Below are positions 1-64,000 of a stretch of DNA of 64,000 nucleotides, piece by piece (the stretch's first letter is position 1; every line of letters starts with the position of its first letter). The translations under genes were made by a program, and so were the position numbers. This DNA comes from Anaerolineaceae bacterium UBA6133. GTDB lineage: Bacteria; Chloroflexota; Anaerolineae; Anaerolineales; Anaerolineaceae. The stretch is from assembly GCA_002435825.1 (NCBI GenBank), contig DIVL01000028.1, forward strand, positions 4,985-68,984. Direction: 5' to 3'. The notes below the pieces were generated by a model. The model did no database searches. It had not been told where the DNA came from and saw only the letters and a list, made by a program, of their open reading frames with translations.

Positions 1-59
1 CTATCTTGTAGCTGAAATCTTTTTGCATGATCTGCTGGTTCGTGTATCAGAACCGGGAA

Positions 60-962
60 TTAGGGGGCTGCAAAGGGTCCCAGTGGGGTTATCTTGCCAA
101 TCACAACAAAACGCTGACCTAGCCAGTCGTTCGTGCAGGTGTAGAGCGTAACCAGGCGATCACTGGGTGATAGTCTGATTTCTGATTCAATCACGGAATT
201 CTCTTCGATTGTTCGAATCAGGCTGTTGAACTCAGCGTCAGAACTGAAATCCACAACCAGGTAGGTGACGTCTGTTTCGCGGACGACAATGCCGGCGGCA
301 ATGTCCACCCGGTAGACCTGCTCTGGTGTGTAAAGGTAGTAAAAGGGATTCTGTTCATAGAACTGCTGGCTCTTGTACCAAACCAGGTTGCTAAACATGA
401 GCCCATTGTCAAAATTGTGCCCATAGATGATGGTGTTTGGATCGCTGAAGTCACTTTTATTTCGAAAATCGAAAAAGATCGACCCCATCTCCTTGTAGGA
501 CAGATCGAGATCGCGGGTAAGGTAGTATTCGTTATCCGGCGACTTCAGGATTGGGTGATCTACGCGGATAGACTCATTGTGGATCCAGGCCTGGACGTCC
601 GGATTCAAGCTTTGCCAGGCAGGGAAGTCGATTTCGACCAACGAAAGTGCCTGCATCAGCTCCTCAGCATGCGGATTGGGCGTGGGTGTCGGTGCGATGG
701 TGGCAGTGGGCGGCAGCAGTTTGGGCGCTGCAAGGCTTGGCGCGCTGGTCGGCGTGGGGCTTGGGGTGGGGCTTGTCTGGGCTGTGGCGGTTTGATAGTA
801 ATTTGCCATGAACGTGGCAACACTGTTTGCCTGCTGGGTCATCTCATTCAAGGGGCGAGTCGTTTCACCGACGTATTTCAACCCAAAGCTGACCGTCAGG
901 GCAGCTGAGAGCAGAAAAAGCACGCTCAATATCACCAGTATTAGCCTTCGTTTGAGTTCCAT
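60..962 (-). CDS. srtB: Class B sortase, membrane anchored with a Pro/Thr-rich linker
   Basis: 300-aa ORF with an N-terminal TM helix and a PT-rich linker. Sortase-B-like blocks follow: VDHPILKSPDNEYYLTRDL, SIFFDFRN, NTIIYGHN, and the catalytic Cys block LVTLYTCT. Confidence 0.75.
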   Translation of the reverse strand: MELKRRLILVILSVLFLLSAALTVSFGLKYVGETTRPLNEMTQQANSVATFMANYYQTATAQTSPTPSPTPTSAPSLAAPKLLPPTATIAPTPTPNPHAEELMQALSLVEIDFPAWQSLNPDVQAWIHNESIRVDHPILKSPDNEYYLTRDLDLSYKEMGSIFFDFRNKSDFSDPNTIIYGHNFDNGLMFSNLVWYKSQQFYEQNPFYYLYTPEQVYRVDIAAGIVVRETDVTYLVVDFSSDAEFNSLIRTIEENSVIESEIRLSPSDRLVTLYTCTNDWLGQRFVVIGKITPLGPFAAP

Positions 963-1025
963 TTGGGAAGAATAGTATTCTTTTTGCTATGGCAAAATCA
1001 AGTCAATAATGGAATGAGTTTGTAC

Positions 1026-1059
1026 AAAAACAAGCAGACAAAAAAGTCTGCTTGTTTTT
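1026..1059 (-). terminator. Rho-independent terminator downstream of metK (bidirectional shape)
   Basis: Perfect 9-bp stem caagcagac/gtctgcttg with a 6-nt loop, flanked by an A-run on one side and a T-run on the other. It lies 25 bp after the metK stop. Confidence 0.8.
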
Positions 1060-1083
1060 AAGTTGGCTTTATGAGAGGTTTTG

Positions 1084-2319
1084 TTATTCGGTCAGAAGAC
1101 GAACTGCTTCTTTGAGAGCATCGGTTCGGTCGGTTCTTTCCCAGGTCAGGTCAAGATCATCGCGACCGAAGTGCCCGTAGGCAGCCAGTTGGCGATAGAT
1201 CGGACGCAGCAGATCGAGGTCGTGGATGATGGCGCGCGGGCGCAGGTCGAAGACCTTGGCGATCGCCAGGGCGATTTTCTCATCTTCCACGCTGCCAGTG
1301 CCGAAAGTTTCCACGTTGATGCTCAGAGGCTGCGCGACGCCGATGGCATACGACACCTGCACCTCACATCGTTCAGCCAATCCGGCTGCCACCACGTTCT
1401 TCGCTACCCAGCGGGCTGCGTAGGCTGCGGAGCGATCAACCTTTGTCGGATCTTTGCCGCTGAAGGCACCGCCGCCGTGGCGCCCCATGCCGCCGTAAGT
1501 GTCCACGATGATCTTACGTCCGGTCATACCGGCATCGCCCATCGGACCGCCAATCACAAAGCGACCGGTCGGGTTGACGTAGACTTTGGTGTCCTCGTCC
1601 AACAGCTCCGCGGGGATGACAGCCTTGATAACGTGTTCTCGAATGTCTGCCTCGATGCGATCGTGGCTGACTTCTTCGTGATCGAGCTGGTCGGCATGCT
1701 GACTGCTGACAACGATGGTGTGGATGCGAACGGGTTTGCCGTAATGATATTCCACCGTTACCTGGCTTTTGCCGTCGGGGTACATCCAGGGAATGGTGCC
1801 GTCCTTGCGGACCTCCGCCATGCGGCGGGTCAGCTTGTGGGCATAAAAAATTGGCATTGGCATCAGGGTTTCGGTTTCGTTACAGGCAAAACCAAACATC
1901 ATGCCCTGGTCCCCAGCACCGCCAGCTTCAATGAAGGCTTCGTTGTACTCAACCGCTTCCTTCAAGCCGTTTTGGTCCACACCGCGGGAAATATCGGGAC
2001 TCTGATTAGCCAGCGCCACCAACACACCGCAAGTGGAGCCGTCGAAGCCCTTCTTGCCGCGATCGTAGCCGATGTCGTTCACCACTTCGCGCACGAGGGC
2101 GTCGATGTCGACATAGGTCTTGGTGGTCACTTCGCCGTAGGTCAGAACAAAGCCGGTCTTGATGGCTGTTTCGCAGGCTACCCGGCTGGATTTGTCTTCC
2201 CCGATCATGGCATCCAGGATCGCGTCGCTGATCTGGTCGCACATTTTGTCCGGATGACCTTCAGTGACCGATTCAGATGTGAACAGGTACTTGGGTGATT
2301 GCATAAAAGTTGTTGTCAT
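1084..2319 (-). CDS. metK: S-adenosylmethionine synthetase
   Basis: 411-aa ORF with the hallmark motifs [34 protein letters not shown] and [19 protein letters not shown]. Confidence 0.97.
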
Positions 2320-2342
2320 TGTGTAAACCTCCTCAGGTTACG

Positions 2343-2490
<148 letters not shown>

Positions 2491-2559
2491 CCGCAAGGGC
2501 TATGTAATTGCCTGTGTTATACCACAAGCTATTCAAGCAGGCAAGGATAAGAGATTTGT

Positions 2560-2900
2560 CAAGGCAATTGCACCGAACTTCTGAGAATACTTTTCTCCGT
2601 AGGGCGAGGTTGAGGGCACCGTGTACCTTTTGATGGGTAGTTGTGTTGTGCCCTCAACCCGCCGTTCAGACTAACAGGGTGGATAAGCAGCAGCACATTA
2701 TTTGTGGGGGTCATAATGTTTAGATCGCCACGTCGCTTCGCTCCTCGCGATGACAAAAAATGTAGAATGCAATAGCGTCAAGGAACCGTTTTTTTGTAGG
2801 GTGGGTTGGCGTCACAAAATCTGAACAAACTTGATCCTATTCTAGCCAACCCACCGGGTAGCAGCCTATTATTGGTGGGTTGGCTATTTCGAAGTTATTA
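2560..2900. repeat. Cluster of modular palindromic (REP/MITE-like) repeats
   Basis: Contains the core module gttgagatcgccacgtcgcttcgctcctcgcgatgac in reverse orientation at 2718-2754. Also contains gtagggtgggttggcgtcac and the inverted pair agccaacccacc/ggtgggttggct. The same modules recur at about 15.1 kb and 47.0-48.0 kb. Confidence 0.8.
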
Positions 2901-3054
2901 AAGGACGAAATTCTCTGACGCCATACTCTTCGAGCACGATGACCCACCCTACTAAGATTATGACGGAAAAGGTGAGACCTAGGTTCTATGCTTTTCCCAC
3001 TTCGGATAAAATAGGTTATGCTTAAGCTTTGTTCAAACACTGAAGGAGGTCAAT

Positions 3055-3612
3055 ATGATTGATGAACTGTTAAGAGAGTCCAAACAGCGCATGCGAGGCG
3101 CATTGGAAGTGTTGGAAGATGATCTGATAGCGATCCGAACCGGGCGGGCATCACCCGCGCTGGTCGAAAGACTGCAGGTTGAGTACTATGGCTCCAGCCT
3201 CTCACTGATTCAACTTGCCACCATCAGTGTGCCCGAATCACGTCAGCTGCTCATTCGTCCTTTTGATACCTCATCGTTCAAAGCTATCGAGCGTGCCATC
3301 CAGGCTTCAGATCTGGGTCTCACCCCCAACAGCGATGGTAAGGTGATTCGCCTCAACCTGCCGCCTCTCACAGAGGAACGCCGGCGCGACTTGGTAAAAA
3401 TGGTCCATTCACGCCTTGAGGATTGCCGGGTAGCCATCCGCAACATCCGGCGCGACAGCCTGAAAGATATGCGTGAGTTTGAGAAAGAGAAATTGATTTC
3501 TGAGGACGAACTCAAAAGGGGTGAGGATGATCTGCAGGATCTGACCGACGAAATGGTGGCTGAGGTGGACGTTATCGGCGACCGCAAAGAAAAAGAGATC
3601 ATGGAATTCTAA
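3055..3612 (+). CDS. frr: Ribosome recycling factor
   Basis: 185-aa ORF that looks like RRF along its whole length (IRTGRASPALVERLQVEYYG, RPFD, LNLPPLTEERRRDLVK). RBS GAAGGAGG lies upstream. Confidence 0.95.
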   Translation: MIDELLRESKQRMRGALEVLEDDLIAIRTGRASPALVERLQVEYYGSSLSLIQLATISVPESRQLLIRPFDTSSFKAIERAIQASDLGLTPNSDGKVIRLNLPPLTEERRRDLVKMVHSRLEDCRVAIRNIRRDSLKDMREFEKEKLISEDELKRGEDDLQDLTDEMVAEVDVIGDRKEKEIMEF

Positions 3613-3614
3613 GC

Positions 3615-4325
3615 ATGTCCGAAACAAGCAGGCGCGTGCCGGAACATGTCGGCATTATCATGGACGGAAACGGTCGCTGGGCGAAAGCGCGCGGTTTGCC
3701 GCGGCTGGCTGGGCACCGGGCTGGAACAAAAAACTTGCGCCGCATCATCCGCGCCGCAGCCAATGCCGGCATCAAGCACCTGACCTTCTATGCCTTCTCC
3801 ACTGAAAACTGGAGCCGTCCCAAAGAAGAGGTTGGCGGTTTGATGGGTCTTCTGGGCGAATTTATCGAAACGGAAACCCCGGAGCTGCATAAGGAAGGCG
3901 CACGCCTGCTTCACATCGGTCATCTTGAACATCTCGAGCCGCAATTACGCCAAAAGATCGAAAATGCGATCGAGTTGACCAAAAATAACACCCGAATTGA
4001 CGTTATCTTCGCTATCAGTTACGGCGGGCGCGATGAAATCGTGACTGCGGTCAGGAAGATCGTCGCGTCGGGCATCCCGGCTGAAGAGATAACTCAGCAG
4101 ACTCTGTCCGATAATATGTTTACCGCGGGCATTCCGGACCCGGACTTGATCATCCGCACTTCTGGCGAATTGCGCACCAGTAACTTCCTCACCTGGCAAA
4201 GCGTCTACAGTGAGTGGGCTTTTCCGGAAGTGTTATGGCCGGACTTTGACGAAGCTACCCTGGCAGAGATCCTTGAAGATTTCGCCAAACGCGACCGCCG
4301 CTTTGGCGGATTGAGCAAAAAGTAA
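3615..4325 (+). CDS. uppS: Isoprenyl transferase (undecaprenyl-diphosphate synthase family)
   Basis: HVGIIMDGNGRWAKARG, TFYAFSTENWSRP and IRTSGELRTSNFLTWQ motifs. Tightly linked to frr and cdsA. Confidence 0.93.
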   Translation: MSETSRRVPEHVGIIMDGNGRWAKARGLPRLAGHRAGTKNLRRIIRAAANAGIKHLTFYAFSTENWSRPKEEVGGLMGLLGEFIETETPELHKEGARLLHIGHLEHLEPQLRQKIENAIELTKNNTRIDVIFAISYGGRDEIVTAVRKIVASGIPAEEITQQTLSDNMFTAGIPDPDLIIRTSGELRTSNFLTWQSVYSEWAFPEVLWPDFDEATLAEILEDFAKRDRRFGGLSKK

Positions 4326-5137
4326 TGCTGCGCCAGCGGGCACTTTCGGCCTTGATTTTTGTGCCCCTGTTCTTGGGTCTGGTATGGCTTGGGGGGATTA
4401 CCTTTGACTTATTTCTGTTAGTTGTGTTGGCATATGCGGGTTTTGAATATACCCGCATGCTTCATAACTCAGGCTACAAAGTTTCTTACCCGCTGATGAT
4501 TGCCGCCATTTGCATGCTGGTCTTACTGCGTATATTCCTGACCGCATGGCTGGAGCCGCTGGCGTGGACGGTGATCCTGGTGTTGCTGGGTGGTTACAGT
4601 CTCTGGCAGTACGAGCATGGGGATGAGCAAGCCTTCATCTGCCTGGGGCTGCAGGTTTTTGGCGTGTTCTTTATTGGCGTCTTGGGGGCTTATGGCATCT
4701 CGCTCAATCAAAGCCAGCCGCATGGAAACCTTTGGCTGCTGGTGACGATTGCACTGGTGTGGCTGGTGGATACCGGCGCGTATTTGATCGGCAGTCGGTT
4801 TGGAAAGCGCAAGGTTGCGCCCAGGCTCAGCCCGAAAAAGACCCTTGAAGGTTTGATCGGCGGCACGCTGGTGGGACTGCTTTCGGGAGTATTGATCGGC
4901 TGGATCCTGCGCAAGCCATTGCCGGAGTTGGGAATGTTTAATGGCGCGGTTTTAGGGTTTTTGATGGGTCCGACGGCGTTCTTTGGGGATACGCTCATGA
5001 GCCTGATCAAACGCACGCTGGCAGTGAAGGATACTGGCAGTTTGATCCCTGGTCACGGCGGCGTGCTCGACCGCCTGGATTCGATGCTCTGGGCTATGGC
5101 AGTGGGGTATTATTTTTTCATGTTTTTTGGATTGTAA
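4325..5137 (+). CDS. cdsA: Phosphatidate cytidylyltransferase
   Basis: Polytopic membrane ORF with the CTP-transferase signature SLIKRTLAVKDTGSLIPGHGGVLDRLDS. Its start overlaps the uppS stop (TAATG). Confidence 0.9.
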   Translation: MLRQRALSALIFVPLFLGLVWLGGITFDLFLLVVLAYAGFEYTRMLHNSGYKVSYPLMIAAICMLVLLRIFLTAWLEPLAWTVILVLLGGYSLWQYEHGDEQAFICLGLQVFGVFFIGVLGAYGISLNQSQPHGNLWLLVTIALVWLVDTGAYLIGSRFGKRKVAPRLSPKKTLEGLIGGTLVGLLSGVLIGWILRKPLPELGMFNGAVLGFLMGPTAFFGDTLMSLIKRTLAVKDTGSLIPGHGGVLDRLDSMLWAMAVGYYFFMFFGL

Positions 5138-5139
5138 AG

Positions 5140-5610
5140 TCGCCGTAGGGGAGACGCCCGCGTCGCCCTTATCCGGAAATACCCTTGTAGGCGGAACCCC
5201 CCCCGTGGTGACCCGCGTGATTACCCGTTTCGGTCGAGGCAGGCCATCGACCCTACAGGACGTATTTGATACCCGATCGCCGTAGGGAAAGGGCTTGCCT
5301 TTTCCATGACTTCTTGGTTGATGCGGCCATCAACCCTCCGCCGATGATGTAAACGTCGGAGTGAGCCCGCGAGAGGTAAATTGCTGGCAAAAGGTTTGGG
5401 GCGGTCTCATTCCGACCTTCAAAAAAGCCGGATTGAACCCCATTCGCTACGCTCAGGGGCAGGTGAAACGCAATCCGGCCTACATTACTGCCCCTAAAAC
5501 AATTAACCTCTTTAGGTTCGTGGTTACCCGTTGAGACTGGGAGACCTACGGTCAAGCAGCGTGCACGGTCCCACAGGGAGGCTTCGCACTCAAGAGACCG
5601 GCACGATCGA
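5140..5610. repeat. Composite cluster of gtagg-flanked palindromic repeat modules, including a conserved hairpin element
   Basis: Modules are shared with 53866-54050, 58427-59035 and 61800-61960: cccccgtggt.acc...ggtcgaggcaggcc.tcgaccctac, gccggattgaacccc...caatccggcctac, and cccacaggg(g)aggctt. The internal ORF 5253-5555 is judged non-coding. Confidence 0.7.
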
Positions 5611-5613
5611 TTC

Positions 5614-7257
5614 TTATTGTCCCAACGCCGCGTCGACGATCTCGCGGGCTTCCTTTTGGATCTGGGCCAGGTGCTCGGCGCTCTTGAGACTCTCGGCGTA
5701 GATCTTGTAAATATCTTCCGTTCCCGAAGGTCTGGCGGCGAACCAGCCGTTCTCGGTGGTCACCTTCAGTCCGCCAATTGGCGCGTGATTGCAGGTGGCG
5801 GCGGTGAGCTTATCTAAAATCGGATCTCCAGCCATCATCTCAGCTTTCACCAGGTCCGGAGAAAGGTTGCCCAAAATCGATTTCTGTTTGGCGTTCGCGG
5901 GCGCGTCCTGGCGGGCATAGAAACTTCCGCCCAACTCCGCCTCGAGCGCCTGGTAATGCAGCCCCGGATCCTTACCGGTCACAGCCAGCATCTCCGCAGC
6001 CAGCAGGTTGAGGATAATCCCATCCTTATCGGTCGTCCAGGTCTCGCCGTTTTTACGCAGGAACGAAGCCCCGGCGCTTTCCTCCCCGCCGAAGCCGATG
6101 CTGCCATCCAGCAGTCCGGGAACAAACCACTTGAAGCCCACCGGCACTTCGCACAGTTTACGACCGATTTTTTTGACCACTTTGTCGATGATCGAACTGG
6201 AAACCAGCGTTTTTCCAACAGCGGCTTCTGCCGGCCAACCAGGACGGTGCTGGAAGAGGTACCAAATCGCCACACTGAGGTAAGCGTTGGGGTTCATCAA
6301 GCCCACGCTGGGGGTGACGATGCCGTGCCGGTCGTAATCAACATCGTTGCCAAAGGAGATGTCAAAATCATCTTTCATGGCAACCAGGCTGGCCATCGCG
6401 TAGGGGGAGGAGCAATCCATTCGGATCTTGCCATCCCTATCCAGGGTCATGAAGGAGAAAGTCGGGTCAACGCGTTTGTTGACAACCTCAAGATTGAGCC
6501 CGTACATCTCAGCCATGGGTTCCCAATAGGCAATGCCCGAACCGCCCAGCGGATCAACGCCGATGTGGATGCCCGAGTCGGCGATCGCCTGCATATCAAC
6601 CACGTTGATCAGGTCTTTTAGATAAGGATTCAGCAGGTCGATTTGTTTGGTTGTGTCGGCTGCCATGGCCTTGTTGAGTGGCATCCGGCGCACATCCAAC
6701 ATATCGTTGGCGATGATCTCGTTGGCGCGGTTCTGGATCCACTTGGTGGTGACCGTGTCGGCTGGACCGCCGTTGGGTGGGTTGTACTTGAAACCGCCGT
6801 CTTCGGGAGGGTTGTGCGAAGGGGAAATGACAACCCCATCCGCTTGCACGCCCTTGTGGCTCGCATTCCAGGTCAGGATGGCGTGTGAGATGACCGGCGT
6901 GGGGGTGTATTGATGCTTTTGATGGATATGGATCTCCATCGCGTTGCCTGCGAAGACCTCAATGGCGGTATAAAGCGCCGGCTCCGAAAGCCCGTGAGTG
7001 TCCATGCCCATGAAAAGTGGACCAGTGATGCCCTCGCCGCGGCGGTATTCGTAGATCGCCTGGCTGATGGCAGCCACGTGGTCATCGTTGAAACTGCCGT
7101 TCAGCGAGCTGCCGCGATGCCCCGAGGTGCCAAAAGCGACCGCCTGAGCTGGGTTGCCCGGTTCGGGGTGCTGCGTGTAGTAGGCTGAGATCAAGCGCGG
7201 GATGTTGGTGAGTGATTCGATCGGCGCGGGTTTGCCTGCCAGTGGATGAATGCTCAT
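5614..7257 (-). CDS. pgm: Phosphoglucomutase (alpha-D-glucose phosphate-specific)
   Basis: 547-aa ORF with the active-site block GVVISPSHNPPEDGGFKYN, the metal loop GVDPLGG and GGEESAG. Confidence 0.93.
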   Translation of the reverse strand: MSIHPLAGKPAPIESLTNIPRLISAYYTQHPEPGNPAQAVAFGTSGHRGSSLNGSFNDDHVAAISQAIYEYRRGEGITGPLFMGMDTHGLSEPALYTAIEVFAGNAMEIHIHQKHQYTPTPVISHAILTWNASHKGVQADGVVISPSHNPPEDGGFKYNPPNGGPADTVTTKWIQNRANEIIANDMLDVRRMPLNKAMAADTTKQIDLLNPYLKDLINVVDMQAIADSGIHIGVDPLGGSGIAYWEPMAEMYGLNLEVVNKRVDPTFSFMTLDRDGKIRMDCSSPYAMASLVAMKDDFDISFGNDVDYDRHGIVTPSVGLMNPNAYLSVAIWYLFQHRPGWPAEAAVGKTLVSSSIIDKVVKKIGRKLCEVPVGFKWFVPGLLDGSIGFGGEESAGASFLRKNGETWTTDKDGIILNLLAAEMLAVTGKDPGLHYQALEAELGGSFYARQDAPANAKQKSILGNLSPDLVKAEMMAGDPILDKLTAATCNHAPIGGLKVTTENGWFAARPSGTEDIYKIYAESLKSAEHLAQIQKEAREIVDAALGQ

Positions 7258-7429
7258 AAAGTCTCCTCTTCTTCATCAGGCTTTTGCCTGCTGGATGGTA
7301 TGAATTCTTCCTGCCCCTTATCGGTTTGTAATAAGTGATATGTAATTTTATCATGCAGCTTCTCCAATTTCTGGTGAACTTGGAAAAAGCACAGGGCAAT
7401 AGCATCATGAGCCTTTTATTGTAAGAGAA

Positions 7430-7790
7430 GCGAAGTTATCTCATCTTGATTCCGTCATCGCGAGTCTCTTTTGCGAAGCACTCTCGCTGTTCAAGTTCTA
7501 CACTTCTTTAGGATACGAGATTGCTTCATCACTTTGTCAACTGATGCCAGGATATCCCGCGAGGTGACTTGACAAAGTGATTCGCAATGACGCCCCCGCC
7601 GTCATCGCGAGCCTCTCCTGCCCTTGTGTCTTTTTACAAGGGTTGCGCCTGTGCCCGCGCAGCAGGGTAAAGCGATCTCATCATGCAAAGACGAAATTGC
7701 TTCGTCACTTTGCCAATCCGATGTCAGAGTAACCCATGAAATTGCTGGGCAATGTGGCTCACAGTAACGAAAATATTCTTGGAAATATGC
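7430..7790. repeat. Degenerate palindromic repeat cluster (cgtcatcgcgag family)
   Basis: Two copies of ccgtcatcgcgag(t/c)ctc, plus the inverted pair tcactttgtcaa/ttgacaaagtga and a second weaker copy (gtcactttgccaa...). Confidence 0.6.
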
Positions 7791-7813
7791 TGCATTTGCC
7801 CTGGTAAGTTGAA

Positions 7814-7851
7814 CAAAAAAACACCCCGGAAAGATGTTCTTTTCCGGGGTG
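7814..7851 (-). terminator. Rho-independent terminator after the SIMPL-domain gene
   Basis: 11-bp stem caccccggaaa/tttccggggtg followed, on the minus strand, by a U8 run. Confidence 0.8.
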
Positions 7852-7885
7852 ATGATTTCGAGCTTCTTGTAGAAAGCAGGAGCGC

Positions 7886-8647
7886 TTATTCGATTACGTA
7901 GATCAGGTTTGCGTCAAATGTGACCACGATCTGTCCGGCTGAGACGGGCACGGATGAGTATGCATCCATTGCCGCACCACCGCCCATACCGTAGGGTGAA
8001 TAGGGCTGCACATAAGAGGTGTTAGACACGTTGATGGTCTGAATTTGACCCAAGGTGACACCAGCTGTAGCAGCCGTTGCCAGCGCTTTTGCTTCGGCAT
8101 CCTTGATGGCAAGGTCTCTTGCCTGATCGAGAGCAGCCTGGCGATTGGCGATATCGAAGTTGATACCGTATATCTGGTTGGCGCCAGCGCTCAGCGCCGC
8201 ATCCAGAACCTGGCTCAGTTTGGTCAGGTCACGCACGGTCACATACAGGGTGTTTTCAACCGAATAGCTGATGTAGCTGGGTTGACCCATCTGATCGTAC
8301 TGCTGGATTGAGTAGACATTGAAGTTCGCAGTCTGTAAATCTTTTTCCTCAACGCCCATGGCTTTGATCGCATCAGAAATTGCGGTTGCCTGGGTGTTGT
8401 TGGCTGCAAGAGCAGAAGAGACATCCTGTGCCTCACTGCGGACACCAATGTTGATATACGCCAGGTCTGGCACGAGCATAACCTTTCCGGTTCCCGTCAC
8501 GCTCATAGTGCGAAGCGGAGCTGACGCGGATTGCGGGGAAGTGTTTGTTGCATCGGCTTGCTGAACTGGCAGCATAGTACAAGCTGAGAGTCCAATAGTG
8601 GCAACTAACAGCAAAGCAATAAATGTGAATAGGTGTTTCTTGTTCAT
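7886..8647 (-). CDS. SIMPL (DUF541) domain lipoprotein
   Basis: 253-aa ORF with a signal peptide and lipobox (LSAC). The fold-length pattern is typical of SIMPL / 26-kDa periplasmic immunogenic proteins (GTGKVMLVPDLAYINIGV...VTFDANLIYVIE). Confidence 0.75.
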   Translation of the reverse strand: MNKKHLFTFIALLLVATIGLSACTMLPVQQADATNTSPQSASAPLRTMSVTGTGKVMLVPDLAYINIGVRSEAQDVSSALAANNTQATAISDAIKAMGVEEKDLQTANFNVYSIQQYDQMGQPSYISYSVENTLYVTVRDLTKLSQVLDAALSAGANQIYGINFDIANRQAALDQARDLAIKDAEAKALATAATAGVTLGQIQTINVSNTSYVQPYSPYGMGGGAAMDAYSSVPVSAGQIVVTFDANLIYVIE

Positions 8648-8764
8648 TTTATTCTCCTTAGATTGTCATAAATCTGTCCTATTAACGTCATGTGGGGCTT
8701 TTTTGTTCCATTTTGATTCCCTGGCTTGGATATAATAAGGAGACAAACTGCCTTTAAGGAGAGT

Positions 8765-9931
8765 ATGCCGGTAAATTATGCTCAGTTAGAACACAGCCAG
8801 GGTCAATTCGCAGCCCAATACGCTGCCTGGCAGGCAGAACAAGCCGCCCGCTCTGCGGCGCTGCAGAGCCTGCTCAGCGAAGCCGCTGCGGATCCTGACC
8901 TGCTGCGCCAGGCAATTGAGGAGGCTGAACAACAGCTGACGAACCTCTACCTGGCAAAACCGACCAACGAGCCGATCCTGACCCACATGCCTCTGCCCCA
9001 GGCACCCGAGTGTTATACCCTGATTGCGGCAGATGGCTCCCAGATCGTCCCCAGCCGGCATCGTGCCTTGCAGTTCGGCGTGGTCAACGTCGGCTTGATC
9101 AAGGCGCACATTGGCAGTGGTGAACCCCCTGAGATCAGGGTTGAGACCGAATTGCTCGCCATGGACCAGATCCAGACCGATCAGGGAAATCTGATTGGCG
9201 AGGATGAAGTGGCGCTCCTGCGCGACCTGGCGGAGCGCAAATTGATCCGCCAGGCAGTCTCGCCTGAGGACCTTGAGCCTGTTATCACCCTCACCGATGG
9301 TCCGCTGGACGTCTTCTACCGCTCTACCATCCAGGGCGACCGGGGTCAGCAGGTGCAGCAGGAAGTCTTTGAAATTGACCAGGACTTACGGCAGCGCGGT
9401 GTGGTGACGGCCGGTTACATTGATAAGCCCGGTTCCGCCATGCTCAGCCGCATGCTGGCGATCTTCCAGTGCAAGCGCCAGGGCTTACCGCTCGAGTCCA
9501 ATAATCGCGAGCTCAACCTGAGCGACCGTTTCATCTTGCAGGAAATCCTGCGTTTGCCAGGAGAACGCTCCGCGATCTTCGAAGCCATCACCCGTAACGC
9601 CAGAAAACCTGCCAACAGCTTGCCGGTTGCGTTCTTTTACCTGAACGTCAGCTGTGATGAGACGGAATCCTGCCTGGTTCGCCTTGAATTCCCCCTGTGG
9701 GTTACCGAAGTGCCCGGCCTGGTGGACAAGCTGCATGCCGTGATCTACAAGGAAGCCCAGGTGCTTGATTCTCACCCTTACCCCTACCTCTTGCATCGGT
9801 CGCATGAGCTGGCCATTGTCAAGCGCATCGAAGCGGATGAGGTCGAAGTGATCTTGCAGAGCCAGCTTGATCCCCAGATTCGTGCCCGCCAACAACGTTC
9901 AAACAAAGATTACCTGAAAGGACTCTCATGA
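8765..9931 (+). CDS. nurA: NurA-family 5'-3' nuclease
   Basis: NurA-type blocks IAADGSQI (catalytic Asp), ITLTDGPL and GYIDKPGS. I place the start at the ATG at 8765 behind RBS AAGGAGAG; the track start at 8726 is a TTG. The stop overlaps the next ORF (ATGA). Confidence 0.7.
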   Translation: MPVNYAQLEHSQGQFAAQYAAWQAEQAARSAALQSLLSEAAADPDLLRQAIEEAEQQLTNLYLAKPTNEPILTHMPLPQAPECYTLIAADGSQIVPSRHRALQFGVVNVGLIKAHIGSGEPPEIRVETELLAMDQIQTDQGNLIGEDEVALLRDLAERKLIRQAVSPEDLEPVITLTDGPLDVFYRSTIQGDRGQQVQQEVFEIDQDLRQRGVVTAGYIDKPGSAMLSRMLAIFQCKRQGLPLESNNRELNLSDRFILQEILRLPGERSAIFEAITRNARKPANSLPVAFFYLNVSCDETESCLVRLEFPLWVTEVPGLVDKLHAVIYKEAQVLDSHPYPYLLHRSHELAIVKRIEADEVEVILQSQLDPQIRARQQRSNKDYLKGLS

Positions 9932-10536
9932 ACGATTCGTCCCGTTCGATCCCAATTGGCAAGCTCCTGCGCGCCGACAACAGCCAGTTTGTGGCAGGCT
10001 GCCGCGTCAGGGAGCTGGAAACCCCGGCTTTTGGCTCGCTGGTCAGAGCATCCCTGGAAGATCAGACCGATGTCTATGGGCTGATCACCAACATCAGCAT
10101 CAATGATGATGGGCTCGTAAGGCAGCTTGTCTCGGGGGTGAGCATCCCCGGGGAGTATACTGCCGACAACCGCTACAACAGGAATTTGCCAGTCGAGATC
10201 CACGTGCTCACGATTGGCTATCAGAGCGAAGGTCAGATCCACCACCAGCTTCCGCCCCGCCCGCCGCTCAGCCTGGACCAACTCTTCCTGTGCGACTCAG
10301 CCGAAGTGGCGCGCTTCACCGGCCACGGCTATTCCTACCTGCGCCACATCCTGCGCCTGGTGGACCAGCCAGTTGAGGAGCTGCTGGTGTCGCACCTCTC
10401 CCAAGCGCGCCGCGTGCAGGACTCGCTGGGCAACCCTGAGTGGTACGAGGCAGCCTGCCAGAGATTGATCGTCCTGCTAAGAGATGACTACCCGCGCCTG
10501 ACCCAGGCGTTGGACGCCCTTTCAGAACTGGAGTAA
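9928..10536 (+). CDS. Hypothetical protein with an N-terminal region resembling the HerA HAS-barrel
   Basis: 202-aa ORF translationally coupled on both sides. Its N-terminus IPIGKLLRADNSQFVAGCRV...FGSLVRASLEDQTDVYGLITNISI parallels the HerA N-terminus PPIGFVTGGGLEANLQVKL...GAFVVMDSGSLRFYGLVTDLQL. No ATPase or phosphoesterase motifs are present. Confidence 0.55.
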   Translation: MNDSSRSIPIGKLLRADNSQFVAGCRVRELETPAFGSLVRASLEDQTDVYGLITNISINDDGLVRQLVSGVSIPGEYTADNRYNRNLPVEIHVLTIGYQSEGQIHHQLPPRPPLSLDQLFLCDSAEVARFTGHGYSYLRHILRLVDQPVEELLVSHLSQARRVQDSLGNPEWYEAACQRLIVLLRDDYPRLTQALDALSELE

Positions 10537-10539
10537 CGC

Positions 10540-12273
10540 ATGATGGAACCCCAAACAGATTTCAGCAATGACAACCCGCCCATCGGCTTTGTGACTGGGG
10601 GCGGTCTTGAAGCCAACCTGCAGGTGAAGCTGACCGTGCCGGCACAAACGGTGCAGGAAGGGGCTTTTGTGGTGATGGATAGCGGCAGCTTGCGCTTTTA
10701 TGGGCTGGTAACAGACCTCCAATTGGCAGCCATTGACCCCAACTATGCCAGCCAACTGAACACCGAGCGCTTCAGTCCGCGCCTGGGGCAGTACCTCAAC
10801 CAGAGTACGCTCTACACCAACCTGGCGGTCATGCCCGCCCTGATGCTCGACCGCGGTCCGGACCCAACCAGCCCGGAATATGCAGCCTGGGCGCAAAACC
10901 GACCGACGAAAGATACACCCATCACGGTAAAGACCGTGCCCGACCATCACGCGCCGGTTAAGTTGGCAAATGCCGAGGATATCGCCCAGATCTTCGGCAC
11001 GGAGGACGGCAAAACTATCTTCCGCGTCGGTGAAACGCGCGAGCAGGGGCACGCGGTCTGCCTGAACCTCGAAAAGTTCGTTCGACGCTCGTCGGGTATT
11101 TTTGGCACGACCGGCTCGGGCAAGTCCTTCCTGGCGCGCATGATCCTGGCGGGATTGATCCATGCCAACATTGCTTCCACCCTGATTTTCGACATGCACA
11201 ACGAGTATGGTCCTCCAAGTACCTCCTCTGACACCGGCAAGCCGGTGAGTGGGCTCAAGGAACAGTTTACGGCACGCGTAAGGTTGGTGGGCTTGGGCGC
11301 GGGTACAGATTTTGGTGCCTTGCATGCTGATTTTAAACTCGAAATCGCGCACAAAGACATCACCCCGGAAGATGTCTTGCAGCTCAGCCAGGCCTTGAAC
11401 CTCAAGGAAACCACTGCTGCCACGCTGGATGCCCTGCAGACCAGTTTTGGGGAAGACTGGTTCACCGCCTTTATGCATATGCGCGGGAAGGCAACTGACG
11501 AAGATGAGGAAGGCAAGCGCCGTCCGGCAGCCGACAGCGTGGAAGCCTGGGCAAATGAGGCGGGTGTGAATGTGCTGGCAGCGGAAAGCTTGCGCAGCAA
11601 ACTCAGCCGCCTGATGAACCGACCCTACCTGGCGGACAGCCCCGCGAGCAACGGTCTGGCGGAGATCATCGATACCCTCCAGGCTGGGCGGCATGTGATC
11701 CTCTCCTTTGGACGCTACGATTCTGAACTCGATTACCTGCTGGTCACCAACCTGATTACACGCAAAATCCGCGATACCTGGGAAGCTGCCACCAGCCAGT
11801 ACCATAAGGACAAAAAGAATGAACCCCGCCCGCTGGTAGTGGTGGTTGAGGAGGCGCACAAGCTGCTCAACCGCGAAATGGCTTCGCAGACCATTTTCAG
11901 CACTATCGCGCGCGAAATGCGCAAGTATTACGTGACCCTGCTAATCATCGACCAGCGTCCGTCGCAGATTTATGACGAGGTGATGTCGCAGCTTGGAACG
12001 CGCATCTCAGGAGCGCTCGGGGATGAGGATGACATCAACGCTGTGTTGAGCGGTCTGGCGGGGCGAAGCTCCCTGCGCGGCATGCTTGCCAAGCTTCAGC
12101 CTAAAGAGGAAGTGCTGATGCTCGGCTGGGGCGTGCCCATGCCCATTCCCATCCGTTCACGGCGCTATGACGATAAATTCTGGCAGGAAATTCATAAAGA
12201 TGAGACGGCGAAGCCCGCAACCACCGCTGATTACAACAAGCTGTTAGGGTTTGGTGACGATGATACCGATTAA
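10540..12273 (+). CDS. herA: HerA-type (FtsK/HerA superfamily) hexameric ATPase/helicase
   Basis: N-terminal HAS-barrel-like segment, Walker A GIFGTTGSGKSF, Walker B LVVVVEEAHKLL, and YYVTLLIIDQRPSQI typical of HerA/DUF87 ATPases. Confidence 0.8.
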   Translation: MMEPQTDFSNDNPPIGFVTGGGLEANLQVKLTVPAQTVQEGAFVVMDSGSLRFYGLVTDLQLAAIDPNYASQLNTERFSPRLGQYLNQSTLYTNLAVMPALMLDRGPDPTSPEYAAWAQNRPTKDTPITVKTVPDHHAPVKLANAEDIAQIFGTEDGKTIFRVGETREQGHAVCLNLEKFVRRSSGIFGTTGSGKSFLARMILAGLIHANIASTLIFDMHNEYGPPSTSSDTGKPVSGLKEQFTARVRLVGLGAGTDFGALHADFKLEIAHKDITPEDVLQLSQALNLKETTAATLDALQTSFGEDWFTAFMHMRGKATDEDEEGKRRPAADSVEAWANEAGVNVLAAESLRSKLSRLMNRPYLADSPASNGLAEIIDTLQAGRHVILSFGRYDSELDYLLVTNLITRKIRDTWEAATSQYHKDKKNEPRPLVVVVEEAHKLLNREMASQTIFSTIAREMRKYYVTLLIIDQRPSQIYDEVMSQLGTRISGALGDEDDINAVLSGLAGRSSLRGMLAKLQPKEEVLMLGWGVPMPIPIRSRRYDDKFWQEIHKDETAKPATTADYNKLLGFGDDDTD

Positions 12274-14836
12274 ACTGCGCATTTCCGGGTTCATTTCCTA
12301 CCGCAATCCAGTCGAGATCGACTTCTCCGGTTTTGACTTGGCTTGCATTTCCGGTCCGAATGGTGCTGGGAAATCCTCCCTTTTGGATGCCATTACTTAC
12401 GCCCTTTATGGGGAAGCCCGCCGGAGGGATGAAGCCATCATCAATACTGGCTCGCCCAAGGCGGAAGTGCAGCTGGACTTTGAATACGAGTCCCAGACCT
12501 ACCGGATTGTGCGCAGCATCACGCGCGGCAAAGGCAGTCAGCTCGATTTCATGATCCTGAACCCCAACATGGGAGAGCAGGGCACCTGGAAAATCCTGAC
12601 CGAGCAAAACATGCGCGCCACCCAGGCGAAGATTGAGAATACCTTGCGGCTAGACTATGAGACTTTTGTCAATGCCGCCTTCTTTTTGCAGGGGAAAGCT
12701 GATTCCTTTGCCACGCAGCGTCCGGCTGACCGCAAGAAAATCCTCTCGAGCATCCTCGGGCTGGACCAGTGGGAGGTGTACCAGGAATTCACCAAAACCC
12801 GCATCCGCGATGCAAAAACTGACCTTGATGTCCGGGAGCGCAAGCTGGCAGAGATCCAGGCTGAACTCGACCAGGAACCTCTCAAGCGCGCGGAATTTCA
12901 AGCCGCTGAGCAGGAGTTGAAGGCGGCGTCAACCGAAGTGGAGCTGCAAACGGCGCGCTACCAGCAGCAGTTGGCGCAAAAAGAAAAGCTCGAAGCTCAG
13001 CAGCAGACGGTGAGTGCGCTTGGCAGTCAACTGACAGCCGCCCAAAACCGCATAGAGGGCTTTGAACGGCAGAAATCCGAGCGATTGGCGCGGTTGCACG
13101 CGCACCAGAACACTCTCGCCCGCGCAGAGGGAATAAAAGCCTCCTATGATGTTTATAACCAGCTGCTTGAGCGCTTGCGCCAGGCTGAAGCCCAGTCGGA
13201 ACAGTTTCGCCCCATCGAAAGCGAACTCAAAGCTTATCGCCAACAGCTTGAGGTGGAAAAGCAGCGCCTCAACACCACCGCTGAGCACCTGCGCCAGGAA
13301 GAAACCCGCATCCGCCAGGCAGCGCTGGACGCCCGTGCCCTGGAGCAGCAGCGCCTGGACATTGGGCAGATGGTTTTGACCCTGACCCAGGAAATCAATA
13401 ACGCGGCGGACCTGGAAAGTTTGCTGACAGCACTTGAGACTAAAAAGAAAGCCCTTCACCTGGAAAATGGCGAACTGCGGGCGCGCATGCAGGACCTGAG
13501 CGAACGCATCACACAGCTGGCGCATGTAGCGGACGCCGCCTGCCCCCTTTGCGGTCAACCGCTCACGGAGGAGCACCGCGCTGAGCTCAGCGCTGAACTG
13601 ACCGCCAAAGGCACCTCGCTTGGCGACCAGCACCGTGCCAATAAGAAGGCGGTTGAAGAGGCTGAAGAGGAAGAGGTGGCTTTACGCCAGGCGCGCCGCG
13701 ACCTTGAAAAGAATAAATCCGAACTGGTGCAATACAAGAATGAGATTGCCAAGCTTGACCTGCGCCTGCAGGAAATTCGGAAAAATGAGAAAACCTGGCA
13801 GGCAGAAGGCGCCCTCAACCTGGCAAGGGCAGAGGAATCGCTCGAAGCAGACAATTTTCTGCCGGATGTCCGCGTAAAGATTACCGAAGTGGAAGCGCGG
13901 CTGGCTGAGCTGGGTTATGATGCACGCGCCCACCAGCAGCTCAAGGCAGAAGAAGCAGCAGCCCGCCCCGCGGTGGACGCCTATAACAGCCTGCAAACGG
14001 CTCAAAGCGCGGTGGAAGAGCTGCAGGCAGCTCTGGCAGACTTAAGTGCAAACCTGCAGGCTGCAGTTGTAGAAAAAGGACACTTTCAAGCTGAGTATGA
14101 CTCAAAAGCTGCGGAACTGGCTGCTGCCCAGGCGGGCTTGCCGGACATCGACCAGACCCAGGCAGCCCTTACCAGCGCCAAATTAACCGTCTCCAGGGTG
14201 CAAATGCGCCTCGGCGGCATCCGCCAGCAGCTTGCTACGATCGAACAGCAGAAGCAAAACCTTGCCACAATCAGGCAGGATGCGGAAGCCACCCGCCGCA
14301 CCATCCGCGACCTCGAGCAGGTCCAGAAAGCCTTTGGCAAAGACGGGGTGCCCGCGATGTTGATCGAGCAGGCGATCCCCGAATTGGAAGATCAAGCCAA
14401 CGACATCCTCAGCCGGCTCTCGGACCATACCATGAGTGTCAGTTTCCCAACCCAACGCGAATATAAAGACGCCAAACGCAGCGACAAACGCGAAACACTC
14501 GACATCAACATCAGTCACGGTGGGGCTGTGCGGGATTACGAAACCTTCAGTGGGGGCGAAGCCTTCAGGATCAATTTCGCCATTCGCCTGGCACTTTCGC
14601 GCGTGCTGGCAAAACGGGCGGGTGCCAAACTGCAGACGTTGGTGATTGACGAGGGCTTCGGCAACCAGGACACGCAGGGACGCCAGCGCCTGGTGGAAGC
14701 CATCAACCTGATCCGCCAGGATTTCCGCAAGATCCTGATCATCACGCACATCGAGGAGCTAAAAGACTTCTTCCCGGATCGGATCGAAGTCACCAAAACC
14801 CAGGAAGGCTCCCAGGCAGAAGTGTTAGTAACGTAG
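12260..14836 (+). CDS. sbcC: Rad50/SbcC-family SMC-like ATPase with a zinc hook
   Basis: Walker A ISGPNGAGKSSLLDAITYALYG, a long coiled coil with a central CPLCGQPL hook, the signature FSGGEAFRINFAIRLAL, Walker B/D-loop LVIDEGFG and H-loop ITH. The ATG at 12260 overlaps the herA end by 14 nt. Confidence 0.88.
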   Translation: MIPIKLRISGFISYRNPVEIDFSGFDLACISGPNGAGKSSLLDAITYALYGEARRRDEAIINTGSPKAEVQLDFEYESQTYRIVRSITRGKGSQLDFMILNPNMGEQGTWKILTEQNMRATQAKIENTLRLDYETFVNAAFFLQGKADSFATQRPADRKKILSSILGLDQWEVYQEFTKTRIRDAKTDLDVRERKLAEIQAELDQEPLKRAEFQAAEQELKAASTEVELQTARYQQQLAQKEKLEAQQQTVSALGSQLTAAQNRIEGFERQKSERLARLHAHQNTLARAEGIKASYDVYNQLLERLRQAEAQSEQFRPIESELKAYRQQLEVEKQRLNTTAEHLRQEETRIRQAALDARALEQQRLDIGQMVLTLTQEINNAADLESLLTALETKKKALHLENGELRARMQDLSERITQLAHVADAACPLCGQPLTEEHRAELSAELTAKGTSLGDQHRANKKAVEEAEEEEVALRQARRDLEKNKSELVQYKNEIAKLDLRLQEIRKNEKTWQAEGALNLARAEESLEADNFLPDVRVKITEVEARLAELGYDARAHQQLKAEEAAARPAVDAYNSLQTAQSAVEELQAALADLSANLQAAVVEKGHFQAEYDSKAAELAAAQAGLPDIDQTQAALTSAKLTVSRVQMRLGGIRQQLATIEQQKQNLATIRQDAEATRRTIRDLEQVQKAFGKDGVPAMLIEQAIPELEDQANDILSRLSDHTMSVSFPTQREYKDAKRSDKRETLDINISHGGAVRDYETFSGGEAFRINFAIRLALSRVLAKRAGAKLQTLVIDEGFGNQDTQGRQRLVEAINLIRQDFRKILIITHIEELKDFFPDRIEVTKTQEGSQAEVLVT

Positions 14837-14849
14837 CGAGCCGAATTGT

Positions 14850-15480
14850 TCGACGGACGACGTATTTCGATTCGTAGGGAACGGCCTTGCGCCGTTCCGG
14901 ATGTCGATTTTTAGGGAACGGTCTTGCGCCTTTCCGGATGAAACATATAGATGTGCCCTAGATGTTGGGTTGAAACCCGCAACCCGACCTGGAGCTGGAT
15001 TTGAGTCAAGGTCTATCCGTAGGGTGGATTGGCGTTAACGAGTGCTGGATCGGCAAGCATTTTATATAGCCAACCCACCGCCCAGGAACTGTATTGGAGT
15101 GAACAGTTGAGGGTCATTCGGACCTAAGGTTGAGATCGCCACGTCGCTTCGCTCCTCGCGATGACGGGGGTGGGGGAATTGTATTGGAGGTAACAGTTGA
15201 GGGTCATTCGGACCTAAGGTTGAGATCGCCACGTCGCTTCGCTCTTCGCGATGACGCATGGGGTACCCTGGATGTCGGGTCAAAGTATGTACGCAACCCG
15301 ACCTGGAGCTGGATTTGAGTCAAGGTCTATCCGTAGGGTGGATTGGCGTTAACGAGTGCTGGATCGGCAAGCATTTTATATAGCCAACCCACCGCCCAGG
15401 AACTGTATTGGAGTGAACAGTTGAGGGTCATTCGGACCTAAGGTTGAGATCGCCACGTCGCTTCGCTCCTTGCGATGACG
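14850..15480. repeat. Modular repeat block containing a 189-bp near-perfect direct duplication
   Basis: 14979-15167 and 15293-15480 differ at 1 position (314-bp period), and a partial third copy lies at 15176-15256. Contains three reverse-orientation copies of the gttgagatcgccacgtcgcttcgctc.t.gcgatgac core. ggaacggccttgcgccgttcc hairpins lie at 14879-14935. Confidence 0.9.
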
Positions 15481-15489
15481 GATGCTGGC

Positions 15490-16929
15490 TTAGACACTCG
15501 CCTCGGGTTTGATCTTGATCAATGCCAGGGTGGAGAACAGGAACAGGAACCCGTAGAGCCCCATCAGAAGCACGTATCCGGCACCATCCCCGATCGGTCC
15601 ACCGATATACGCGCCCACTGCGCCAGCACCTGCACCAGCCAGGTTGGAAATCCCCAGCCAGCGTCCGGCTTCTTCCTTGGGTACGATGGAAGTCCCAAGC
15701 GCCCAGTTTGAGGAGAAGAACGCGCCAGTTGCCAACCCAATCAATACCCCTCCAACAAACATCACCGGCATGGTGCGCGACATGATTACAACGATTGTCC
15801 CCAGGGTTGCCAGCAGTCCACTGACCAGCAGTATCAGTTTGGCGCCAAACTTATCCGTGAGCCAGCCGGAAGGGATCGAAATCACCAGGATGGCCACGCC
15901 TACCACCATCATCAGCAATGAGGCCGGCTCGGCTGCCGCGCTTCCCTGCAGCTCCGGAAAACGCTCCTGGATAAAATACAGCACAAAGCTGGCGAGGTTA
16001 TTTGCTCCAACCAGAAATGCCAGGCGGTTGATCACCCACCAGGTGAAGCTTGGGTGCTTCCCGGCTTCTTTGCCGAGGCTGATCCGCACTGAGGCGATCA
16101 CCCCCAGCACCACTGCCAGCAGCATGCCTGCCACACCCACCACGCCGATCAGCACCAGTGACAGAGAACCTTTCAGCGCAAGGATGTGCGGCAGCAGCCA
16201 GCGCACCCCCGTGCCAACCAGCACGATCACCAGGGTGAATAGCCCAGTCATTGCCACCAGGCGCAGGATACCTGTCCAGTCCATTGGCTTTGTCGGCTGC
16301 TTTAATGGCGTTTCCCTGACCATCATGGTTAGAACGGTTGCAACGACGAATACGGCTATCATTGCCAGGATTGCTCCCCAAAGGTTACCCGCAGTGACCA
16401 TCCTGGAAATGGTAAATGCCACGATAATTAGCGGTAGTGGCAACTCGAAGAAGGCTTTGATGCCAGAGTATCTGCCCCTTTGTGAAGGCGGAACCAGGTC
16501 GGGGATCAGGCCCTGGGCGGCCCCATGCCCGATATTGGAGAAGACCATCGAGCAGACAATCACTGCAAAGAGTGCCCAGTATCCAGCCATTCCAACCATT
16601 CTGCCAGCAATCCATCCCACCCCGAGGAATGCAATGATCTCCAGCACCGTGCTTGCCAGAATGAACGGTCTTCTCCTGCCCCAGCGTGAAGTGTTGTGGT
16701 CTGAGAGCATGCCCGCAACCGCCTGCACGAGCAGCGCTACCATCAGCGAGACCAGGCGCAGATTGCCATAACTTGTCCCTTTGGTCGCTTCCCCAACGAA
16801 CTGCTGCACCAGGAGTGGCACGATCAACGGCGTCAGGGTCTGGCTCCGCAGCGTCAGCGCAAAAAAGTAGACATTAATGGTGATAGCGTCGTACCAATGC
16901 AACGGTTTTTGGGCAGTAGTCTCGCTCAT
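15490..16929 (-). CDS. MFS transporter
   Basis: Polytopic protein of about 12-14 TM helices with an MFS-like loop (DHNTSRWGRRRPF). I place the start at the ATG at 16929 behind GGAG. The longer track ORF would overlap the upstream gene. Confidence 0.8.
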   Translation of the reverse strand: MSETTAQKPLHWYDAITINVYFFALTLRSQTLTPLIVPLLVQQFVGEATKGTSYGNLRLVSLMVALLVQAVAGMLSDHNTSRWGRRRPFILASTVLEIIAFLGVGWIAGRMVGMAGYWALFAVIVCSMVFSNIGHGAAQGLIPDLVPPSQRGRYSGIKAFFELPLPLIIVAFTISRMVTAGNLWGAILAMIAVFVVATVLTMMVRETPLKQPTKPMDWTGILRLVAMTGLFTLVIVLVGTGVRWLLPHILALKGSLSLVLIGVVGVAGMLLAVVLGVIASVRISLGKEAGKHPSFTWWVINRLAFLVGANNLASFVLYFIQERFPELQGSAAAEPASLLMMVVGVAILVISIPSGWLTDKFGAKLILLVSGLLATLGTIVVIMSRTMPVMFVGGVLIGLATGAFFSSNWALGTSIVPKEEAGRWLGISNLAGAGAGAVGAYIGGPIGDGAGYVLLMGLYGFLFLFSTLALIKIKPEASV

Positions 16930-16942
16930 AGGAGTCTCCAGT

Positions 16943-17458
16943 TCAGGATTTGTTGGGAAGCAAGCGGTTGCGAAAACCGTGTTCAACTTCCCAGGGGTAA
17001 ATGATCCAGGCATCTGTGGTTGCGCCGTAATAATCAGGTCTGCTGGAATCGAACAGGTTTCGATAAGGATTGAAGTGCAAGACGCAGGTGGACGGCAAAC
17101 CCCCAGCTGCTGCCACGCGTTTGCGGACTGCGGTAATCGTCCGACCTGAACCCCATACGTCGTCCACGATCAGCACGCGCTCATCGTTCAGGGCGGCATT
17201 TTCCGGGAACTGCAAAAACTTAGGCCATGCCAGGTAGCGGGATTTGGGTTGTCCGGCACTTTCGAGGGGGTCAAAAAAATCGACTGAAGCGGTGTAGATA
17301 CTGCGGATATCCATTGCTTCTGCCAGGAAACCTCCCGGCACAATACCCCCGCGGGTGATCATCAGCAGCACGCTGTATTGGTGGTCAAATTGCTGCATCA
17401 GATTGTCGATCAAGCGATGGACATCTTCCCAACCGATCAGTTCCTGGCGTTGGTTCAT
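16943..17458 (-). CDS. Phosphoribosyltransferase family protein (purine PRT-like)
   Basis: PRPP-binding loop VLIVDDVWGSGRTI and an N-terminal ITRGGIVPGGFLA block. Confidence 0.75.
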   Translation of the reverse strand: MNQRQELIGWEDVHRLIDNLMQQFDHQYSVLLMITRGGIVPGGFLAEAMDIRSIYTASVDFFDPLESAGQPKSRYLAWPKFLQFPENAALNDERVLIVDDVWGSGRTITAVRKRVAAAGGLPSTCVLHFNPYRNLFDSSRPDYYGATTDAWIIYPWEVEHGFRNRLLPNKS

Positions 17459-17510
17459 AGTAAAGCTCCAAGAAGGCTAATTTTGACCTGTGAACAGGCT
17501 CAGACATCAA

Positions 17511-20036
17511 TTATAGCAGGTCAGATGGGTCAATCTGCACCTGCCAACCACGCAATGGCAGGGCATCCAGTAAAGGCATCGGATTTGGACCGCGCAGGAT
17601 GATCTGCCAGCGAAACTGCCCGCCGACTTTGCGATAATAGGCTGGCACCGGACCGATGAAGCTGGTTTGCCACATTTCCCGGTCAGAGATCTCAGCGCTC
17701 AGCAAATCTGCCATTCTCTGTGCATGGCTTTGCGCCCTGGTTTCGATAGAGTGGCGGTATTCCAGCCGGATCAAACGGGAATAAGGCGGATAGTTTAAAG
17801 CCCTGCGCAATTCAAGTTCCTGCTGGTAAAAACCCTCAAAATCGTGGCGTGAGGCAGCCTGGATCACGTAATTCTCAGGCTGATAGGTTTGCAGAACCAC
17901 CTGCCCGCCCAGGGGGCTCCTGCCTGCCCGACCAGCCACCTGGGTGAGCACCTGGAAGCTGCGCTCGGCGGCGCGATAATCGGGCAGATTCAGACCAACT
18001 TCCGCCAGCACGATCCCAACCAGCGTCACCAGCGGCAGGTCCAGACCCTTGGCGAGCATTTGCGTCCCGATCAGGACGTCCGCCCGGTGAGCGCTGAAAT
18101 GCGAGAGGATCAGTTCGTGCTCGCCCTTATGGCGTGTTGTGTCGGCATCCCAGCGTAAAAGACGCGCAGCGGGGAACTCCTTCTGAACCACTTCTTCGAG
18201 ACGTACCGTTCCCAAGCCAAGTTGGCGAATCTGGGTGCTGCCGCAATCCGGGCATTTTTTGGGCATCTGGCGGGTGTAACCACACAAATGACAGATCAAG
18301 CCCTGCCTCGCGCCGTGATAAACCAGGGGATGCTCGTCTCTTGGGCAGCGCAGCGTGTAGCCGCATTGGCGGCAAAAGACGTAGGTTGCCTTGCCGCGCC
18401 GGTTCAGGAACAGGATCGCCTGTTGACCAGCCTGCAGTGTCAGGGCAAGCTTATCGCGCAGGGTCTTGGAAAGCACGCTGCTGTTGCCAGCCCGAAGCTC
18501 CGCGCGCATATCCACTACGTTCACTTTGGGCAGCTCCAGCGTGATTAGTTCATCCGCCTTGCCTGGTTGAGAAACCTCCGCGCGATGCGCCAGAATGCGG
18601 TTGGGCAGGCTCAGCAGTTTTATTTCTCCCCGGCGGGCTTTGAAATACTGAGTTATGCGAGGGGTGGCACTACCCAGGATCAAATTAGCGCCGCTCAGCT
18701 TTGCCAGGCTTTCAGCTGTCTCCACGGCGTGGTAGAACGGTTCACGCTCGGTTTCATCATACGAGTCGTGGTCACATTCATCGATCGCTATCATGCCAAG
18801 GTTTGGCAGAGGCACAAACAAAGCGCTGCGTGAGCCGACGATCAGCTTCAGATCACCGCTGCGAGCTCTGCGCCAGGTGTCGTAGCGTTCGCCATCTGAG
18901 AGCTTGGAGTGGTACAGACCGACCTGGTTGGGAAAGCGTGCCATGAAGCGCCGCACGGTCTGGGGGGTCATGGCAATCTCCGGCACCATCATCAGCACCT
19001 GCTGCCCTTTTGCCAGCATTTCCGCTGCTGCCCGCATGTAAATCTCGGTCTTGCCTGAACCCGTGACGCCGTGCAGCAGGTAGGGCTTCTGGTCTGCCTG
19101 CCCCAATCCCGGCTGGATCTGCTGCCAGACTTTTTCCTGGTCCGTGGTGAGCGTGGGAATGACATCTGGTTTGACCTGGATTTCCTCCAGGGGGTCACGC
19201 CAGACCTCAGTTTCCTTGAAGTGCAGCAAACCGGCTTCAGCGAGGAACTTTAGATCGGCATACACAGCGCCTGTTTCGGCATAAATCCACGAGAAATCGA
19301 TTGGAAAGGATTCTCGTGAAAGTAATTCCAGAACCTTTTTTCGCCTTTGCTGAGTGGTGTCGTTTCGTCCGAGCTGCTCAAGGGTGAGAGCTTCAATGGC
19401 AGCAGGGGGTAAAGAGAGCGCGGCAGTGCGCAGCGTTTTTGGCGCTATGCCTGGCGGCGGCAGAATGTTGCCGGTGCGCACAAGCCCTGCTGAGCGCAAG
19501 CCCTCCAGGCTGCCGCGCCACTCTATCTCGCCAAAAGCCCGGTCCAGTTGCCTGCCGCGCAAGGGTCCGCGTTTTTTTAGCAGCTTCAGGAGGCGTTTTT
19601 GCACAGGCTTGAATACGCTCTCGTCGTATCCATCCTGTGCCGTGAGCGTGACGACGATGTCAGCCCGACGAGAGAAACCAACCGGGATCATCAGGTTTAT
19701 GCAGGCTCCGAGCGGTGCGTACCATGCCTCTGCCATCCACTTCGCCAAGTTCAACTGCGTTTCGGTCAACACGGTATCTTCGGATAAGACCGCCTGGATC
19801 GGCAGCAGCCCCTGCACATCGCTATCGTCCAGCAAACTCAGCACAACGCCCTGAACAACCTGCTTGCCAAAGGGCACTGCCACCAGGCAGCCAGGTTGAA
19901 GCGCCTCGCCAAGCTCTTCCGGAACCAGGTAGTGATAGCTTTTGTCGATCTGAGCCAGGTTGATGCTTACATCAGCGAAAGGTTTCAAGCGCAGCCTGCC
20001 ATCAGGGGGTGATGATAACCAGGAAATCGGCGGCAA
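17511..20036 (-). CDS. priA: Primosomal replication restart helicase PriA
   Basis: 841 aa with Walker A HGVTGSGKTEIY, IAIDECDHDSY, and the Cys-rich zinc region CRQCGYTLRCPRDEHPLVYH..ICHLCGYTRQMPKKCPDCGS. The start is uncertain: the track start is a TTG overlapping the upstream gene by 35 nt. Confidence 0.9.
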   Translation of the reverse strand: MPPISWLSSPPDGRLRLKPFADVSINLAQIDKSYHYLVPEELGEALQPGCLVAVPFGKQVVQGVVLSLLDDSDVQGLLPIQAVLSEDTVLTETQLNLAKWMAEAWYAPLGACINLMIPVGFSRRADIVVTLTAQDGYDESVFKPVQKRLLKLLKKRGPLRGRQLDRAFGEIEWRGSLEGLRSAGLVRTGNILPPPGIAPKTLRTAALSLPPAAIEALTLEQLGRNDTTQQRRKKVLELLSRESFPIDFSWIYAETGAVYADLKFLAEAGLLHFKETEVWRDPLEEIQVKPDVIPTLTTDQEKVWQQIQPGLGQADQKPYLLHGVTGSGKTEIYMRAAAEMLAKGQQVLMMVPEIAMTPQTVRRFMARFPNQVGLYHSKLSDGERYDTWRRARSGDLKLIVGSRSALFVPLPNLGMIAIDECDHDSYDETEREPFYHAVETAESLAKLSGANLILGSATPRITQYFKARRGEIKLLSLPNRILAHRAEVSQPGKADELITLELPKVNVVDMRAELRAGNSSVLSKTLRDKLALTLQAGQQAILFLNRRGKATYVFCRQCGYTLRCPRDEHPLVYHGARQGLICHLCGYTRQMPKKCPDCGSTQIRQLGLGTVRLEEVVQKEFPAARLLRWDADTTRHKGEHELILSHFSAHRADVLIGTQMLAKGLDLPLVTLVGIVLAEVGLNLPDYRAAERSFQVLTQVAGRAGRSPLGGQVVLQTYQPENYVIQAASRHDFEGFYQQELELRRALNYPPYSRLIRLEYRHSIETRAQSHAQRMADLLSAEISDREMWQTSFIGPVPAYYRKVGGQFRWQIILRGPNPMPLLDALPLRGWQVQIDPSDLL

Positions 20037-20985
20037 AGTACATCCGGTTGTACTGATTATTAGGGATATCCGTGTTGTTGACCAGGTAGTCCATCCAGAC
20101 GTTTGCCTGGGTGCTTTGACCGGTCATCTGGTCAAATTCGTTGAAGCTAAAGAAGGGTTGGAAGCGGGCTGCGGAAGCGCTGACCCGGTCCATATCGATG
20201 TAGATTTGAGTCCACCCATCCGGGTCAAGGATGACGGGATGGTCCGCCAACACGATCACCTGGTCGGGCAGGTTGTGCAAGGTTGTCTCAAAGTCCGGCA
20301 GGCGCACGGTCTCGAAGAGCGGCGCGCGCTGGTCCAGCGGCAGGCTCCAGTCCTGGTGTAACTTCCAGGGCTCAAATGGTTCGTCGGATTCTTGTGTTCG
20401 CAGGCTGATGTAGGAGGAACCATCCGCCGGCATACCTGCAATCGGAATGTTCTGCCCGTACAAACCCGTCAGCACAAGTTTGACTTCCAGGTTGGTCTGG
20501 TCAAAGACGTGTCTTACCCGCAGATAGTAAACGGTGACATCCTCGCCGAGAATCTTGACCGTTTCGCTGTGAATACCGCGATCCATGAGCTGAAAGCTAA
20601 CCATGGCGCTGAGGTTGCGCAAGCTGCCGTCCTCACGGTTGTCGCGTCGAGTGATGTAGTGATAGCCGAAGTCCACCGTTTGCTGACCGCCGGCAGTCAG
20701 GGGGAAAAGCGCTGCCAGGCGGGTGGGAATGGGGGTGGGTGTGGCAGTGTTTGTGGCGGTTGGGACGGGCGTTTCGGTTGCGGTCGCTGTAGCGGTGGGG
20801 GTCATTGTCACCGTGGGCAACTGGGTTGGCGTTTGCGAGGGAGTGGGCGTGATGCTGGCCGTTGGTAGAACGGTGGGCAAGGCGGTTGGTCTGCCCTGAA
20901 GCGGTTTCTGGCATGCAGCCAGGTTGAGCGCGACCATAAGAAGCACCACTGAGCTCGCGAGGACTCTCCAGGAGCGTTTAATCAT
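20002..20985 (-). CDS. Hypothetical lipoprotein with a Thr/Pro-rich linker
   Basis: Signal peptide with lipobox (LAAC), a long TPT-rich linker and a globular C-terminal domain of about 230 aa with no motif I recognise. Confidence 0.6.
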   Translation of the reverse strand: MIKRSWRVLASSVVLLMVALNLAACQKPLQGRPTALPTVLPTASITPTPSQTPTQLPTVTMTPTATATATETPVPTATNTATPTPIPTRLAALFPLTAGGQQTVDFGYHYITRRDNREDGSLRNLSAMVSFQLMDRGIHSETVKILGEDVTVYYLRVRHVFDQTNLEVKLVLTGLYGQNIPIAGMPADGSSYISLRTQESDEPFEPWKLHQDWSLPLDQRAPLFETVRLPDFETTLHNLPDQVIVLADHPVILDPDGWTQIYIDMDRVSASAARFQPFFSFNEFDQMTGQSTQANVWMDYLVNNTDIPNNQYNRMYFAADFLVIITP

Positions 20986-21859
20986 GTGTCGCTGCCTTTC
21001 CGGTGGAAATTACAGCCGAAAGGTAACCCACTACGCTGCTTCTATCTCCCGTTACAGCCGCGGAAGTGCGGTAGTCGGCGATAGTCACCTGGTCTGCCCC
21101 TAAAAGCTTAGAGGTTTGCAGCACGGCTGCCATTGGCGCCAGACCACAGGCTTCCATCTCGCCGCGTTGTTTGTGTTGATAAAAGGCATTCAGATCGAAT
21201 TCCTGCACTGCCTGGGCGAGATTCCCATCCAGGCGGTTAGCCACTCGTTCGGAGTAAAAATGCGATAGATCACTCGAGCCCACCAAAAGGGTACTTTCCT
21301 CCTGCGGGAAGCTCTGGATCAGTTTGACCAGGGCGTTTGAAAGCGGGCGCACCATTGCCGCGGACTGGTCCACCATCATCAGCGGAATAAGACTGAAACC
21401 TCCCGGCAGAGTTGTCTGCAGAAACGGCAATTCAATCTCGAGGGAATGTTCCTGATCTCTCCGCACCGAGGCAAGCTCAAAGCCGCTATCTTTTCTTAGA
21501 TATGTGTCAAATTTCCCGAGGGCTTCGCGATCGACTGGCACAAGCCCGAGCGGCGTCGCGTAGGCGTCGTGGGCTGTGGTCAACAGGGGCTGGCGGTAAG
21601 GCTGGTGGGAAGGGGAGAGGACAATCACACGCGCAAATTGTCTGCTCTGAAGCGCTTTGAAAGCATGCGCGGCAGTCAGACCGGAATAGATGTAACCAGC
21701 ATGGGGCACGATCAAACCCACCGGCTGTCCCTCAAAAACAGGCAGGACAGCTTCTTCCAGAAAGCCTTCGATCATGCTGCGCAATACCTCCGGTTTAGCG
21801 GGGTACCAGCTGCCGGCGATAGGCGAAGGGCGTGGGTCACTTAGCTCTGCGGGATCCAT
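20978..21859 (-). CDS. MEMO1-family protein (AmmeMemoRadiSam system protein B-like)
   Basis: PIAGSWYP...IVPHAGYIYSG...VLSPSH...GSSDLSHF blocks characteristic of the Memo/AmmeMemoRadiSam B family. Confidence 0.8.
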   Translation of the reverse strand: MDPAELSDPRPSPIAGSWYPAKPEVLRSMIEGFLEEAVLPVFEGQPVGLIVPHAGYIYSGLTAAHAFKALQSRQFARVIVLSPSHQPYRQPLLTTAHDAYATPLGLVPVDREALGKFDTYLRKDSGFELASVRRDQEHSLEIELPFLQTTLPGGFSLIPLMMVDQSAAMVRPLSNALVKLIQSFPQEESTLLVGSSDLSHFYSERVANRLDGNLAQAVQEFDLNAFYQHKQRGEMEACGLAPMAAVLQTSKLLGADQVTIADYRTSAAVTGDRSSVVGYLSAVISTGKAATHD

Positions 21860-21994
21860 GTCTTAATTGTAGCACGCTCGAGGTAAGCAGAGCAGGTTGT
21901 GAGGAACAAAAAACCCCACGTTTCAACATGGGGTCTCTGTTTGAGTTTGGATTTCTGAGGACTTTCACCTCGTGGTTTGTTGGGAAAAGGCTGC

Positions 21995-22456
21995 TTATTC
22001 CTTTGCGGCACGGTATTCCAGCAGGGTCCGGTTGAAATACTGGTTGTAGTCACTCCATAACCTCACCAGCTGTTCCAATTCTCCTTCAGAATGTTCCTCC
22101 AAAAAGTTTTTGAACGATGCTTTGATGCTGTCCACAACTCCCTGGATAACTTTGTGACCCTCTTCGGTCAAGGAGATGGTCCATTCCCGGCGATCCTCCA
22201 TATTACGCTCACGCTGCAGCAAGGAGTCACGTTCGAGTGCCTGGCAAACGCGGCTGAGATTGCCCGGGTTCATTCCCATGATCTCCGCCAGATCGCTCAA
22301 TCTGACTCTCTCCTGGATGAAGATTTGCAGCAGGGTGCGACCTTGCAGTCGGGATAGTTTACTTTGCGAGCTAAACTCAGTCATCATGAATTCTGTATTG
22401 ACTGATGCGTCCCGCAGCAGGTCCCAGATACGGAGGCTAAGATCTTTTTGTTCCAT
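21995..22456 (-). CDS. MarR-family transcriptional regulator
   Basis: 153 aa with a winged-HTH pattern (LSRLQGRTLLQIFIQERVRLSDLAEIMGMNPGNLSRVCQALERDSLLQRERNMEDRRE). Confidence 0.8.
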   Translation of the reverse strand: MEQKDLSLRIWDLLRDASVNTEFMMTEFSSQSKLSRLQGRTLLQIFIQERVRLSDLAEIMGMNPGNLSRVCQALERDSLLQRERNMEDRREWTISLTEEGHKVIQGVVDSIKASFKNFLEEHSEGELEQLVRLWSDYNQYFNRTLLEYRAAKE

Positions 22457-22550
22457 AATTCTCCTCTTTATTGTCTATTACTCTTATTTTAGATCACAAT
22501 TATATGCAAAACATAATAAAATTGTTGAATTAGTACAATGATTGTGAGAA

Positions 22551-23399
22551 TCAGGGAAGTGAGCTTGCTTTGGCTCGGATCAAAAGGAAGCCAGCCGTAC
22601 CGGTCATGCCGAGCTCTTTCCGCAGCTGGTCATTGGTGAGCTCTGAAAACAGCCCCACAGCGGCACGCCGCGGGTCGTAGAGCAGTTCCTCCTGGATCAC
22701 AAAACCTTCACCTTTGTTGATGTTGGTCACGCTATACGCCCTGCCGCGTTCGTCCACCCTTGTTACCACCAGCATATGGTCGAAGCCGTCATATTTGGAA
22801 ATACCCTTGCGAACAAACAGGTAGAGCCAGTCTCCCGGTTGGAGCGGATTCTTAGCCCAATCATAGCTGCCGATGCTTTCGTCTATGCGGATATAGTCGT
22901 AATCTGAGCGTGGAAAGAAGTATTGATCCAGTATGTCAAGTCCGTGGCACTCCGGGATATCTTCACGAGGGCAAAGCAGCCACATCTCGTGAGGGTTTGC
23001 ATCCTCAGGTAAATAGTTGCCATCCCGCAGTATCGCAACCGTCAGCGGACCACAGGCGTTATCGGCTGATTCATGTGGTCCGGAGGCAAAGTTAATTTCA
23101 CGCGCAACCAAATCAGCTTTTTCAGCCGTATCTGCCAGGTAGTGGAGACTTGCTTCATAGAGCCCGGCTTCGCGCTGCTGGTTGAGCGATAGCGTTGGGG
23201 TTGGGGGTACAGGCGTTGCGCTGGGGAGCGGCGTGCATGTGCTGGTAGGGGTGGGCGTTGGGCTTGCTGTCGGCGTTGGGCTTGGGGTTTTGGTTGCTGG
23301 CGGCAATGAGGCGGTCGGGCTTGGCGTATTTGCGTTCACCGCGCAGGCGGATAGCACAAGCAGGCAGAGCAGCAGCAAGAGCAGGTTCCTAGAACTCAT
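22551..23399 (-). CDS. Secreted lipoprotein, possible papain-like cysteine peptidase domain
   Basis: Lipobox (LSAC), a PT-rich linker, then DNACGPLTVAIL (candidate nucleophile Cys) and a later DHMLVVTRVD (candidate His). The assignment is tentative. Confidence 0.4.
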   Translation of the reverse strand: MSSRNLLLLLLCLLVLSACAVNANTPSPTASLPPATKTPSPTPTASPTPTPTSTCTPLPSATPVPPTPTLSLNQQREAGLYEASLHYLADTAEKADLVAREINFASGPHESADNACGPLTVAILRDGNYLPEDANPHEMWLLCPREDIPECHGLDILDQYFFPRSDYDYIRIDESIGSYDWAKNPLQPGDWLYLFVRKGISKYDGFDHMLVVTRVDERGRAYSVTNINKGEGFVIQEELLYDPRRAAVGLFSELTNDQLRKELGMTGTAGFLLIRAKASSLP

Positions 23400-24601
23400 T
23401 GCAGAAAATCCCAGGGGTTCACGCGTCCATATTCATCGCTGCGCAGCTCAAAATGCAGGTGCACGCCGTCAGCTTCGCCAGTGTCCCCCATGCTGCCAAG
23501 CACATCTCCGGCATAAACTTCCTGTCCGCAGACCACTTCCACCGTTGCCAGGTGTCCGTAAAGCGATTGCCAGCCAAAACCGTGATCCACGACCACCATA
23601 TTCCCATAGCCCCAATCATTCCAGCCGGCATAGACCACAACGCCGTTATCGACCGTCTTTATGGGATCACCCATTTCCCCACCAAGATCAATGCCAAGAT
23701 GATTTGCCGATGGGGCATAATCATAACCGGATAGTGTGTGGCCTTCGACCGGCCAGCGGAAGTTGAGCGTTCCGACCACCCCGTCGTAGCTTTCAGTGCA
23801 TGCTCCGGGTCCCACGTTGAGCGCCGTTGCCGGATCTTCGCGGGTGATGCGTGGCGTGCGCCAATCGGTAAATTCCCCCTTGCCACCTGGCACCACCAAC
23901 ATGGTACCCGGGGTGATGTTCGGGGAGGCATAATCACCCAATGTGGAAACCGCAAGATGATTCCCGGGGTAATTAACGATCTCATCCGGAGAAACCTTGT
24001 AAAATTCAGCCACGCCATTCAATCCCTCACCAGCACTCCAACGGTGCAGAGTGCCGTCCACCGGCGAGATCAGCAATTGCTGACCTGGGTAGATGAAGTG
24101 TGGGTCATCTCCAAGAATGTACCGGTTGCTCCAGAGGATGGTTTCTGGCTGGAGGTTGAAGCGCTGCGCGACTGAGAAAAGATTGTCACCTGCCTGGACG
24201 GTGTAGTTGATAATTTCCGTACGCGCGCGCATTGGCAGCACTGTATCCAGGTTCACATCCCGCCTTATCGCGTCGCTTTCCACTGCCGGTTCTGCGACCT
24301 GCGCAAGGGTCATTTCCGCATCCGATGGTGCTGACTGCGTCGCCGCAACCGCTTTCACTTCCGCGGCTCTTTGACCCTCAATGCTGACGTAGTACCGGCT
24401 CATCACCCAAACCACCAGCGCCATCATTGCCACCGTGGCAGCCAATGTCAGACCGCGCATAACGGCGGGTTCAAGCCCCAAACGCCGTATCCGCTCCCAA
24501 AAATCTTGTTTTTCGATTGAGTTGGTTTGCGTTGATTTCTCAGTTGCGTTTCCTGCCGGAAGATTGGGATCTGCCAGATGGGAAGGGTTCTTTTGTTCCA
24601 T
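23396..24601 (-). CDS. LysM-domain M23 family metallopeptidase
   Basis: TM anchor, LysM (YTVQAGDNLFSVAQRFNLQPETILWSN), and M23 motifs HLGIDLGG and GDTGEADGVHLHFELR. Confidence 0.9.
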   Translation of the reverse strand: MEQKNPSHLADPNLPAGNATEKSTQTNSIEKQDFWERIRRLGLEPAVMRGLTLAATVAMMALVVWVMSRYYVSIEGQRAAEVKAVAATQSAPSDAEMTLAQVAEPAVESDAIRRDVNLDTVLPMRARTEIINYTVQAGDNLFSVAQRFNLQPETILWSNRYILGDDPHFIYPGQQLLISPVDGTLHRWSAGEGLNGVAEFYKVSPDEIVNYPGNHLAVSTLGDYASPNITPGTMLVVPGGKGEFTDWRTPRITREDPATALNVGPGACTESYDGVVGTLNFRWPVEGHTLSGYDYAPSANHLGIDLGGEMGDPIKTVDNGVVVYAGWNDWGYGNMVVVDHGFGWQSLYGHLATVEVVCGQEVYAGDVLGSMGDTGEADGVHLHFELRSDEYGRVNPWDFLQ

Positions 24602-24651
24602 GTCTCGATGATATCACGAGTCTTATAAGCCTGTTTGTCGTGAATAGGGCT

Positions 24652-25896
24652 TCATTTTAAGCCGGGTGTTTGCCCATTCTCCAGGCGCGCTGTCAGCTCC
24701 AGGCGCAACGCTTCTGGATCTGCCCGGTCGATCGTGACGCTGCTTAACCCCTGCCAGTTTGCGTAAGATCGCAAGGTTTTTGCCAGGGCTTTGGTCAGGC
24801 CCGCGCTTACGCGAACGCCCGGCGCCAAATAGAGACTGATCACCTGAAGGCGTCCCTCTTTGCGCCAGGCTTTTGCATCCAGCCTGCCGATGAGCTGCCC
24901 TCGGTGCAATATGGGGAGGACAAAGTAACCAAATTTGCGTTTGGGGGCGGGAGTGTAACACCCGATCGAATAATCGAAATCAAACAAATCTCTTGCACGA
25001 CCACGATCGCTCACCAGTGGGTCGAAAGGGGAAAGGATGGTCGTGTGGGTTGCCCGCAGTTGACCTGCCAGCGCTGCTTCAATGAGGGGCTGGTTTTGGG
25101 CATGGATAAAGAATGGACCGCCTTTGACTCCTTCGATCTGGACGGGAAAAATTACGCCTTCAGCCAGGAGTTGTTCGATCGCCGCAGCAGTCTCAGTCTT
25201 TTTCTGATAGAAATAACTCGCAGACCAGGTAAGACTGGCAATACCCAGTGCCTTGATTGCCTTACGAGTCAGCTCCAGAACAGCCGCGGGATAAGCGGGC
25301 GTTTGGGTGTCATCCCAAGCAGGCAAGACGCGTTCACGCAGGTCGTAGACCCGCTGAAAACTTTCACGCCTGGCAATCATGAGATCCCCGCGGTAATAGA
25401 GATGTTCAAGCGCGACCTTCTCCACCTTCCAGTCCCACCATGTGCCGTGCGATTGCTTGCTTTTAAAATCCGAGGAACGCACTGCGCCGTTCTCATGGAT
25501 GTGATTCAGGATCTCGTCCAGTATAGCGGCGTTCTCATTACCCCAACTCTGAATGTTGCTCCAACCGATGAATTTTTCCAGCATGAGAGCACGGAATAGC
25601 GGGTAATCCTCGATTGGCAGCAGGCAGACCGCATGGGAGAAGTATTCAAATAGCTGCCCTTCGGCATGCAGCTCCTCGAGCCAGTTGGTTGCGTAATTGC
25701 CAAGGCGCGACCAGAGGATGTGCTGGTGGGCGCGCGCTACCACACTGATCGTATCAATTTGCAGATTGTGGATCTGGCGAATGGCAGTCAGAAGATCTTC
25801 CTTGCCAGCTTTATAGCGAGGTGAAGCGCTCAAGCCAAGGCTCGCCAGCATCACCTGCTGAGCCTGCTGTTTGGTTAGTACAAACTCCTGTTCCAC
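24652..25896 (-). CDS. YcaQ/AlkZ-like winged-helix DNA glycosylase family protein (DUF1006)
   Basis: 414 aa with the pattern typical of the family and the catalytic-type motif HNLQIDTISVV (Q-hydrophobic-D, as in YcaQ). Confidence 0.7.
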   Translation of the reverse strand: MEQEFVLTKQQAQQVMLASLGLSASPRYKAGKEDLLTAIRQIHNLQIDTISVVARAHQHILWSRLGNYATNWLEELHAEGQLFEYFSHAVCLLPIEDYPLFRALMLEKFIGWSNIQSWGNENAAILDEILNHIHENGAVRSSDFKSKQSHGTWWDWKVEKVALEHLYYRGDLMIARRESFQRVYDLRERVLPAWDDTQTPAYPAAVLELTRKAIKALGIASLTWSASYFYQKKTETAAAIEQLLAEGVIFPVQIEGVKGGPFFIHAQNQPLIEAALAGQLRATHTTILSPFDPLVSDRGRARDLFDFDYSIGCYTPAPKRKFGYFVLPILHRGQLIGRLDAKAWRKEGRLQVISLYLAPGVRVSAGLTKALAKTLRSYANWQGLSSVTIDRADPEALRLELTARLENGQTPGLK

Positions 25897-26015
25897 GGCT
25901 GTGATTTTATCTTAAGCAGTGCACATTTTGGCCGGATTGTGCATTCCGATCCGGCTTACACGATATTAACCATATGGCGGATCGTGGTCTTCGATCCGGC
26001 ATAAAATCTTACATA

Positions 26016-26564
26016 TCAATATCGTTCAATGTGTTGCACAAACGCGTCCACGATGGATTGCGCAAACTTTTGGGTGCTTTCAGAGGTGAATCCACCTTTC
26101 CCATCCAAAAGCTCAGCAATTTTGGAGAAATATGCCTCCGGTTGCTGCAGCACTGGCATGTTCACGAAGGTAAGAATCTGGCGCAGGTGATGGTTTGCAC
26201 CAAAGGCGCCCAACAATCCCGGGGAATTGCTGACGATTGCGGTGGGCTTGCCATTCCAGGCAGACTGACCATAAGGGCGTGAGCCAACATCCAGCGCATT
26301 TTTCAAAGCAGCGGGTATGGAGCGGTTATGCTCGGGGGTGACGAAAAGCACGGCATCCGACTCGCTGATCTTATTCCGAAAGGTAATATAGGACTCAGGT
26401 GTTGCTTCAGAGTCGGAATCCTGGTTGTAAAGGGGTAAATCACCGATCTCGACTATTTCTGTCGTGTATCCTTCAGGGAAAAGTGGCTGCAAGGCTTGTG
26501 CGAGTTGCGTGCTGTAACCATTTTTCCGTATGCTTCCACTGATAATTGCGATTTTCTTGCTCAT
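26016..26564 (-). CDS. NADPH-dependent FMN reductase family protein
   Basis: MSKKIAIISGSIRKNGYS N-terminus and the VTPEHNRSIPAALKNALD block. Confidence 0.85.
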   Translation of the reverse strand: MSKKIAIISGSIRKNGYSTQLAQALQPLFPEGYTTEIVEIGDLPLYNQDSDSEATPESYITFRNKISESDAVLFVTPEHNRSIPAALKNALDVGSRPYGQSAWNGKPTAIVSNSPGLLGAFGANHHLRQILTFVNMPVLQQPEAYFSKIAELLDGKGGFTSESTQKFAQSIVDAFVQHIERY

Positions 26565-26676
26565 AACTGAACTCCCTGTAATGTTTTCAATAAATATCGC
26601 TTACTGAGGAGCATTTGTCAAGATTTAGTCAAACCTTCTCAAAAGGTTAATAAAATTCTAACAGTTGAATCGGATA

Positions 26677-27072
26677 TCAGTTTCTGATGGTCAGGGCGAG
26701 CAGAGGCTGGTCTGCAAATCGTAAGCTGAGCGAGCCGGCTTTTAGAAAATGTTCGCGATGAGGACCGCGCATTAAATAATCCTGGATGAGCCCGATCACA
26801 TAGGTTTGGATCAATTCAGGGGTTTTGTTTTTTCCACGTTTTTCAAAAAGCATTTTATGTTTGGCTACAGCTACAGCTTGGCTTAGGTCCATGATTTGGG
26901 CGGGATCACTAAAAGCCAGCAGCGAGAGACTCCAGTGACCTCTATCAGGTTCACGAATCAGGAACTGATAAGCGCCAAGTGCCACCATTGAGTCATACGT
27001 GAAGGCTTCATCGAGCCAATAAGCAAAGATAGCGTAAGTGCGTTTGCGGCGGATGTTTTCGAGAAAACCCAT
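26677..27072 (-). CDS. Hypothetical protein
   Basis: 131-aa ORF starting 2 bp downstream of the CDGSH gene stop. I recognise no motif. Confidence 0.5.
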   Translation of the reverse strand: MGFLENIRRKRTYAIFAYWLDEAFTYDSMVALGAYQFLIREPDRGHWSLSLLAFSDPAQIMDLSQAVAVAKHKMLFEKRGKNKTPELIQTYVIGLIQDYLMRGPHREHFLKAGSLSLRFADQPLLALTIRN

Positions 27073-27074
27073 GA

Positions 27075-27824
27075 TTAATATTTGTTCAGACGAGCCTGAC
27101 GGCGCAGGGCAGCCTCCTGAGTCAGGCGATGGGTGCCATCGCAGAGGGGTTTGTTGCGCGACTCACCACAAGTGCAGAGAGTTACACGGTTGAGGGGCAG
27201 GAATGGCACGCCGTCGAAGCGCTCGATAGGCAAATAGCCCATCACAAATATCGGTGCCCGGATCGGTCCATAGGAGGTGATTTCAATTGTTTCGGCGATC
27301 TGCATCGGAAGATCCGGTTCCATATCATGATCGGGGTCTTGCGGCAGGCGGTAGGTGAGTGAACTTGATGGGCAGTCATGCACCATCTTGATGGCGCGGT
27401 CGCGCTTGGCTGGGTCAATCGAACCGTAGGTGAGCTCTGACACGGATGTGTCGCGCAAAACGCAGAAGCCGGACTGCATGCACAGCGAAGCGTCTTTTTT
27501 GACGGTCAGACCTGGTCCGCGATACGTAAAAACGCGCAAAGAAGCTCGGTCAGTTCGGGCGGTTTCGGTTCCGTCGAAACCCTGTGTGTGGCTGCCATCG
27601 CAGAATGGGTAAGTGGAAGATTTACCGCAGCGGCAAAGGAGATAGGAGTCGCTATCCGGGGTTTGGTCGCCGAGGAATTTCCACTCGAGCGGCTCACCAT
27701 ACTCAGAACAAACCTGTGTGAGTTTGATGAACGGGACTCTGCCCTCGACCTTGTAAGGTCCGTTTTTCCTGATTGTGATTTTTTGGGTAATTTCGGTTTC
27801 GCTTTCGCCCATGGCAGCCTCCAC
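27075..27824 (-). CDS. CDGSH-type iron-sulfur domain protein (two CDGSH motifs)
   Basis: CRCGKSSTYPFCDGSH and CTCGESRNKPLCDGTH. Confidence 0.85.
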   Translation of the reverse strand: MEAAMGESETEITQKITIRKNGPYKVEGRVPFIKLTQVCSEYGEPLEWKFLGDQTPDSDSYLLCRCGKSSTYPFCDGSHTQGFDGTETARTDRASLRVFTYRGPGLTVKKDASLCMQSGFCVLRDTSVSELTYGSIDPAKRDRAIKMVHDCPSSSLTYRLPQDPDHDMEPDLPMQIAETIEITSYGPIRAPIFVMGYLPIERFDGVPFLPLNRVTLCTCGESRNKPLCDGTHRLTQEAALRRQARLNKY

Positions 27825-27899
27825 GCAGGCTAATTATACAGGATGGATTGAGAACTGGGGATATGCTTCTCTCAAGCTGACTACCACTATTCTACCAAA

Positions 27900-28040
27900 T
27901 AGTGCGTAGGTCAGGTTCTTCTGTTGAACCTGACGTCACGAATGTTGGTAAATAAAGCCCTCAAAAAATTTAGGCTTCCGACGTCAGGTTGAACCCCGCA
28001 AAAATACACGGGGCAGGCTGCGCAACCTGACTTACGACTA
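27900..28040. repeat. gtagg-type palindromic repeats
   Basis: gtaggtcaggtt...gaacctgac and gtcaggttgaaccccgc...gcgcaacctgac hairpins, the same architecture as gccggattgaaccccgcaatccggc at 58850. Confidence 0.6.
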
Positions 28041-28174
28041 AATGTGTTACCTATGTCTTCTCACGCTCTGTTACCTATCGCTTGGCACCATACAGATCCA
28101 ACCATACATTTCCGTGATTGCGCCAAGTGAAGGATCGCTTTTATCTTAATTTGGGGTAATCTTCCCACAAACTT

Positions 28175-28220
28175 TTAGCCAGACCTGCTTATAATAGCGC
28201 AGAAGCAAAGGTCTGGCTAA
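28175..28220 (-). terminator. Hairpin overlapping the stop codon of the dehydrogenase gene (possible terminator)
   Basis: 11-bp inverted repeat ttagccagacc/ggtctggctaa. The U tract is only partial. Confidence 0.4.
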
Positions 28221-29419
28221 GGCGTGGTCAGCAAGTTTGGGTTGACACGCAAAATCAGGTCATCATCGGCGCCTGGATTGCCGCGACCATCGCGGTTGCT
28301 GGTGGATATGTAGAGATAGCCATCAGGTCCCAGGCGGACTGCCCGTAACCGGCCATATTCCCTGGAAAAGAAGGTGTCGAAATCGGTTACCCTTTCGCCG
28401 TCAAGATTGACCACATAAAGCGCGGAGCCGCGCAGCCCGGTGAAATAGAGCTTGCTATCCAGGTACTCCACATCCCCCGGAGCCCAGGTGACGCTGCCGC
28501 CCGATTGAATGACCGGGCTAACCATGCCCTCAAGCCTCGCTTCGCCTTGAATTTCAGGCCAGCCATAATTAGCGCCAGGTGTGATGAGGTTGAGCTCGTC
28601 GTAGCCGGAACCCAATCCGCTCGGACCGTGCTCAGTGGACCACAAACGTCCTTCCGCATCCCATGCCAACCCCTGGGGGTTGCGATGTCCATAAGACCAA
28701 ACCGCAGACGCAAACGGATTGCCTTCAGGAACCTCACCCTCACGGGTAACCCGCAGAATTTTACCCTGCAAAGCGGTAAAATCCTGCGCTAAATCAGAAT
28801 TTTGAGCATCGCCGGTGGTGATGTAGAGGTAACCGTCCGGACCGAACTCGATGCGGCCTCCGTCATGATTGCTGGCGCCAAGAATACCTTCGAAGATCAC
28901 TTTCCGGTCTGAAAGCGCACCATTTTTGAAGACATAGCGTTCCACCCGGTTGACCAACTGCCCATTCTCGAGCGCGGTGAGATAGACATAAATCCGGTTG
29001 TTCACAGCGTAATCAGGGTCAAGCGCCAAACCCAACAGCCCACCCTCACCCCGCTGCTCAACGTTTGGCACCTGGATGCGCGTGGCCGTGCTGCCGATCA
29101 ATACCAAATTTCCGGAACGTTCGGTAACGAGCAATTCACCACTGGGCAGCAAAACTATTTCCCAGGGAGTGTCCAGCCCCGAAGCCACGACCTCCACCAG
29201 GGGGCCAGTGAGCGGCGCGCGTACAACGCTGGGAACTTGGTCATATGTCATCTCTGGGGATTCCGTAATCTCAGGTTGCGTTGGTGCTGCAGGGCTCGAT
29301 AGGGGAGGAGTTGGGTCTTCGGAGGTGGGTACAACCGGAGCCGGGCTGGGATCGCCATCACAGGCAGCAAACACGATCAAAGCCAAAAGTCCGAGCGCAA
29401 GTAATTTCATGGTTTTCAT
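28217..29419 (-). CDS. PQQ-dependent sugar dehydrogenase (sorbosone/glucose dehydrogenase family) lipoprotein
   Basis: GLDTPWEIVLLPSGELLVTERSG, GGLLGLALDPDY, HDGGRIEFGPDGYLYITTGD and YGHRNPQGLAWD. I place the start at MKTMKLL, with lipobox FAAC. Confidence 0.85.
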   Translation of the reverse strand: MKTMKLLALGLLALIVFAACDGDPSPAPVVPTSEDPTPPLSSPAAPTQPEITESPEMTYDQVPSVVRAPLTGPLVEVVASGLDTPWEIVLLPSGELLVTERSGNLVLIGSTATRIQVPNVEQRGEGGLLGLALDPDYAVNNRIYVYLTALENGQLVNRVERYVFKNGALSDRKVIFEGILGASNHDGGRIEFGPDGYLYITTGDAQNSDLAQDFTALQGKILRVTREGEVPEGNPFASAVWSYGHRNPQGLAWDAEGRLWSTEHGPSGLGSGYDELNLITPGANYGWPEIQGEARLEGMVSPVIQSGGSVTWAPGDVEYLDSKLYFTGLRGSALYVVNLDGERVTDFDTFFSREYGRLRAVRLGPDGYLYISTSNRDGRGNPGADDDLILRVNPNLLTTP

Positions 29420-29543
29420 AACAAAATCATAACAGCCCGAACTTATCCCTGGCAACTAGGGGTAAAACGTTGGAGTCAGCCTGACTTTCAATTTTTACCT
29501 AAATAGCTTAGAATTTTTTTACTAACTCAATACGAGGTAATTC

Positions 29544-31217
29544 TTGGAAAATCACCCTTATCCAGACCATCTGTTCGGAGATCTCGACCAACCCGCGAAA
29601 GGCTCCAAGCATCATATTGCCCAAAGCAGGGGTTTGCACCACTCTTACCGGGTTTCTCCCTGGCTGCCCAAACCGGATCAGCCTTTCAGACTTACGGCAA
29701 CCAGCAGTTCGGATTTGGCGGTTCAGACAGTGATGCTGCGCTATAGCCTCAATCAGGGGGTAAGTTGGCAGGAAACTAATTTCGAAGCCGGGGAATGGCG
29801 CTGGGATACGCTGCTGTGGGGATGGCTGCGGGATTGGCAGCTGGACTTTCCGGCGATGGCAGAGGGGACTGAACTGCTCTACCAGTTGTATACCAAACTC
29901 CCGGGCGGAGAGCTGTGCTTCGCTGATAACCAAGCTGCTGACGAAGTGGGGGCGACCTTGTTCAGGCTGAGGCTCACCAGTCACAGCCAGCTGCCAGCCT
30001 GGTCCGAGCAGGCAATGATCTACCAGGTATTTGTGGACCGCTTTAACCCCGGCAAGCACAAGAAGTGGCTGCAAACAGCCGACCTGACGCAACCGTTCGG
30101 GGGAACCCTGCGCGGAGTGATCGAAAAATTGGACACCATCAGGGATCTGGGCTTCAACACCATCTGGCTATCGCCCATCTTCGCCAGCCCCAGCCACCAT
30201 GGGTATGACATCAGTGACTACTACCGCATCGAGCCGCGCCTGGGCAGCGAAGCGGACCTGCGTGAGCTGCTGGATCTGGCGCACGCGAAAGGGCTGCGCG
30301 TCTTGCTGGATTTCGTCGCCAACCACTGCTCGAGCCAACACGCGCGTTTCCAATCAGCCCTGGCGGGCGATGAAAGCGCGATCCCCTGGTTTAAATGGAA
30401 AAACTACCCGGAGTATGAGAGTTTTTACGATGTGCCAGAAATGCCCTGCTTCAACCTTGAGCCAGGCAGCCCCGCGCGGGCGCACCTGCTGGAGGTGGCG
30501 CGTTACTGGCTGCAGTTTGGGGCGGATGGCTACCGATTGGATTTTGCCAATGGACCCGCGCGGGAGTTTTGGGTGGAATTCCAGCAAGCCTGCCAGGAAG
30601 TCAATCCAGCCTGCTGGACTTTTGGCGAAGTTGTCGCGCCGGCAGATGAGCAGATCACTTTTGCCGGAAGCATGCACGGCACGCTCGACTTCCTGACCTG
30701 CCAGGCTCTCCGCGAAACCTTTGCCACCAGGCACTGGTCTTTGAGCCACCTTGCCGGATACCTGGAAAATTACTGGGCAGCCTATCCGCGCGATTTTTCA
30801 CGACCTGCTTTTATCGATAATCACGACATGAATCGCTTTTTCTTCACGGTACTAGGATCCGTTTCCGCCCAGGAAGCCGCGCTGAGGCTGCTTTACCTGA
30901 TGCCAGGACCGCTAATTGTGTATTATGGCAGTGAGTGGGAACTCTCACAGCGCCAATCGATCCATGCCAACGACGCGCTGGGCTTTGATGAAGCCCGCAT
31001 GGCAATCGATTGGGATCTGCAGAAGGAGCATTGCAGCGCGAAGGTGATGCGCGAAATGGCGGCTTTCCGGTGGCAGAATCCCTGGCTGAATCATGCCCGC
31101 TGGCATACGCTGGAGTTTGAGGAACAGAGGGCTGTATTCAGTGTTAGTGATGGTGAAAAGCAGTTGCTGGTCAGGATCAGCTGCAATCAGGACGGTTGGC
31201 GGGTGACCTTCAACTGA
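29544..31217 (+). CDS. GH13 alpha-amylase family glycosidase (neopullulanase/cyclomaltodextrinase-like)
   Basis: GH13 regions DFVANH, GADGYRLDFA, FGEV and FIDNHDMNRF, plus GGTLRGVIEKLDTIRDLGFNTIWLSPIF. The track start is a TTG, so the start is uncertain. Confidence 0.88.
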   Translation: MENHPYPDHLFGDLDQPAKGSKHHIAQSRGLHHSYRVSPWLPKPDQPFRLTATSSSDLAVQTVMLRYSLNQGVSWQETNFEAGEWRWDTLLWGWLRDWQLDFPAMAEGTELLYQLYTKLPGGELCFADNQAADEVGATLFRLRLTSHSQLPAWSEQAMIYQVFVDRFNPGKHKKWLQTADLTQPFGGTLRGVIEKLDTIRDLGFNTIWLSPIFASPSHHGYDISDYYRIEPRLGSEADLRELLDLAHAKGLRVLLDFVANHCSSQHARFQSALAGDESAIPWFKWKNYPEYESFYDVPEMPCFNLEPGSPARAHLLEVARYWLQFGADGYRLDFANGPAREFWVEFQQACQEVNPACWTFGEVVAPADEQITFAGSMHGTLDFLTCQALRETFATRHWSLSHLAGYLENYWAAYPRDFSRPAFIDNHDMNRFFFTVLGSVSAQEAALRLLYLMPGPLIVYYGSEWELSQRQSIHANDALGFDEARMAIDWDLQKEHCSAKVMREMAAFRWQNPWLNHARWHTLEFEEQRAVFSVSDGEKQLLVRISCNQDGWRVTFN

Positions 31218-31242
31218 GCCGCCCGATCCAATTGAAATAACA

Positions 31243-31272
31243 ACGGAGACCACAATTGTGGCCTCCGTTTTG
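31243..31272 (+). terminator. Rho-independent terminator between convergent genes
   Basis: Stem acggagaccac/gtggcctccgt followed by TTTTGTT. Confidence 0.7.
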
Positions 31273-31300
31273 TTACACGATAATCAGGTAGTTTCAGGGC

Positions 31301-32164
31301 TTAGGGAACATCAATGTAAACATAATCAAAAGCGACTACAACTGGAATGGCATCAAAAGAGGACACTCCTACCCCGATCAAACCCTCTGGCATATTGTAC
31401 TTATTATCTTCAACCGTACGTTCCCGAACGCCATTGACGTAGAGCGAGATTTCGTTACCCTCACAGCTTATGGCAAATGTATTGCTTTTTAACCCCATAT
31501 TGATGTTTTTTGAGCCACCGTTAAAAAGCGTAACATAGCCAACATCCATGGCCTCAACATAGGCGTAGATGTAGTAAAGACCACCATTAGTGATGTTGAC
31601 TTCATAAAAGCCGGTGTCAGAGTAACGGCATACGAGCGTAACCATGTTCTCATTACTGCCTCTGTTGACTGTGGAAGCTTCGATATAGACATCTGTGTAG
31701 GAGTAATCCTCATAAAACACATACGCGTAGGTGTCGTAGTCTTCAATGGTGAAAGTCAGATTGCCGTCAGCAACTAATATATCTGTCTTATCCTCGTTAC
31801 CAACCAAAACCTCGTAGTACCAGTTTTCCGGCACAAAATCGAACTCCTCAGTGTAATAGGGTTCTGACTCCGCAACAGGCTCGTCTGTGGGAATGGGTGT
31901 CTCGGTTGGAGCGGCAGTGGGGGGAACGTTGGTAGGGGGAATGTTGGTGGGCGGAATAGCCGTAGGTTCGACGATGACGACCTCAGTGGGCTCCTGGGTG
32001 GGCTGAACTACCGGTTCAAGCGGCGCAGAGGTAACCTGCTGGATTTCCGGCGTGGCTGTGCTGTCCTTCTTACCCCCCAGGTCAAAAGAGAATTCGCAGG
32101 ACAAAGTTGATAGCACAAGGACTATCAGGATAGCGGACAGAGTCTTGATTGATTTAGGGCGCAT
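31301..32164 (-). CDS. Hypothetical lipoprotein (beta-rich C-terminal domain)
   Basis: Signal peptide with lipobox (LSC), a PT-rich linker with PPTN repeats, and a beta-strand-rich domain of about 190 aa. Confidence 0.55.
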   Translation of the reverse strand: MRPKSIKTLSAILIVLVLSTLSCEFSFDLGGKKDSTATPEIQQVTSAPLEPVVQPTQEPTEVVIVEPTAIPPTNIPPTNVPPTAAPTETPIPTDEPVAESEPYYTEEFDFVPENWYYEVLVGNEDKTDILVADGNLTFTIEDYDTYAYVFYEDYSYTDVYIEASTVNRGSNENMVTLVCRYSDTGFYEVNITNGGLYYIYAYVEAMDVGYVTLFNGGSKNINMGLKSNTFAISCEGNEISLYVNGVRERTVEDNKYNMPEGLIGVGVSSFDAIPVVVAFDYVYIDVP

Positions 32165-32363
32165 GAGTCCTCCATTAAGAATTAAGTTGGAAACGATAGA
32201 ATAATCTTAACATAAAAACTATTATTTGGAACAAAAAAGGGTGAAATTAACCAGTAATTTGTGCTGGGGGAACACCTCTTGCGATGTCCATAGATGCGAC
32301 TGGTGTGAGGAGCATTGGACAGGTAAAATTAATATTGATCACCCTGTTTGAAAGGAGATTCCA

Positions 32364-32870
32364 ATGAGTGACCCAAACTATTTTCCTAACGACAATCCCG
32401 CACCTTCCGCCCCTGATCCGGAGAGTGACTACAAAGAATACACCGGACCAACCCAAGCCGACGAAGCGCAAAAAGCCGATTCCGACACAAGCTCCAGGTT
32501 TGGAGCAGAGATCCTGACAATCCTCGAGGGTTTTGGTGAAGATATCAAACGTTTGAGCAAGAGCGTCAGTGAATACATCGATAAAGAATCCTTTGGTAAA
32601 GCTGCTGAGAGTGTCAGAGATACGCTGAGCGATGCGGGTGAGGGCATCAAGCGCACCACCCAAAAGATGGGAGAAAAGCTGGAAGAGGAACGCATCCAAC
32701 GTGCCATCAAGGACCTGAAGGATTATGCCAAACGGACAGGAAAATCCATCCAGGATCTGTTCGCAGAGGATGCGCCCACGACTGCAGAAGACTCGACCGA
32801 ATCACTTGAATATGAAGCGAACGACGCGGCTGAAAACGACTTGAATTTTGAAAACACTTTTGGTGGATAA
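32364..32870 (+). CDS. Hypothetical acidic protein
   Basis: 168-aa ORF behind GAAAGGAG, highly acidic and low in complexity. I recognise no motif. Confidence 0.45.
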   Translation: MSDPNYFPNDNPAPSAPDPESDYKEYTGPTQADEAQKADSDTSSRFGAEILTILEGFGEDIKRLSKSVSEYIDKESFGKAAESVRDTLSDAGEGIKRTTQKMGEKLEEERIQRAIKDLKDYAKRTGKSIQDLFAEDAPTTAEDSTESLEYEANDAAENDLNFENTFGG

Positions 32871-32883
32871 CTTATCTCAAAAA

Positions 32884-32908
32884 GAAGACTCCTCATCGGG
32901 GAGTCTTC
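32884..32908. terminator. Bidirectional hairpin between convergent genes
   Basis: gaagactcc/ggagtcttc 9-bp stem with a 7-nt loop. Confidence 0.45.
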
Positions 32909-33642
32909 TACTGATAGAACTGCAACATACAGTTGTAACGCTTGATGGGTAACACCATCTGTCCATTGACATATTCAACATAATTGAGAATAATTTCATC
33001 AAGCCGTTGGCTCTGATGCTCTGCCAGGCGCAGGTGTTTCATCGCATAGGCGACAGCCTCTGCTTTTGAGTCGACTGGCTGTCCAAAATCATGGAAAATC
33101 TCCGTGCAGGTGACTGAAAAACCAGCCTGTTCCAGCCTGCCGCACACGTAGCAACTTCCAACACAGGAATCAGGTTCTTCCGTCAAGCCAAATTCGCGAC
33201 CAAGATCTTCGTAGAATCCTGCGCGGGGGCGGATGCCCTGGGTGACTATGATGCCGCAGCGGCGCGTCTTGCGCAGGAGGGTTTCAATCTCCAGGCCGGT
33301 TGAGCCGAAGCGGTGATGATAAAAAGCAACTGCCACATCCCAATCGTCGGTGTTTATGTTTGGCCAGCGGGCATGAACGACCTCGATATTCTCCAGCCCC
33401 AACCTGTTCAGATCTTCATTCAGCACCTTGAGCGCATTTTCATTCTTATCGATGGCAATGACTTTACGGCTAATTGCCGCGAGATAGCGGCTGACGATGC
33501 CAACGCCGCAGCCGATATCTGCTACGACGTCTGTCGGGCGGATCATCTCGCGCAAGGCGGATCCGTAGGGCACCTCGGGGTAATTCCAGAAGGAAGTCGC
33601 TTTTTTATAGTAATCGGATGAAGTCAGAGGCATTTCTGCCAT
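32908..33642 (-). CDS. Class I SAM-dependent methyltransferase
   Basis: Motif I VVADIGCGVGIVSRYL followed by VIAIDKNE. The start overlaps the upstream stop (TAATG). Confidence 0.8.
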   Translation of the reverse strand: MAEMPLTSSDYYKKATSFWNYPEVPYGSALREMIRPTDVVADIGCGVGIVSRYLAAISRKVIAIDKNENALKVLNEDLNRLGLENIEVVHARWPNINTDDWDVAVAFYHHRFGSTGLEIETLLRKTRRCGIIVTQGIRPRAGFYEDLGREFGLTEEPDSCVGSCYVCGRLEQAGFSVTCTEIFHDFGQPVDSKAEAVAYAMKHLRLAEHQSQRLDEIILNYVEYVNGQMVLPIKRYNCMLQFYQ

Positions 33643-34418
33643 TATTCTTCCACCTTAACCAGTTTCTTGATCATCATTTTCTTAAGGTGGCTGATCCCGC
33701 AAGAGAGCGACAGCTTCTTGAACATTTCAGCTTTATACGCAGCATCCCACCATGAGCCCGCCAGCGCAGTGACACCGGTAACCCTGAAAGCTTCAGTGAG
33801 CATGGGCGTGGACGAGCCCACCAGTACTATTTCGCGGGCTTTCCGGCAAAGATCGAGCAGGTGATCAATGCTGCCGTTGATCAGGGTGGTACCGCTGATG
33901 ATCATTAAGTCGCACAGCGGCAGGATCTCGGGCTGCCGTGACATTTCCATCACCTCTGCTGCGCCTTCTCCACTACTGAGGGTCAGACCCTTGTCAAATA
34001 TATAGACCTGGGCTTTCAGATTCGCGAGCTGTTCTGCTACAGGCGGAATGTATCCGATCATGCCAACTCTGTCTGCCGGGTGCACCTGCAAACCAAACGG
34101 GGTCGCGGCTGTGGGTTCATCGGGCAGGTCCAGCGCGCGCGTCGCAGCCGTGATGACTGCCATTCCCACTCCGCGCTGCGCGTCATCTCTTCCCTCCAGC
34201 ACCAATCGGGCTGCTTCAAGGGCAGGCTGACCGATAATATGCTGGGCGAAACCGAAGGCGGAACATCCAGCCGGGAGGCGGTCGCGCAGGATATACGAAA
34301 GACCGATATCCTTTTCATCCAGCTCAATTGCTGTGAGCGAGAGACCTAAAACAGCATCCGTAACGACTCGATCCTTCAAAAGCGGTTCAGCAGCCTGGAA
34401 TACTTTTTCGATAAGCAT
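33642..34418 (-). CDS. DUF4213/DUF364-type protein (putative metal-chelation fold)
   Basis: 258 aa. The Rossmann-like C-terminal half (VGMIGYIPPV...IISGTTLINGSID...VLVGSSTP) has the arrangement I associate with DUF364 proteins. This is a recollection-level assignment. Confidence 0.55.
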   Translation of the reverse strand: MLIEKVFQAAEPLLKDRVVTDAVLGLSLTAIELDEKDIGLSYILRDRLPAGCSAFGFAQHIIGQPALEAARLVLEGRDDAQRGVGMAVITAATRALDLPDEPTAATPFGLQVHPADRVGMIGYIPPVAEQLANLKAQVYIFDKGLTLSSGEGAAEVMEMSRQPEILPLCDLMIISGTTLINGSIDHLLDLCRKAREIVLVGSSTPMLTEAFRVTGVTALAGSWWDAAYKAEMFKKLSLSCGISHLKKMMIKKLVKVEE

Positions 34419-34426
34419 AGAATCTC

Positions 34427-35209
34427 CTATAAACTGGGGGCGATACTGACCATGCGGTCGATCCCCTCCACTTCAATTAAACGCAGAGGCACGCCATACA
34501 TGGCACTAAGCAGCTCTTCCGTCAGAATATCCTGCCATGCACCAAAGTGGAAAATCGACTGGTGGTCGATGATTGCTGCTTTGGCGTCTAACAGCAGCAC
34601 CTGGTCCGGGTTGTGGGTGGTGAGCACAATGCCATATCCCTTGGCAGACAGGTCCTTGATAAGCCGCAAGACTTTGAGCTGATTGCCATAGTCGAGATGG
34701 GCTGTGGGTTCATCCATCAGGATCAGGCGCGCCTTCTGGGCAATGGCGCGCGCGATCGAAACTTGCTGCAGTTCGCCGGTGCTGATACGCGTGTAAGGTT
34801 TTTGTGCCAGGTGGCTGATGCCCATTTGCTCCAAGGCTGCTTCAGCGCGTTGATAGTGCTCCGGACCGGGTTTTTCAAAGGTGGCCAGCCAGGGAGCGTT
34901 GCCCGTGACAACATATTCGAGCACCGTGTAGTCAAAAGAGGGAAGCAGAGTCTGGGGCACGTAGCCAATCACCCGGGCGACATTGCGCGGAGCTAAATCT
35001 GCCATATCTTCCCCGTTCAACAGCACACTGCCTTGCAGCGGCTCTCGCAATCTTGCCAGGCAATTCAACAAAGTGGTCTTGCCGATCCCATTAGGACCAA
35101 GCAAACACACGATCTCACCCGACTGAACTTCAAAACTGATATCTTTGAAGATCTGGCGGCTGCCATCGTATGAAAAACCAAGATCCTTTACCTGCAAAAG
35201 AGAGTGCAT
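34427..35209 (-). CDS. ABC transporter ATP-binding protein (Fe3+-siderophore/cobalamin FecE/BtuD type)
   Basis: Walker A GPNGIGKTT, signature STGELQQV, Walker B LILMDEPTAHLD. Confidence 0.9.
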   Translation of the reverse strand: MHSLLQVKDLGFSYDGSRQIFKDISFEVQSGEIVCLLGPNGIGKTTLLNCLARLREPLQGSVLLNGEDMADLAPRNVARVIGYVPQTLLPSFDYTVLEYVVTGNAPWLATFEKPGPEHYQRAEAALEQMGISHLAQKPYTRISTGELQQVSIARAIAQKARLILMDEPTAHLDYGNQLKVLRLIKDLSAKGYGIVLTTHNPDQVLLLDAKAAIIDHQSIFHFGAWQDILTEELLSAMYGVPLRLIEVEGIDRMVSIAPSL

Positions 35210-35211
35210 GC

Positions 35212-36240
35212 TTACTCCAGACGTGTCCTTTGCTTATAGAGTAACAGAGCGTAAAGCGGAGCGCCAACAAATCCGGTAAGGATCGAGAGGGGTATTTCCA
35301 CGGTTGAGACGGTGCGGGCAAGGGTGTCGATTAGCAGCATAAAAATCGCCCCAAGCAGAAGGGAAACAGGTATCGAGCGGGTGTTGTCACTGCCAGTGAG
35401 GAGACGGCTGAGGTGTGGGATTACCAGACCGACCCAGCCAATCGTGCCGCTGATGGACACGGCGCTGGCGGTCAGCAGGCTGGCGCAGATGATCACGATG
35501 GTGCGCACTTGGCGCAGGTTTACACCCAGCGTGCGGGCTTCAAGATCGCCAAAGGAGAGGATATTGATCCGCCAGGATAATAAAAGCAGCAGCGTGGAGC
35601 AGACCAAGAATACGGGCAGAATCGCCCACAGCTCACGCCCGAGGATGGATGCCAGGCTGCCCAACTGCCAGTAGACAATCGAAGCCAACTGGGTTTGCTC
35701 CTCGGCTATAAATTTCATAATTGCCAGAACCGAGCTGAGAAAACCGCCGACGATGATGCCCGAAAGGACCAACATCATATTGGAGCGGTTGCGCAGGAGG
35801 CGCGGCACTAAAGAGGTGACAAACACTGCCAGGATCCCACCAGCAAAGGCAAACACCTGGCGGGTTGCCAAGCCTGCCCCCATCAATATGGCAGCCGATG
35901 CTCCTACAGCTGCCCCGGAAGAAACGCCCAATAGGTCTGGTGAAACTAACGGGTTGCGAAAGACGCTCTGGTAGACCGCTCCTGACAGGGATAGCATCGC
36001 GCCAATTATCACCGAAGCCAACACGCGCGGCAGGCGGATGTTGAATACGATGCTGATCATGACAGGGTCTACCGGAACATTAATCCCCAATCTCGAAAGG
36101 ATCACATTCAGGACTTTGCTTGGGTCGTTGCTGTATCGCCCAAGGCTGAGCGACAGAAAAATCCCCATTAATAAAAGCATAGACAATAGCCACAGCCATT
36201 GTCTATGCTTATTATGTAAAGGGGTCCTGCTCGTTTTCAA
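35212..36240 (-). CDS. FecCD-family ABC permease
   Basis: 342-aa polytopic protein with RLPRVLASVIIGAMLSLSGAVYQSVFRNPLVSPDLLGVSSGA, typical of FecCD/BtuC. Confidence 0.9.
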   Translation of the reverse strand: MKTSRTPLHNKHRQWLWLLSMLLLMGIFLSLSLGRYSNDPSKVLNVILSRLGINVPVDPVMISIVFNIRLPRVLASVIIGAMLSLSGAVYQSVFRNPLVSPDLLGVSSGAAVGASAAILMGAGLATRQVFAFAGGILAVFVTSLVPRLLRNRSNMMLVLSGIIVGGFLSSVLAIMKFIAEEQTQLASIVYWQLGSLASILGRELWAILPVFLVCSTLLLLLSWRINILSFGDLEARTLGVNLRQVRTIVIICASLLTASAVSISGTIGWVGLVIPHLSRLLTGSDNTRSIPVSLLLGAIFMLLIDTLARTVSTVEIPLSILTGFVGAPLYALLLYKQRTRLE

Positions 36241-36249
36241 ACTTTTACT

Positions 36250-37383
36250 TTACTCGATTCCCAATTGTTCTGCCGTGAAGCTTTTATCATAAACGATAGT
36301 GTAGAACTCGTCCACACTTTTCATCAACGCTTCAAAACTGTACAAGTCTGGGTGCAAGCTGTGGAGAGCCCAGTCAATGCCAAGCGCCACTGCCGCGGTA
36401 GGCTGATCCCAGGGTTCGAGGCGGGATGGGAACTCGTAGACACGTTTGTTTTGGACGGCGCTGAGGCTGCTCCAGGCGGGATCGTTCAGCAGGTCTTCGG
36501 CGGTGTAGTCTGAATACTGGGGGAACCAGATTACGTCAGGGTCCCAGGCGATAATCTGTTCAATACTGACGTCCACAAAACCGCCAAGGCCTTCAACACC
36601 GCTGACAGCATTAACGCCGCCGGCAGCTTCGATCATGCTGGTTTGGATCATCGAACCTGGAGCAACCGAAAGGGCTGAACTGCTGCCAAGGAAAAGGACG
36701 GAGGGTTTCTCGGTCGTGTCTTTGAGCAGATTCTGAACATTCTCAAGCTGGCTACTGAGAAAAGCCCCGATCTTTTCTGCTTTTTCGCTCTCACCAACAG
36801 CCATACCAAGAATATTCAAAGTTTGTTGAATGGTTTCAAAACTTTCGGTGCTGTCGAGGATGACGAGAACGGGAATATTAGCAGCTTCGAACTGCGGCAC
36901 GAGGTCCTGGTGGCGCTCGGGCAGGATGACCAAATCAGCTCCGCTGGCGATGACGCTTTCCATATTTATTTTACTGCCCTTGCCGACTTCCGGCATGTCG
37001 TCAAATCCCTCAATTACCTGCTCGTAGAGCGCGCGTCCCATCGATTTGCTGCCGAATCCAACCAGGTACTGGCCTCCACCGCCAAGCACGGCTGCCGCGT
37101 TGAGGGTTGGGTTGTGCGTGCCGACCAGTTTGGTGGCAGGTTGTTGGAGGGTGACTTCACGCCCGATGACATCAACGATCACAATCGGTTCGGCGGTGGG
37201 TTCGACAATAACCTCTTCGGTCGGTTCCGCGGTAGGTTCCTCCACGATCGGCTCTGTGGCGGCAGCCGTTGGTTCGGGAGGATTGGCGGGTTGAGTAGCG
37301 GGTGTTTGGGTGATGCAAGCGCTCATAAGCAGCATTACTGCCAGTATCATGGGCAGGGCGAACTTTCTTACGGATTTGGACAT
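36250..37383 (-). CDS. ABC substrate-binding lipoprotein (class III, BtuF/FhuD-like periplasmic binding protein)
   Basis: I place the start at MSKSVRKF behind AAGGAG, with lipobox MSAC and an acidic PT linker. The PBP-like body contains ADLVILP and IIAWDPDVIW. Confidence 0.8.
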   Translation of the reverse strand: MSKSVRKFALPMILAVMLLMSACITQTPATQPANPPEPTAAATEPIVEEPTAEPTEEVIVEPTAEPIVIVDVIGREVTLQQPATKLVGTHNPTLNAAAVLGGGGQYLVGFGSKSMGRALYEQVIEGFDDMPEVGKGSKINMESVIASGADLVILPERHQDLVPQFEAANIPVLVILDSTESFETIQQTLNILGMAVGESEKAEKIGAFLSSQLENVQNLLKDTTEKPSVLFLGSSSALSVAPGSMIQTSMIEAAGGVNAVSGVEGLGGFVDVSIEQIIAWDPDVIWFPQYSDYTAEDLLNDPAWSSLSAVQNKRVYEFPSRLEPWDQPTAAVALGIDWALHSLHPDLYSFEALMKSVDEFYTIVYDKSFTAEQLGIE

Positions 37384-37504
37384 GTGAAACTCCTTTTTCC
37401 TGACATTTAGGCATATACAGCTCAATAAATGAGCAAATGCAGATTCTACCACCAAAATCCAACTATTCACTAGTTTAGTACCTCACTGGTATACTTTGGG
37501 TGCT

Positions 37505-39430
37505 ATGTCACTCCTGACTGCCCAAAACCTTGCGAAATCATTTGGTCCTGTGGATATCTTTGATGAGATCAATCTTTCGATTCCACGACATGCCCGCATC
37601 GCAATCGTTGGTCCGAATGGTGTTGGCAAGACGACCCTCTTGCGCATTCTCGCCGGCGAAGACACGCCCACAGAAGGCGCCGTGCACCGCGCGAAAGGCT
37701 TGAGGTTGGGTTACCTGCCCCAGGAAGCGGTCAGCATGCTGGAAGGGACGTTGTGGGACTCCTGCTTGTTAGCTTTTGAGGACCTGATGGCACAAGGGGA
37801 AGAGTTGCGGGAAATGGAAAAGTTGATGCAGGATCCCGCCTGTGATCCATCTGTACTGGAACGTTATGGTAGAGTCCAGACTTTCTTTGAATATAGCGGA
37901 GGTTACACCTACCAGGCGCGCATTCGCCAGACATTGGACGGACTGGGGTTCTCGGAGCACGATTATGAGCGTCCACTAACACAACTTTCGGGTGGGCAGC
38001 GAACCAGAGCCCGACTGGCGCGCATCCTGCTGGACGACCCGGACCTGCTTCTGTTGGATGAACCCAGCAACCATCTGGATATCAACGCCGTGGAATGGCT
38101 GGAAGCTTACCTGAGGGACTGGAGCGGGGCAGTGGTGATCGTCTCGCATGACCGCTACTTTTTGGACCAGACCGCCCATTACATCTGGGAGATGACACCG
38201 GCACTGGAAGTCTACCGCGGGAATTACACCGCGTATTTACGCCAGCGCGAGGAACGCTATACCCGGCGCGTGGCGGAATTTGAGGCGCAAAACGAGTACA
38301 TCGAAAAACAGCAGGACTATATCCGGCGCTTCCTGGGCACACAGAATAACAATCAGGCCAGAGGCAGGCAGCGCCGCCTGGAGCGCTTGTTGGCAGACTC
38401 GCGCCTGACCGCGCCGACTGCCAACATCCGCCCGATGCACCTGCGCTTCAAGCTGGCTGACCGCTCAGGCAACCTGGTCTTGCGCACCTACGATTTGCAG
38501 GTGGGCTATGAGGATGAAGGGCGACCGCTTTTTAACTGTCCGGATCTGGTGCTCGAAAGGCGTGAATGTGTCGCGGTGATCGGACCGAATGGCGCTGGCA
38601 AGACAACCCTCTTGAAGACCGTTCTGAACCAGACCCCACCCTACGCCGGACGGGTGGAACTGGGAGCGAACCTCAAGGTGGGCTATTTTGCCCAGGCGCA
38701 TGAAGGCTTGGTGCCTGAAAATACCCTGATGGATGAGATTGACACCGTCGCTCCAAGCATGCTGCCTGCGGAAGCGCGCAACTACCTGGCACGCTACGGC
38801 TTCCAGGGAGATGAGGTTTTTTCGCAGGTGGCAACCCTCTCTGGCGGCGAACGCGGTCGTTTGGCGCTGGCAAAGCTGGCGCTCTCGGATGCGAATCTGC
38901 TGATGCTGGACGAACCCACCAACCACCTTGACCTTGCCACGCAGGAGGTACTTCAGGATGTGCTCGCACACTATCCAGGCACGATCATGCTGGTCTCGCA
39001 TGACCGCTACCTGATTGATGCCCTGGCAACCCAAATCTGGGAATTGGACATGCAAAGCGCCAGTTTGCAAGTGTTTAAGGGTGCTTATTCTGAATTCAGA
39101 CAATTCAAGGAAGGGCGATTACAGGTAAGGGATTTTCATGAAATTCCGTTTGCATCAGATCTAGCAAACGAACCCGCGGTAATGCCCGCCAAAGTTGGAT
39201 TAAGCCGCAACCAACGCCAGCAAATTGAGAAAAAGTTGGCGGCGTTGGAGCAGAAGATCCATGCAGCCGAGGTTGAAAAAGCCAGTTGCGAAGCCCAACT
39301 CTCCAAGCCAACGGCTGACTTGCGAAAATTGGAGAGAGTCACAGAAAATTATCAAACCGTCACGCTCACTTTGGAGAAACTGCTTGCCGAATGGGAAGGC
39401 CTGGCAGAACAATTGCACCAGGACGAATAA
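37505..39430 (+). CDS. ABC-F family ATPase (two NBDs, C-terminal coiled coil)
   Basis: Two Walker A sites (GPNGVGKTT, GPNGAGKTT), two signatures (LSGGQRTR, LSGGERGR), an inter-domain linker and no TM domain. Confidence 0.9.
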   Translation: MSLLTAQNLAKSFGPVDIFDEINLSIPRHARIAIVGPNGVGKTTLLRILAGEDTPTEGAVHRAKGLRLGYLPQEAVSMLEGTLWDSCLLAFEDLMAQGEELREMEKLMQDPACDPSVLERYGRVQTFFEYSGGYTYQARIRQTLDGLGFSEHDYERPLTQLSGGQRTRARLARILLDDPDLLLLDEPSNHLDINAVEWLEAYLRDWSGAVVIVSHDRYFLDQTAHYIWEMTPALEVYRGNYTAYLRQREERYTRRVAEFEAQNEYIEKQQDYIRRFLGTQNNNQARGRQRRLERLLADSRLTAPTANIRPMHLRFKLADRSGNLVLRTYDLQVGYEDEGRPLFNCPDLVLERRECVAVIGPNGAGKTTLLKTVLNQTPPYAGRVELGANLKVGYFAQAHEGLVPENTLMDEIDTVAPSMLPAEARNYLARYGFQGDEVFSQVATLSGGERGRLALAKLALSDANLLMLDEPTNHLDLATQEVLQDVLAHYPGTIMLVSHDRYLIDALATQIWELDMQSASLQVFKGAYSEFRQFKEGRLQVRDFHEIPFASDLANEPAVMPAKVGLSRNQRQQIEKKLAALEQKIHAAEVEKASCEAQLSKPTADLRKLERVTENYQTVTLTLEKLLAEWEGLAEQLHQDE

Positions 39431-39483
39431 ATTGTTAGCTGACATGCTATAATTCAGCAAATTTTTTAGACAGGTAGTTGGCA

Positions 39484-40434
39484 ATGAACTATTTAGTAAC
39501 TGGAGGGGCGGGGTTTTTGGGCACTGCTCTAAGCAACCGCCTGGCAAAACAAGGACATCACGTGCGAGTGCTGGATGACTGCTCGGCGGGGAATCCTGTT
39601 TACTTATTACCCGAAGTGGAATTTGTACAGGGTGACATCAACGAAAAGACGCTGCTTTGGAAACTGCTGCAGGATGTGGATTGCGTTTTCCACCTGGCAG
39701 CCAAAGTCAGCGTGCCCGAGTCCTCCCTCTTTCCGAGCAGCTATAACCTCGTGAACGTCAGTGGGACAGTGACGCTGATGGAAGCTATTCGCGACACGAA
39801 GGTAAAACGCGTGGTGCTGGCATCCTCCGGAGCCGTTTACGGTCTCCAGGACCAGATCCCCTATCTCGAAACATTTGAGGTTCACCCCGAGTCGCCTTAT
39901 GCTGTCTCGAAACTTTCCGCGGAGCATTATGTGCGCACTATTGGCGCACAGGCGGGAGTGGAGGCGGTCTGCCTGCGGATTTTCAATGCCTATGGACCGG
40001 GTCAACGCGTTCCCCATTCCCACCCGCCGATCATTTCCAATTTCCTCAAACACGCTCTTACCAATGGAACGATCATCATCCACGGAGATGGCAGCCAGAC
40101 GCGTGATTATGTGTACGTGGACGACGTGGTCAACGCCCTGGTGACCTCCTCCACCGCGGTGGGTGTGGACCAGCAGGTGATCAACGTTGGCAGTGGGGTG
40201 GAGACGAGCGTTTTGGAATTGGTGCGCCTGGTGCGGCAGGTGACAGGCAGAAAACCCGAAGAGGTATACAATCCACTTAAGAGCGGCGGTTCGGACCGTA
40301 TGTGTGCTGGCATTGCAAAGGCTCAAGAAAAGCTCAATTACATCCCGCTAGTGCCGCTTGAGACCGGTTTGCGGCTGACGATTGAGCGCGACCCTCAATA
40401 CAAAAAAGAAATTGAATCCAAGCCTATCGCGTGA
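39484..40434 (+). CDS. NAD-dependent epimerase/dehydratase (SDR, UDP-sugar 4-epimerase-like)
   Basis: VTGGAGFLG, catalytic YAVSK, and ASSGAVYG. Confidence 0.88.
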   Translation: MNYLVTGGAGFLGTALSNRLAKQGHHVRVLDDCSAGNPVYLLPEVEFVQGDINEKTLLWKLLQDVDCVFHLAAKVSVPESSLFPSSYNLVNVSGTVTLMEAIRDTKVKRVVLASSGAVYGLQDQIPYLETFEVHPESPYAVSKLSAEHYVRTIGAQAGVEAVCLRIFNAYGPGQRVPHSHPPIISNFLKHALTNGTIIIHGDGSQTRDYVYVDDVVNALVTSSTAVGVDQQVINVGSGVETSVLELVRLVRQVTGRKPEEVYNPLKSGGSDRMCAGIAKAQEKLNYIPLVPLETGLRLTIERDPQYKKEIESKPIA

Positions 40435-41002
40435 ATTTTTCTCTCGACCAGCGCTGCAGGTAGCCCCTGATTTGCTGGGGTGTTTGCTTGTGCGCCGCTG
40501 GGAAGGGCAGCGGCTGGCGGGCGTGATCGTGGAGGTGGAGGCGTACCAGGGCGTGGATGACCAGGCATGCCATGCCAGGGCAGGCAAGACGGCTCGCAAC
40601 GCGGTAATGTTTGGCGCTCCTGGCAGAGCCTACATTTACTTTACCTATGGGATGCACTGGATGCTTAATTTGGTTTGTGAAGCCGAGGGAGTGCCGGCGG
40701 CGGTCTTGATCCGTGCGATCAAACCGGTTGAGGGGTTGGAGCTGATGCGCCTGCTGCGCCCAAAGCTGGCAGGGAAACCTGGCTGGCTGAGCGGTCCGGC
40801 TAAGGTGACCCAGGCATTGGCAATTGGCAGGGAGCAGAATGGGGTGGATGTATGCTCAGAGGAAGGCGATCTGTGGGTGGAGAGGGGAGTCAGCGTGCCT
40901 GAACAGGAGGTGGTGACATCTCCGCGGATCGGCATTGGTTATGCGCCCGAACCCTGGCTTTCGCTGCCCTGGCGCTGGGTTTGGAAAGCGGGCAAGGGAT
41001 GA
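40382..41002 (+). CDS. mpg: DNA-3-methyladenine glycosylase (Mpg/AAG family)
   Basis: FFSRPALQVAPDLLGCLLV, IVEVEAYQGVDDQACHA and AYIYFTYGMHWMLNLV. The start is uncertain (TTG candidates at 40382 and 40412) and overlaps the end of the epimerase gene. Confidence 0.85.
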   Translation: MSATLNTKKKLNPSLSREFFSRPALQVAPDLLGCLLVRRWEGQRLAGVIVEVEAYQGVDDQACHARAGKTARNAVMFGAPGRAYIYFTYGMHWMLNLVCEAEGVPAAVLIRAIKPVEGLELMRLLRPKLAGKPGWLSGPAKVTQALAIGREQNGVDVCSEEGDLWVERGVSVPEQEVVTSPRIGIGYAPEPWLSLPWRWVWKAGKG

Positions 41003-41042
41003 TGCCTGTTCCATGCGAAGAAGATAGTGTAAGATTGTGGCG

Positions 41043-41609
41043 ATGAGCATATTTTCGCGTAAGAAAGATACGGCAATATTTACCCCCGAGAGGCTCCAAG
41101 CCCGCGTGAGCACGGTTTTAGGATCGGGCATTCACTGGGTTGGCGATCTGCACGGCACGGGCGGCGTGCGCATTGAAGGCACCATGCAGGGCGATATCGT
41201 CATCAAGGGTCTGGTTGTAATTGGCGAAACCGGGAAGGTTATTTGCCCCGAGCTGAAAGCTGAAACAGTAGTGGTGGCGGGCACAGTACAGGGTAACATC
41301 ACCTGCCAGAAGCTCGAGATCCGCTCCAGCGGGCGGGTTTGGGGCGACGTGGTGGCGGTCAGCTTTAGCAGTGAAGACGGCGCTTTCCTGCGCGGTCAGA
41401 TGCGCATGGAAGAACGCATCGAAATCCAACTTGTGGAAGAACAGATCCCGGAAGAGATTGAGATGCCCGAGTTCCAACCTGAAGCCGTCCTTTCGGTCTC
41501 AACTCCAGTAGAAACTGAGCCTGCACCAGAAAAAGTAGCCCCCGATCTGCAGGCGAGTGAGCCTAAAAAAACTGGAAAACCCAAACTGAAATCCCCCTGG
41601 GATAATTAA
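41043..41609 (+). CDS. Bactofilin-family cytoskeletal protein
   Basis: Beta-helical repeat pattern (GDLHGTGGVRIEGTMQGDIVIKGLVVIGETGKV...VAGTVQGNITCQKLEIRSSGRVWGDV) and an acidic tail. Confidence 0.85.
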   Translation: MSIFSRKKDTAIFTPERLQARVSTVLGSGIHWVGDLHGTGGVRIEGTMQGDIVIKGLVVIGETGKVICPELKAETVVVAGTVQGNITCQKLEIRSSGRVWGDVVAVSFSSEDGAFLRGQMRMEERIEIQLVEEQIPEEIEMPEFQPEAVLSVSTPVETEPAPEKVAPDLQASEPKKTGKPKLKSPWDN

Positions 41610-41613
41610 TTCT

Positions 41614-42060
41614 TCAAGCCTGCGGCAGCTCCAACAGGATGGTCACCGGTCCATCATTGCGGATATCCACCACCATGTGCGCGCCAAAAATGCCTTGCTG
41701 AGCGGCAATGCCAAATTCGCGCAGACGATCAGTAAAGACGTCCACCAGCGGCTCAGCCATCTCCGGTTTGGCAGCATTAATGAAGGATGGGCGCCTGCCG
41801 CGGCTGGTATCGGCATACAGCGTAAACTGCGACACGACGATTGCCTCCCCATTCTCATCCAAAAGCGAGCGGTTCATTTTTCCGGCTTCATCTTCAAACA
41901 CACGCAGGTAGGCGGTCTTTTCAGCCAGCTCCCGGGCAATCTCCGGCGTGTCGTCGGGTCCGATCCCAAGCAGGATGACATACCCCAGACCGATCTGAGC
42001 CACAACCTCGTTTTCGACAGTGACACTGCCGCTGGTTACCCGCTGCAGGACGGCTCTCAT
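41614..42060 (-). CDS. dtd: D-aminoacyl-tRNA deacylase
   Basis: MRAVLQRV...[19 protein letters not shown]...NDGPVT. Confidence 0.93.
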
Positions 42061-42635
42061 CGCGGCTCCTTGGACGTTCCGCGCTCGATGTATCCCGGCC
42101 AGGTAAAGTTTTCGTCAAAATCCACTTCCAAGATTCCACAATGGGGAATGCGACCGGGATTGTAGAATTGTTTCATCACATACCCATGCGTAACAACAAT
42201 AATTTTTTCATACGACAGGTAAGGCAGCAAAGATGAAGCCGCACGGCGGGCAACCTGATCGTAACCTTCCCAGTTGAGTTTTGCCTCGGGGGTACGCACG
42301 CCCTTGAAACGGCTGGCTTCCTCGATGGCTGCCAGGGTATCGGTGAAATCACGATTCTTGTATTGAGTGTCGATCAGCCACTCGTGGATGTCGAACACCA
42401 CCTCGATGGGCAGATCGAGCCGGCGGGAGATGACAGCCGCTGTCTGCAGCGCGCGCGTGTAGGGGGAACTGACAATTAGTTGGCAGCCCTGCAGACGCGG
42501 ATCTTTTGCCACCGCTTCCGCCTGGGCAACACCCCGTTCCGTGAGCGGCGCCAACTCTCGTGCCGGACCCGGAAAGCCGCGACCTTCTGTGACCGTATAA
42601 TCCTGTTCTCCGTGCCGTACCAGTACCAGATGCAT
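42057..42635 (-). CDS. Histidine phosphatase family protein
   Basis: LVLVRHGE (RHG motif), [11 protein letters not shown] and VVTHG. 4-nt overlap with dtd. Confidence 0.85.
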
Positions 42636-42826
42636 AGCTACCTCCTGTTCTGACTTACAAGTTTATCAAACCTTTAAGATTGAAGTAGGTGCTTTATGAT
42701 GAAGACGCATAATCTCCCTGAAGGTTTCGGCATGCTCCTGACAAAAAGTATGCTTTAAAACTCTCTGATTCTCAGGTGGAAATATGAAATTTGTGGTAAA
42801 TTTTAGAATCGATTGCGGAAAAAGAG

Positions 42827-44209
42827 ATGCAAGGAAATAATCATCGTTCCCCCAAGTGGATTCGCAGCATTCCCAGGCTGACTATTGAAGGTCGGCGGAA
42901 AATTATCGATGATGTCCATGATGATTCAAGGGCAAACTTTGATTATTTAATCCTGGTAGCGCTTTCGAGCTCTATTGCTACTTTGGGTCTGCTTTCAGAC
43001 TCTCCGGCTGTCATCATCGGCGCGATGGTCGTTGCTCCGTTGATGTCCCCAATTTTGGCGATAGGTCTGGCAACAACGACTGGAGAGAAGAAATTGCTGA
43101 AAGAAGCCCTCCTGACCTTGTTCATTGGAGCTGTGCTTTCCATCGTGATCGCTGTGATTTTGACCTGGATCAATGATGAACTTCCTTTTATTTCCTTACA
43201 TCAGATCCCAGGTGAAGTTATGTCCCGAGCAAGATCTTCCCCTGTGGATCTGACCATTGCGATTGCGGGTGGGTTGGCGGCTGCCTATGCGATTACCCGC
43301 CCTAAACTTTCAGCTGCTTTGCCTGGTGTCGCGATTGCTACAGCCCTGATGCCGCCTGTTTGCAGCGTGGGCGTAGGATTGGCCCTGCAAAACTGGCAGG
43401 TTGCCAGTGGTGCGGGGTTGCTTTTTATCACAAACGCGGTCGCGATTGCTTTTGCTTCTGGTTTGGTATTTTTGGCCAGGGGCTTTTCCAAGGAACATCG
43501 GTTTGGTGACGCGAAAATGACTGCATCCCTCTGGGTTTCCACTGTTCTGGTGGTCATTCTCCTGATCCCATTAACGTACTTTAGTTTGCGTGTCATTCGG
43601 CAGGCTGAAAAAACCCAAATGATCAACACAATTGTGGAAAGGGAAGTTGCCTTGCTTCCCAACGTCCAGTTGGAAGAAGCCAGTTTTATCAATGGCTCAG
43701 AAGTTCTCGATTTGCGTCTGACGTTGCATACAAGCCGATCTCTAACCTGGCGGGAAATTGTCAGTCTGCAAGAAGCTATTGCCACCGGGCTCGGTCAGAA
43801 TGTATCACTGAAAGTTGAACAAGTCTTGTTTAGAGAGCTGGATCCAATGATTCCTCCAACGCTGACGCCAACTCTAACGCCCGGACCAAGCGCAACACCA
43901 ACGCTAACCAGAACGCCTCTTCCAACCTCTACCCCAACACCAACCCAGACGCCTGAGCCCACCTTTACCCCTACTCCAACCGCCACGCCTGTACCCATCC
44001 AGGCACGGATCACATGGCCTGACACCCCTGGATTAACTCTGTATCAGGAACCAGGCGGTCCCTCTATTGGCAGGCTGTACTTTTCTCAATTGGTTATGGT
44101 TTATCATGACCAACAGACTTATGATGGGTTGGTGTGGGTAAAAATCAGGGATGAACAAGGGCGCATAGGCTGGTTGCCGCAAAATTATCTGGAAGTTTTG
44201 AATCCCTGA
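42827..44209 (+). CDS. DUF389-family membrane protein with PT linker and C-terminal SH3-like domain
   Basis: IATLGLLSDSPAVIIGAMVVAPLMSPI and TALMPPVCSVGVGLA blocks typical of DUF389/TIGR00341. The C-terminal LVWVKIRDEQGRIGWLPQNYLEV resembles bacterial SH3. Confidence 0.7.
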   Translation: MQGNNHRSPKWIRSIPRLTIEGRRKIIDDVHDDSRANFDYLILVALSSSIATLGLLSDSPAVIIGAMVVAPLMSPILAIGLATTTGEKKLLKEALLTLFIGAVLSIVIAVILTWINDELPFISLHQIPGEVMSRARSSPVDLTIAIAGGLAAAYAITRPKLSAALPGVAIATALMPPVCSVGVGLALQNWQVASGAGLLFITNAVAIAFASGLVFLARGFSKEHRFGDAKMTASLWVSTVLVVILLIPLTYFSLRVIRQAEKTQMINTIVEREVALLPNVQLEEASFINGSEVLDLRLTLHTSRSLTWREIVSLQEAIATGLGQNVSLKVEQVLFRELDPMIPPTLTPTLTPGPSATPTLTRTPLPTSTPTPTQTPEPTFTPTPTATPVPIQARITWPDTPGLTLYQEPGGPSIGRLYFSQLVMVYHDQQTYDGLVWVKIRDEQGRIGWLPQNYLEVLNP

Positions 44210-44323
44210 GATTCTTTATCCCAAACTAAGACAAGGTAATTCAGGAAGGCCAGAATGTGTTGAGGACTGATATCCGTAAAACCCGGTTTTGTGAAAGCAT
44301 AGATCGAAGGTTATAATAGGGCT

Positions 44324-45463
44324 ATGCTTCTATCCCAGATGCCGCCGGCAAGCATCGTCAACAATGCTGAAACTTACTCCGAGATGCTCGCTCATCTCAA
44401 AACTCAGTCAGATATTGCCATCGATACTGAATCGAACAGCCTGCATGCCTATCATGAGCGGGTTTGCCTGATTCAACTTTCCAGCACGGAACGCGATTTC
44501 CTGCTGGACCCCTTTGCCTTCAAAGATCTGAGCGACCTGGGCAGCCTTTTCGCCCGGTCGGACATCCAAAAAATCTTTCATGCCGGAGATTACGACGTTG
44601 CCTGTCTCAAGCGGGATTTCGACTTTACCTTCCATAACATTTTTGACACCATGATAGCCGCGACAGCGCTGGCGGAGCCCAACCTGGGTTTTGCGGCACT
44701 GATCGAAAAATACTTTGGTTTGGTTCTTGATAAAAAATACCAGCGCGCCAACTGGGGTGAACGACCGTTGAAGGCTGATATGCTCAGGTACGCGCAGGCT
44801 GATTCACACTACCTCATTCCGCTGCGCGGCGTCTTGCTCCCTCAGCTTGAAGCCGACAGCCGTTTGCAATTGGTCTTGGAAGAAGGCGAGGGAATGGCGC
44901 GCCTCGTCAAACCGAACGAGCTGCACAGCGAGGATATCTGGCGGGTCAAAGGCGCTCAGGATCTGTCCGCCGAGGCACTTTCGCTGCTCGACGCGCTGAA
45001 TCATATGCGTGAAAAGGTTGCCAGCAAGCGCGACGTGCCCCCCTTCAAGGTGCTTTCAGACCGGGCGCTGATTGAAATCGCCCAGACCCAACCGCACTAT
45101 GTCCAGGAGCTCAGCCTTTTGCCATCTCTGCCAGAAAGACAGGTTAGAAGGTATGGCAGCTTGTTGATGCAGACCATTCAAGCCTGGCGGGAAAACCCAC
45201 AAAAGGTAAACCCCCGCCGGAACCATCGCCTGAGTGACGCGGAAATGAAGCGCCGCGACGCGCTCTCAACCTGGCGGAAACAGGCTGGGTTGGATGAGGG
45301 TCTGCCTTCCAACGCGATCATCTCGCGTGAACTGCTTGACCGCCTGGCACATCTGGACTTTGCGAATTTCGATGAGCTTGAGCAGGCAATGAAATACTTC
45401 CCCTATCGTTTTGAACGTTATGGCGACGCCATTTTTCAGGCACTGGAAAGGACAAAAGAATGA
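44324..45463 (+). CDS. rnd: RNase D-like DEDDy 3'-5' exonuclease with HRDC domain
   Basis: ExoI IAIDTESNS, ExoII KIFHAGDYDVACL, ExoIII YAQADSHYL. HRDC-like region VLSDRALIEIAQTQP. Confidence 0.75.
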   Translation: MLLSQMPPASIVNNAETYSEMLAHLKTQSDIAIDTESNSLHAYHERVCLIQLSSTERDFLLDPFAFKDLSDLGSLFARSDIQKIFHAGDYDVACLKRDFDFTFHNIFDTMIAATALAEPNLGFAALIEKYFGLVLDKKYQRANWGERPLKADMLRYAQADSHYLIPLRGVLLPQLEADSRLQLVLEEGEGMARLVKPNELHSEDIWRVKGAQDLSAEALSLLDALNHMREKVASKRDVPPFKVLSDRALIEIAQTQPHYVQELSLLPSLPERQVRRYGSLLMQTIQAWRENPQKVNPRRNHRLSDAEMKRRDALSTWRKQAGLDEGLPSNAIISRELLDRLAHLDFANFDELEQAMKYFPYRFERYGDAIFQALERTKE

Positions 45464-46860
45464 AACTAACCGTTCTCGGCGCGGCACGTACCGTCACCGG
45501 TTCAATGCATCTGATCGAACATCAGGGACACAAACTTCTGATCGATTGTGGAACTTTTCAGGGCAAGCGCGACGAATCTTACTTTATCAACCTCCACTTC
45601 CCATTTGACCCCAGCGAAATTGACGCGATGATCCTCTCGCACGCCCACATTGACCACAGCGGCAACATCCCCAACCTGGTCAAACAAGGATTTAAGGGTA
45701 AGATTTACACCACCGATGCCAGCGAAGACCTGGCGGATATTATGCTCAGGGATTCAGGGCATATCCAGGAAAGCGACATCAAGTATGTCAATAAAAAACG
45801 CCGCAAGAAGGGCGAGCGTGCTTTGGAACCGATCTACACTCAGAAAGACGCGATCGAGGCAATGCCATTCTTCCAAAAGGTCTGGTATCAGCAGAAATTT
45901 GAACCTATTCCGGGCGTGACTGCCCAGTTGGTGGATGCGGGGCATATCCTGGGCTCGGCGGCTGTCATTTTAGATTATCGTGATGACCAGGGGCAACCCA
46001 AGCGCCTGTGGTTCTCTGGTGATATTGGCAGGCACGATGTTCCGATTTTGCGCGATCCCGTGCTGCCCACAGGGGCGGAAACACTGGTGATGGAATGCAC
46101 CTATGGCGATAAACCGCACGAATCGATGGATGATGCGTATGACGAATTCATTGATGCTGTAAAGCGGACGGTCAGACGCGGCGGCAAGATAATCGTACCG
46201 GCTTTCGCTATCGGGCGCACGCAAAACCTGACCTACTTCCTCAGCCAGGCAATGGATGAAGGCTTAATTCCGGAAATTCCGGTGGTGGTCGATAGCCCGC
46301 TGGCAGTCAGCGCCTCCATTCTGTACCGCAAACACACCGAATGTTTTGACGATGAAACCTGGCAGTATATTGCCGAGCACCGCATGCAGGGGTTGGACTT
46401 TCATAATGTGATTTACACCAGGTCGGTTGATGAATCGAAGGCGCTCAACGAATGGAATGAGCCGATGATCATTATTTCAGCCTCCGGGATGGCGGAAGCT
46501 GGTCGGATTCTGCACCACCTGAAGAACAATATCGAAGACGGACGCAACACCATCCTGATCATCTCGTGGCAGGCTCCCGACACGCTTGGACGACGCCTGG
46601 CAGACCGCGAACGCAAGGTGAGGATCTTTGGAGACGAGTATTACCGCAAGGCAGAGGTGGTGACCATTGGCGGTCTGAGCGCGCATGCCGGGCAGACCGG
46701 GCTGGTGGAGTATGCCCTGTCAAGCAAAGACACCCTTAAGCGGATTATCCTCTTCCACGGCGAGCCGGAAAAGGCGCAGGCTTTGATCGACAAGCTGGCT
46801 GAGCACCCCGAACTGCCGCTGCCGGTCTACGCTGAAAAAGGACAGCAGTTCGACCTTTAA
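45460..46860 (+). CDS. Beta-CASP family metallo-beta-lactamase RNA-processing nuclease
   Basis: LSHAHIDHSGNIP (HxHxDH), the beta-CASP region, and terminal SAHAG / LFHGE blocks. The start overlaps the rnd-like stop (ATGA). Confidence 0.85.
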   Translation: MKLTVLGAARTVTGSMHLIEHQGHKLLIDCGTFQGKRDESYFINLHFPFDPSEIDAMILSHAHIDHSGNIPNLVKQGFKGKIYTTDASEDLADIMLRDSGHIQESDIKYVNKKRRKKGERALEPIYTQKDAIEAMPFFQKVWYQQKFEPIPGVTAQLVDAGHILGSAAVILDYRDDQGQPKRLWFSGDIGRHDVPILRDPVLPTGAETLVMECTYGDKPHESMDDAYDEFIDAVKRTVRRGGKIIVPAFAIGRTQNLTYFLSQAMDEGLIPEIPVVVDSPLAVSASILYRKHTECFDDETWQYIAEHRMQGLDFHNVIYTRSVDESKALNEWNEPMIIISASGMAEAGRILHHLKNNIEDGRNTILIISWQAPDTLGRRLADRERKVRIFGDEYYRKAEVVTIGGLSAHAGQTGLVEYALSSKDTLKRIILFHGEPEKAQALIDKLAEHPELPLPVYAEKGQQFDL

Positions 46861-46880
46861 GGTATAATCTGAAACCTGTT

Positions 46881-46971
46881 GGAGAGATGCCGGAGTGGTT
46901 GATCGGGGCGGTCTCGAAAACCGTTATGGGTCTTGTACCCATCGTGGGTTCGAACCCCACTCTCTCCGCCA
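46881..46971 (+). tRNA. tRNA-Ser (anticodon CGA), CCA encoded
   Basis: Manual cloverleaf: acceptor GGAGAGA/UCUCUCC, anticodon stem GCGGU/ACCGU with loop CUCGAAA, long variable arm UGGGU-CUUGU-ACCCA, T arm GUGGG-UUCGAAC-CCCAC, discriminator G plus CCA. Confidence 0.93.
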
Positions 46972-47036
46972 CAAAAAATGCCGTGATTACACGGCATTTT
47001 TGATTCCCAAAGAACAGTAGGGTGAGTTGGCTTTTT

Positions 47037-48010
47037 GTCATCGCGAGGAGCGAAGCGACGTGGCGATCTCAACGCCATGACCCCCCTACAACTTTTGTCA
47101 TCGCGAGGAGCGAAGCGGCGTGGCGATCTCAACATCATGACCCCAACCATAAAAATGCTACCCGGTGGGTTGGCTAAAACAACGTTGAGGTTCGGGTGAT
47201 CACAGAAAGCCAACCCACCAATAAGATTGCTCAGGACCATTGCCCGGTGGGTTGGCTACAACACGGATTAGGTTGGTTCAGGCTCGGTGACGCCAATCCA
47301 CCCTACAACTACTTGCTGTGATTGTCTGTCGTATGGCGGATTAATTCTTTGAATTCGGCAAATTCGTCATCGCGAGGAGCGAAGCGGCGTGGCGATCTCA
47401 ACATCATGACCCCAACCATAAAAATGCTACCCGGTGGGTTGGCTAAAGCAAGGAGTAGATTGGTTCAGGCCACATCTACTTGCTGTAATTATCTATCGTA
47501 TGACGGATTAATTCTTCCACTTCGGCAAATTCGTCATCGCGAGGAGCGAAGCGACGTGGCGATCTCAACATCATGACCCCCACCATAAAAATGCTACCCG
47601 GTGGGTTGGCTAAAGCAAGGATTAAGTTGTTTCAGGCTACATCTACTTACTGTAATTGTCTATCGTATGACGGATTAATTCTTTGAATTCGGCATATTCG
47701 TCATCGCGAGGAGCGAAGCGACGTGGCGATCTCAACATCATGACCACCACCATAAAAATGCTACCCGGTGGGTTGGCTAAAGCAAGGATTAGGTTGGTTC
47801 AGGCTCGGTGACGCCAATCCACCCTACAACTACTTGCTGTGATTGTCTGTCGTATGGCGGATTAATTCTTTGAATTCGGCATATTCGTCATCGCGAGGAG
47901 CGAAGCGACGTGGCGATCTCAACATCATGACCACCACCATTAAAATGCTACCCGGTGGGTTGGCTACAACAAGGATTAGGTTGGTTCAGGCTCAGTGACG
48001 CCAGCTAACC
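47037..48010 (+). repeat. Tandem array of a composite 167-187-bp unit built from the genome's repeat modules
   Basis: Units start with ttcgtcatcgcgagg at 47363, 47530, 47697 and 47884 (periods 167, 167, 187). A short unit at 47037 and an expanded unit at 47097 precede them. The whole unit is conserved, including the inter-core parts. Confidence 0.9.
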
Positions 48011-49006
48011 CTACCTCTGGGTTTCGAGTTCAATCTTCCCGATTTTCATTTTCTCAAAGAGCAACGGGCTTAGGCAGGCAATCCAAATCCCAATCAAAAA
48101 ATAGCGAAAATAGCGCAAAACCGCGCTGATCAGCCCTGGGTCATCCGGAAAGAGCGAGCCCAGCCCCACGTATAAGGCGATCACGCCGGCAATGCCAACC
48201 AGGTAGCGGGCAATGCGCTGCCATGTGCCGAAATTGCTCTGGATCACACCCCGGCGCGCCCTCAGCCAGGCAAATCCACCCAGCATGCCAAACCACAGCC
48301 CGCCATTTGTAAGGGCACCCTCGAGCGAAAGCGGGTCTACTTCTCCGGCGCGTGCAGCCCAATCCGCCGGCATCTGCCAGTCACTTGAAAGCGCGATAAC
48401 CATCGCCGAGAGCCCGATAATGAACAGCGAGCTGAAAAACGCCAGCAAGAGTTGGTTTTTCAGGCTCTGCTTATTCAGCCATGCCCCGAGCGGTTTTTGC
48501 AGTTTGTTGAATGCCAACAGCAGCAAGAGCCCCAACAGCAGCCCCAGCAGCACATCGCTCAGAAAGTGCACCCCCAAAACCAGGCGCGAAACGGCGATTA
48601 GCAGCACCATCACGCTCGCCGCCCAAATTGCTTTGCGGTTCTTGGTCTCGAGCGCGCTCTGACCCCAGACAGATGTGGAATTCATGGCGTGTCCGGAAGG
48701 GATGCCAAAAGAAGACTCGTGCACTCCCGGGACGATCTTGTCGCTGATCCAATAGGGGCGGGGTCCCTTCAGCAGCACTTTGAAAAAGCCATTGAATGAG
48801 GCACTGGCGAGCAGCATCACCCCAATGCGCAAACCAGCCCAGGCATCCACGCACCAGTAAATGGTGGGCATGAAAAGGATGTAGAAGATTTGATCTCCAA
48901 GTATCGTGATAACGCCCATGATGCTCTGCAGCGCAGGACCGAGAGACTGCAAAAACAGATTGACAGCTAATTCGGCTTGATTAATAACATCCATATAAGA
49001 CTCCAA
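48011..49006 (-). CDS. PAP2-family membrane phosphatase
   Basis: KGPRPYW, PSGH and SRLVLGVHFLSDV (KxxxxxxRP / PSGH / SRxxxxxHxxxD). Confidence 0.88.
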   Translation of the reverse strand: MESYMDVINQAELAVNLFLQSLGPALQSIMGVITILGDQIFYILFMPTIYWCVDAWAGLRIGVMLLASASFNGFFKVLLKGPRPYWISDKIVPGVHESSFGIPSGHAMNSTSVWGQSALETKNRKAIWAASVMVLLIAVSRLVLGVHFLSDVLLGLLLGLLLLLAFNKLQKPLGAWLNKQSLKNQLLLAFFSSLFIIGLSAMVIALSSDWQMPADWAARAGEVDPLSLEGALTNGGLWFGMLGGFAWLRARRGVIQSNFGTWQRIARYLVGIAGVIALYVGLGSLFPDDPGLISAVLRYFRYFLIGIWIACLSPLLFEKMKIGKIELETQR

Positions 49007-49078
49007 TAATATTCACCCTCTGATAAACCCCAAATGCCGTGCCAGGCTACAGAGTGGGGTAGGGCAAGATAAAAAAAG

Positions 49079-49546
49079 TTAGATCCTGACGAATGGTACC
49101 CAGAGCTCCATCTTATAATCAGGGGCACTCATGTCGCCTATGAGATAGTATTCGTGGTCTGGAGTACCAGCATGCACGAGACCATTAGAAGGAAAGTACT
49201 CCCTCATCGCGAATTCCCAGCCCTGGTGGATGTTCTCAGGAACATGTCCGGTCAGCTCGACGATGGCGTATTCAGCCTCCGGCACTTCCACCACCTCCAA
49301 CCCCAAAGCGCGGGCTTTTTCGGGTAAGCGAACGTCATAACCGGCTATGTAACTGAATTTGTGAGGATCTGAGCTGTAGTTGAAGCAAGTGCCAAAGGCA
49401 TCGCCACTGCCAAGCGCTGCCAGCTTCTCGTAGGGTACCTGTTCAAAAAGTTTTTCCCAAAGTCCGGGAAAATCATCATTCTGGGAGTGAACAGTCACCA
49501 AACCGGCAATCTTGAAGGCTTTTTTGGTTTCAAAGCGAACATTCAT
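49079..49546 (-). CDS. GyrI-like small-molecule-binding domain protein
   Basis: 155 aa with the pattern typical of the effector-binding domain (KAFKIAGL...WEKLF...YEYY...ELWVP). Confidence 0.7.
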   Translation of the reverse strand: MNVRFETKKAFKIAGLVTVHSQNDDFPGLWEKLFEQVPYEKLAALGSGDAFGTCFNYSSDPHKFSYIAGYDVRLPEKARALGLEVVEVPEAEYAIVELTGHVPENIHQGWEFAMREYFPSNGLVHAGTPDHEYYLIGDMSAPDYKMELWVPFVRI

Positions 49547-49577
49547 GAAGTTTTCCTTTCTGAATTTGCAGAGCGGT

Positions 49578-49599
49578 TAAAAAAGAGCCCGAAGGCTCT
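49578..49599 (-). terminator. Rho-independent terminator after the SWIM-finger gene
   Basis: agagcc-cgaa-ggctct tetraloop hairpin followed by a U-run on the minus strand. Confidence 0.7.
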
Positions 49600-49618
49600 T
49601 TATCCTCCAAGGAGGAAA

Positions 49619-49867
49619 TCAAACTAATTGTTCGGATGGCTCAACCATCCCCTCGAGGACTATTTCCATTCCCATGGTGTGCGCGCACACGCCGCGCCCT
49701 TGGAAGTAATTGCAAGTGCAATTCCACTTGCCATGGTCATAAGTAACGATATGGTCGTTGTTTTCCCCACGGAATTTGGCTTCAAATGTGTTGATAGTGA
49801 TGCGATCTTTTTCTTCTGCGTAACGTTTTGCTTTTTCGACTTTACCGATCAAACCGCTGTCCATCAT
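49619..49867 (-). CDS. Small SWIM zinc-finger protein
   Basis: 82 aa with CTCNYFQGRGVCAHTMG, matching CxCx(n)CxH. Confidence 0.65.
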   Translation of the reverse strand: MMDSGLIGKVEKAKRYAEEKDRITINTFEAKFRGENNDHIVTYDHGKWNCTCNYFQGRGVCAHTMGMEIVLEGMVEPSEQLV

Positions 49868-50150
49868 ATTTTTGCTGCTCCGTTTCAGTTATTTTTAAAT
49901 AAAAACACGCGCCGTAAAACTCCGGCGTGTGCTTCTGTCCACAACACAAGTATAGTACTGATCATCGTATCAGGCTAACTCCTGCATACATACATTATAG
50001 CCGGTGAGAGTCGTTTTTGCAATTCGAAAACGCGCTGCTATTGCAAGTATTTCGATATTAATGCCCAAATTTGGCAGTAGTTTGGGCTTCGGCGGACGGT
50101 CCATAAGGTATACTTCTATCATTCAATATTGCTTTCATTCAGGAGGAGCT

Positions 50151-51350
50151 ATGAAAAAGAGCGGCCTAAAAAAACGTGTTAATCTCCCAGCTTTGGTGCT
50201 TCTAACTTTGATGCCTGTAGGTTTGACCGCCTGCAGCCAAACCACCACACAAGCCAATTCGAGCGGACGGTGGGTGTCGATCGTGATGGGCATTTTGCTC
50301 CTGCTGGCTTACCTGGGATTGGTGATTTACCTTTGGCGCGTTGGCAAGCTGAGCACCTGGTTTGCTGCCGGCAGCGCCGCCGCCCGCCTCAAAGTTCAGG
50401 GCGTGCGCCTCAAGGGCGAACTGAAAGGGCTTGAACGCGATAAAAGCGATCTGCTGGACGAACTTGGCGAGAAAGCCTGGGCAGCCAGGGTCAGCGACCC
50501 AGCTTACGAGGGCGCATACAATCAGCTGCTGACGGTCCAGGGGCAGATCGACGGCGCGACGGATCATCGCCGTTCGCTCGAAGAGAAGAAAGTGGAGCTG
50601 GCTGAGCAGCGTAAGGACGTGGTGGAGCGTTTTTATCAGCAGATTGAGGCCTTGAAAAACCAACAAGCCGGCGTGGACCGCGACCTGAGCGAAGCGAAAA
50701 ATCGCGTGCGGGTACTCGAAGCAGATCTGGATGCAGCCGCGCAGGAAAAGAGCCGCTTCCAGCGCGACGTGAAAGACACCCGCGGACGCATCATCGAAAT
50801 GGAGCGCTCGGACGACCCCGACAAAGTGGAGCGGCTCGTTGAACTGAACAGCCGCCTGAGCAGCCTGACCACTTCTCTGCTGGATGCCACTAACGCCGAG
50901 CCGGAACTGGCAGCGCAGCTTCCCGCTCTGCAAAACCAGGCATTGGCACTGAGCACTCAGTTAAATGAACTGCAGGGTCAGATCCAGGCTTTGGAAGGTG
51001 ACCTGAAAAGTGAGCTGCTTCCCCTGGACGACCAACTTGAAGCCCTCGAAAAGCAGATCAAAACCAAGACCAGCGAGATCAAGACCTTTGGAGAGCAGTT
51101 AACTCCGATGGCAAAGGCTCTGGGCGCGCAGGTTGAAAAAGCCCGACCGCTTTCACCCGAGCTGACGGAGCTCTATCAAAAACTGGATATGATCCTCAGT
51201 ACGGTCGATTTCAAAGCGCAAGCCAAAGAGGACGTCTCGAGTAACCTCGGCACCGTCGATAAAACCGCTTCGCTCAATTTTTACATCTTGCTGCTGATCG
51301 GCGTCCTCATCATCGTCCTGGCGATCCTGCTCCTGACCGGAGTGATTTGA
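50151..51350 (+). CDS. Membrane-anchored long coiled-coil protein
   Basis: ATG behind AGGAGG. N-terminal signal with lipobox-like LTAC, a TM helix, a heptad-rich Q/E/L region of about 290 aa, and a C-terminal TM helix. Confidence 0.6.
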   Translation: MKKSGLKKRVNLPALVLLTLMPVGLTACSQTTTQANSSGRWVSIVMGILLLLAYLGLVIYLWRVGKLSTWFAAGSAAARLKVQGVRLKGELKGLERDKSDLLDELGEKAWAARVSDPAYEGAYNQLLTVQGQIDGATDHRRSLEEKKVELAEQRKDVVERFYQQIEALKNQQAGVDRDLSEAKNRVRVLEADLDAAAQEKSRFQRDVKDTRGRIIEMERSDDPDKVERLVELNSRLSSLTTSLLDATNAEPELAAQLPALQNQALALSTQLNELQGQIQALEGDLKSELLPLDDQLEALEKQIKTKTSEIKTFGEQLTPMAKALGAQVEKARPLSPELTELYQKLDMILSTVDFKAQAKEDVSSNLGTVDKTASLNFYILLLIGVLIIVLAILLLTGVI

Positions 51351-51387
51351 TCCCAGGGTCAACTTTCCCCCGAATTCCCACACCTGT

Positions 51388-53838
51388 TTGAAGGAGCATA
51401 TTACCTTGCCTAAACACACCCAAAACACCACTCAGATCCTTGAACAACTGACACTCGAAGAGAAAGCCTGGTTGATCTCAGGCGGAGGGGATTTTTGGCA
51501 CACGCGTGCCATCCCGAGGCTGGGCATTCCAGCGCTGACGCTGCACGACGGCCCCCACGGCTTGCGAAAAACGGTTCCAAAGGCGGGTCAAGCCGCTCTG
51601 GAGGGGAGCTATCCCGCCACCAGCTACCCCAGCCTGTCGGCGGTGGCCTGTTCGTTTGATCGGGAGCTGGTGTTTGCGCTTGGTCAGGCGCTTGGCGCGG
51701 AAGCCAAAGCCGCTGAGGTGGACGTCTTGCTGGCACCGGGCGTGAACATCAAGCGCCATCCCCTCAACGGGCGCAACTTTGAGTACTTTTCGGAAGACCC
51801 CCTGGTGGCAGGCGAGCTGGCAAGCGCTTATATCAGCGGCGTCCAGAACCAGGGCACGGCAGTCAGCCTGAAACATTTCGCCGCCAACAACCAGGAATTC
51901 TGCCGGATGATCAACAGCTCGGTTGTCGATGAGTGCGCCCTGCGCGAGATCTACCTGAAGCCTTTTGAGATCGTCATCCGCAAGGCTCAGCCCTGGACCG
52001 TGATGAGTTCCTACAACAAACTTAATGGCACCTACACCAGCGAGTATGAAATCCTTTTGACCAGTATCGCGCGGGAGGAGTGGGGTTTTGAAGGCTTATT
52101 CATGACTGATTGGGGCGGCATGAACGACCGCGCCAGCGCCATCCCCGCCGGCACGGACCTGGAAATGCCCCCGGTTGGTCAGTATGGCGTGGATCGCATC
52201 CTCGAGGGAGTGAAGTCAGGGAGGATTGCTAAGAGCGACCTGAACCGGGCGGTTGGCAAACTGCTGGAATTGATAGAGAAAGTGCGTCAAGTGCGCGAAC
52301 CTGCCAGAACCTGGCAGGCAGCAGATTTTGAGGCTGTCGCCAGGAAAGTCGCGCTCGAATCAGCGGTTCTGTTGAAAAACGAACAGGATCTTCTGCCGCT
52401 TCAGTCGGGAATAAACGTGGCGGTGATTGGCGCGATGGCCGAAAAGCCGCACTACCAGGGCGCGGGCAGCAGCCGTGTGAACCCACGCCGGATGGTGTCT
52501 TTAATGGATGCCCTGCGCGAAGAGCAGCAGGATTGGTCTTATGCCCAAGGCTACGAATTGAGCGGGAAGGACAACGCGCAGCTTGAACAGGAAGCGCTGG
52601 ATCTCTGCCAGGGGAAGGACGCCGTACTGTTCTTTGCCGGCTTGCGCGATGTTGAAGAAGCCGAAAGCTACGACCGCCTGCACCTCGAACTTTCCGCGGC
52701 ACAAAACGCCCTGATCGAGCGGATCGCCTCCGAAAACCCGAATGTGGTCGTGGTGCTGCATGCCGGCTCGCCGGTGCGTTTACCCTGGCTCGGCAAAGTC
52801 AAAGCCGTGCTGCTGATGGGGCTTGGTGGGCAGATGGTGGGCGCAGCCGCGCTCGACCTACTGCTGGGGCGCGCCAACCCCTGCGGCAAGCTGGCAGAAA
52901 CCTGGCCGCTGGCATTGGAAGACACGCCGGCATTTGCTCAGTTTGGCAAGCGCTTCAACACCCAGTATCGCGAGAGCGTCTTTGTCGGCTATCGCTTCTA
53001 CCAGACCTTTGCCAAACCGGTTAGTTTTCCGTTTGGATTTGGCTTGTCTTATACCAGCTTCAGTATTGACAACCTTGAAACCAGCCAAACTAGCCTGGAG
53101 CCCGGCGAAACGCTGGAAGTAAGCGTGAGGGTCAGCAACACCGGCTCACGGGCGGGCAAAGAAGTCCTGCAGTTATACGTCTCGCCGCCCGCGTCCGCCA
53201 TTTTCCGTCCCCAAAAAGAATTGAAAGCTTTTGCGAAAGTGGAGCTCGCGCCTGGCGAGAGCCAGACGGTCCTCTTCAGGCTGCAGCATGCCGACTTCGC
53301 GGTTTGGAATACGCTTGTTCACACCTGGCACTGCGAGGCGGGCGAATACCGCCTAATGGTGGGCACATCCGCCGCTGACACCCCGCTTGAGGCGAGGGTG
53401 GTGCTGGAGAGCGACCAGCCTGGCGTGAGCGTGCCGGATTACACCCATTCTGCGCCTGGCTATTACGCTTATAACACTGGCGCTCTAAACACTTCGGCTG
53501 CGGCTTTTGAAGCCATTTACGGCAGTCCGCTGCCGCTTGACCCGCAGGGGGAGCCCAGGGTGTATGACCTCAACTCCTCGCTCTGGGATGCGCGCAATCG
53601 CGTCAGGGGTAAGCTGCTCGCGGCGGTCCTTGGCAGGGCTGGCCGCAAGCGGGCGTCAGAAGAGGGGGAATACCAGGAAGTCAATGACCGCATCGTGCAG
53701 GCTTCGATTCTGAATGCCCCCTTGCGCTCATATGCTGTCGGTGGCTCACCGATGCGAGTCCCCGAAGCCATCGCCCTGTTCCTGAACGGCAAGGTCTTCC
53801 GCGCCATCCGGAAGCTGTTAGAGAAAGACAAGGCGTAG
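51388..53838 (+). CDS. GH3 beta-glucosidase with C-terminal Fn3-like domain
   Basis: LTLEEKAWLISG, GPHGLR, KHFAANNQE, nucleophile block FMTDWGG, and the Fn3-like region EVLQLYVSPP. The start may instead be the TTG at 51406, behind AAGGAG. Confidence 0.9.
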   Translation: MKEHITLPKHTQNTTQILEQLTLEEKAWLISGGGDFWHTRAIPRLGIPALTLHDGPHGLRKTVPKAGQAALEGSYPATSYPSLSAVACSFDRELVFALGQALGAEAKAAEVDVLLAPGVNIKRHPLNGRNFEYFSEDPLVAGELASAYISGVQNQGTAVSLKHFAANNQEFCRMINSSVVDECALREIYLKPFEIVIRKAQPWTVMSSYNKLNGTYTSEYEILLTSIAREEWGFEGLFMTDWGGMNDRASAIPAGTDLEMPPVGQYGVDRILEGVKSGRIAKSDLNRAVGKLLELIEKVRQVREPARTWQAADFEAVARKVALESAVLLKNEQDLLPLQSGINVAVIGAMAEKPHYQGAGSSRVNPRRMVSLMDALREEQQDWSYAQGYELSGKDNAQLEQEALDLCQGKDAVLFFAGLRDVEEAESYDRLHLELSAAQNALIERIASENPNVVVVLHAGSPVRLPWLGKVKAVLLMGLGGQMVGAAALDLLLGRANPCGKLAETWPLALEDTPAFAQFGKRFNTQYRESVFVGYRFYQTFAKPVSFPFGFGLSYTSFSIDNLETSQTSLEPGETLEVSVRVSNTGSRAGKEVLQLYVSPPASAIFRPQKELKAFAKVELAPGESQTVLFRLQHADFAVWNTLVHTWHCEAGEYRLMVGTSAADTPLEARVVLESDQPGVSVPDYTHSAPGYYAYNTGALNTSAAAFEAIYGSPLPLDPQGEPRVYDLNSSLWDARNRVRGKLLAAVLGRAGRKRASEEGEYQEVNDRIVQASILNAPLRSYAVGGSPMRVPEAIALFLNGKVFRAIRKLLEKDKA

Positions 53839-53865
53839 AACGCTCTAAAAGAAAACTGGTCAAGG

Positions 53866-54050
53866 TAGAGGTACCCCCCCGTGGTTACCCATTTTGGTCG
53901 AGGCAGGCCGTCGACCCTACGAGGCTAATTTTATCCACGGTTGCCATAGGGAAAAGGACTGCCTTTTCCACAACTTCTTGGTTGACGCATCCCACAAGGG
54001 GAGGTTTCACACTGCGTCGCCTCTACTGCTCCTTACGGCAAGATTTTCAA
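53866..54050. repeat. gtagg-type composite palindromic repeats at the left edge of the low-GC segment
   Basis: cccccgtggttaccc...ggtcgaggcaggccgtcgaccctac, ggaaaaggactgccttttcc and gcatcccacaaggggaggtttcacactgcg modules, shared with 5185-5600 and 58640-59030. Confidence 0.7.
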
Positions 54051-54308
54051 GGCAATCTGAAGATGTTTGAGAGATAAGGCGGCCTAACCGTTATTTTGTA
54101 ATCCAGGATTGATACACAAAAATAATTGTGTATCAATTCGACCTAAAAATGATATACAAATCACAAGAAATCAATCAAACCCATGAAAGCGATTATGTCG
54201 GGCTTGCCAGTCTATGCAAGCGTGAGTGGAGAAAAACTCACTATTTCAATCTTCAGGTTTGTAAACCGCTGATGTAAAAGGCTATAAGGTGTTAAGAGAT
54301 TTAAGGTC

Positions 54309-54725
54309 CTAAGAACCAAGAACCTTTTTCAGTGCCTTTAACTGGTTCCCGAATGACAGACCTTCAAACGGTATTTTGTAATTACGCATATATGGAAGTA
54401 GAAATTCCCGATATTTATTGCCAGCAAGAATGATGAATTCATCTTGCTTGAGATCAGCATATTTGCGAAGCTCAGAAATCACTCCAGAAGCCCAGGCTCG
54501 CCTTTCTTGAACTGGCATCTGATTCAAAGTTTTTTCATAAGGGGCAATTCTGTCATTAAGCTTCAATAACCCATATTTTGCAGAGAGAATGAATATGTAA
54601 TCGGGTTTTAGCTTCCTGGCATAAGCAAGGTTTTTCACGAATAAATCACTGATGTATAGATCTTCCGCTTTTGCAAGGTGATCTAATTTGGTTTTGACAC
54701 AAGAAATCAATACTATCCGTTTCAT
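54309..54725 (-). CDS. DUF6884-like protein of unknown function
   Basis: 138 aa. The blocks RIVLISCVKTK, AEDLYISDLF and FILSAKYGLLKLNDRIAPYEKTL match my recollection of the DUF6884 pattern. The ATG overlaps the upstream stop (ATGA). AT-rich codon usage. Confidence 0.6.
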   Translation of the reverse strand: MKRIVLISCVKTKLDHLAKAEDLYISDLFVKNLAYARKLKPDYIFILSAKYGLLKLNDRIAPYEKTLNQMPVQERRAWASGVISELRKYADLKQDEFIILAGNKYREFLLPYMRNYKIPFEGLSFGNQLKALKKVLGS

Positions 54726-55471
54726 AAACCCACCCTTTCACAACAGGTATTCAAAGGACATGAGGTACATTCAGGATTGGTTGGGTGGCACCAATTCCTT
54801 CCAATTGACCAAAGAGGGCCATCGATCGCACCAGGATATGCAGGGCTGAGTTGTCGGGCGGCGATTATTGCTTCCGTTTCATTGATGGCAGGAGAAACGC
54901 CGAGACGGTAAAGAACACGCATGGTGTGGACATCGGGTTTGATATCCACGTTTGCATAATCAAGATCTGAGAATGTGAGATGATAAAGGCCTTCAATTAA
55001 AACAAGGCTCATATTGGCAATGCCGCTTCCGACGCCAAACACAGATAACAATGTTCGCTTTACATCAGTAGCACGGCGGTTTTTCCAGATGTTTTCAGCA
55101 TTACCTTCGAACTTCTCTACAACGATCTTGCATATTTCTTGAAATGTACGGGGAGCCGCGTTGGTATAGCGAGGCTTCTGAGGTAATTCGTCGAATAGAG
55201 ATGCTATTTTATCCGGGCTTAATGTGTAGAAACGCGAAGGATTGTAGTGGCCCACCTGTTGATAGAGCCAATAAGGAATAGTCCAGATGATCTCTGCTTT
55301 TGTGCCTCTATCCAGGCAGCAGGCAGAGATAAAAGCAAAACTGTTATCGTGGATGAGTTGAACTGCTTCAGGGGTTTTCGCAGGGGTTAATTCTTCCTGA
55401 TCAAAGACGGCTTTATATTGCATCAAGGCATTTAGAATAGGCTGGTAATGAGGCATAATATCCTGTTCCAA
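54722..55471 (-). CDS. HhH-GPD superfamily DNA glycosylase with Endo III-type [4Fe-4S] cluster loop
   Basis: HhH FGVGSGIANM, Asp block IKPDVHTMRVLYRLG (compare VDTHIFRV), and C-terminal CHPTNPECTSCPLNTCC, which fits C-X6-C-X2-C-X5-C. The start is TTG 55471 or, more likely, ATG 55456. Confidence 0.8.
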   Translation of the reverse strand: MEQDIMPHYQPILNALMQYKAVFDQEELTPAKTPEAVQLIHDNSFAFISACCLDRGTKAEIIWTIPYWLYQQVGHYNPSRFYTLSPDKIASLFDELPQKPRYTNAAPRTFQEICKIVVEKFEGNAENIWKNRRATDVKRTLLSVFGVGSGIANMSLVLIEGLYHLTFSDLDYANVDIKPDVHTMRVLYRLGVSPAINETEAIIAARQLSPAYPGAIDGPLWSIGRNWCHPTNPECTSCPLNTCCERVGL

Positions 55472-55484
55472 TCATCAATAAAAA

Positions 55485-55973
55485 CTATTTCAGTTTTTCT
55501 TCAATAAGATCCCACCGATTGAAATATGCAGAAATATCCCAATAATAGGGAGATTTGCGGGGAGGTAACAATAACCCACGAACACTATTATCATTATGGG
55601 GTTTGCCATTTCTCCCCGGCCTCTTTAGCCAATCTCTATGCTTCTGGGTGACATTTTCGGCCATCGCACGATTGGGAATGATGTAGTATTCGAAACTTTT
55701 ACCAGTGTAGGGAAGTGGAATTCCACCAAGAACCCAGAAGAAGTTCTCCCCAAAATATTTCTCTGCTTTTTTACCTACGCTACAGGTTCGAATGCCTGGA
55801 ACATAAGTCTTTACTTGAATATGTACAAATTTAGTGCCATCATTATTCGAACAAAGGATGTCTGTATTTGGTGTATTACCCAATGTCACAACAGCCGAGT
55901 AACCTCTTCGGCACAATTCACCTGCAACAAAAAACTGACTAGCATTTCCTCGTGAAGATTTATCAACGCCCAT
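55485..55973 (-). CDS. Small PD-(D/E)xK-like (Hjc/DUF4365-style) nuclease-fold protein
   Basis: 162 aa. GNASQFFVAGELCRRGYSAVVTLGNTPNTDILC...FVHIQVKT fits the E...D...(E/Q)xK layout of archaeal-resolvase-like nucleases. The RBS GAGAGGA lies upstream of the ATG. Confidence 0.55.
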   Translation of the reverse strand: MGVDKSSRGNASQFFVAGELCRRGYSAVVTLGNTPNTDILCSNNDGTKFVHIQVKTYVPGIRTCSVGKKAEKYFGENFFWVLGGIPLPYTGKSFEYYIIPNRAMAENVTQKHRDWLKRPGRNGKPHNDNSVRGLLLPPRKSPYYWDISAYFNRWDLIEEKLK

Positions 55974-55994
55974 ACTAATATATCCTCTCTAAAG

Positions 55995-56927
55995 TTAATC
56001 CACAAATTCCTCATAATCTTCAAGGACAGTGTGAGAAAGATTGCCTAAATGCTTCTCTTTGGATAATTCCCGGACACTGTCATAAGAAAGATATGTGCAG
56101 TACTGGGACAGCGCTCCTTTTTCGAGAAGAGAGAAAACTGGTCTTTGGATTTCAGAAAATACTTTTTCCTTGCGTTCTTCTGGTGCGACAATGTGGAGTT
56201 TAATATCCATGTTAGGTTGTAGAGCCAACAGGTCTGCCATTCGGAGAATTCCCGAATAGATAGAAGTGGTGTGCTCAATTTCAAAAGCCCTGACAATGGA
56301 CCTTCTTCTAAGCCATAAGACATCTATTTGTTCGATGGTTTTTATTGTCACTACATCGTAATTCAAGGGCAGGGTGTTGAGCAGGACATCTCCCTCTGGT
56401 TTCCATTCTTGCAGGACCAGATTACGGTCATTCCTGGGTAACCAAATCTTGAACCCCATTTTTTCCCCGATTAATGCGAGAAGGGTTTGAATTTTTACAG
56501 ATTCCCTGACCTCTTTCTCTTCGATCACCTCACCTGAATGGTTATCATTATCTTCTGGTATTGACACAGGAACATCTATCTGGTGAATTGTAGTGGTGCG
56601 GGTAAGATGTTTTTCATAAAGCTCATTATCAAGATGATATTCTTCAGGATTTTGAGATTGATTTTTTAACAACTTAAATAAGTAATCTCCGTCGCTATTA
56701 TCAATCAGTTTTAGACTACTACGAAGTGGACCGGTCCATTGTGAACCTTCTTTGGGCAGGTTAGCAGTAAAAGACAGGTTGTTCCAGACTAAATCTTCTC
56801 TTATCGGAATCCCGAATTCTGGATCTAAGACAACAAGGGGTTTTACTTTGAACCTAACAACAAAAGGATCCTCATTAGAGACAAAGCGTGGGGTTGAGTC
56901 TTCAAACATTTCACTAGTGATTTGCAA
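55995..56927 (-). CDS. Two-domain protein: N-terminal beta-rich domain of unknown type plus C-terminal restriction-endonuclease-like domain
   Basis: 310 aa. After an acidic linker, the C-terminal half reads IQTLLALIGEKMGFKIWLPRNDRN...IEQIDVLWL...RAFEIEHTTSIYSGILRMADLL...LHIVAPEERK, a D...ExE(H) beta-strand pattern compatible with a PD-(D/E)xK core. The start is TTG 56927 or ATG 56909. Confidence 0.5.
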   Translation of the reverse strand: MQITSEMFEDSTPRFVSNEDPFVVRFKVKPLVVLDPEFGIPIREDLVWNNLSFTANLPKEGSQWTGPLRSSLKLIDNSDGDYLFKLLKNQSQNPEEYHLDNELYEKHLTRTTTIHQIDVPVSIPEDNDNHSGEVIEEKEVRESVKIQTLLALIGEKMGFKIWLPRNDRNLVLQEWKPEGDVLLNTLPLNYDVVTIKTIEQIDVLWLRRRSIVRAFEIEHTTSIYSGILRMADLLALQPNMDIKLHIVAPEERKEKVFSEIQRPVFSLLEKGALSQYCTYLSYDSVRELSKEKHLGNLSHTVLEDYEEFVD

Positions 56928-57230
56928 TGCACCAACCTACCTGGATACTTTTGTTAGATAACAGATCAAAATGTCGCCGGGCTTGAGTTTGCTGGCAGCG
57001 TTTTTCTGTTTGGGTCTAAAACCCGTGATGTCTCTTGAGGAATTTAAGAAAGCCTTATAGGTCAGAGGAGAGAATAAATCTAAGTAGTAAGCCATAAAAC
57101 CCCTTTCAACGAAAACGGGCGGGTAGGAAACTAGCTGCAGGCTAGATTGGCATAAATTTGCTCAATGGAATTATAGCATCAAGGATATGAGGTTATAGCT
57201 TTGATTAGCATGTAGATACCGTCTTGAAAG

Positions 57231-58211
57231 TCAAGCTGAATAATTGAATTGGCGGTCATAATCAGGATCAAAAGGCATCTGAGACTTCAAAACGCCATAA
57301 ACAATGTGCAGCAACTTTCGCATGCAAGCCGCGATAATCGCCATGGTGGGCAGCTGTTTCTTTTCCAAGCGTTCCTTCAAAGCCCGGACCACGGGATTGT
57401 GTATCATCGCCACGATGGCTGGCATATACAGACAGGCACGCAATTCGCTGCGGCCTTGTTTGGAGATACGAGTTTTCTTGTGCACGGATGAGCCTGAACT
57501 AAAGCCCTTCGGATTGAGACCGGCATAAGCAGCTAATTGTGGCGCATTTTCAAAGCGGCTGATCTCCCCAATTTCACCCAATAATCTGGCAGAGGTTTTA
57601 TTGCCAACTCCAGGAATGGAAACCAAAAGCTCCTGCTTTGCCTTCAGGTCAGGTGTCTGGTTGGTGAAGTTCTGGATCTCTGCTTCAGTGGCTTGGATGC
57701 GTGCTTTCAAGTACTCTACGTGGACGGATAGATCCTGGATAACCCAGGCATCCTTCTCCCCACTCGACAAGCGGTTTTCTTCCTGTCGGTAATTAGCCTG
57801 TAAATCAATCAAACGCCTCACGAGTGCCCTTAGATGCTTCAAATCGGGGCTGAGAGGCTCCCACAGAGCAGGTTTCTCCTTCAAACAAAACTCGGCAATC
57901 AGGTCAGCATCCGCCTTATCGGTCTTATTGCGGTGTAGCTTGCTTTCCCCATAGCGTTTGATGCGAGTCGGATTGACCACACTGACGTCATGGCCTTGTG
58001 CGTAAAGATACTCACTGACCTCGTCCCCATATTGTCCGGTGGCTTCCAGGCAAACGTGTACCCGGTCGATACGTCGGCAGATCAACCATTTATCCAGCGT
58101 TTTGAAACCAGCTGGATCGTTGCTAATAACCTTATGGAACTTTCCCTCTTCATGGAGTAGTACCAAATCAAGTTTATCCTTGGAGACGTCGATACCTAAA
58201 ATATTTGACAT
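57231..58211 (-). CDS. IS110-family transposase (DEDD RuvC-like N-domain plus C-terminal Ser domain)
   Basis: ILGIDVSKDKLD, VCLEATGQYG, KTDKADADLIA, LVSIPGVGNKTSARLLGEIG and RISKQGRSELR. Confidence 0.92.
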   Translation of the reverse strand: MSNILGIDVSKDKLDLVLLHEEGKFHKVISNDPAGFKTLDKWLICRRIDRVHVCLEATGQYGDEVSEYLYAQGHDVSVVNPTRIKRYGESKLHRNKTDKADADLIAEFCLKEKPALWEPLSPDLKHLRALVRRLIDLQANYRQEENRLSSGEKDAWVIQDLSVHVEYLKARIQATEAEIQNFTNQTPDLKAKQELLVSIPGVGNKTSARLLGEIGEISRFENAPQLAAYAGLNPKGFSSGSSVHKKTRISKQGRSELRACLYMPAIVAMIHNPVVRALKERLEKKQLPTMAIIAACMRKLLHIVYGVLKSQMPFDPDYDRQFNYSA

Positions 58212-58425
58212 TCTGTACCTCTTTTCTGTAAACTATGTTTAGCATCGGTCAGGCGCATTCATTGGATCATCCTTGTGAATGCAGGCTCATCTCGTCCATT
58301 TCATATCTTAGAGAGGCTTTAGATACCGTCCGATCTTTGTGAAAAAAAGGTGAGGGGATCATATCTACGTAACTGGATCTTGTCCATAGGGCGAGACCGG
58401 ATTCACCCTCACCTTCCTGATCGAT
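58212..58425 (-). ncRNA. Candidate IS110 bridge (guide) RNA region in the transposase 5' non-coding end
   Basis: It occupies the position expected for IS110-subgroup bridge RNAs. There is a long-range 9-bp stem aggtgaggg/ccctcacct (58348-58414) enclosing about 49 nt. An 11-nt segment (58320-58330) is identical to the sequence just past the transposase stop (57213-57223). Transcription has not been demonstrated. Confidence 0.45.
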
Positions 58426-58426
58426 G

Positions 58427-59035
58427 TTATTCAATTATCACGCCTTTCTGAGTTTTAATATACAAGGGCGGAATGGCGCGTTCCTGCCCCGCGATTCTGT
58501 TCGCGGGGTTCGCCACTCCGCCAACGATGTGGATGTCGGAGCGAGCCTGCGCAAGGCTTGTATGGAAATAACGCTTTGAGGCAGTCTCGTTCCGACCTAC
58601 ACAAAACCCCGTTCTGACCCGGGCAGGCACGGCCTTTACTTACCTAAGATCGTCGTAGGGAACTGGCCTGCCTGTTCCTCGTTGTGATTAGGTCGAGGCA
58701 TCCCGCAAGGGGAGGCTTTACACGCCGTCGACCCTGCCCGGAAAACCTACAAATCAAGTAAAGAAAGCGGTTGAACGGACAGGCGTTCCCATTGTGGGTG
58801 TTTGAGGCAACTATTATCTGCGTATTAAATATGAAGTAGTTTTCTCGGACAGCCCAAAGCCGGATTGAACCCCGCAATCCGGCCTACGAAAATAAAAAAG
58901 CAGGCGAGCGCACACACGTTCCCTCGCCTGAAAACGTAATCCATAATGGCCTATTATGTTTCTATGGTAGGGGTAACCCCCGTGGTTAACCGCGGTCTTG
59001 ACCGAGCAGGCAACGAGGCCTGCCCCTACAAATAA
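58427..59035. repeat. Composite cluster of gtagg-type palindromic repeats abutting the IS110 left end
   Basis: Shares the conserved hairpin element with 5330-5420. Also contains gccggattgaaccccgcaatccggcctac and gtaggggtaacccccgtggttaaccgcggtcttgaccgagcaggcaacgaggcctgcccctac; the latter recurs at 61858-61945. Confidence 0.75.
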
Positions 59036-59046
59036 AAACTTTTCAG

Positions 59047-60294
59047 CTATCTCTCGATAAGCGGCAAATATATCTTAAAGATAACTTGCTCAAAGTTCGC
59101 AGTAACATTTGTATCTCCCAATATTGTGATAATTAAGGGATTATCGGTGCTATTTGCGTCACCACTCCAATTTGTAAATTCCCAATCCGGGACGGCAGTG
59201 GGTATCAAGGTTACCTGGTCCCCATAATGATAAAAATCCTTTATGGGATCAACCAAAACCGAACCAGAATCAACAGGACCGACAGTTACTGTCAGTGAGT
59301 ATTCGATCTGTGTGAAATTCGCAGTGATACTCGTGTTACCTTCGATGGTCAAAGTCAGCGGGCTCTCTGTTCCTGTCGCATCTCCACCCCAGCCAGAGAA
59401 AGTCCAGCCAGTCTCAGCAATTGCGGTGAGAGTAACCTCATCCCCGTAGTGGTAAACAGTCTGCTCAGGGTCTACTGTTACAGTGCCTGAATTCGTCGGA
59501 TCAACAGTCACAACGAGCGAATATTCATCTGTAAAATTAGCGGTAATGTTGGTGTTGCCCGTAATTGTAACTTCCAGTGGATTTTCGATGCCTGTTGCAT
59601 CTCCACTCCATTCTGTCAACGCCCAGCCGGTATTTGGGCTGGCTGTCAGCATTACAGTATCCCCATAATGATAGGTAGCTTGTTGTGGATCAACCAAAAC
59701 CGAACCAGAATCAACCGGATCAACCGAAACGTTGAGCGTGTACTCATTTTGTATGAAGTTCGCAGTGATACTGGTATCGTCCAGGATACTGATAGTTAGT
59801 GGATTAGTAGTGCCTGTAGCATCCCCGCTCCAGCCTGAAAAGCTCCAGCCAGGATCGGCTAAGGCAGTCAGGCTGACAATTTCTCCAAATTGGTATTCGG
59901 TTTGATTAGGATCTATAGCAACCGAATCGCTGCCCTCTATGTCCACTGTCAGTGTAAAAACTTCTGGGTATGAGTCATATTCATAGGCACCCATATCGCA
60001 GGTCGCTGATGTATTTTCGTCCCCGTCAATCGGGCGATGAAATCCGCGCTGGTCGATGGCAGGGCAAAGGGTTGGGCTGCCAGCGTCGATTGCCGGGCTT
60101 AGATCGCCAAGGGCATGAGTTTGAGTAAAGCCGCCATTTTCCGCCAGGTCTTCTAAGAGCGGGTCAGTATTGAGGTTGCCATCGCCTTCCCACACGGGCT
60201 CGCCCTGAATGATGCTATAAGTTATTGTAGGGAAGGAATAGACAATAAAACTTAATTGGTCAGGCGTGTTTCCCCAAAAGATCGAATTGGTCAC
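59047..60294 (-). CDS. C-terminal part of a surface protein: end of the beta-helix plus four InlB-B-repeat-like modules (probably the 3' half of a frameshifted gene)
   Basis: It begins (GTG) TNSIFWGNTPDQ, which continues the beta-helix repeat of the upstream ORF. Four modules of about 75 aa follow: Y(T/S)L.V.VDP..SG.V.VDP.Q..Y.YGD.V.LTA....GW.F..WSGDATG..NPL...I.G.T.ITANF. Confidence 0.7.
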   Translation of the reverse strand: MTNSIFWGNTPDQLSFIVYSFPTITYSIIQGEPVWEGDGNLNTDPLLEDLAENGGFTQTHALGDLSPAIDAGSPTLCPAIDQRGFHRPIDGDENTSATCDMGAYEYDSYPEVFTLTVDIEGSDSVAIDPNQTEYQFGEIVSLTALADPGWSFSGWSGDATGTTNPLTISILDDTSITANFIQNEYTLNVSVDPVDSGSVLVDPQQATYHYGDTVMLTASPNTGWALTEWSGDATGIENPLEVTITGNTNITANFTDEYSLVVTVDPTNSGTVTVDPEQTVYHYGDEVTLTAIAETGWTFSGWGGDATGTESPLTLTIEGNTSITANFTQIEYSLTVTVGPVDSGSVLVDPIKDFYHYGDQVTLIPTAVPDWEFTNWSGDANSTDNPLIITILGDTNVTANFEQVIFKIYLPLIER

Positions 60295-61550
60295 TGGGGG
60301 CTGCTTCTTTCGCTTTTCATTGCACCACCGCCGGAAGGAGAAGCGGTGTTACCATAAAAGGTGACGTTGGTCATTATGCCGCTGAAGTAATAGTTGCTCA
60401 TCCCACCGCCCGACACTGTGGCAGTATTGCCAGAAAAGGTCACATTGGTCAAAGTGGAGCTGCTTTCACTGTTACTCATCCCACCGCCATTGTAGCCCGT
60501 GTTATGAGAAAAGGTTGTATTGGTAATTGTGGGTGAACTTCTCCAGTTATGCATCCCACCTCCAGCATCATCCGCGCTATTACCGGAAAAGATCACGTTG
60601 GTCAGGTTTGAATTGCAGTTTGAAGAATTAGCAATTCCACCGCCCGACGAAGTGGCAGTATTATCAGAAAAGGTCACGTTATTAAGCGTAGGGCTGCTGT
60701 GGTCGTAGTTGAGCATCCCACCACCACTACCAGTTGCCGAGTTACCGGAAAAGGTGACATTGGTCAGGGCAGGGCTGCAGCTTGTGTAGTTGTACATCCC
60801 GCCACCACCACCAGTTGCTGTATTACTGGAAAAAGTCACATTCGTCAGGATAGGATTGCTGCTATAGAGATTGTACATCCCACCACCACGGTTAGTGACG
60901 ATGTTGTTGGAAAAATCGACATTCGTCAGAGTGGGGCTGCCGTTGTCGTTATATATTCCGCCGCCGTAAGCCGCCAGGTTGCCAGAAATGATAACATTCT
61001 TCAGCGTTGGACTGCTGCTCAGAAGCTTCATCCCGCCGCCTACTTTTTGAACAGCATACCCGCCATTGGCATTGGCGGCAGTGATGGTGAAGCCGTCCAG
61101 GATCGTAGTGTCGCTCAAACCGCTGCCGGTGACCACGTGGAAGCTGTTGTCTGCGTTACTTTCTTCAGTGCCGATATCCCCGCTCAGGGTGGTGAGGTTG
61201 GTTTCCCAGTCGCGCTCGGCGAGGCTGGTTTCCGTTCCAGCAAAACCGCCATAAATGGCCACGCCTGATCCTAATAAGAAAGTAGCGGTGCGATCGGTGC
61301 CAGTGGTGGGTTTGTAGATGCCTGCTGCGACCCACACCTGGTCCCCTGCTTCAGCCAGAGCCAAGGCATCTTGCAGATCACAGGCGGTCTCCCAGCTGGA
61401 GCAGTCTCCCTCCTCCCCCGGCTTGACATAAAGGATTGTGCTTTGCGTTTGAGCAATGGTCGGGCTGGCACTTGCACTGCTCAAGCCCAGGTTGAGAAAA
61501 AGCAAAACTGCAATTATTAGGACGGTTAGCACTGGATTCTTGGTGTTCAT
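60291..61550 (-). CDS. N-terminal part of a surface protein: signal peptide plus right-handed beta-helix with Pmp-like GGG(M/I)xN / SSPxLTNVTFSxN repeats
   Basis: Signal peptide MNTKNPVLTVLIIAVLLFLNLGLSSASA, then about 12 tandem repeats of 20-23 aa. It terminates in the middle of a repeat at a homopolymer. Confidence 0.7.
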   Translation of the reverse strand: MNTKNPVLTVLIIAVLLFLNLGLSSASASPTIAQTQSTILYVKPGEEGDCSSWETACDLQDALALAEAGDQVWVAAGIYKPTTGTDRTATFLLGSGVAIYGGFAGTETSLAERDWETNLTTLSGDIGTEESNADNSFHVVTGSGLSDTTILDGFTITAANANGGYAVQKVGGGMKLLSSSPTLKNVIISGNLAAYGGGIYNDNGSPTLTNVDFSNNIVTNRGGGMYNLYSSNPILTNVTFSSNTATGGGGGMYNYTSCSPALTNVTFSGNSATGSGGGMLNYDHSSPTLNNVTFSDNTATSSGGGIANSSNCNSNLTNVIFSGNSADDAGGGMHNWRSSPTITNTTFSHNTGYNGGGMSNSESSSTLTNVTFSGNTATVSGGGMSNYYFSGIMTNVTFYGNTASPSGGGAMKSERSSPQ

Positions 61551-61799
61551 AGAAGCATCTCCTGTTTTTAGACCCGGTCACGTCATAAAACCAAACTCAC
61601 ATCGAAACATAAATAAAACCATTTGCTTGTTGGTTTTGCCACCCTGCCTGAAAAAGCAACAGTTCATTTTATGTTGTGGTTTATTTTAGTCTATTCCATG
61701 TCATTTAATTGAAATTCCAATCAAAAAGCGTGAAATTGATCATTTGTACCTCCTGGGGGTATTCGACCCTATATTTGTTCTCACTGGTGTCCTGATACC

Positions 61800-61960
61800 C
61801 TCCACTTTGTTGCGGGCACTTGCAGCGCGAGGGGGTTGAGCGCAAGGTCTCCGTCGGTAGGGGTAAGCCCTTGGGCACCACTCCCTTGAGAGCCGTGGTT
61901 ACTCGCGGTTTTTACCGGGCAGGCACGAGGCCTGCCCCTACTCCGAGGTTATTTCCTGAC
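61800..61960. repeat. gtagg-type composite repeat next to tRNA-Gly
   Basis: gtaggggtaagccc...ccgtggttactcgcggtttttaccgggcaggcacgaggcctgcccctac is the same element as 58968-59030, with an insertion of about 27 bp. Confidence 0.7.
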
Positions 61961-61975
61961 GGAATTAACCAAAAA

Positions 61976-62047
61976 AGCGGGCGATCGGATTCGAACCGAC
62001 GAATGTTAGCTTGGAAGGCTAATGCCTTACCACTTGGCGACGCCCGC
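61976..62047 (-). tRNA. tRNA-Gly (anticodon UCC), CCA not encoded
   Basis: Manual cloverleaf on the minus strand: acceptor GCGGGCG/CGCCCGC, anticodon stem UUAGC/GCUAA with loop CUUCCAA, T arm GUCGG-UUCGAAU-CCGAU, discriminator U. Confidence 0.9.
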
Positions 62048-62092
62048 GTAGCCTCTATTTTAGCCGATTCGCCTTGCCTGTCAATATTCGGC

Positions 62093-63532
62093 TTATTTCT
62101 GCCTGAGTAACTCCAGCAAAATCTCGCGCGTGCGCTTCGGATCGGCTTTACCGCCAGTGGCGCGCATCACCTGCCCCACGAACCAACCCAAAAGGCTCTC
62201 CTTACCGGCTCTGAAGCTCTCCACCTCCGCCGTCGAGGCAGCCAGCACTGACTGGATCTGCTCCCTCAGAGCGTCGCTGTCGCCGATCACGGCCAATCCT
62301 TCGGCTTCCACGATCTGTGCTGGCTCGCGACCGCTTTCCTCCACCTTGCGCAGCAGGCTCTTGCCGGTAGCGGCGTTGATCTTGCCATCTTCCACCATGT
62401 GGATGATCTGCGCCAGGAAGGCAGGGGTGAGCACCAACTCAGAAGCATTCTTGCCCAGGTCATTCATCAGGCGCGAGAGGTCGTTCATCATCCAGTTGGA
62501 GACGGTTTTCGCCTCTCCGCCAAAGCTGTCAACCGCGGCTTCAAAATAGTCCGACAGTCCGCGTTCCGAGGTCAGGATCTCGGCATCGTAAGCCGAAAGC
62601 CCATACTCTGTTTGAAAGCGCGCTTTTCTTTCCAGCGGGAGTTCAGGCAGCTCTGCCTTGACGCGCGCGATCTCTTCCTCCGTCAGGACGACCGGCAGCA
62701 AATCCGGCTCGCGGAAGTAGCGGTAGTCCGCCTCGGTCTCCTTGGAGCGCATCTTGCTCAGCTTGCCCGTGTCCGCGTCCCAGTCGAGGGTATAGCTGAC
62801 CACTTTTCCGCCAGACTCCACGAGTTCGATCTGGCGTTTGGTTTCTTCGATGATCGCCTGGCGGACGGCATCGATGGAGTTGATGTTCTTGATTTCGGTT
62901 TTGGTGTTCAAGATCTGGCTGCCGCGTTCGCGGATCGAGACATTGGCGTCGCAGCGCAGGTGACCGCGTTCCATGTCGGCTTCCGAAACGCCAATCCAGC
63001 GCAAAAGCTGGCGCAACTGGATCAGATACTGGGCTGCCTCTTCGCCAGACCGCAGGTCGGGCTCAGTAACCATCTCCACCAGAGGCACACCGCAGCGGTT
63101 GAAGTCCACCAGGCGCATGCCGTGATCGAGCTTGGTTTTACCGGCATCTTCTTCGAGATGCAGCTTGTGAATGCGCACGCGGCGGGTGGCGCCGTCGGGC
63201 ATGTGCAGATCAAGGTAGCCGCCCTTGCCGATGGGCTCATCGAACTGGGTGATCTGGTAGCCCTTGGGCAGATCGGGGTAGAAGTAGTTCTTGCGGTCAA
63301 AGTACGAAACCGGATTGACTTCCGCATGCATCGCGGCTGCCAGCAGCGCGCCTTTGTGAACCGCTTCGCTGTTCAAAACTGGAAGCACGCCTGGCATGCC
63401 GGAGCAGACCGGGCAGATATTTGTGTTTGGCGCGGCTTCCCACGAGTCAGCCTTGCAGGAGCAAAAAATTTTAGTCTGGGTGTTGAGCTGGATGTGGGTT
63501 TCTAGCCCGATGACGACTTCGTAATCTTTCAT
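62093..63532 (-). CDS. gatB: Asp/Glu-tRNA(Asn/Gln) amidotransferase subunit B
   Basis: MKDYEVVIGLETHIQLNTQTKIFCSC, the pattern along the whole length, and a YqeY-like tail. Confidence 0.95.
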   Translation of the reverse strand: MKDYEVVIGLETHIQLNTQTKIFCSCKADSWEAAPNTNICPVCSGMPGVLPVLNSEAVHKGALLAAAMHAEVNPVSYFDRKNYFYPDLPKGYQITQFDEPIGKGGYLDLHMPDGATRRVRIHKLHLEEDAGKTKLDHGMRLVDFNRCGVPLVEMVTEPDLRSGEEAAQYLIQLRQLLRWIGVSEADMERGHLRCDANVSIRERGSQILNTKTEIKNINSIDAVRQAIIEETKRQIELVESGGKVVSYTLDWDADTGKLSKMRSKETEADYRYFREPDLLPVVLTEEEIARVKAELPELPLERKARFQTEYGLSAYDAEILTSERGLSDYFEAAVDSFGGEAKTVSNWMMNDLSRLMNDLGKNASELVLTPAFLAQIIHMVEDGKINAATGKSLLRKVEESGREPAQIVEAEGLAVIGDSDALREQIQSVLAASTAEVESFRAGKESLLGWFVGQVMRATGGKADPKRTREILLELLRQK

Positions 63533-64000
63533 TTTGCCACCTCCTGGCGCAGGACTGCCGGGCGCACCGCACGCCAGGCTTCATCGAGGGTTGCCTGCTC
63601 ATAGGCATAGCCGGCCCGCAGGATCATATCTTCGCGGAAGTCCGGACCGATGAACTGGATCCCGATCGGCAGGTGGTCGGCATCCAATCCGCCAGGCACG
63701 CTCACAGCCGGCAGACCGGCATGGTTGGCGGAAACGGTCATCTGATCCGAGTACTGCATGCGCACAGTATTGCCGAAGACGTCGTTGCGTTTGAAAGCGG
63801 TGGTGGCGGTGGTGGGGGTGAGGATCACGTCCAGGTGGTGCTCGCCGTGGGGGTCGAAAGCGCGCTCAAAATCGCGCCGGATCATGGCGCGCACTTTGAG
63901 AGCCCGTTGGTAGTAGTTCGCGGCAAAGCCTTCCGAGGAAAGGTACATGCCCATCAGAATGCGCAGCTTGGCTTCAGAGCCAAAACCCTCCGCGCGCGTA
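63529..64000 (-). CDS. gatA: Glu-tRNA(Gln) amidotransferase subunit A, C-terminal part (gene continues beyond the window edge)
   Basis: Amidase C-terminal blocks NHAGLPAVSVPGG and PIGIQFIGP. 4-nt overlap with gatB. The reading frame stays open to the window end. Confidence 0.85.
   Translation of the reverse strand, partial: TRAEGFGSEAKLRILMGMYLSSEGFAANYYQRALKVRAMIRRDFERAFDPHGEHHLDVILTPTTATTAFKRNDVFGNTVRMQYSDQMTVSANHAGLPAVSVPGGLDADHLPIGIQFIGPDFREDMILRAGYAYEQATLDEAWRAVRPAVLRQEVAK

Follow-up and report, generated by a model that had tools for sequence, protein, structure and literature searches.

A probable mosaic defence islet in an Anaerolineaceae chromosome, with a candidate two-part base-excision module

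Four minus-strand genes (positions 54309-56927) in an Anaerolineaceae chromosome raise the question of whether they form one DNA-targeting system, as the initial annotation proposed, or several units lying side by side. The ORF list of the window (the whole 64-kb stretch of DNA that was analysed) agrees with that annotation on the presence, coordinates and spacing of the four ORFs: genes 1 to 4, numbered in transcription order, are separated by gaps of 21 nt and 13 nt and then overlap by 4 nt, with 28 nt for the second gap if the ATG at 55456 is the start of gene 3. Domain searches of the four genes detected no methyltransferase, ATPase or helicase, as had been stated.

An AT-rich islet at a tRNA gene

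The GC content of the four genes is 0.38-0.45 (GC3 0.34-0.42), compared with about 0.58 for the flanks, about 0.58-0.62 for the GH3 gene next to them and 0.53 for the window, in agreement with the AT-richness claimed initially. The genes lie in a horizontally acquired, AT-rich islet (54026-57215, no strand assigned) with a GC content of about 0.41, defined by the composition profile, the GC of the single genes and the ends of synteny blocks. Its limits are the start and end of the blocks shared with the relatives L016, L019 and L094.

The neighbouring IS110-family insertion sequence (57216-58464, minus strand), also reported initially, is confirmed by the Pfam matches of its transposase ORF at 57231-58211 (DEDD_Tnp_IS110, 1e-25; Transposase_20, 1e-26). 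In L019, position 58465 is joined directly to 57215: the element is private to this genome, inserted about 120 bp before the start codon of gene 1.

A tRNA-Gly(TCC) gene (61976-62047, minus strand, found by ARAGORN) marks with its 3' end the beginning of the variable segment (54026-61975); synteny with L001 and L005 breaks there (61976/61971). A repeat search found a 45-nt hairpin-forming direct repeat (family D1) whose left copy (53980-54024, plus strand) abuts the islet and whose right copy (58691-58735, plus strand) is 80% identical to it; the repeat core occurs only twice in the 64-kb window, where 0.12 occurrences would be expected by chance.

Genes 1 and 2

Gene 1 had been described as an ORF of 310 aa, but it is a gene of 366 codons (55995-57095, minus strand) split by a stop codon. 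A 52-aa ORF (56937-57095) shares the frame of the 310-aa ORF, with only an amber codon, TAG (56937-56939, minus strand), between them; once joined, the two give a product of 366 aa that can be aligned over its whole length with thousands of homologues, also of 366 aa. More than 5,600 homologues are known, nearly all of this length, with an EVE (PF01878) and an NmeDI_C (PF27126) domain. The stop, at codon 53, stands in place of an invariant Trp codon (TGG): the position is Trp (W53) in 21/21 aligned homologues, and 13 full-length relatives have no internal stop. TAG is an ordinary stop in the window, where it terminates 6 of the 35 long ORFs, those of genes 2 and 4 included. Because an in-frame TAG replaces the invariant Trp53, gene 1 is to be regarded as a pseudogene, dead in this genome, although a sequencing error is possible in principle, since a single G-to-A difference is involved. 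In this genome, gene 1 is a fragment degraded by a nonsense codon.

The N-terminal domain first described as beta-rich and unassigned corresponds to the last two thirds of an EVE/PUA-like domain, for which the family profile matched the EVE-like MJECL36/PH1033 structures in the PDB (E=3e-6, residues 1-131). The restriction-endonuclease-like C-terminus was correctly recognized, as indicated by PADLOC (REase_II, 1e-16, residues 195-352) and by the Pfam NmeDI_C domain of the homologues. The predicted architecture is that of a type IV modification-dependent restriction enzyme, which is a known kind: fusions of EVE and PD(D/E)XK domains are predicted type IV enzymes (PMC7641849). Recognition of a modified base would fall to the EVE/PUA-like domain at the N-terminus, and cleavage of the DNA to the C-terminal NmeDI_C domain, of PD-(D/E)xK type; in this genome, besides the amber codon, an IS110 has landed in the upstream region of the gene.

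Like the EVE-nuclease enzymes already reported (2020, PMC7641849; Lutz et al. 2019, PMC6765204), gene 1 joins an N-terminal EVE/PUA-like reader to a C-terminal restriction nuclease in one polypeptide, has no cognate methylase, and is solitary in distant genomes and sometimes found in R-M islands. It differs from them in that its nuclease is of the NmeDI_C and not the HNH type, and in that the copy in the window is inactivated. Homologues of about 60% identity in distant genomes are solitary or stand beside unrelated systems. Literature searches found no biochemical characterization of this NmeDI_C subfamily.

Gene 2 (55485-55973, minus strand) codes for a stand-alone protein of 162 aa with a PD-(D/E)xK fold, as deduced from its homologues and their invariant residues, its AF2 model (pLDDT 87) and Foldseek; its motif residues are E19, D38 and Q53-x-K55. 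Foldseek matched the model to I-Ssp6803I (TM 0.57/0.62), to the DREN domain of SPARDA and to MepB, and the first two of these matches uphold the PD-(D/E)xK, DUF4365-like assignment made from the sequence. I-Ssp6803I and DREN (DUF4365), the best structural matches, share with gene 2 a compact PD-(D/E)xK core with a Glu on the first helix, an Asp on strand 2 and x-K on strand 3. The likeness is one of fold only (10-16% identity, TM 0.4-0.6); moreover, gene 2 has Q53 at the D/E position of the motif and, unlike these proteins, is neither intron-encoded nor Argonaute-linked.

About 1,900 homologues of gene 2 exist, none with a Pfam domain; the protein is highly conserved (about 70% identity across phyla) and sporadically distributed, with neighbourhoods that vary from R-M systems and islands to mobile elements and one conjugative plasmid. 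Genes 1, 3 and 4 are missing from 76/80 of the genomes with gene 2. Gene 2 appears to be autonomous, a small protein of PD-(D/E)xK fold which moves between R-M or defence islands and mobile elements. Its independence may be less than full, because gene 2 is constantly found upstream of gene 3 in the subclade in which gene 3 is at least 72% identical. In all 12-13 such loci, a gene 2 homologue lies directly upstream of gene 3, at a distance of 14-41 nt, and this includes loci devoid of gene 1 (L100-L105, L177), where gene 2 has diverged to 50-61% identity and yet has kept its position.

Gene 2 may therefore serve the adjoining pair of genes 3 and 4 in this lineage. If genes 2, 3 and 4 were a unit, the pair would make abasic sites and gene 2 would cleave there, gene 1 being an unrelated neighbour. 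We consider this a possible, if unlikely, explanation, in view of the 76/80 gene 2 loci without genes 3 and 4, of the 55/58 distant gene 3/4 pairs without gene 2, and of the occurrence of gene 2 without the pair on the conjugative plasmid and in mobile elements. In addition, the identity of gene 2 is out of step with that of its neighbours (70 vs 93%), which suggests that it was replaced independently.

The glycosylase and its DUF6884 partner

The part of interest in the islet is the pair formed by genes 3 and 4. Gene 3 (54722-55471, minus strand) encodes a divergent EndoIII/MutY-type [4Fe-4S] HhH-GPD DNA glycosylase, predicted to be monofunctional. Its true start is likely the ATG at 55456, giving 244 aa, the length at which its relatives are called. 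The glycosylase assignment, already made in the initial annotation, is supported by invariant motifs (a GVGxGIANM hairpin, D175-x-H-T and C-x6-C-x2-C-x5-C), by the match of the family profile to EndoIII over its full length (E=1e-6, PDB), and by an AF2 model (pLDDT 94) resembling EndoIII, MUTYH, MutY and MIG in Foldseek (TM 0.6-0.7). The catalytic Asp is present and the Schiff-base Lys of lyases is absent; because the invariant Asp and the Fe-S cluster are kept, gene 3 is predicted to be catalytically active. No PADLOC model covers gene 3, and no family members were found on viral contigs or plasmids.

Gene 4 (54309-54725, minus strand) encodes a DUF6884 protein of 138 aa, belonging to the YaaA superfamily and DpdC-like; the Pfam match (DUF6884, 2e-45) leaves its first identification unchanged. 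It also matches, end to end, PADLOC PDC-M57A (2.5e-57), i.e. component A of the candidate system PDC-M57, no model of which is matched by genes 1-3. In a set of 37 partners, residues C9, K13 and L47-S-A-K-Y-G52 are kept in at least 95%. The Dpd 7-deazaguanine R-M system includes DpdC, itself a DUF6884 protein (PMC11888242), which converts dPreQ0 to dADG in DNA (PMC10164549). DpdC shares with gene 4 the CxxxK and LSAxxG motifs, but the match between them is weak (E about 1e-4); DpdC is about 310 aa long and has DpdA and DpdB as partners, both absent here.

Of 73 testable loci with a gene 3 homologue, 70 have a DUF6884/YaaA-like gene no more than 1.8 kb away from it; among the 58 where gene 3 is less than 70% identical, 55 do. 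These partners are downstream and co-directional in 54 cases, upstream in 10 and convergent in 6; half of them belong to the YaaA family, with annotation as peroxide stress proteins. The two domains are even fused in at least five of the ten long family members examined (P0383, P0409, P0439, P0456, P0478), and one further fusion joins the glycosylase domain to McrB_N and AAA_5. Genes 3 and 4 are a genuine, conserved two-component unit, and of the four genes they alone stay linked across deep divergence.

The pair adjoins BREX in L175 and GmrSD with a DISARM-like system in L176, and in L177 it is part of an island that splits a Mg-chelatase gene. Among 141 neighbours, all taken from 50 such loci, were DrmA/DrmD (E=0), type I R-M subunits and BrxH. 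The L109-L121 group has an ordinary context (permease, methyltransferase, GlmS).

Glycosylases acting in defence have been described. Dag1-17 (Getz et al., bioRxiv 10.1101/2025.10.29.685425), which belong to the same HhH structural superfamily as gene 3, and Brig1 (Hossain et al. 2024) resemble gene 3 in placing a glycosylase fold in mobile, AT-rich, defence-associated loci, with the excision of modified bases from phage DNA as the common predicted logic. Whereas these are single-gene effectors, gene 3 has a near-obligate, often fused, DUF6884/YaaA-like partner; judging from its description, Dag1 has a Lys/Asp pair and appears bifunctional, whereas gene 3 is of the EndoIII/MutY [4Fe-4S] type, without the Lys. 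END nucleases, in which a PLD nuclease is combined with an inactivated EndoIII sensor (PMC12191111), likewise use an EndoIII-fold domain in defence against hypermodified DNA, and the gene 3 domain too is found joined to defence modules (McrB_N and AAA_5). However, the END sensor has lost its catalytic residues, whereas gene 3 keeps an invariant Asp as well as the Fe-S cluster, and the partner of gene 3 is DUF6884 instead of PLD. In L176, the gene 3 homologue just follows a PLD gene.

The pair resembles a defence module for base excision, made of two parts and not described so far. Its gene structures, folds, motifs, linkage, fusions and neighbourhoods are observed, whereas substrates, catalysis and the defence phenotype are inferred. 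Gene 3 would flip out and excise a non-canonical base, so that abasic sites are left in the invading DNA; the base is probably hypermodified, and possibly of the 7-deazaguanine type, considering the distant homology to DpdC and one phage neighbourhood, in which a DUF6884 gene is flanked by a TGT/DpdA-like gene and the gene of a preQ transporter. Gene 4, with its conserved Cys/Lys pair, might process or trap the abasic site and so provide the lyase-type step that gene 3 lacks; alternatively, gene 4 might recognize or convert the modified base for gene 3. Behind these proposals are the relatives of gene 4, namely DpdC, whose substrate is preQ0 within duplex DNA, and YfjM, a protein that binds DNA with abasic sites and was enriched on abasic-site baits (PMC10220248).

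It could be argued that genes 3 and 4 serve the base-excision repair of endogenous damage (oxidative, alkylation, abasic-site handling), and that their presence in islands reflects horizontal transfer. The fold and motifs of gene 3 are those of repair glycosylases, the YaaA-family partners carry their peroxide stress annotation, YfjM binds abasic and ribonucleotide lesions (PMC10220248), some neighbourhoods are of a housekeeping type, and in L174 the gene of an SRAP abasic-site protein is near the pair, which fits repair equally well. Nevertheless, defence glycosylases of the same superfamily are documented (bioRxiv 10.1101/2025.10.29.685425), the pair recurs beside BREX, DISARM, GmrSD and type I R-M, a McrB-like type IV module is fused to one member, and the pair occurs sporadically, in a mosaic pattern and in AT-rich DNA. 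We regard repair as a rather improbable function.

Genes 3 and 4 could also be a self-marking DNA-modification module like DpdA/DpdC, with the adjacent nucleases as restriction arm. The DUF6884 domain is that of DpdC, which modifies a base in situ in DNA (PMC10164549, PMC11888242), the phage DUF6884 gene is part of a 7-deazaguanine modification cluster, and nuclease genes adjoin the pair here; yet HhH-GPD enzymes are not known to exchange bases, the cluster showed no genes for the synthesis of preQ0 or other precursors, the partnership with the nucleases is not conserved, and an EVE-type reader nuclease beside a self-modifying module would risk self-restriction, so that this function appears very unlikely.

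Joint occurrence of the four genes

The full set of genes 1-4 is confined to close relatives within the Anaerolineales (L001-L004, L014, L016, L019, L032, L094-L099). Of the 80 genomes with gene 2, only four, all Anaerolineales, also carry genes 1, 3 and 4, and outside this narrow lineage the four genes are essentially not syntenic anywhere else. That they form one novel defence system, in which excision of a modified base by the glycosylase is followed by strand cleavage by the two proteins of nuclease fold, is hardly credible and is largely refuted by this census: despite the tight co-directional packing, the order kept in several related metagenomic contigs and the plausible action of all four proteins on DNA, gene 1 is present in only 4/80 gene 2 loci and 6/80 gene 3 loci, every sub-combination exists (1 alone, 2 alone, 1+2, 2+3+4, 3+4), gene 1 has the architecture of a self-sufficient reader plus nuclease, and it is inactivated here while genes 2-4 are intact. 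The original idea of excision followed by cleavage survives in a reduced form, for the glycosylase and its DUF6884 partner, possibly with gene 2 in one subclade, but not as a four-gene mechanism.

The defence-related and horizontally acquired character attributed to the locus holds. On balance, it is probably a small mosaic defence islet, acquired horizontally in a variable region 3' of tRNA-Gly, with three separable modules side by side, i.e. gene 1, gene 2 and the gene 3/4 pair. Genes 1 and 2 alone occupy the same site in L005, genes 2+3+4 occur without gene 1 in L100-L105 and L177, and identities within the cluster are mosaic, e.g. 90, 70, 93 and 93% for genes 1 to 4.

A mosaic islet next to a tRNA gene

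The AT-rich locus is a mosaic defence islet of three parts, and its reading as one four-gene DNA-targeting defence system, proposed in the initial annotation, is unsupported. The four minus-strand ORFs on which that reading was built are present, with intergenic gaps of 21 nt and 13 nt (28 nt if gene 3 is counted from the ATG at 55456) and one 4-nt overlap, and their GC content is 0.38-0.45 (GC3 0.34-0.42), whereas the window as a whole has 0.53 and the GH3 gene next to them 0.58-0.62. In the order of transcription, they are gene 1 (55995-57095), encoding an EVE domain followed by a nuclease domain, gene 2 (55485-55973), encoding a PD-(D/E)xK-fold protein, gene 3 (54722-55471), encoding an Fe-S glycosylase, and gene 4 (54309-54725), encoding a DUF6884 protein. 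An IS110-family transposase gene (57231-58211) does lie beside them, and the cluster is indeed devoid of any methyltransferase gene.

Close packing of genes in an AT-rich islet is by itself no proof of a single system, and the proposal failed when co-occurrence was tested across divergent genomes. All four genes are found together in 4 of 80 reference-genome loci of gene 2 (all from Anaerolineales) and in 6 of 80 loci of gene 3, that is, in close relatives only. Sub-combinations are common. Gene 3 has gene 1 for company in only 6/80 metagenome loci, and gene 2 in 13/80 plus one weak match, all of them within the subclade in which gene 3 is at least 72% identical to the window's copy. In the relative L005, the same chromosomal site carries genes 1 and 2 only. 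In PADLOC, no model matches genes 2 and 3, and genes 1 and 4 are matched by the REase_II and PDC-M57A models, respectively.

When 54309-57095 was compared with the corresponding loci of four relatives (L001, L016, L019 and L094), the identities were found to be mosaic: at 90-93% identity for genes 1, 3 and 4, gene 2 reaches only about 70%. The values for genes 1-4 are 90, 70, 93 and 93% in L016, and 87, 69, 84 and 66% in L001. Such a pattern points to cassette-wise replacement of alleles within the islet.

The islet is part of a variable segment (54026-61975) that lies wholly 3′ of a tRNA-Gly(TCC) gene (61976-62047, minus strand), as in classical genomic islands; synteny with L001 and L005 stops exactly at the 3′ end of the tRNA gene, and no integrase gene was seen for the segment. 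In addition to the islet, the segment contains two genes for repeat proteins and the IS110 element (approximately 57216-58464), which comparison with L019 identified as an insertion private to the window, some 120 bp ahead of the start codon of gene 1. In a scan for sigma-70 promoters and terminators, the number of sites did not exceed chance expectation, and no clear promoter for gene 1 was seen between IS110 and its ATG.

The two repeat-protein genes are adjacent, on the minus strand, at 59047-61550, and encode 415 and 419 aa. One of the proteins is made of tandem repeats of about 70 aa ('...GDATG...NPL...I...NT.ITANF...'), and the other has a signal peptide and repeats resembling a right-handed beta-helix ('GGG(M/I)YN...SSP.L.NV.FS.N.A'). 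Because both genes are found in L019 and are missing from L001 at the same site, they belong to the same variable region.

The islet and IS110 are bracketed by a 45-nt imperfect direct repeat (53980-54024 and 58691-58735, 80% identical), whose core occurs only twice in the 64 kb of the window, the chance expectation being 0.12 occurrences. Both copies are able to fold into a hairpin, with stem differences that look compensatory. Candidate identities for the repeat are a small structured RNA, a REP-like element and the remnant of an att site; an Rfam scan of the island borders, repeat included, returned a chance miRNA match alone (E=0.65). Nearby are a shorter version that lacks the loop and another short repeat (53896-53918; 53869-53890 and 58968-58990).

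Genes 1 and 2

Gene 1 had been described as a 310-aa ORF with a restriction-endonuclease-like C-terminal half and an unassigned N-terminal domain. The length was wrong: the 310-aa ORF is the 3′ portion of a gene of 366 codons, interrupted by an in-frame TAG at 56937-56939. Consecutive parts of a single EVE-like profile are matched by an upstream 52-aa ORF and by the N-terminus of the 310-aa ORF, and more than 5,600 homologues, nearly all of 366 aa, are known for the product of the two ORFs joined. The stop, at codon 53, is a TGG-to-TAG change at a tryptophan that is invariant in 21 aligned homologues, and none of 13 full-length relatives has an internal stop. Reassignment or read-through of TAG was rejected, because TAG ends 6 of the 35 long ORFs of the window, those of genes 2 and 4 included, and is thus an ordinary stop. 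The copy in the window is therefore a pseudogene, dead in this genome. In the Anaerolineaceae MAG contig CAZOYK010000064.1 (L032:7480-7560), the orthologue of gene 1 is broken into two frames inside a GGGGAAAAATGGGG run, which means that the restriction gene was inactivated independently a second time or that the homopolymer was misassembled.

As for the domains, the endonuclease-like C-terminal half was confirmed (PADLOC REase_II, 1e-16; homologues annotated with PF27126, NmeDI_C), with invariant D258, E272, E274 and H275 in the likewise invariant motif IDVLW...FEIEHTT. The N-terminal 130-140 residues could be assigned as EVE/PUA-like: the match to Pfam EVE is 0.005 with the single sequence, precomputed PF01878 annotations are present on many homologues, and the family profile matches MJECL36 (E=3e-6) and PH1033 (E=4e-5) in the PDB over residues 1-142. 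Among homologues at about 60% identity, one stands alone amid housekeeping genes (L008), one marks the border of a helicase/methylase island (L010), and one adjoins a UDG gene (L012). No methyltransferase gene was found near the homologue in L008 and L012, and the methylase in L010 is part of the adjoining operon. A published catalogue lists EVE-PD(D/E)XK fusions among the predicted type IV restriction enzymes (PMC7641849), and EVE-HNH relatives were shown to cleave hmC/mC DNA (PMC6765204). Since reader and nuclease reside in one polypeptide, homologues occur alone, and EVE fusions of this kind are already catalogued, gene 1 has the self-contained architecture of a predicted modification-dependent type IV restriction enzyme of a known kind.

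Gene 2 is an orphan PD-(D/E)xK protein of an uncharacterised family. Homologues of the 162-aa protein number about 1,900 and are 162-165 aa long; identity is about 70% even between phyla (Chloroflexota, Proteobacteria, Cyanobacteria, Verrucomicrobiota and Planctomycetota, as well as archaea), and no Pfam domain was found in any of them, nor did PADLOC match gene 2 at permissive thresholds. The PD-(D/E)xK, DUF4365-style fold that had been suggested for it was supported by the AF2 model (pLDDT 87), which has an alpha-beta-beta-beta core (H5-22, E26-30, E37-42, E49-57). Foldseek matches of the model include MepB and SwaI, and the top ones are the PD-(D/E)xK homing endonuclease I-Ssp6803I (TM 0.57/0.62) and the DREN (DUF4365) domain of SPARDA. 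E19, D38 and K55 are invariant, and the middle acidic position is occupied by an invariant Gln (Q53-V-K55), a motif that would fit a protein with a variant active site as well as one that binds without catalysis. Elsewhere, the neighbours of gene 2 vary, and include type I R-M genes with HARE-HTH and transposases with methylase fragments; the gene is also found in a MobA/TraG element and on a conjugative Burkholderia plasmid.

The glycosylase gene and its DUF6884 partner

The assignment of gene 3 as an EndoIII/MutY-type [4Fe-4S] HhH glycosylase was upheld by its fold, catalytic Asp and Cys cluster. The AF2 model of the 244-aa protein (counted from the ATG at 55456; pLDDT 94.2) shows a two-domain, all-helical HhH-GPD fold, and superposes on EndoIII, MutY/MUTYH and MIG with TM 0.6-0.7. 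Foldseek gave 42 matches at E<=1e-3 (for EndoIII, 1orn, E=9e-6 and TM 0.61/0.68), almost all of which are EndoIII, MutY/MUTYH, MIG and NTHL1, plus the DUF2419 queuine-salvage enzyme. Within the family, the HhH hairpin GVGxGIANM (G141-V-G143...N148-M149) and K173-P-D175-x-H177-T178, which aligns with the catalytic 'VDTH' of EndoIII, are invariant, as are, in 22 sequences, the four cysteines of the C-x6-C-x2-C-x5-C iron-sulfur loop (C223, C230, C233 and C239); the EndIII_4Fe-2S profile gives weak matches on gene 3 homologues. The 'GVGRKTA' of EndoIII aligns with 'GVGSGIA' in gene 3, which therefore has Gly where the bifunctional EndoIII has its Schiff-base Lys, and is predicted to be a monofunctional Fe-S glycosylase. 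No Pfam family matches gene 3, and the NCBIfam scores are below their cut-offs (TIGR03252, 53.6 vs 136.5 bits; nth, 21.5 vs 211.7 bits). By these sequence criteria, gene 3 represents a distinct, unnamed family inside the HhH-GPD superfamily. PADLOC v2, permissive thresholds included, has no model matching gene 3, its distant homologues or the gene 3 domain; no relatives of the family were found in 2.9 million viral contigs, and a plasmid search gave no match.

Gene 4 is a DUF6884 protein, as had been proposed (PF21818, 154.6 bits against a cut-off of 30, 2e-45). The CxxxK and LSAxxG motifs described for the DUF6884/YaaA superfamily (PMC11701544) are kept, as C9, K13 and L47-S48-A49-x-x-G52, in at least 35 of 37 partners. 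The PADLOC model PDC-M57A, for component A of the candidate system PDC-M57, matches the protein end to end (2.5e-57), and the PDC-M57 models match neither genes 1-3 nor the distant gene 3 homologues and fusion proteins; a literature search for 'PDC-M57' retrieved no paper mentioning it. DpdC-like matches to gene 4 are weak (1e-4). While the 7-deazaguanine R-M system Dpd combines DpdC with the transglycosylase DpdA and the ATPase DpdB, the weak DpdC-like match of gene 4 stands alone here, and inspection of the ORFs in 50000-61000 revealed neither a TGT-like nor a DndB-like gene.

The linkage of the two genes was studied at 84 loci of gene 3 homologues (80 from metagenomes and four on long contigs), 73 of which were testable for the partner. 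A DUF6884 or YaaA-family gene lies within 1.8 kb of the gene 3 homologue in 70 of these 73 loci, and in 55 of the 58 with a gene 3 less than 70% identical to that of the window. In 54 loci, the partner follows gene 3 in the same direction; in 10, it precedes gene 3, likewise co-directionally; and in 6, the two genes converge. In addition, an exhaustive profile search for the gene 3 family returned 292 clusters at E<=1e-30, many of 330-920 aa; at least five of ten long members examined are fusions of DUF6884 with the gene 3 domain, often with DUF7662, and one joins the gene 3 domain to McrB_N and AAA_5. That adjacency is kept despite rearrangement, and that fusion has occurred repeatedly, is strong evidence that the products of genes 3 and 4 work together.

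The true DUF6884 fusions came only from the exhaustive search, there being none among the long homologues of the first search; five candidates (P0288, P0299, P0308, P0331 and P0336) were discarded as such fusions because they carry GNAT or unassigned domains instead. Fusions of the DUF6884 and glycosylase domains repeatedly include the 72-aa DUF7662 (P0369, P0383, P0456 and P0478), a sign that the module may have a third recurrent component in other lineages. Another domain, of about 95 aa and with the motif 'KYPPKYLIAVA', is fused to gene 3 homologues at the N-terminus of P0331 and at the C-terminus of P0336 (PF26345), and is encoded just upstream of gene 3 homologues in four further loci (L130, L140, L147 and L158). 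The domain found no match in the local Pfam copy or the PDB, and its interpretation as a ScoMcrA-like reader is accordingly unsupported.

A census of 141 non-redundant neighbours of gene 3 homologues at 50 distant loci, restricted to gene 3 loci, ranked the partner first, followed by ResIII, UvrD and SNF2 helicases, type I R-M subunits and D12 methylases; PADLOC DrmA/DrmD (E=0), BrxH and ZacC are also present. In individual loci, the pair is flanked by a BREX operon on one side and UvrD/SNF2 helicases on the other (L175), or is situated within an island that interrupts a Mg-chelatase gene and also contains a REase (L177). In L176, gene 3 directly follows a DISARM-like operon (GmrSD_N, helicase, MZB, PLD), and no partner gene was found there.

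A possible base-excision module

To our knowledge, glycosylase-based immunity against modified phage DNA is newly recognised, and its examples so far (Brig1, Dag proteins and END nucleases) are all single proteins. The glycosylase-DUF6884 pair is a candidate two-component variant of these defences; a role in repair is possible as an alternative. A literature search on YaaA, glycosylases and defence found nothing relevant. If the pair acts in defence, the Fe-S glycosylase would excise a non-canonical base from foreign DNA, and the DUF6884 subunit would handle the abasic product, providing the lyase or trapping step that a Lys-less glycosylase lacks; alternatively, it might recognise or convert the modified base.

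Several precedents make excision assisted by a DUF6884 protein the most economical model. DpdC, the only biochemically characterised DUF6884 protein, converts preQ0 to ADG within duplex DNA with no need of DpdA or DpdB (PMC10164549, PMC11888242), and the DUF6884 protein YfjM of B. subtilis was enriched on baits with an abasic site and on baits with a ribonucleotide (PMC10220248). Among glycosylases, the HhH-superfamily proteins Dag1-17 restrict phages with 7-deazaguanine-DNA (Getz et al. 2025 preprint, bioRxiv 10.1101/2025.10.29.685425), and in END nucleases an inactivated EndoIII domain senses hypermodified DNA (PMC12191111). Dag1 is a single-gene effector with a Lys/Asp catalytic pair, whereas gene 3 comes with a near-obligate partner gene and has no Lys at the Schiff-base position of EndoIII; the text of the Dag preprint was found to contain none of the gene 3 motifs. 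The last precedent is the Fusobacterium phage phiFN37 (L179, OR492271.1), in which a DUF6884 gene (72128-72562), 45% identical to gene 4, is flanked by a queuine tRNA-ribosyltransferase (TGT/DpdA-like) gene and a queuosine-precursor (preQ) transporter gene; this gene order implies that DUF6884 proteins that stand alone take part in the 7-deazaguanine modification of phage DNA.

In its general form, the excision model is put forward tentatively and with low confidence: the glycosylase and its DUF6884/YaaA-like partner, separate or fused, may constitute a widespread and so far undescribed two-component base-excision immune module, in which a DpdC-like subunit would recognise or convert a hypermodified purine (e.g. 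a 7-deazaguanine derivative) or trap the abasic site. Excision of the base by the glycosylase would then destroy modified phage DNA with no need of a classical nuclease. What gives the model its interest is that, in about 95% of loci, an EndoIII/MutY-type Fe-S family is linked or fused to a DUF6884/YaaA-like protein, and that this family adjoins BREX, DISARM and type I R-M systems. If the model were true, DUF6884 would gain a biological role outside Dpd, and base-excision restriction a two-component variant, along with a new tool for the detection of modified bases.

Finally, in one genome (GCA_029980365.1, L174:8727-9413), a gene for a SRAP protein, an abasic-site sensor of the HMCES/YedK type, is encoded on the opposite strand, right after the pair of glycosylase and YaaA-like genes. 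Its position may be a coincidence, or a hint that the chemistry of the pair revolves around abasic sites.
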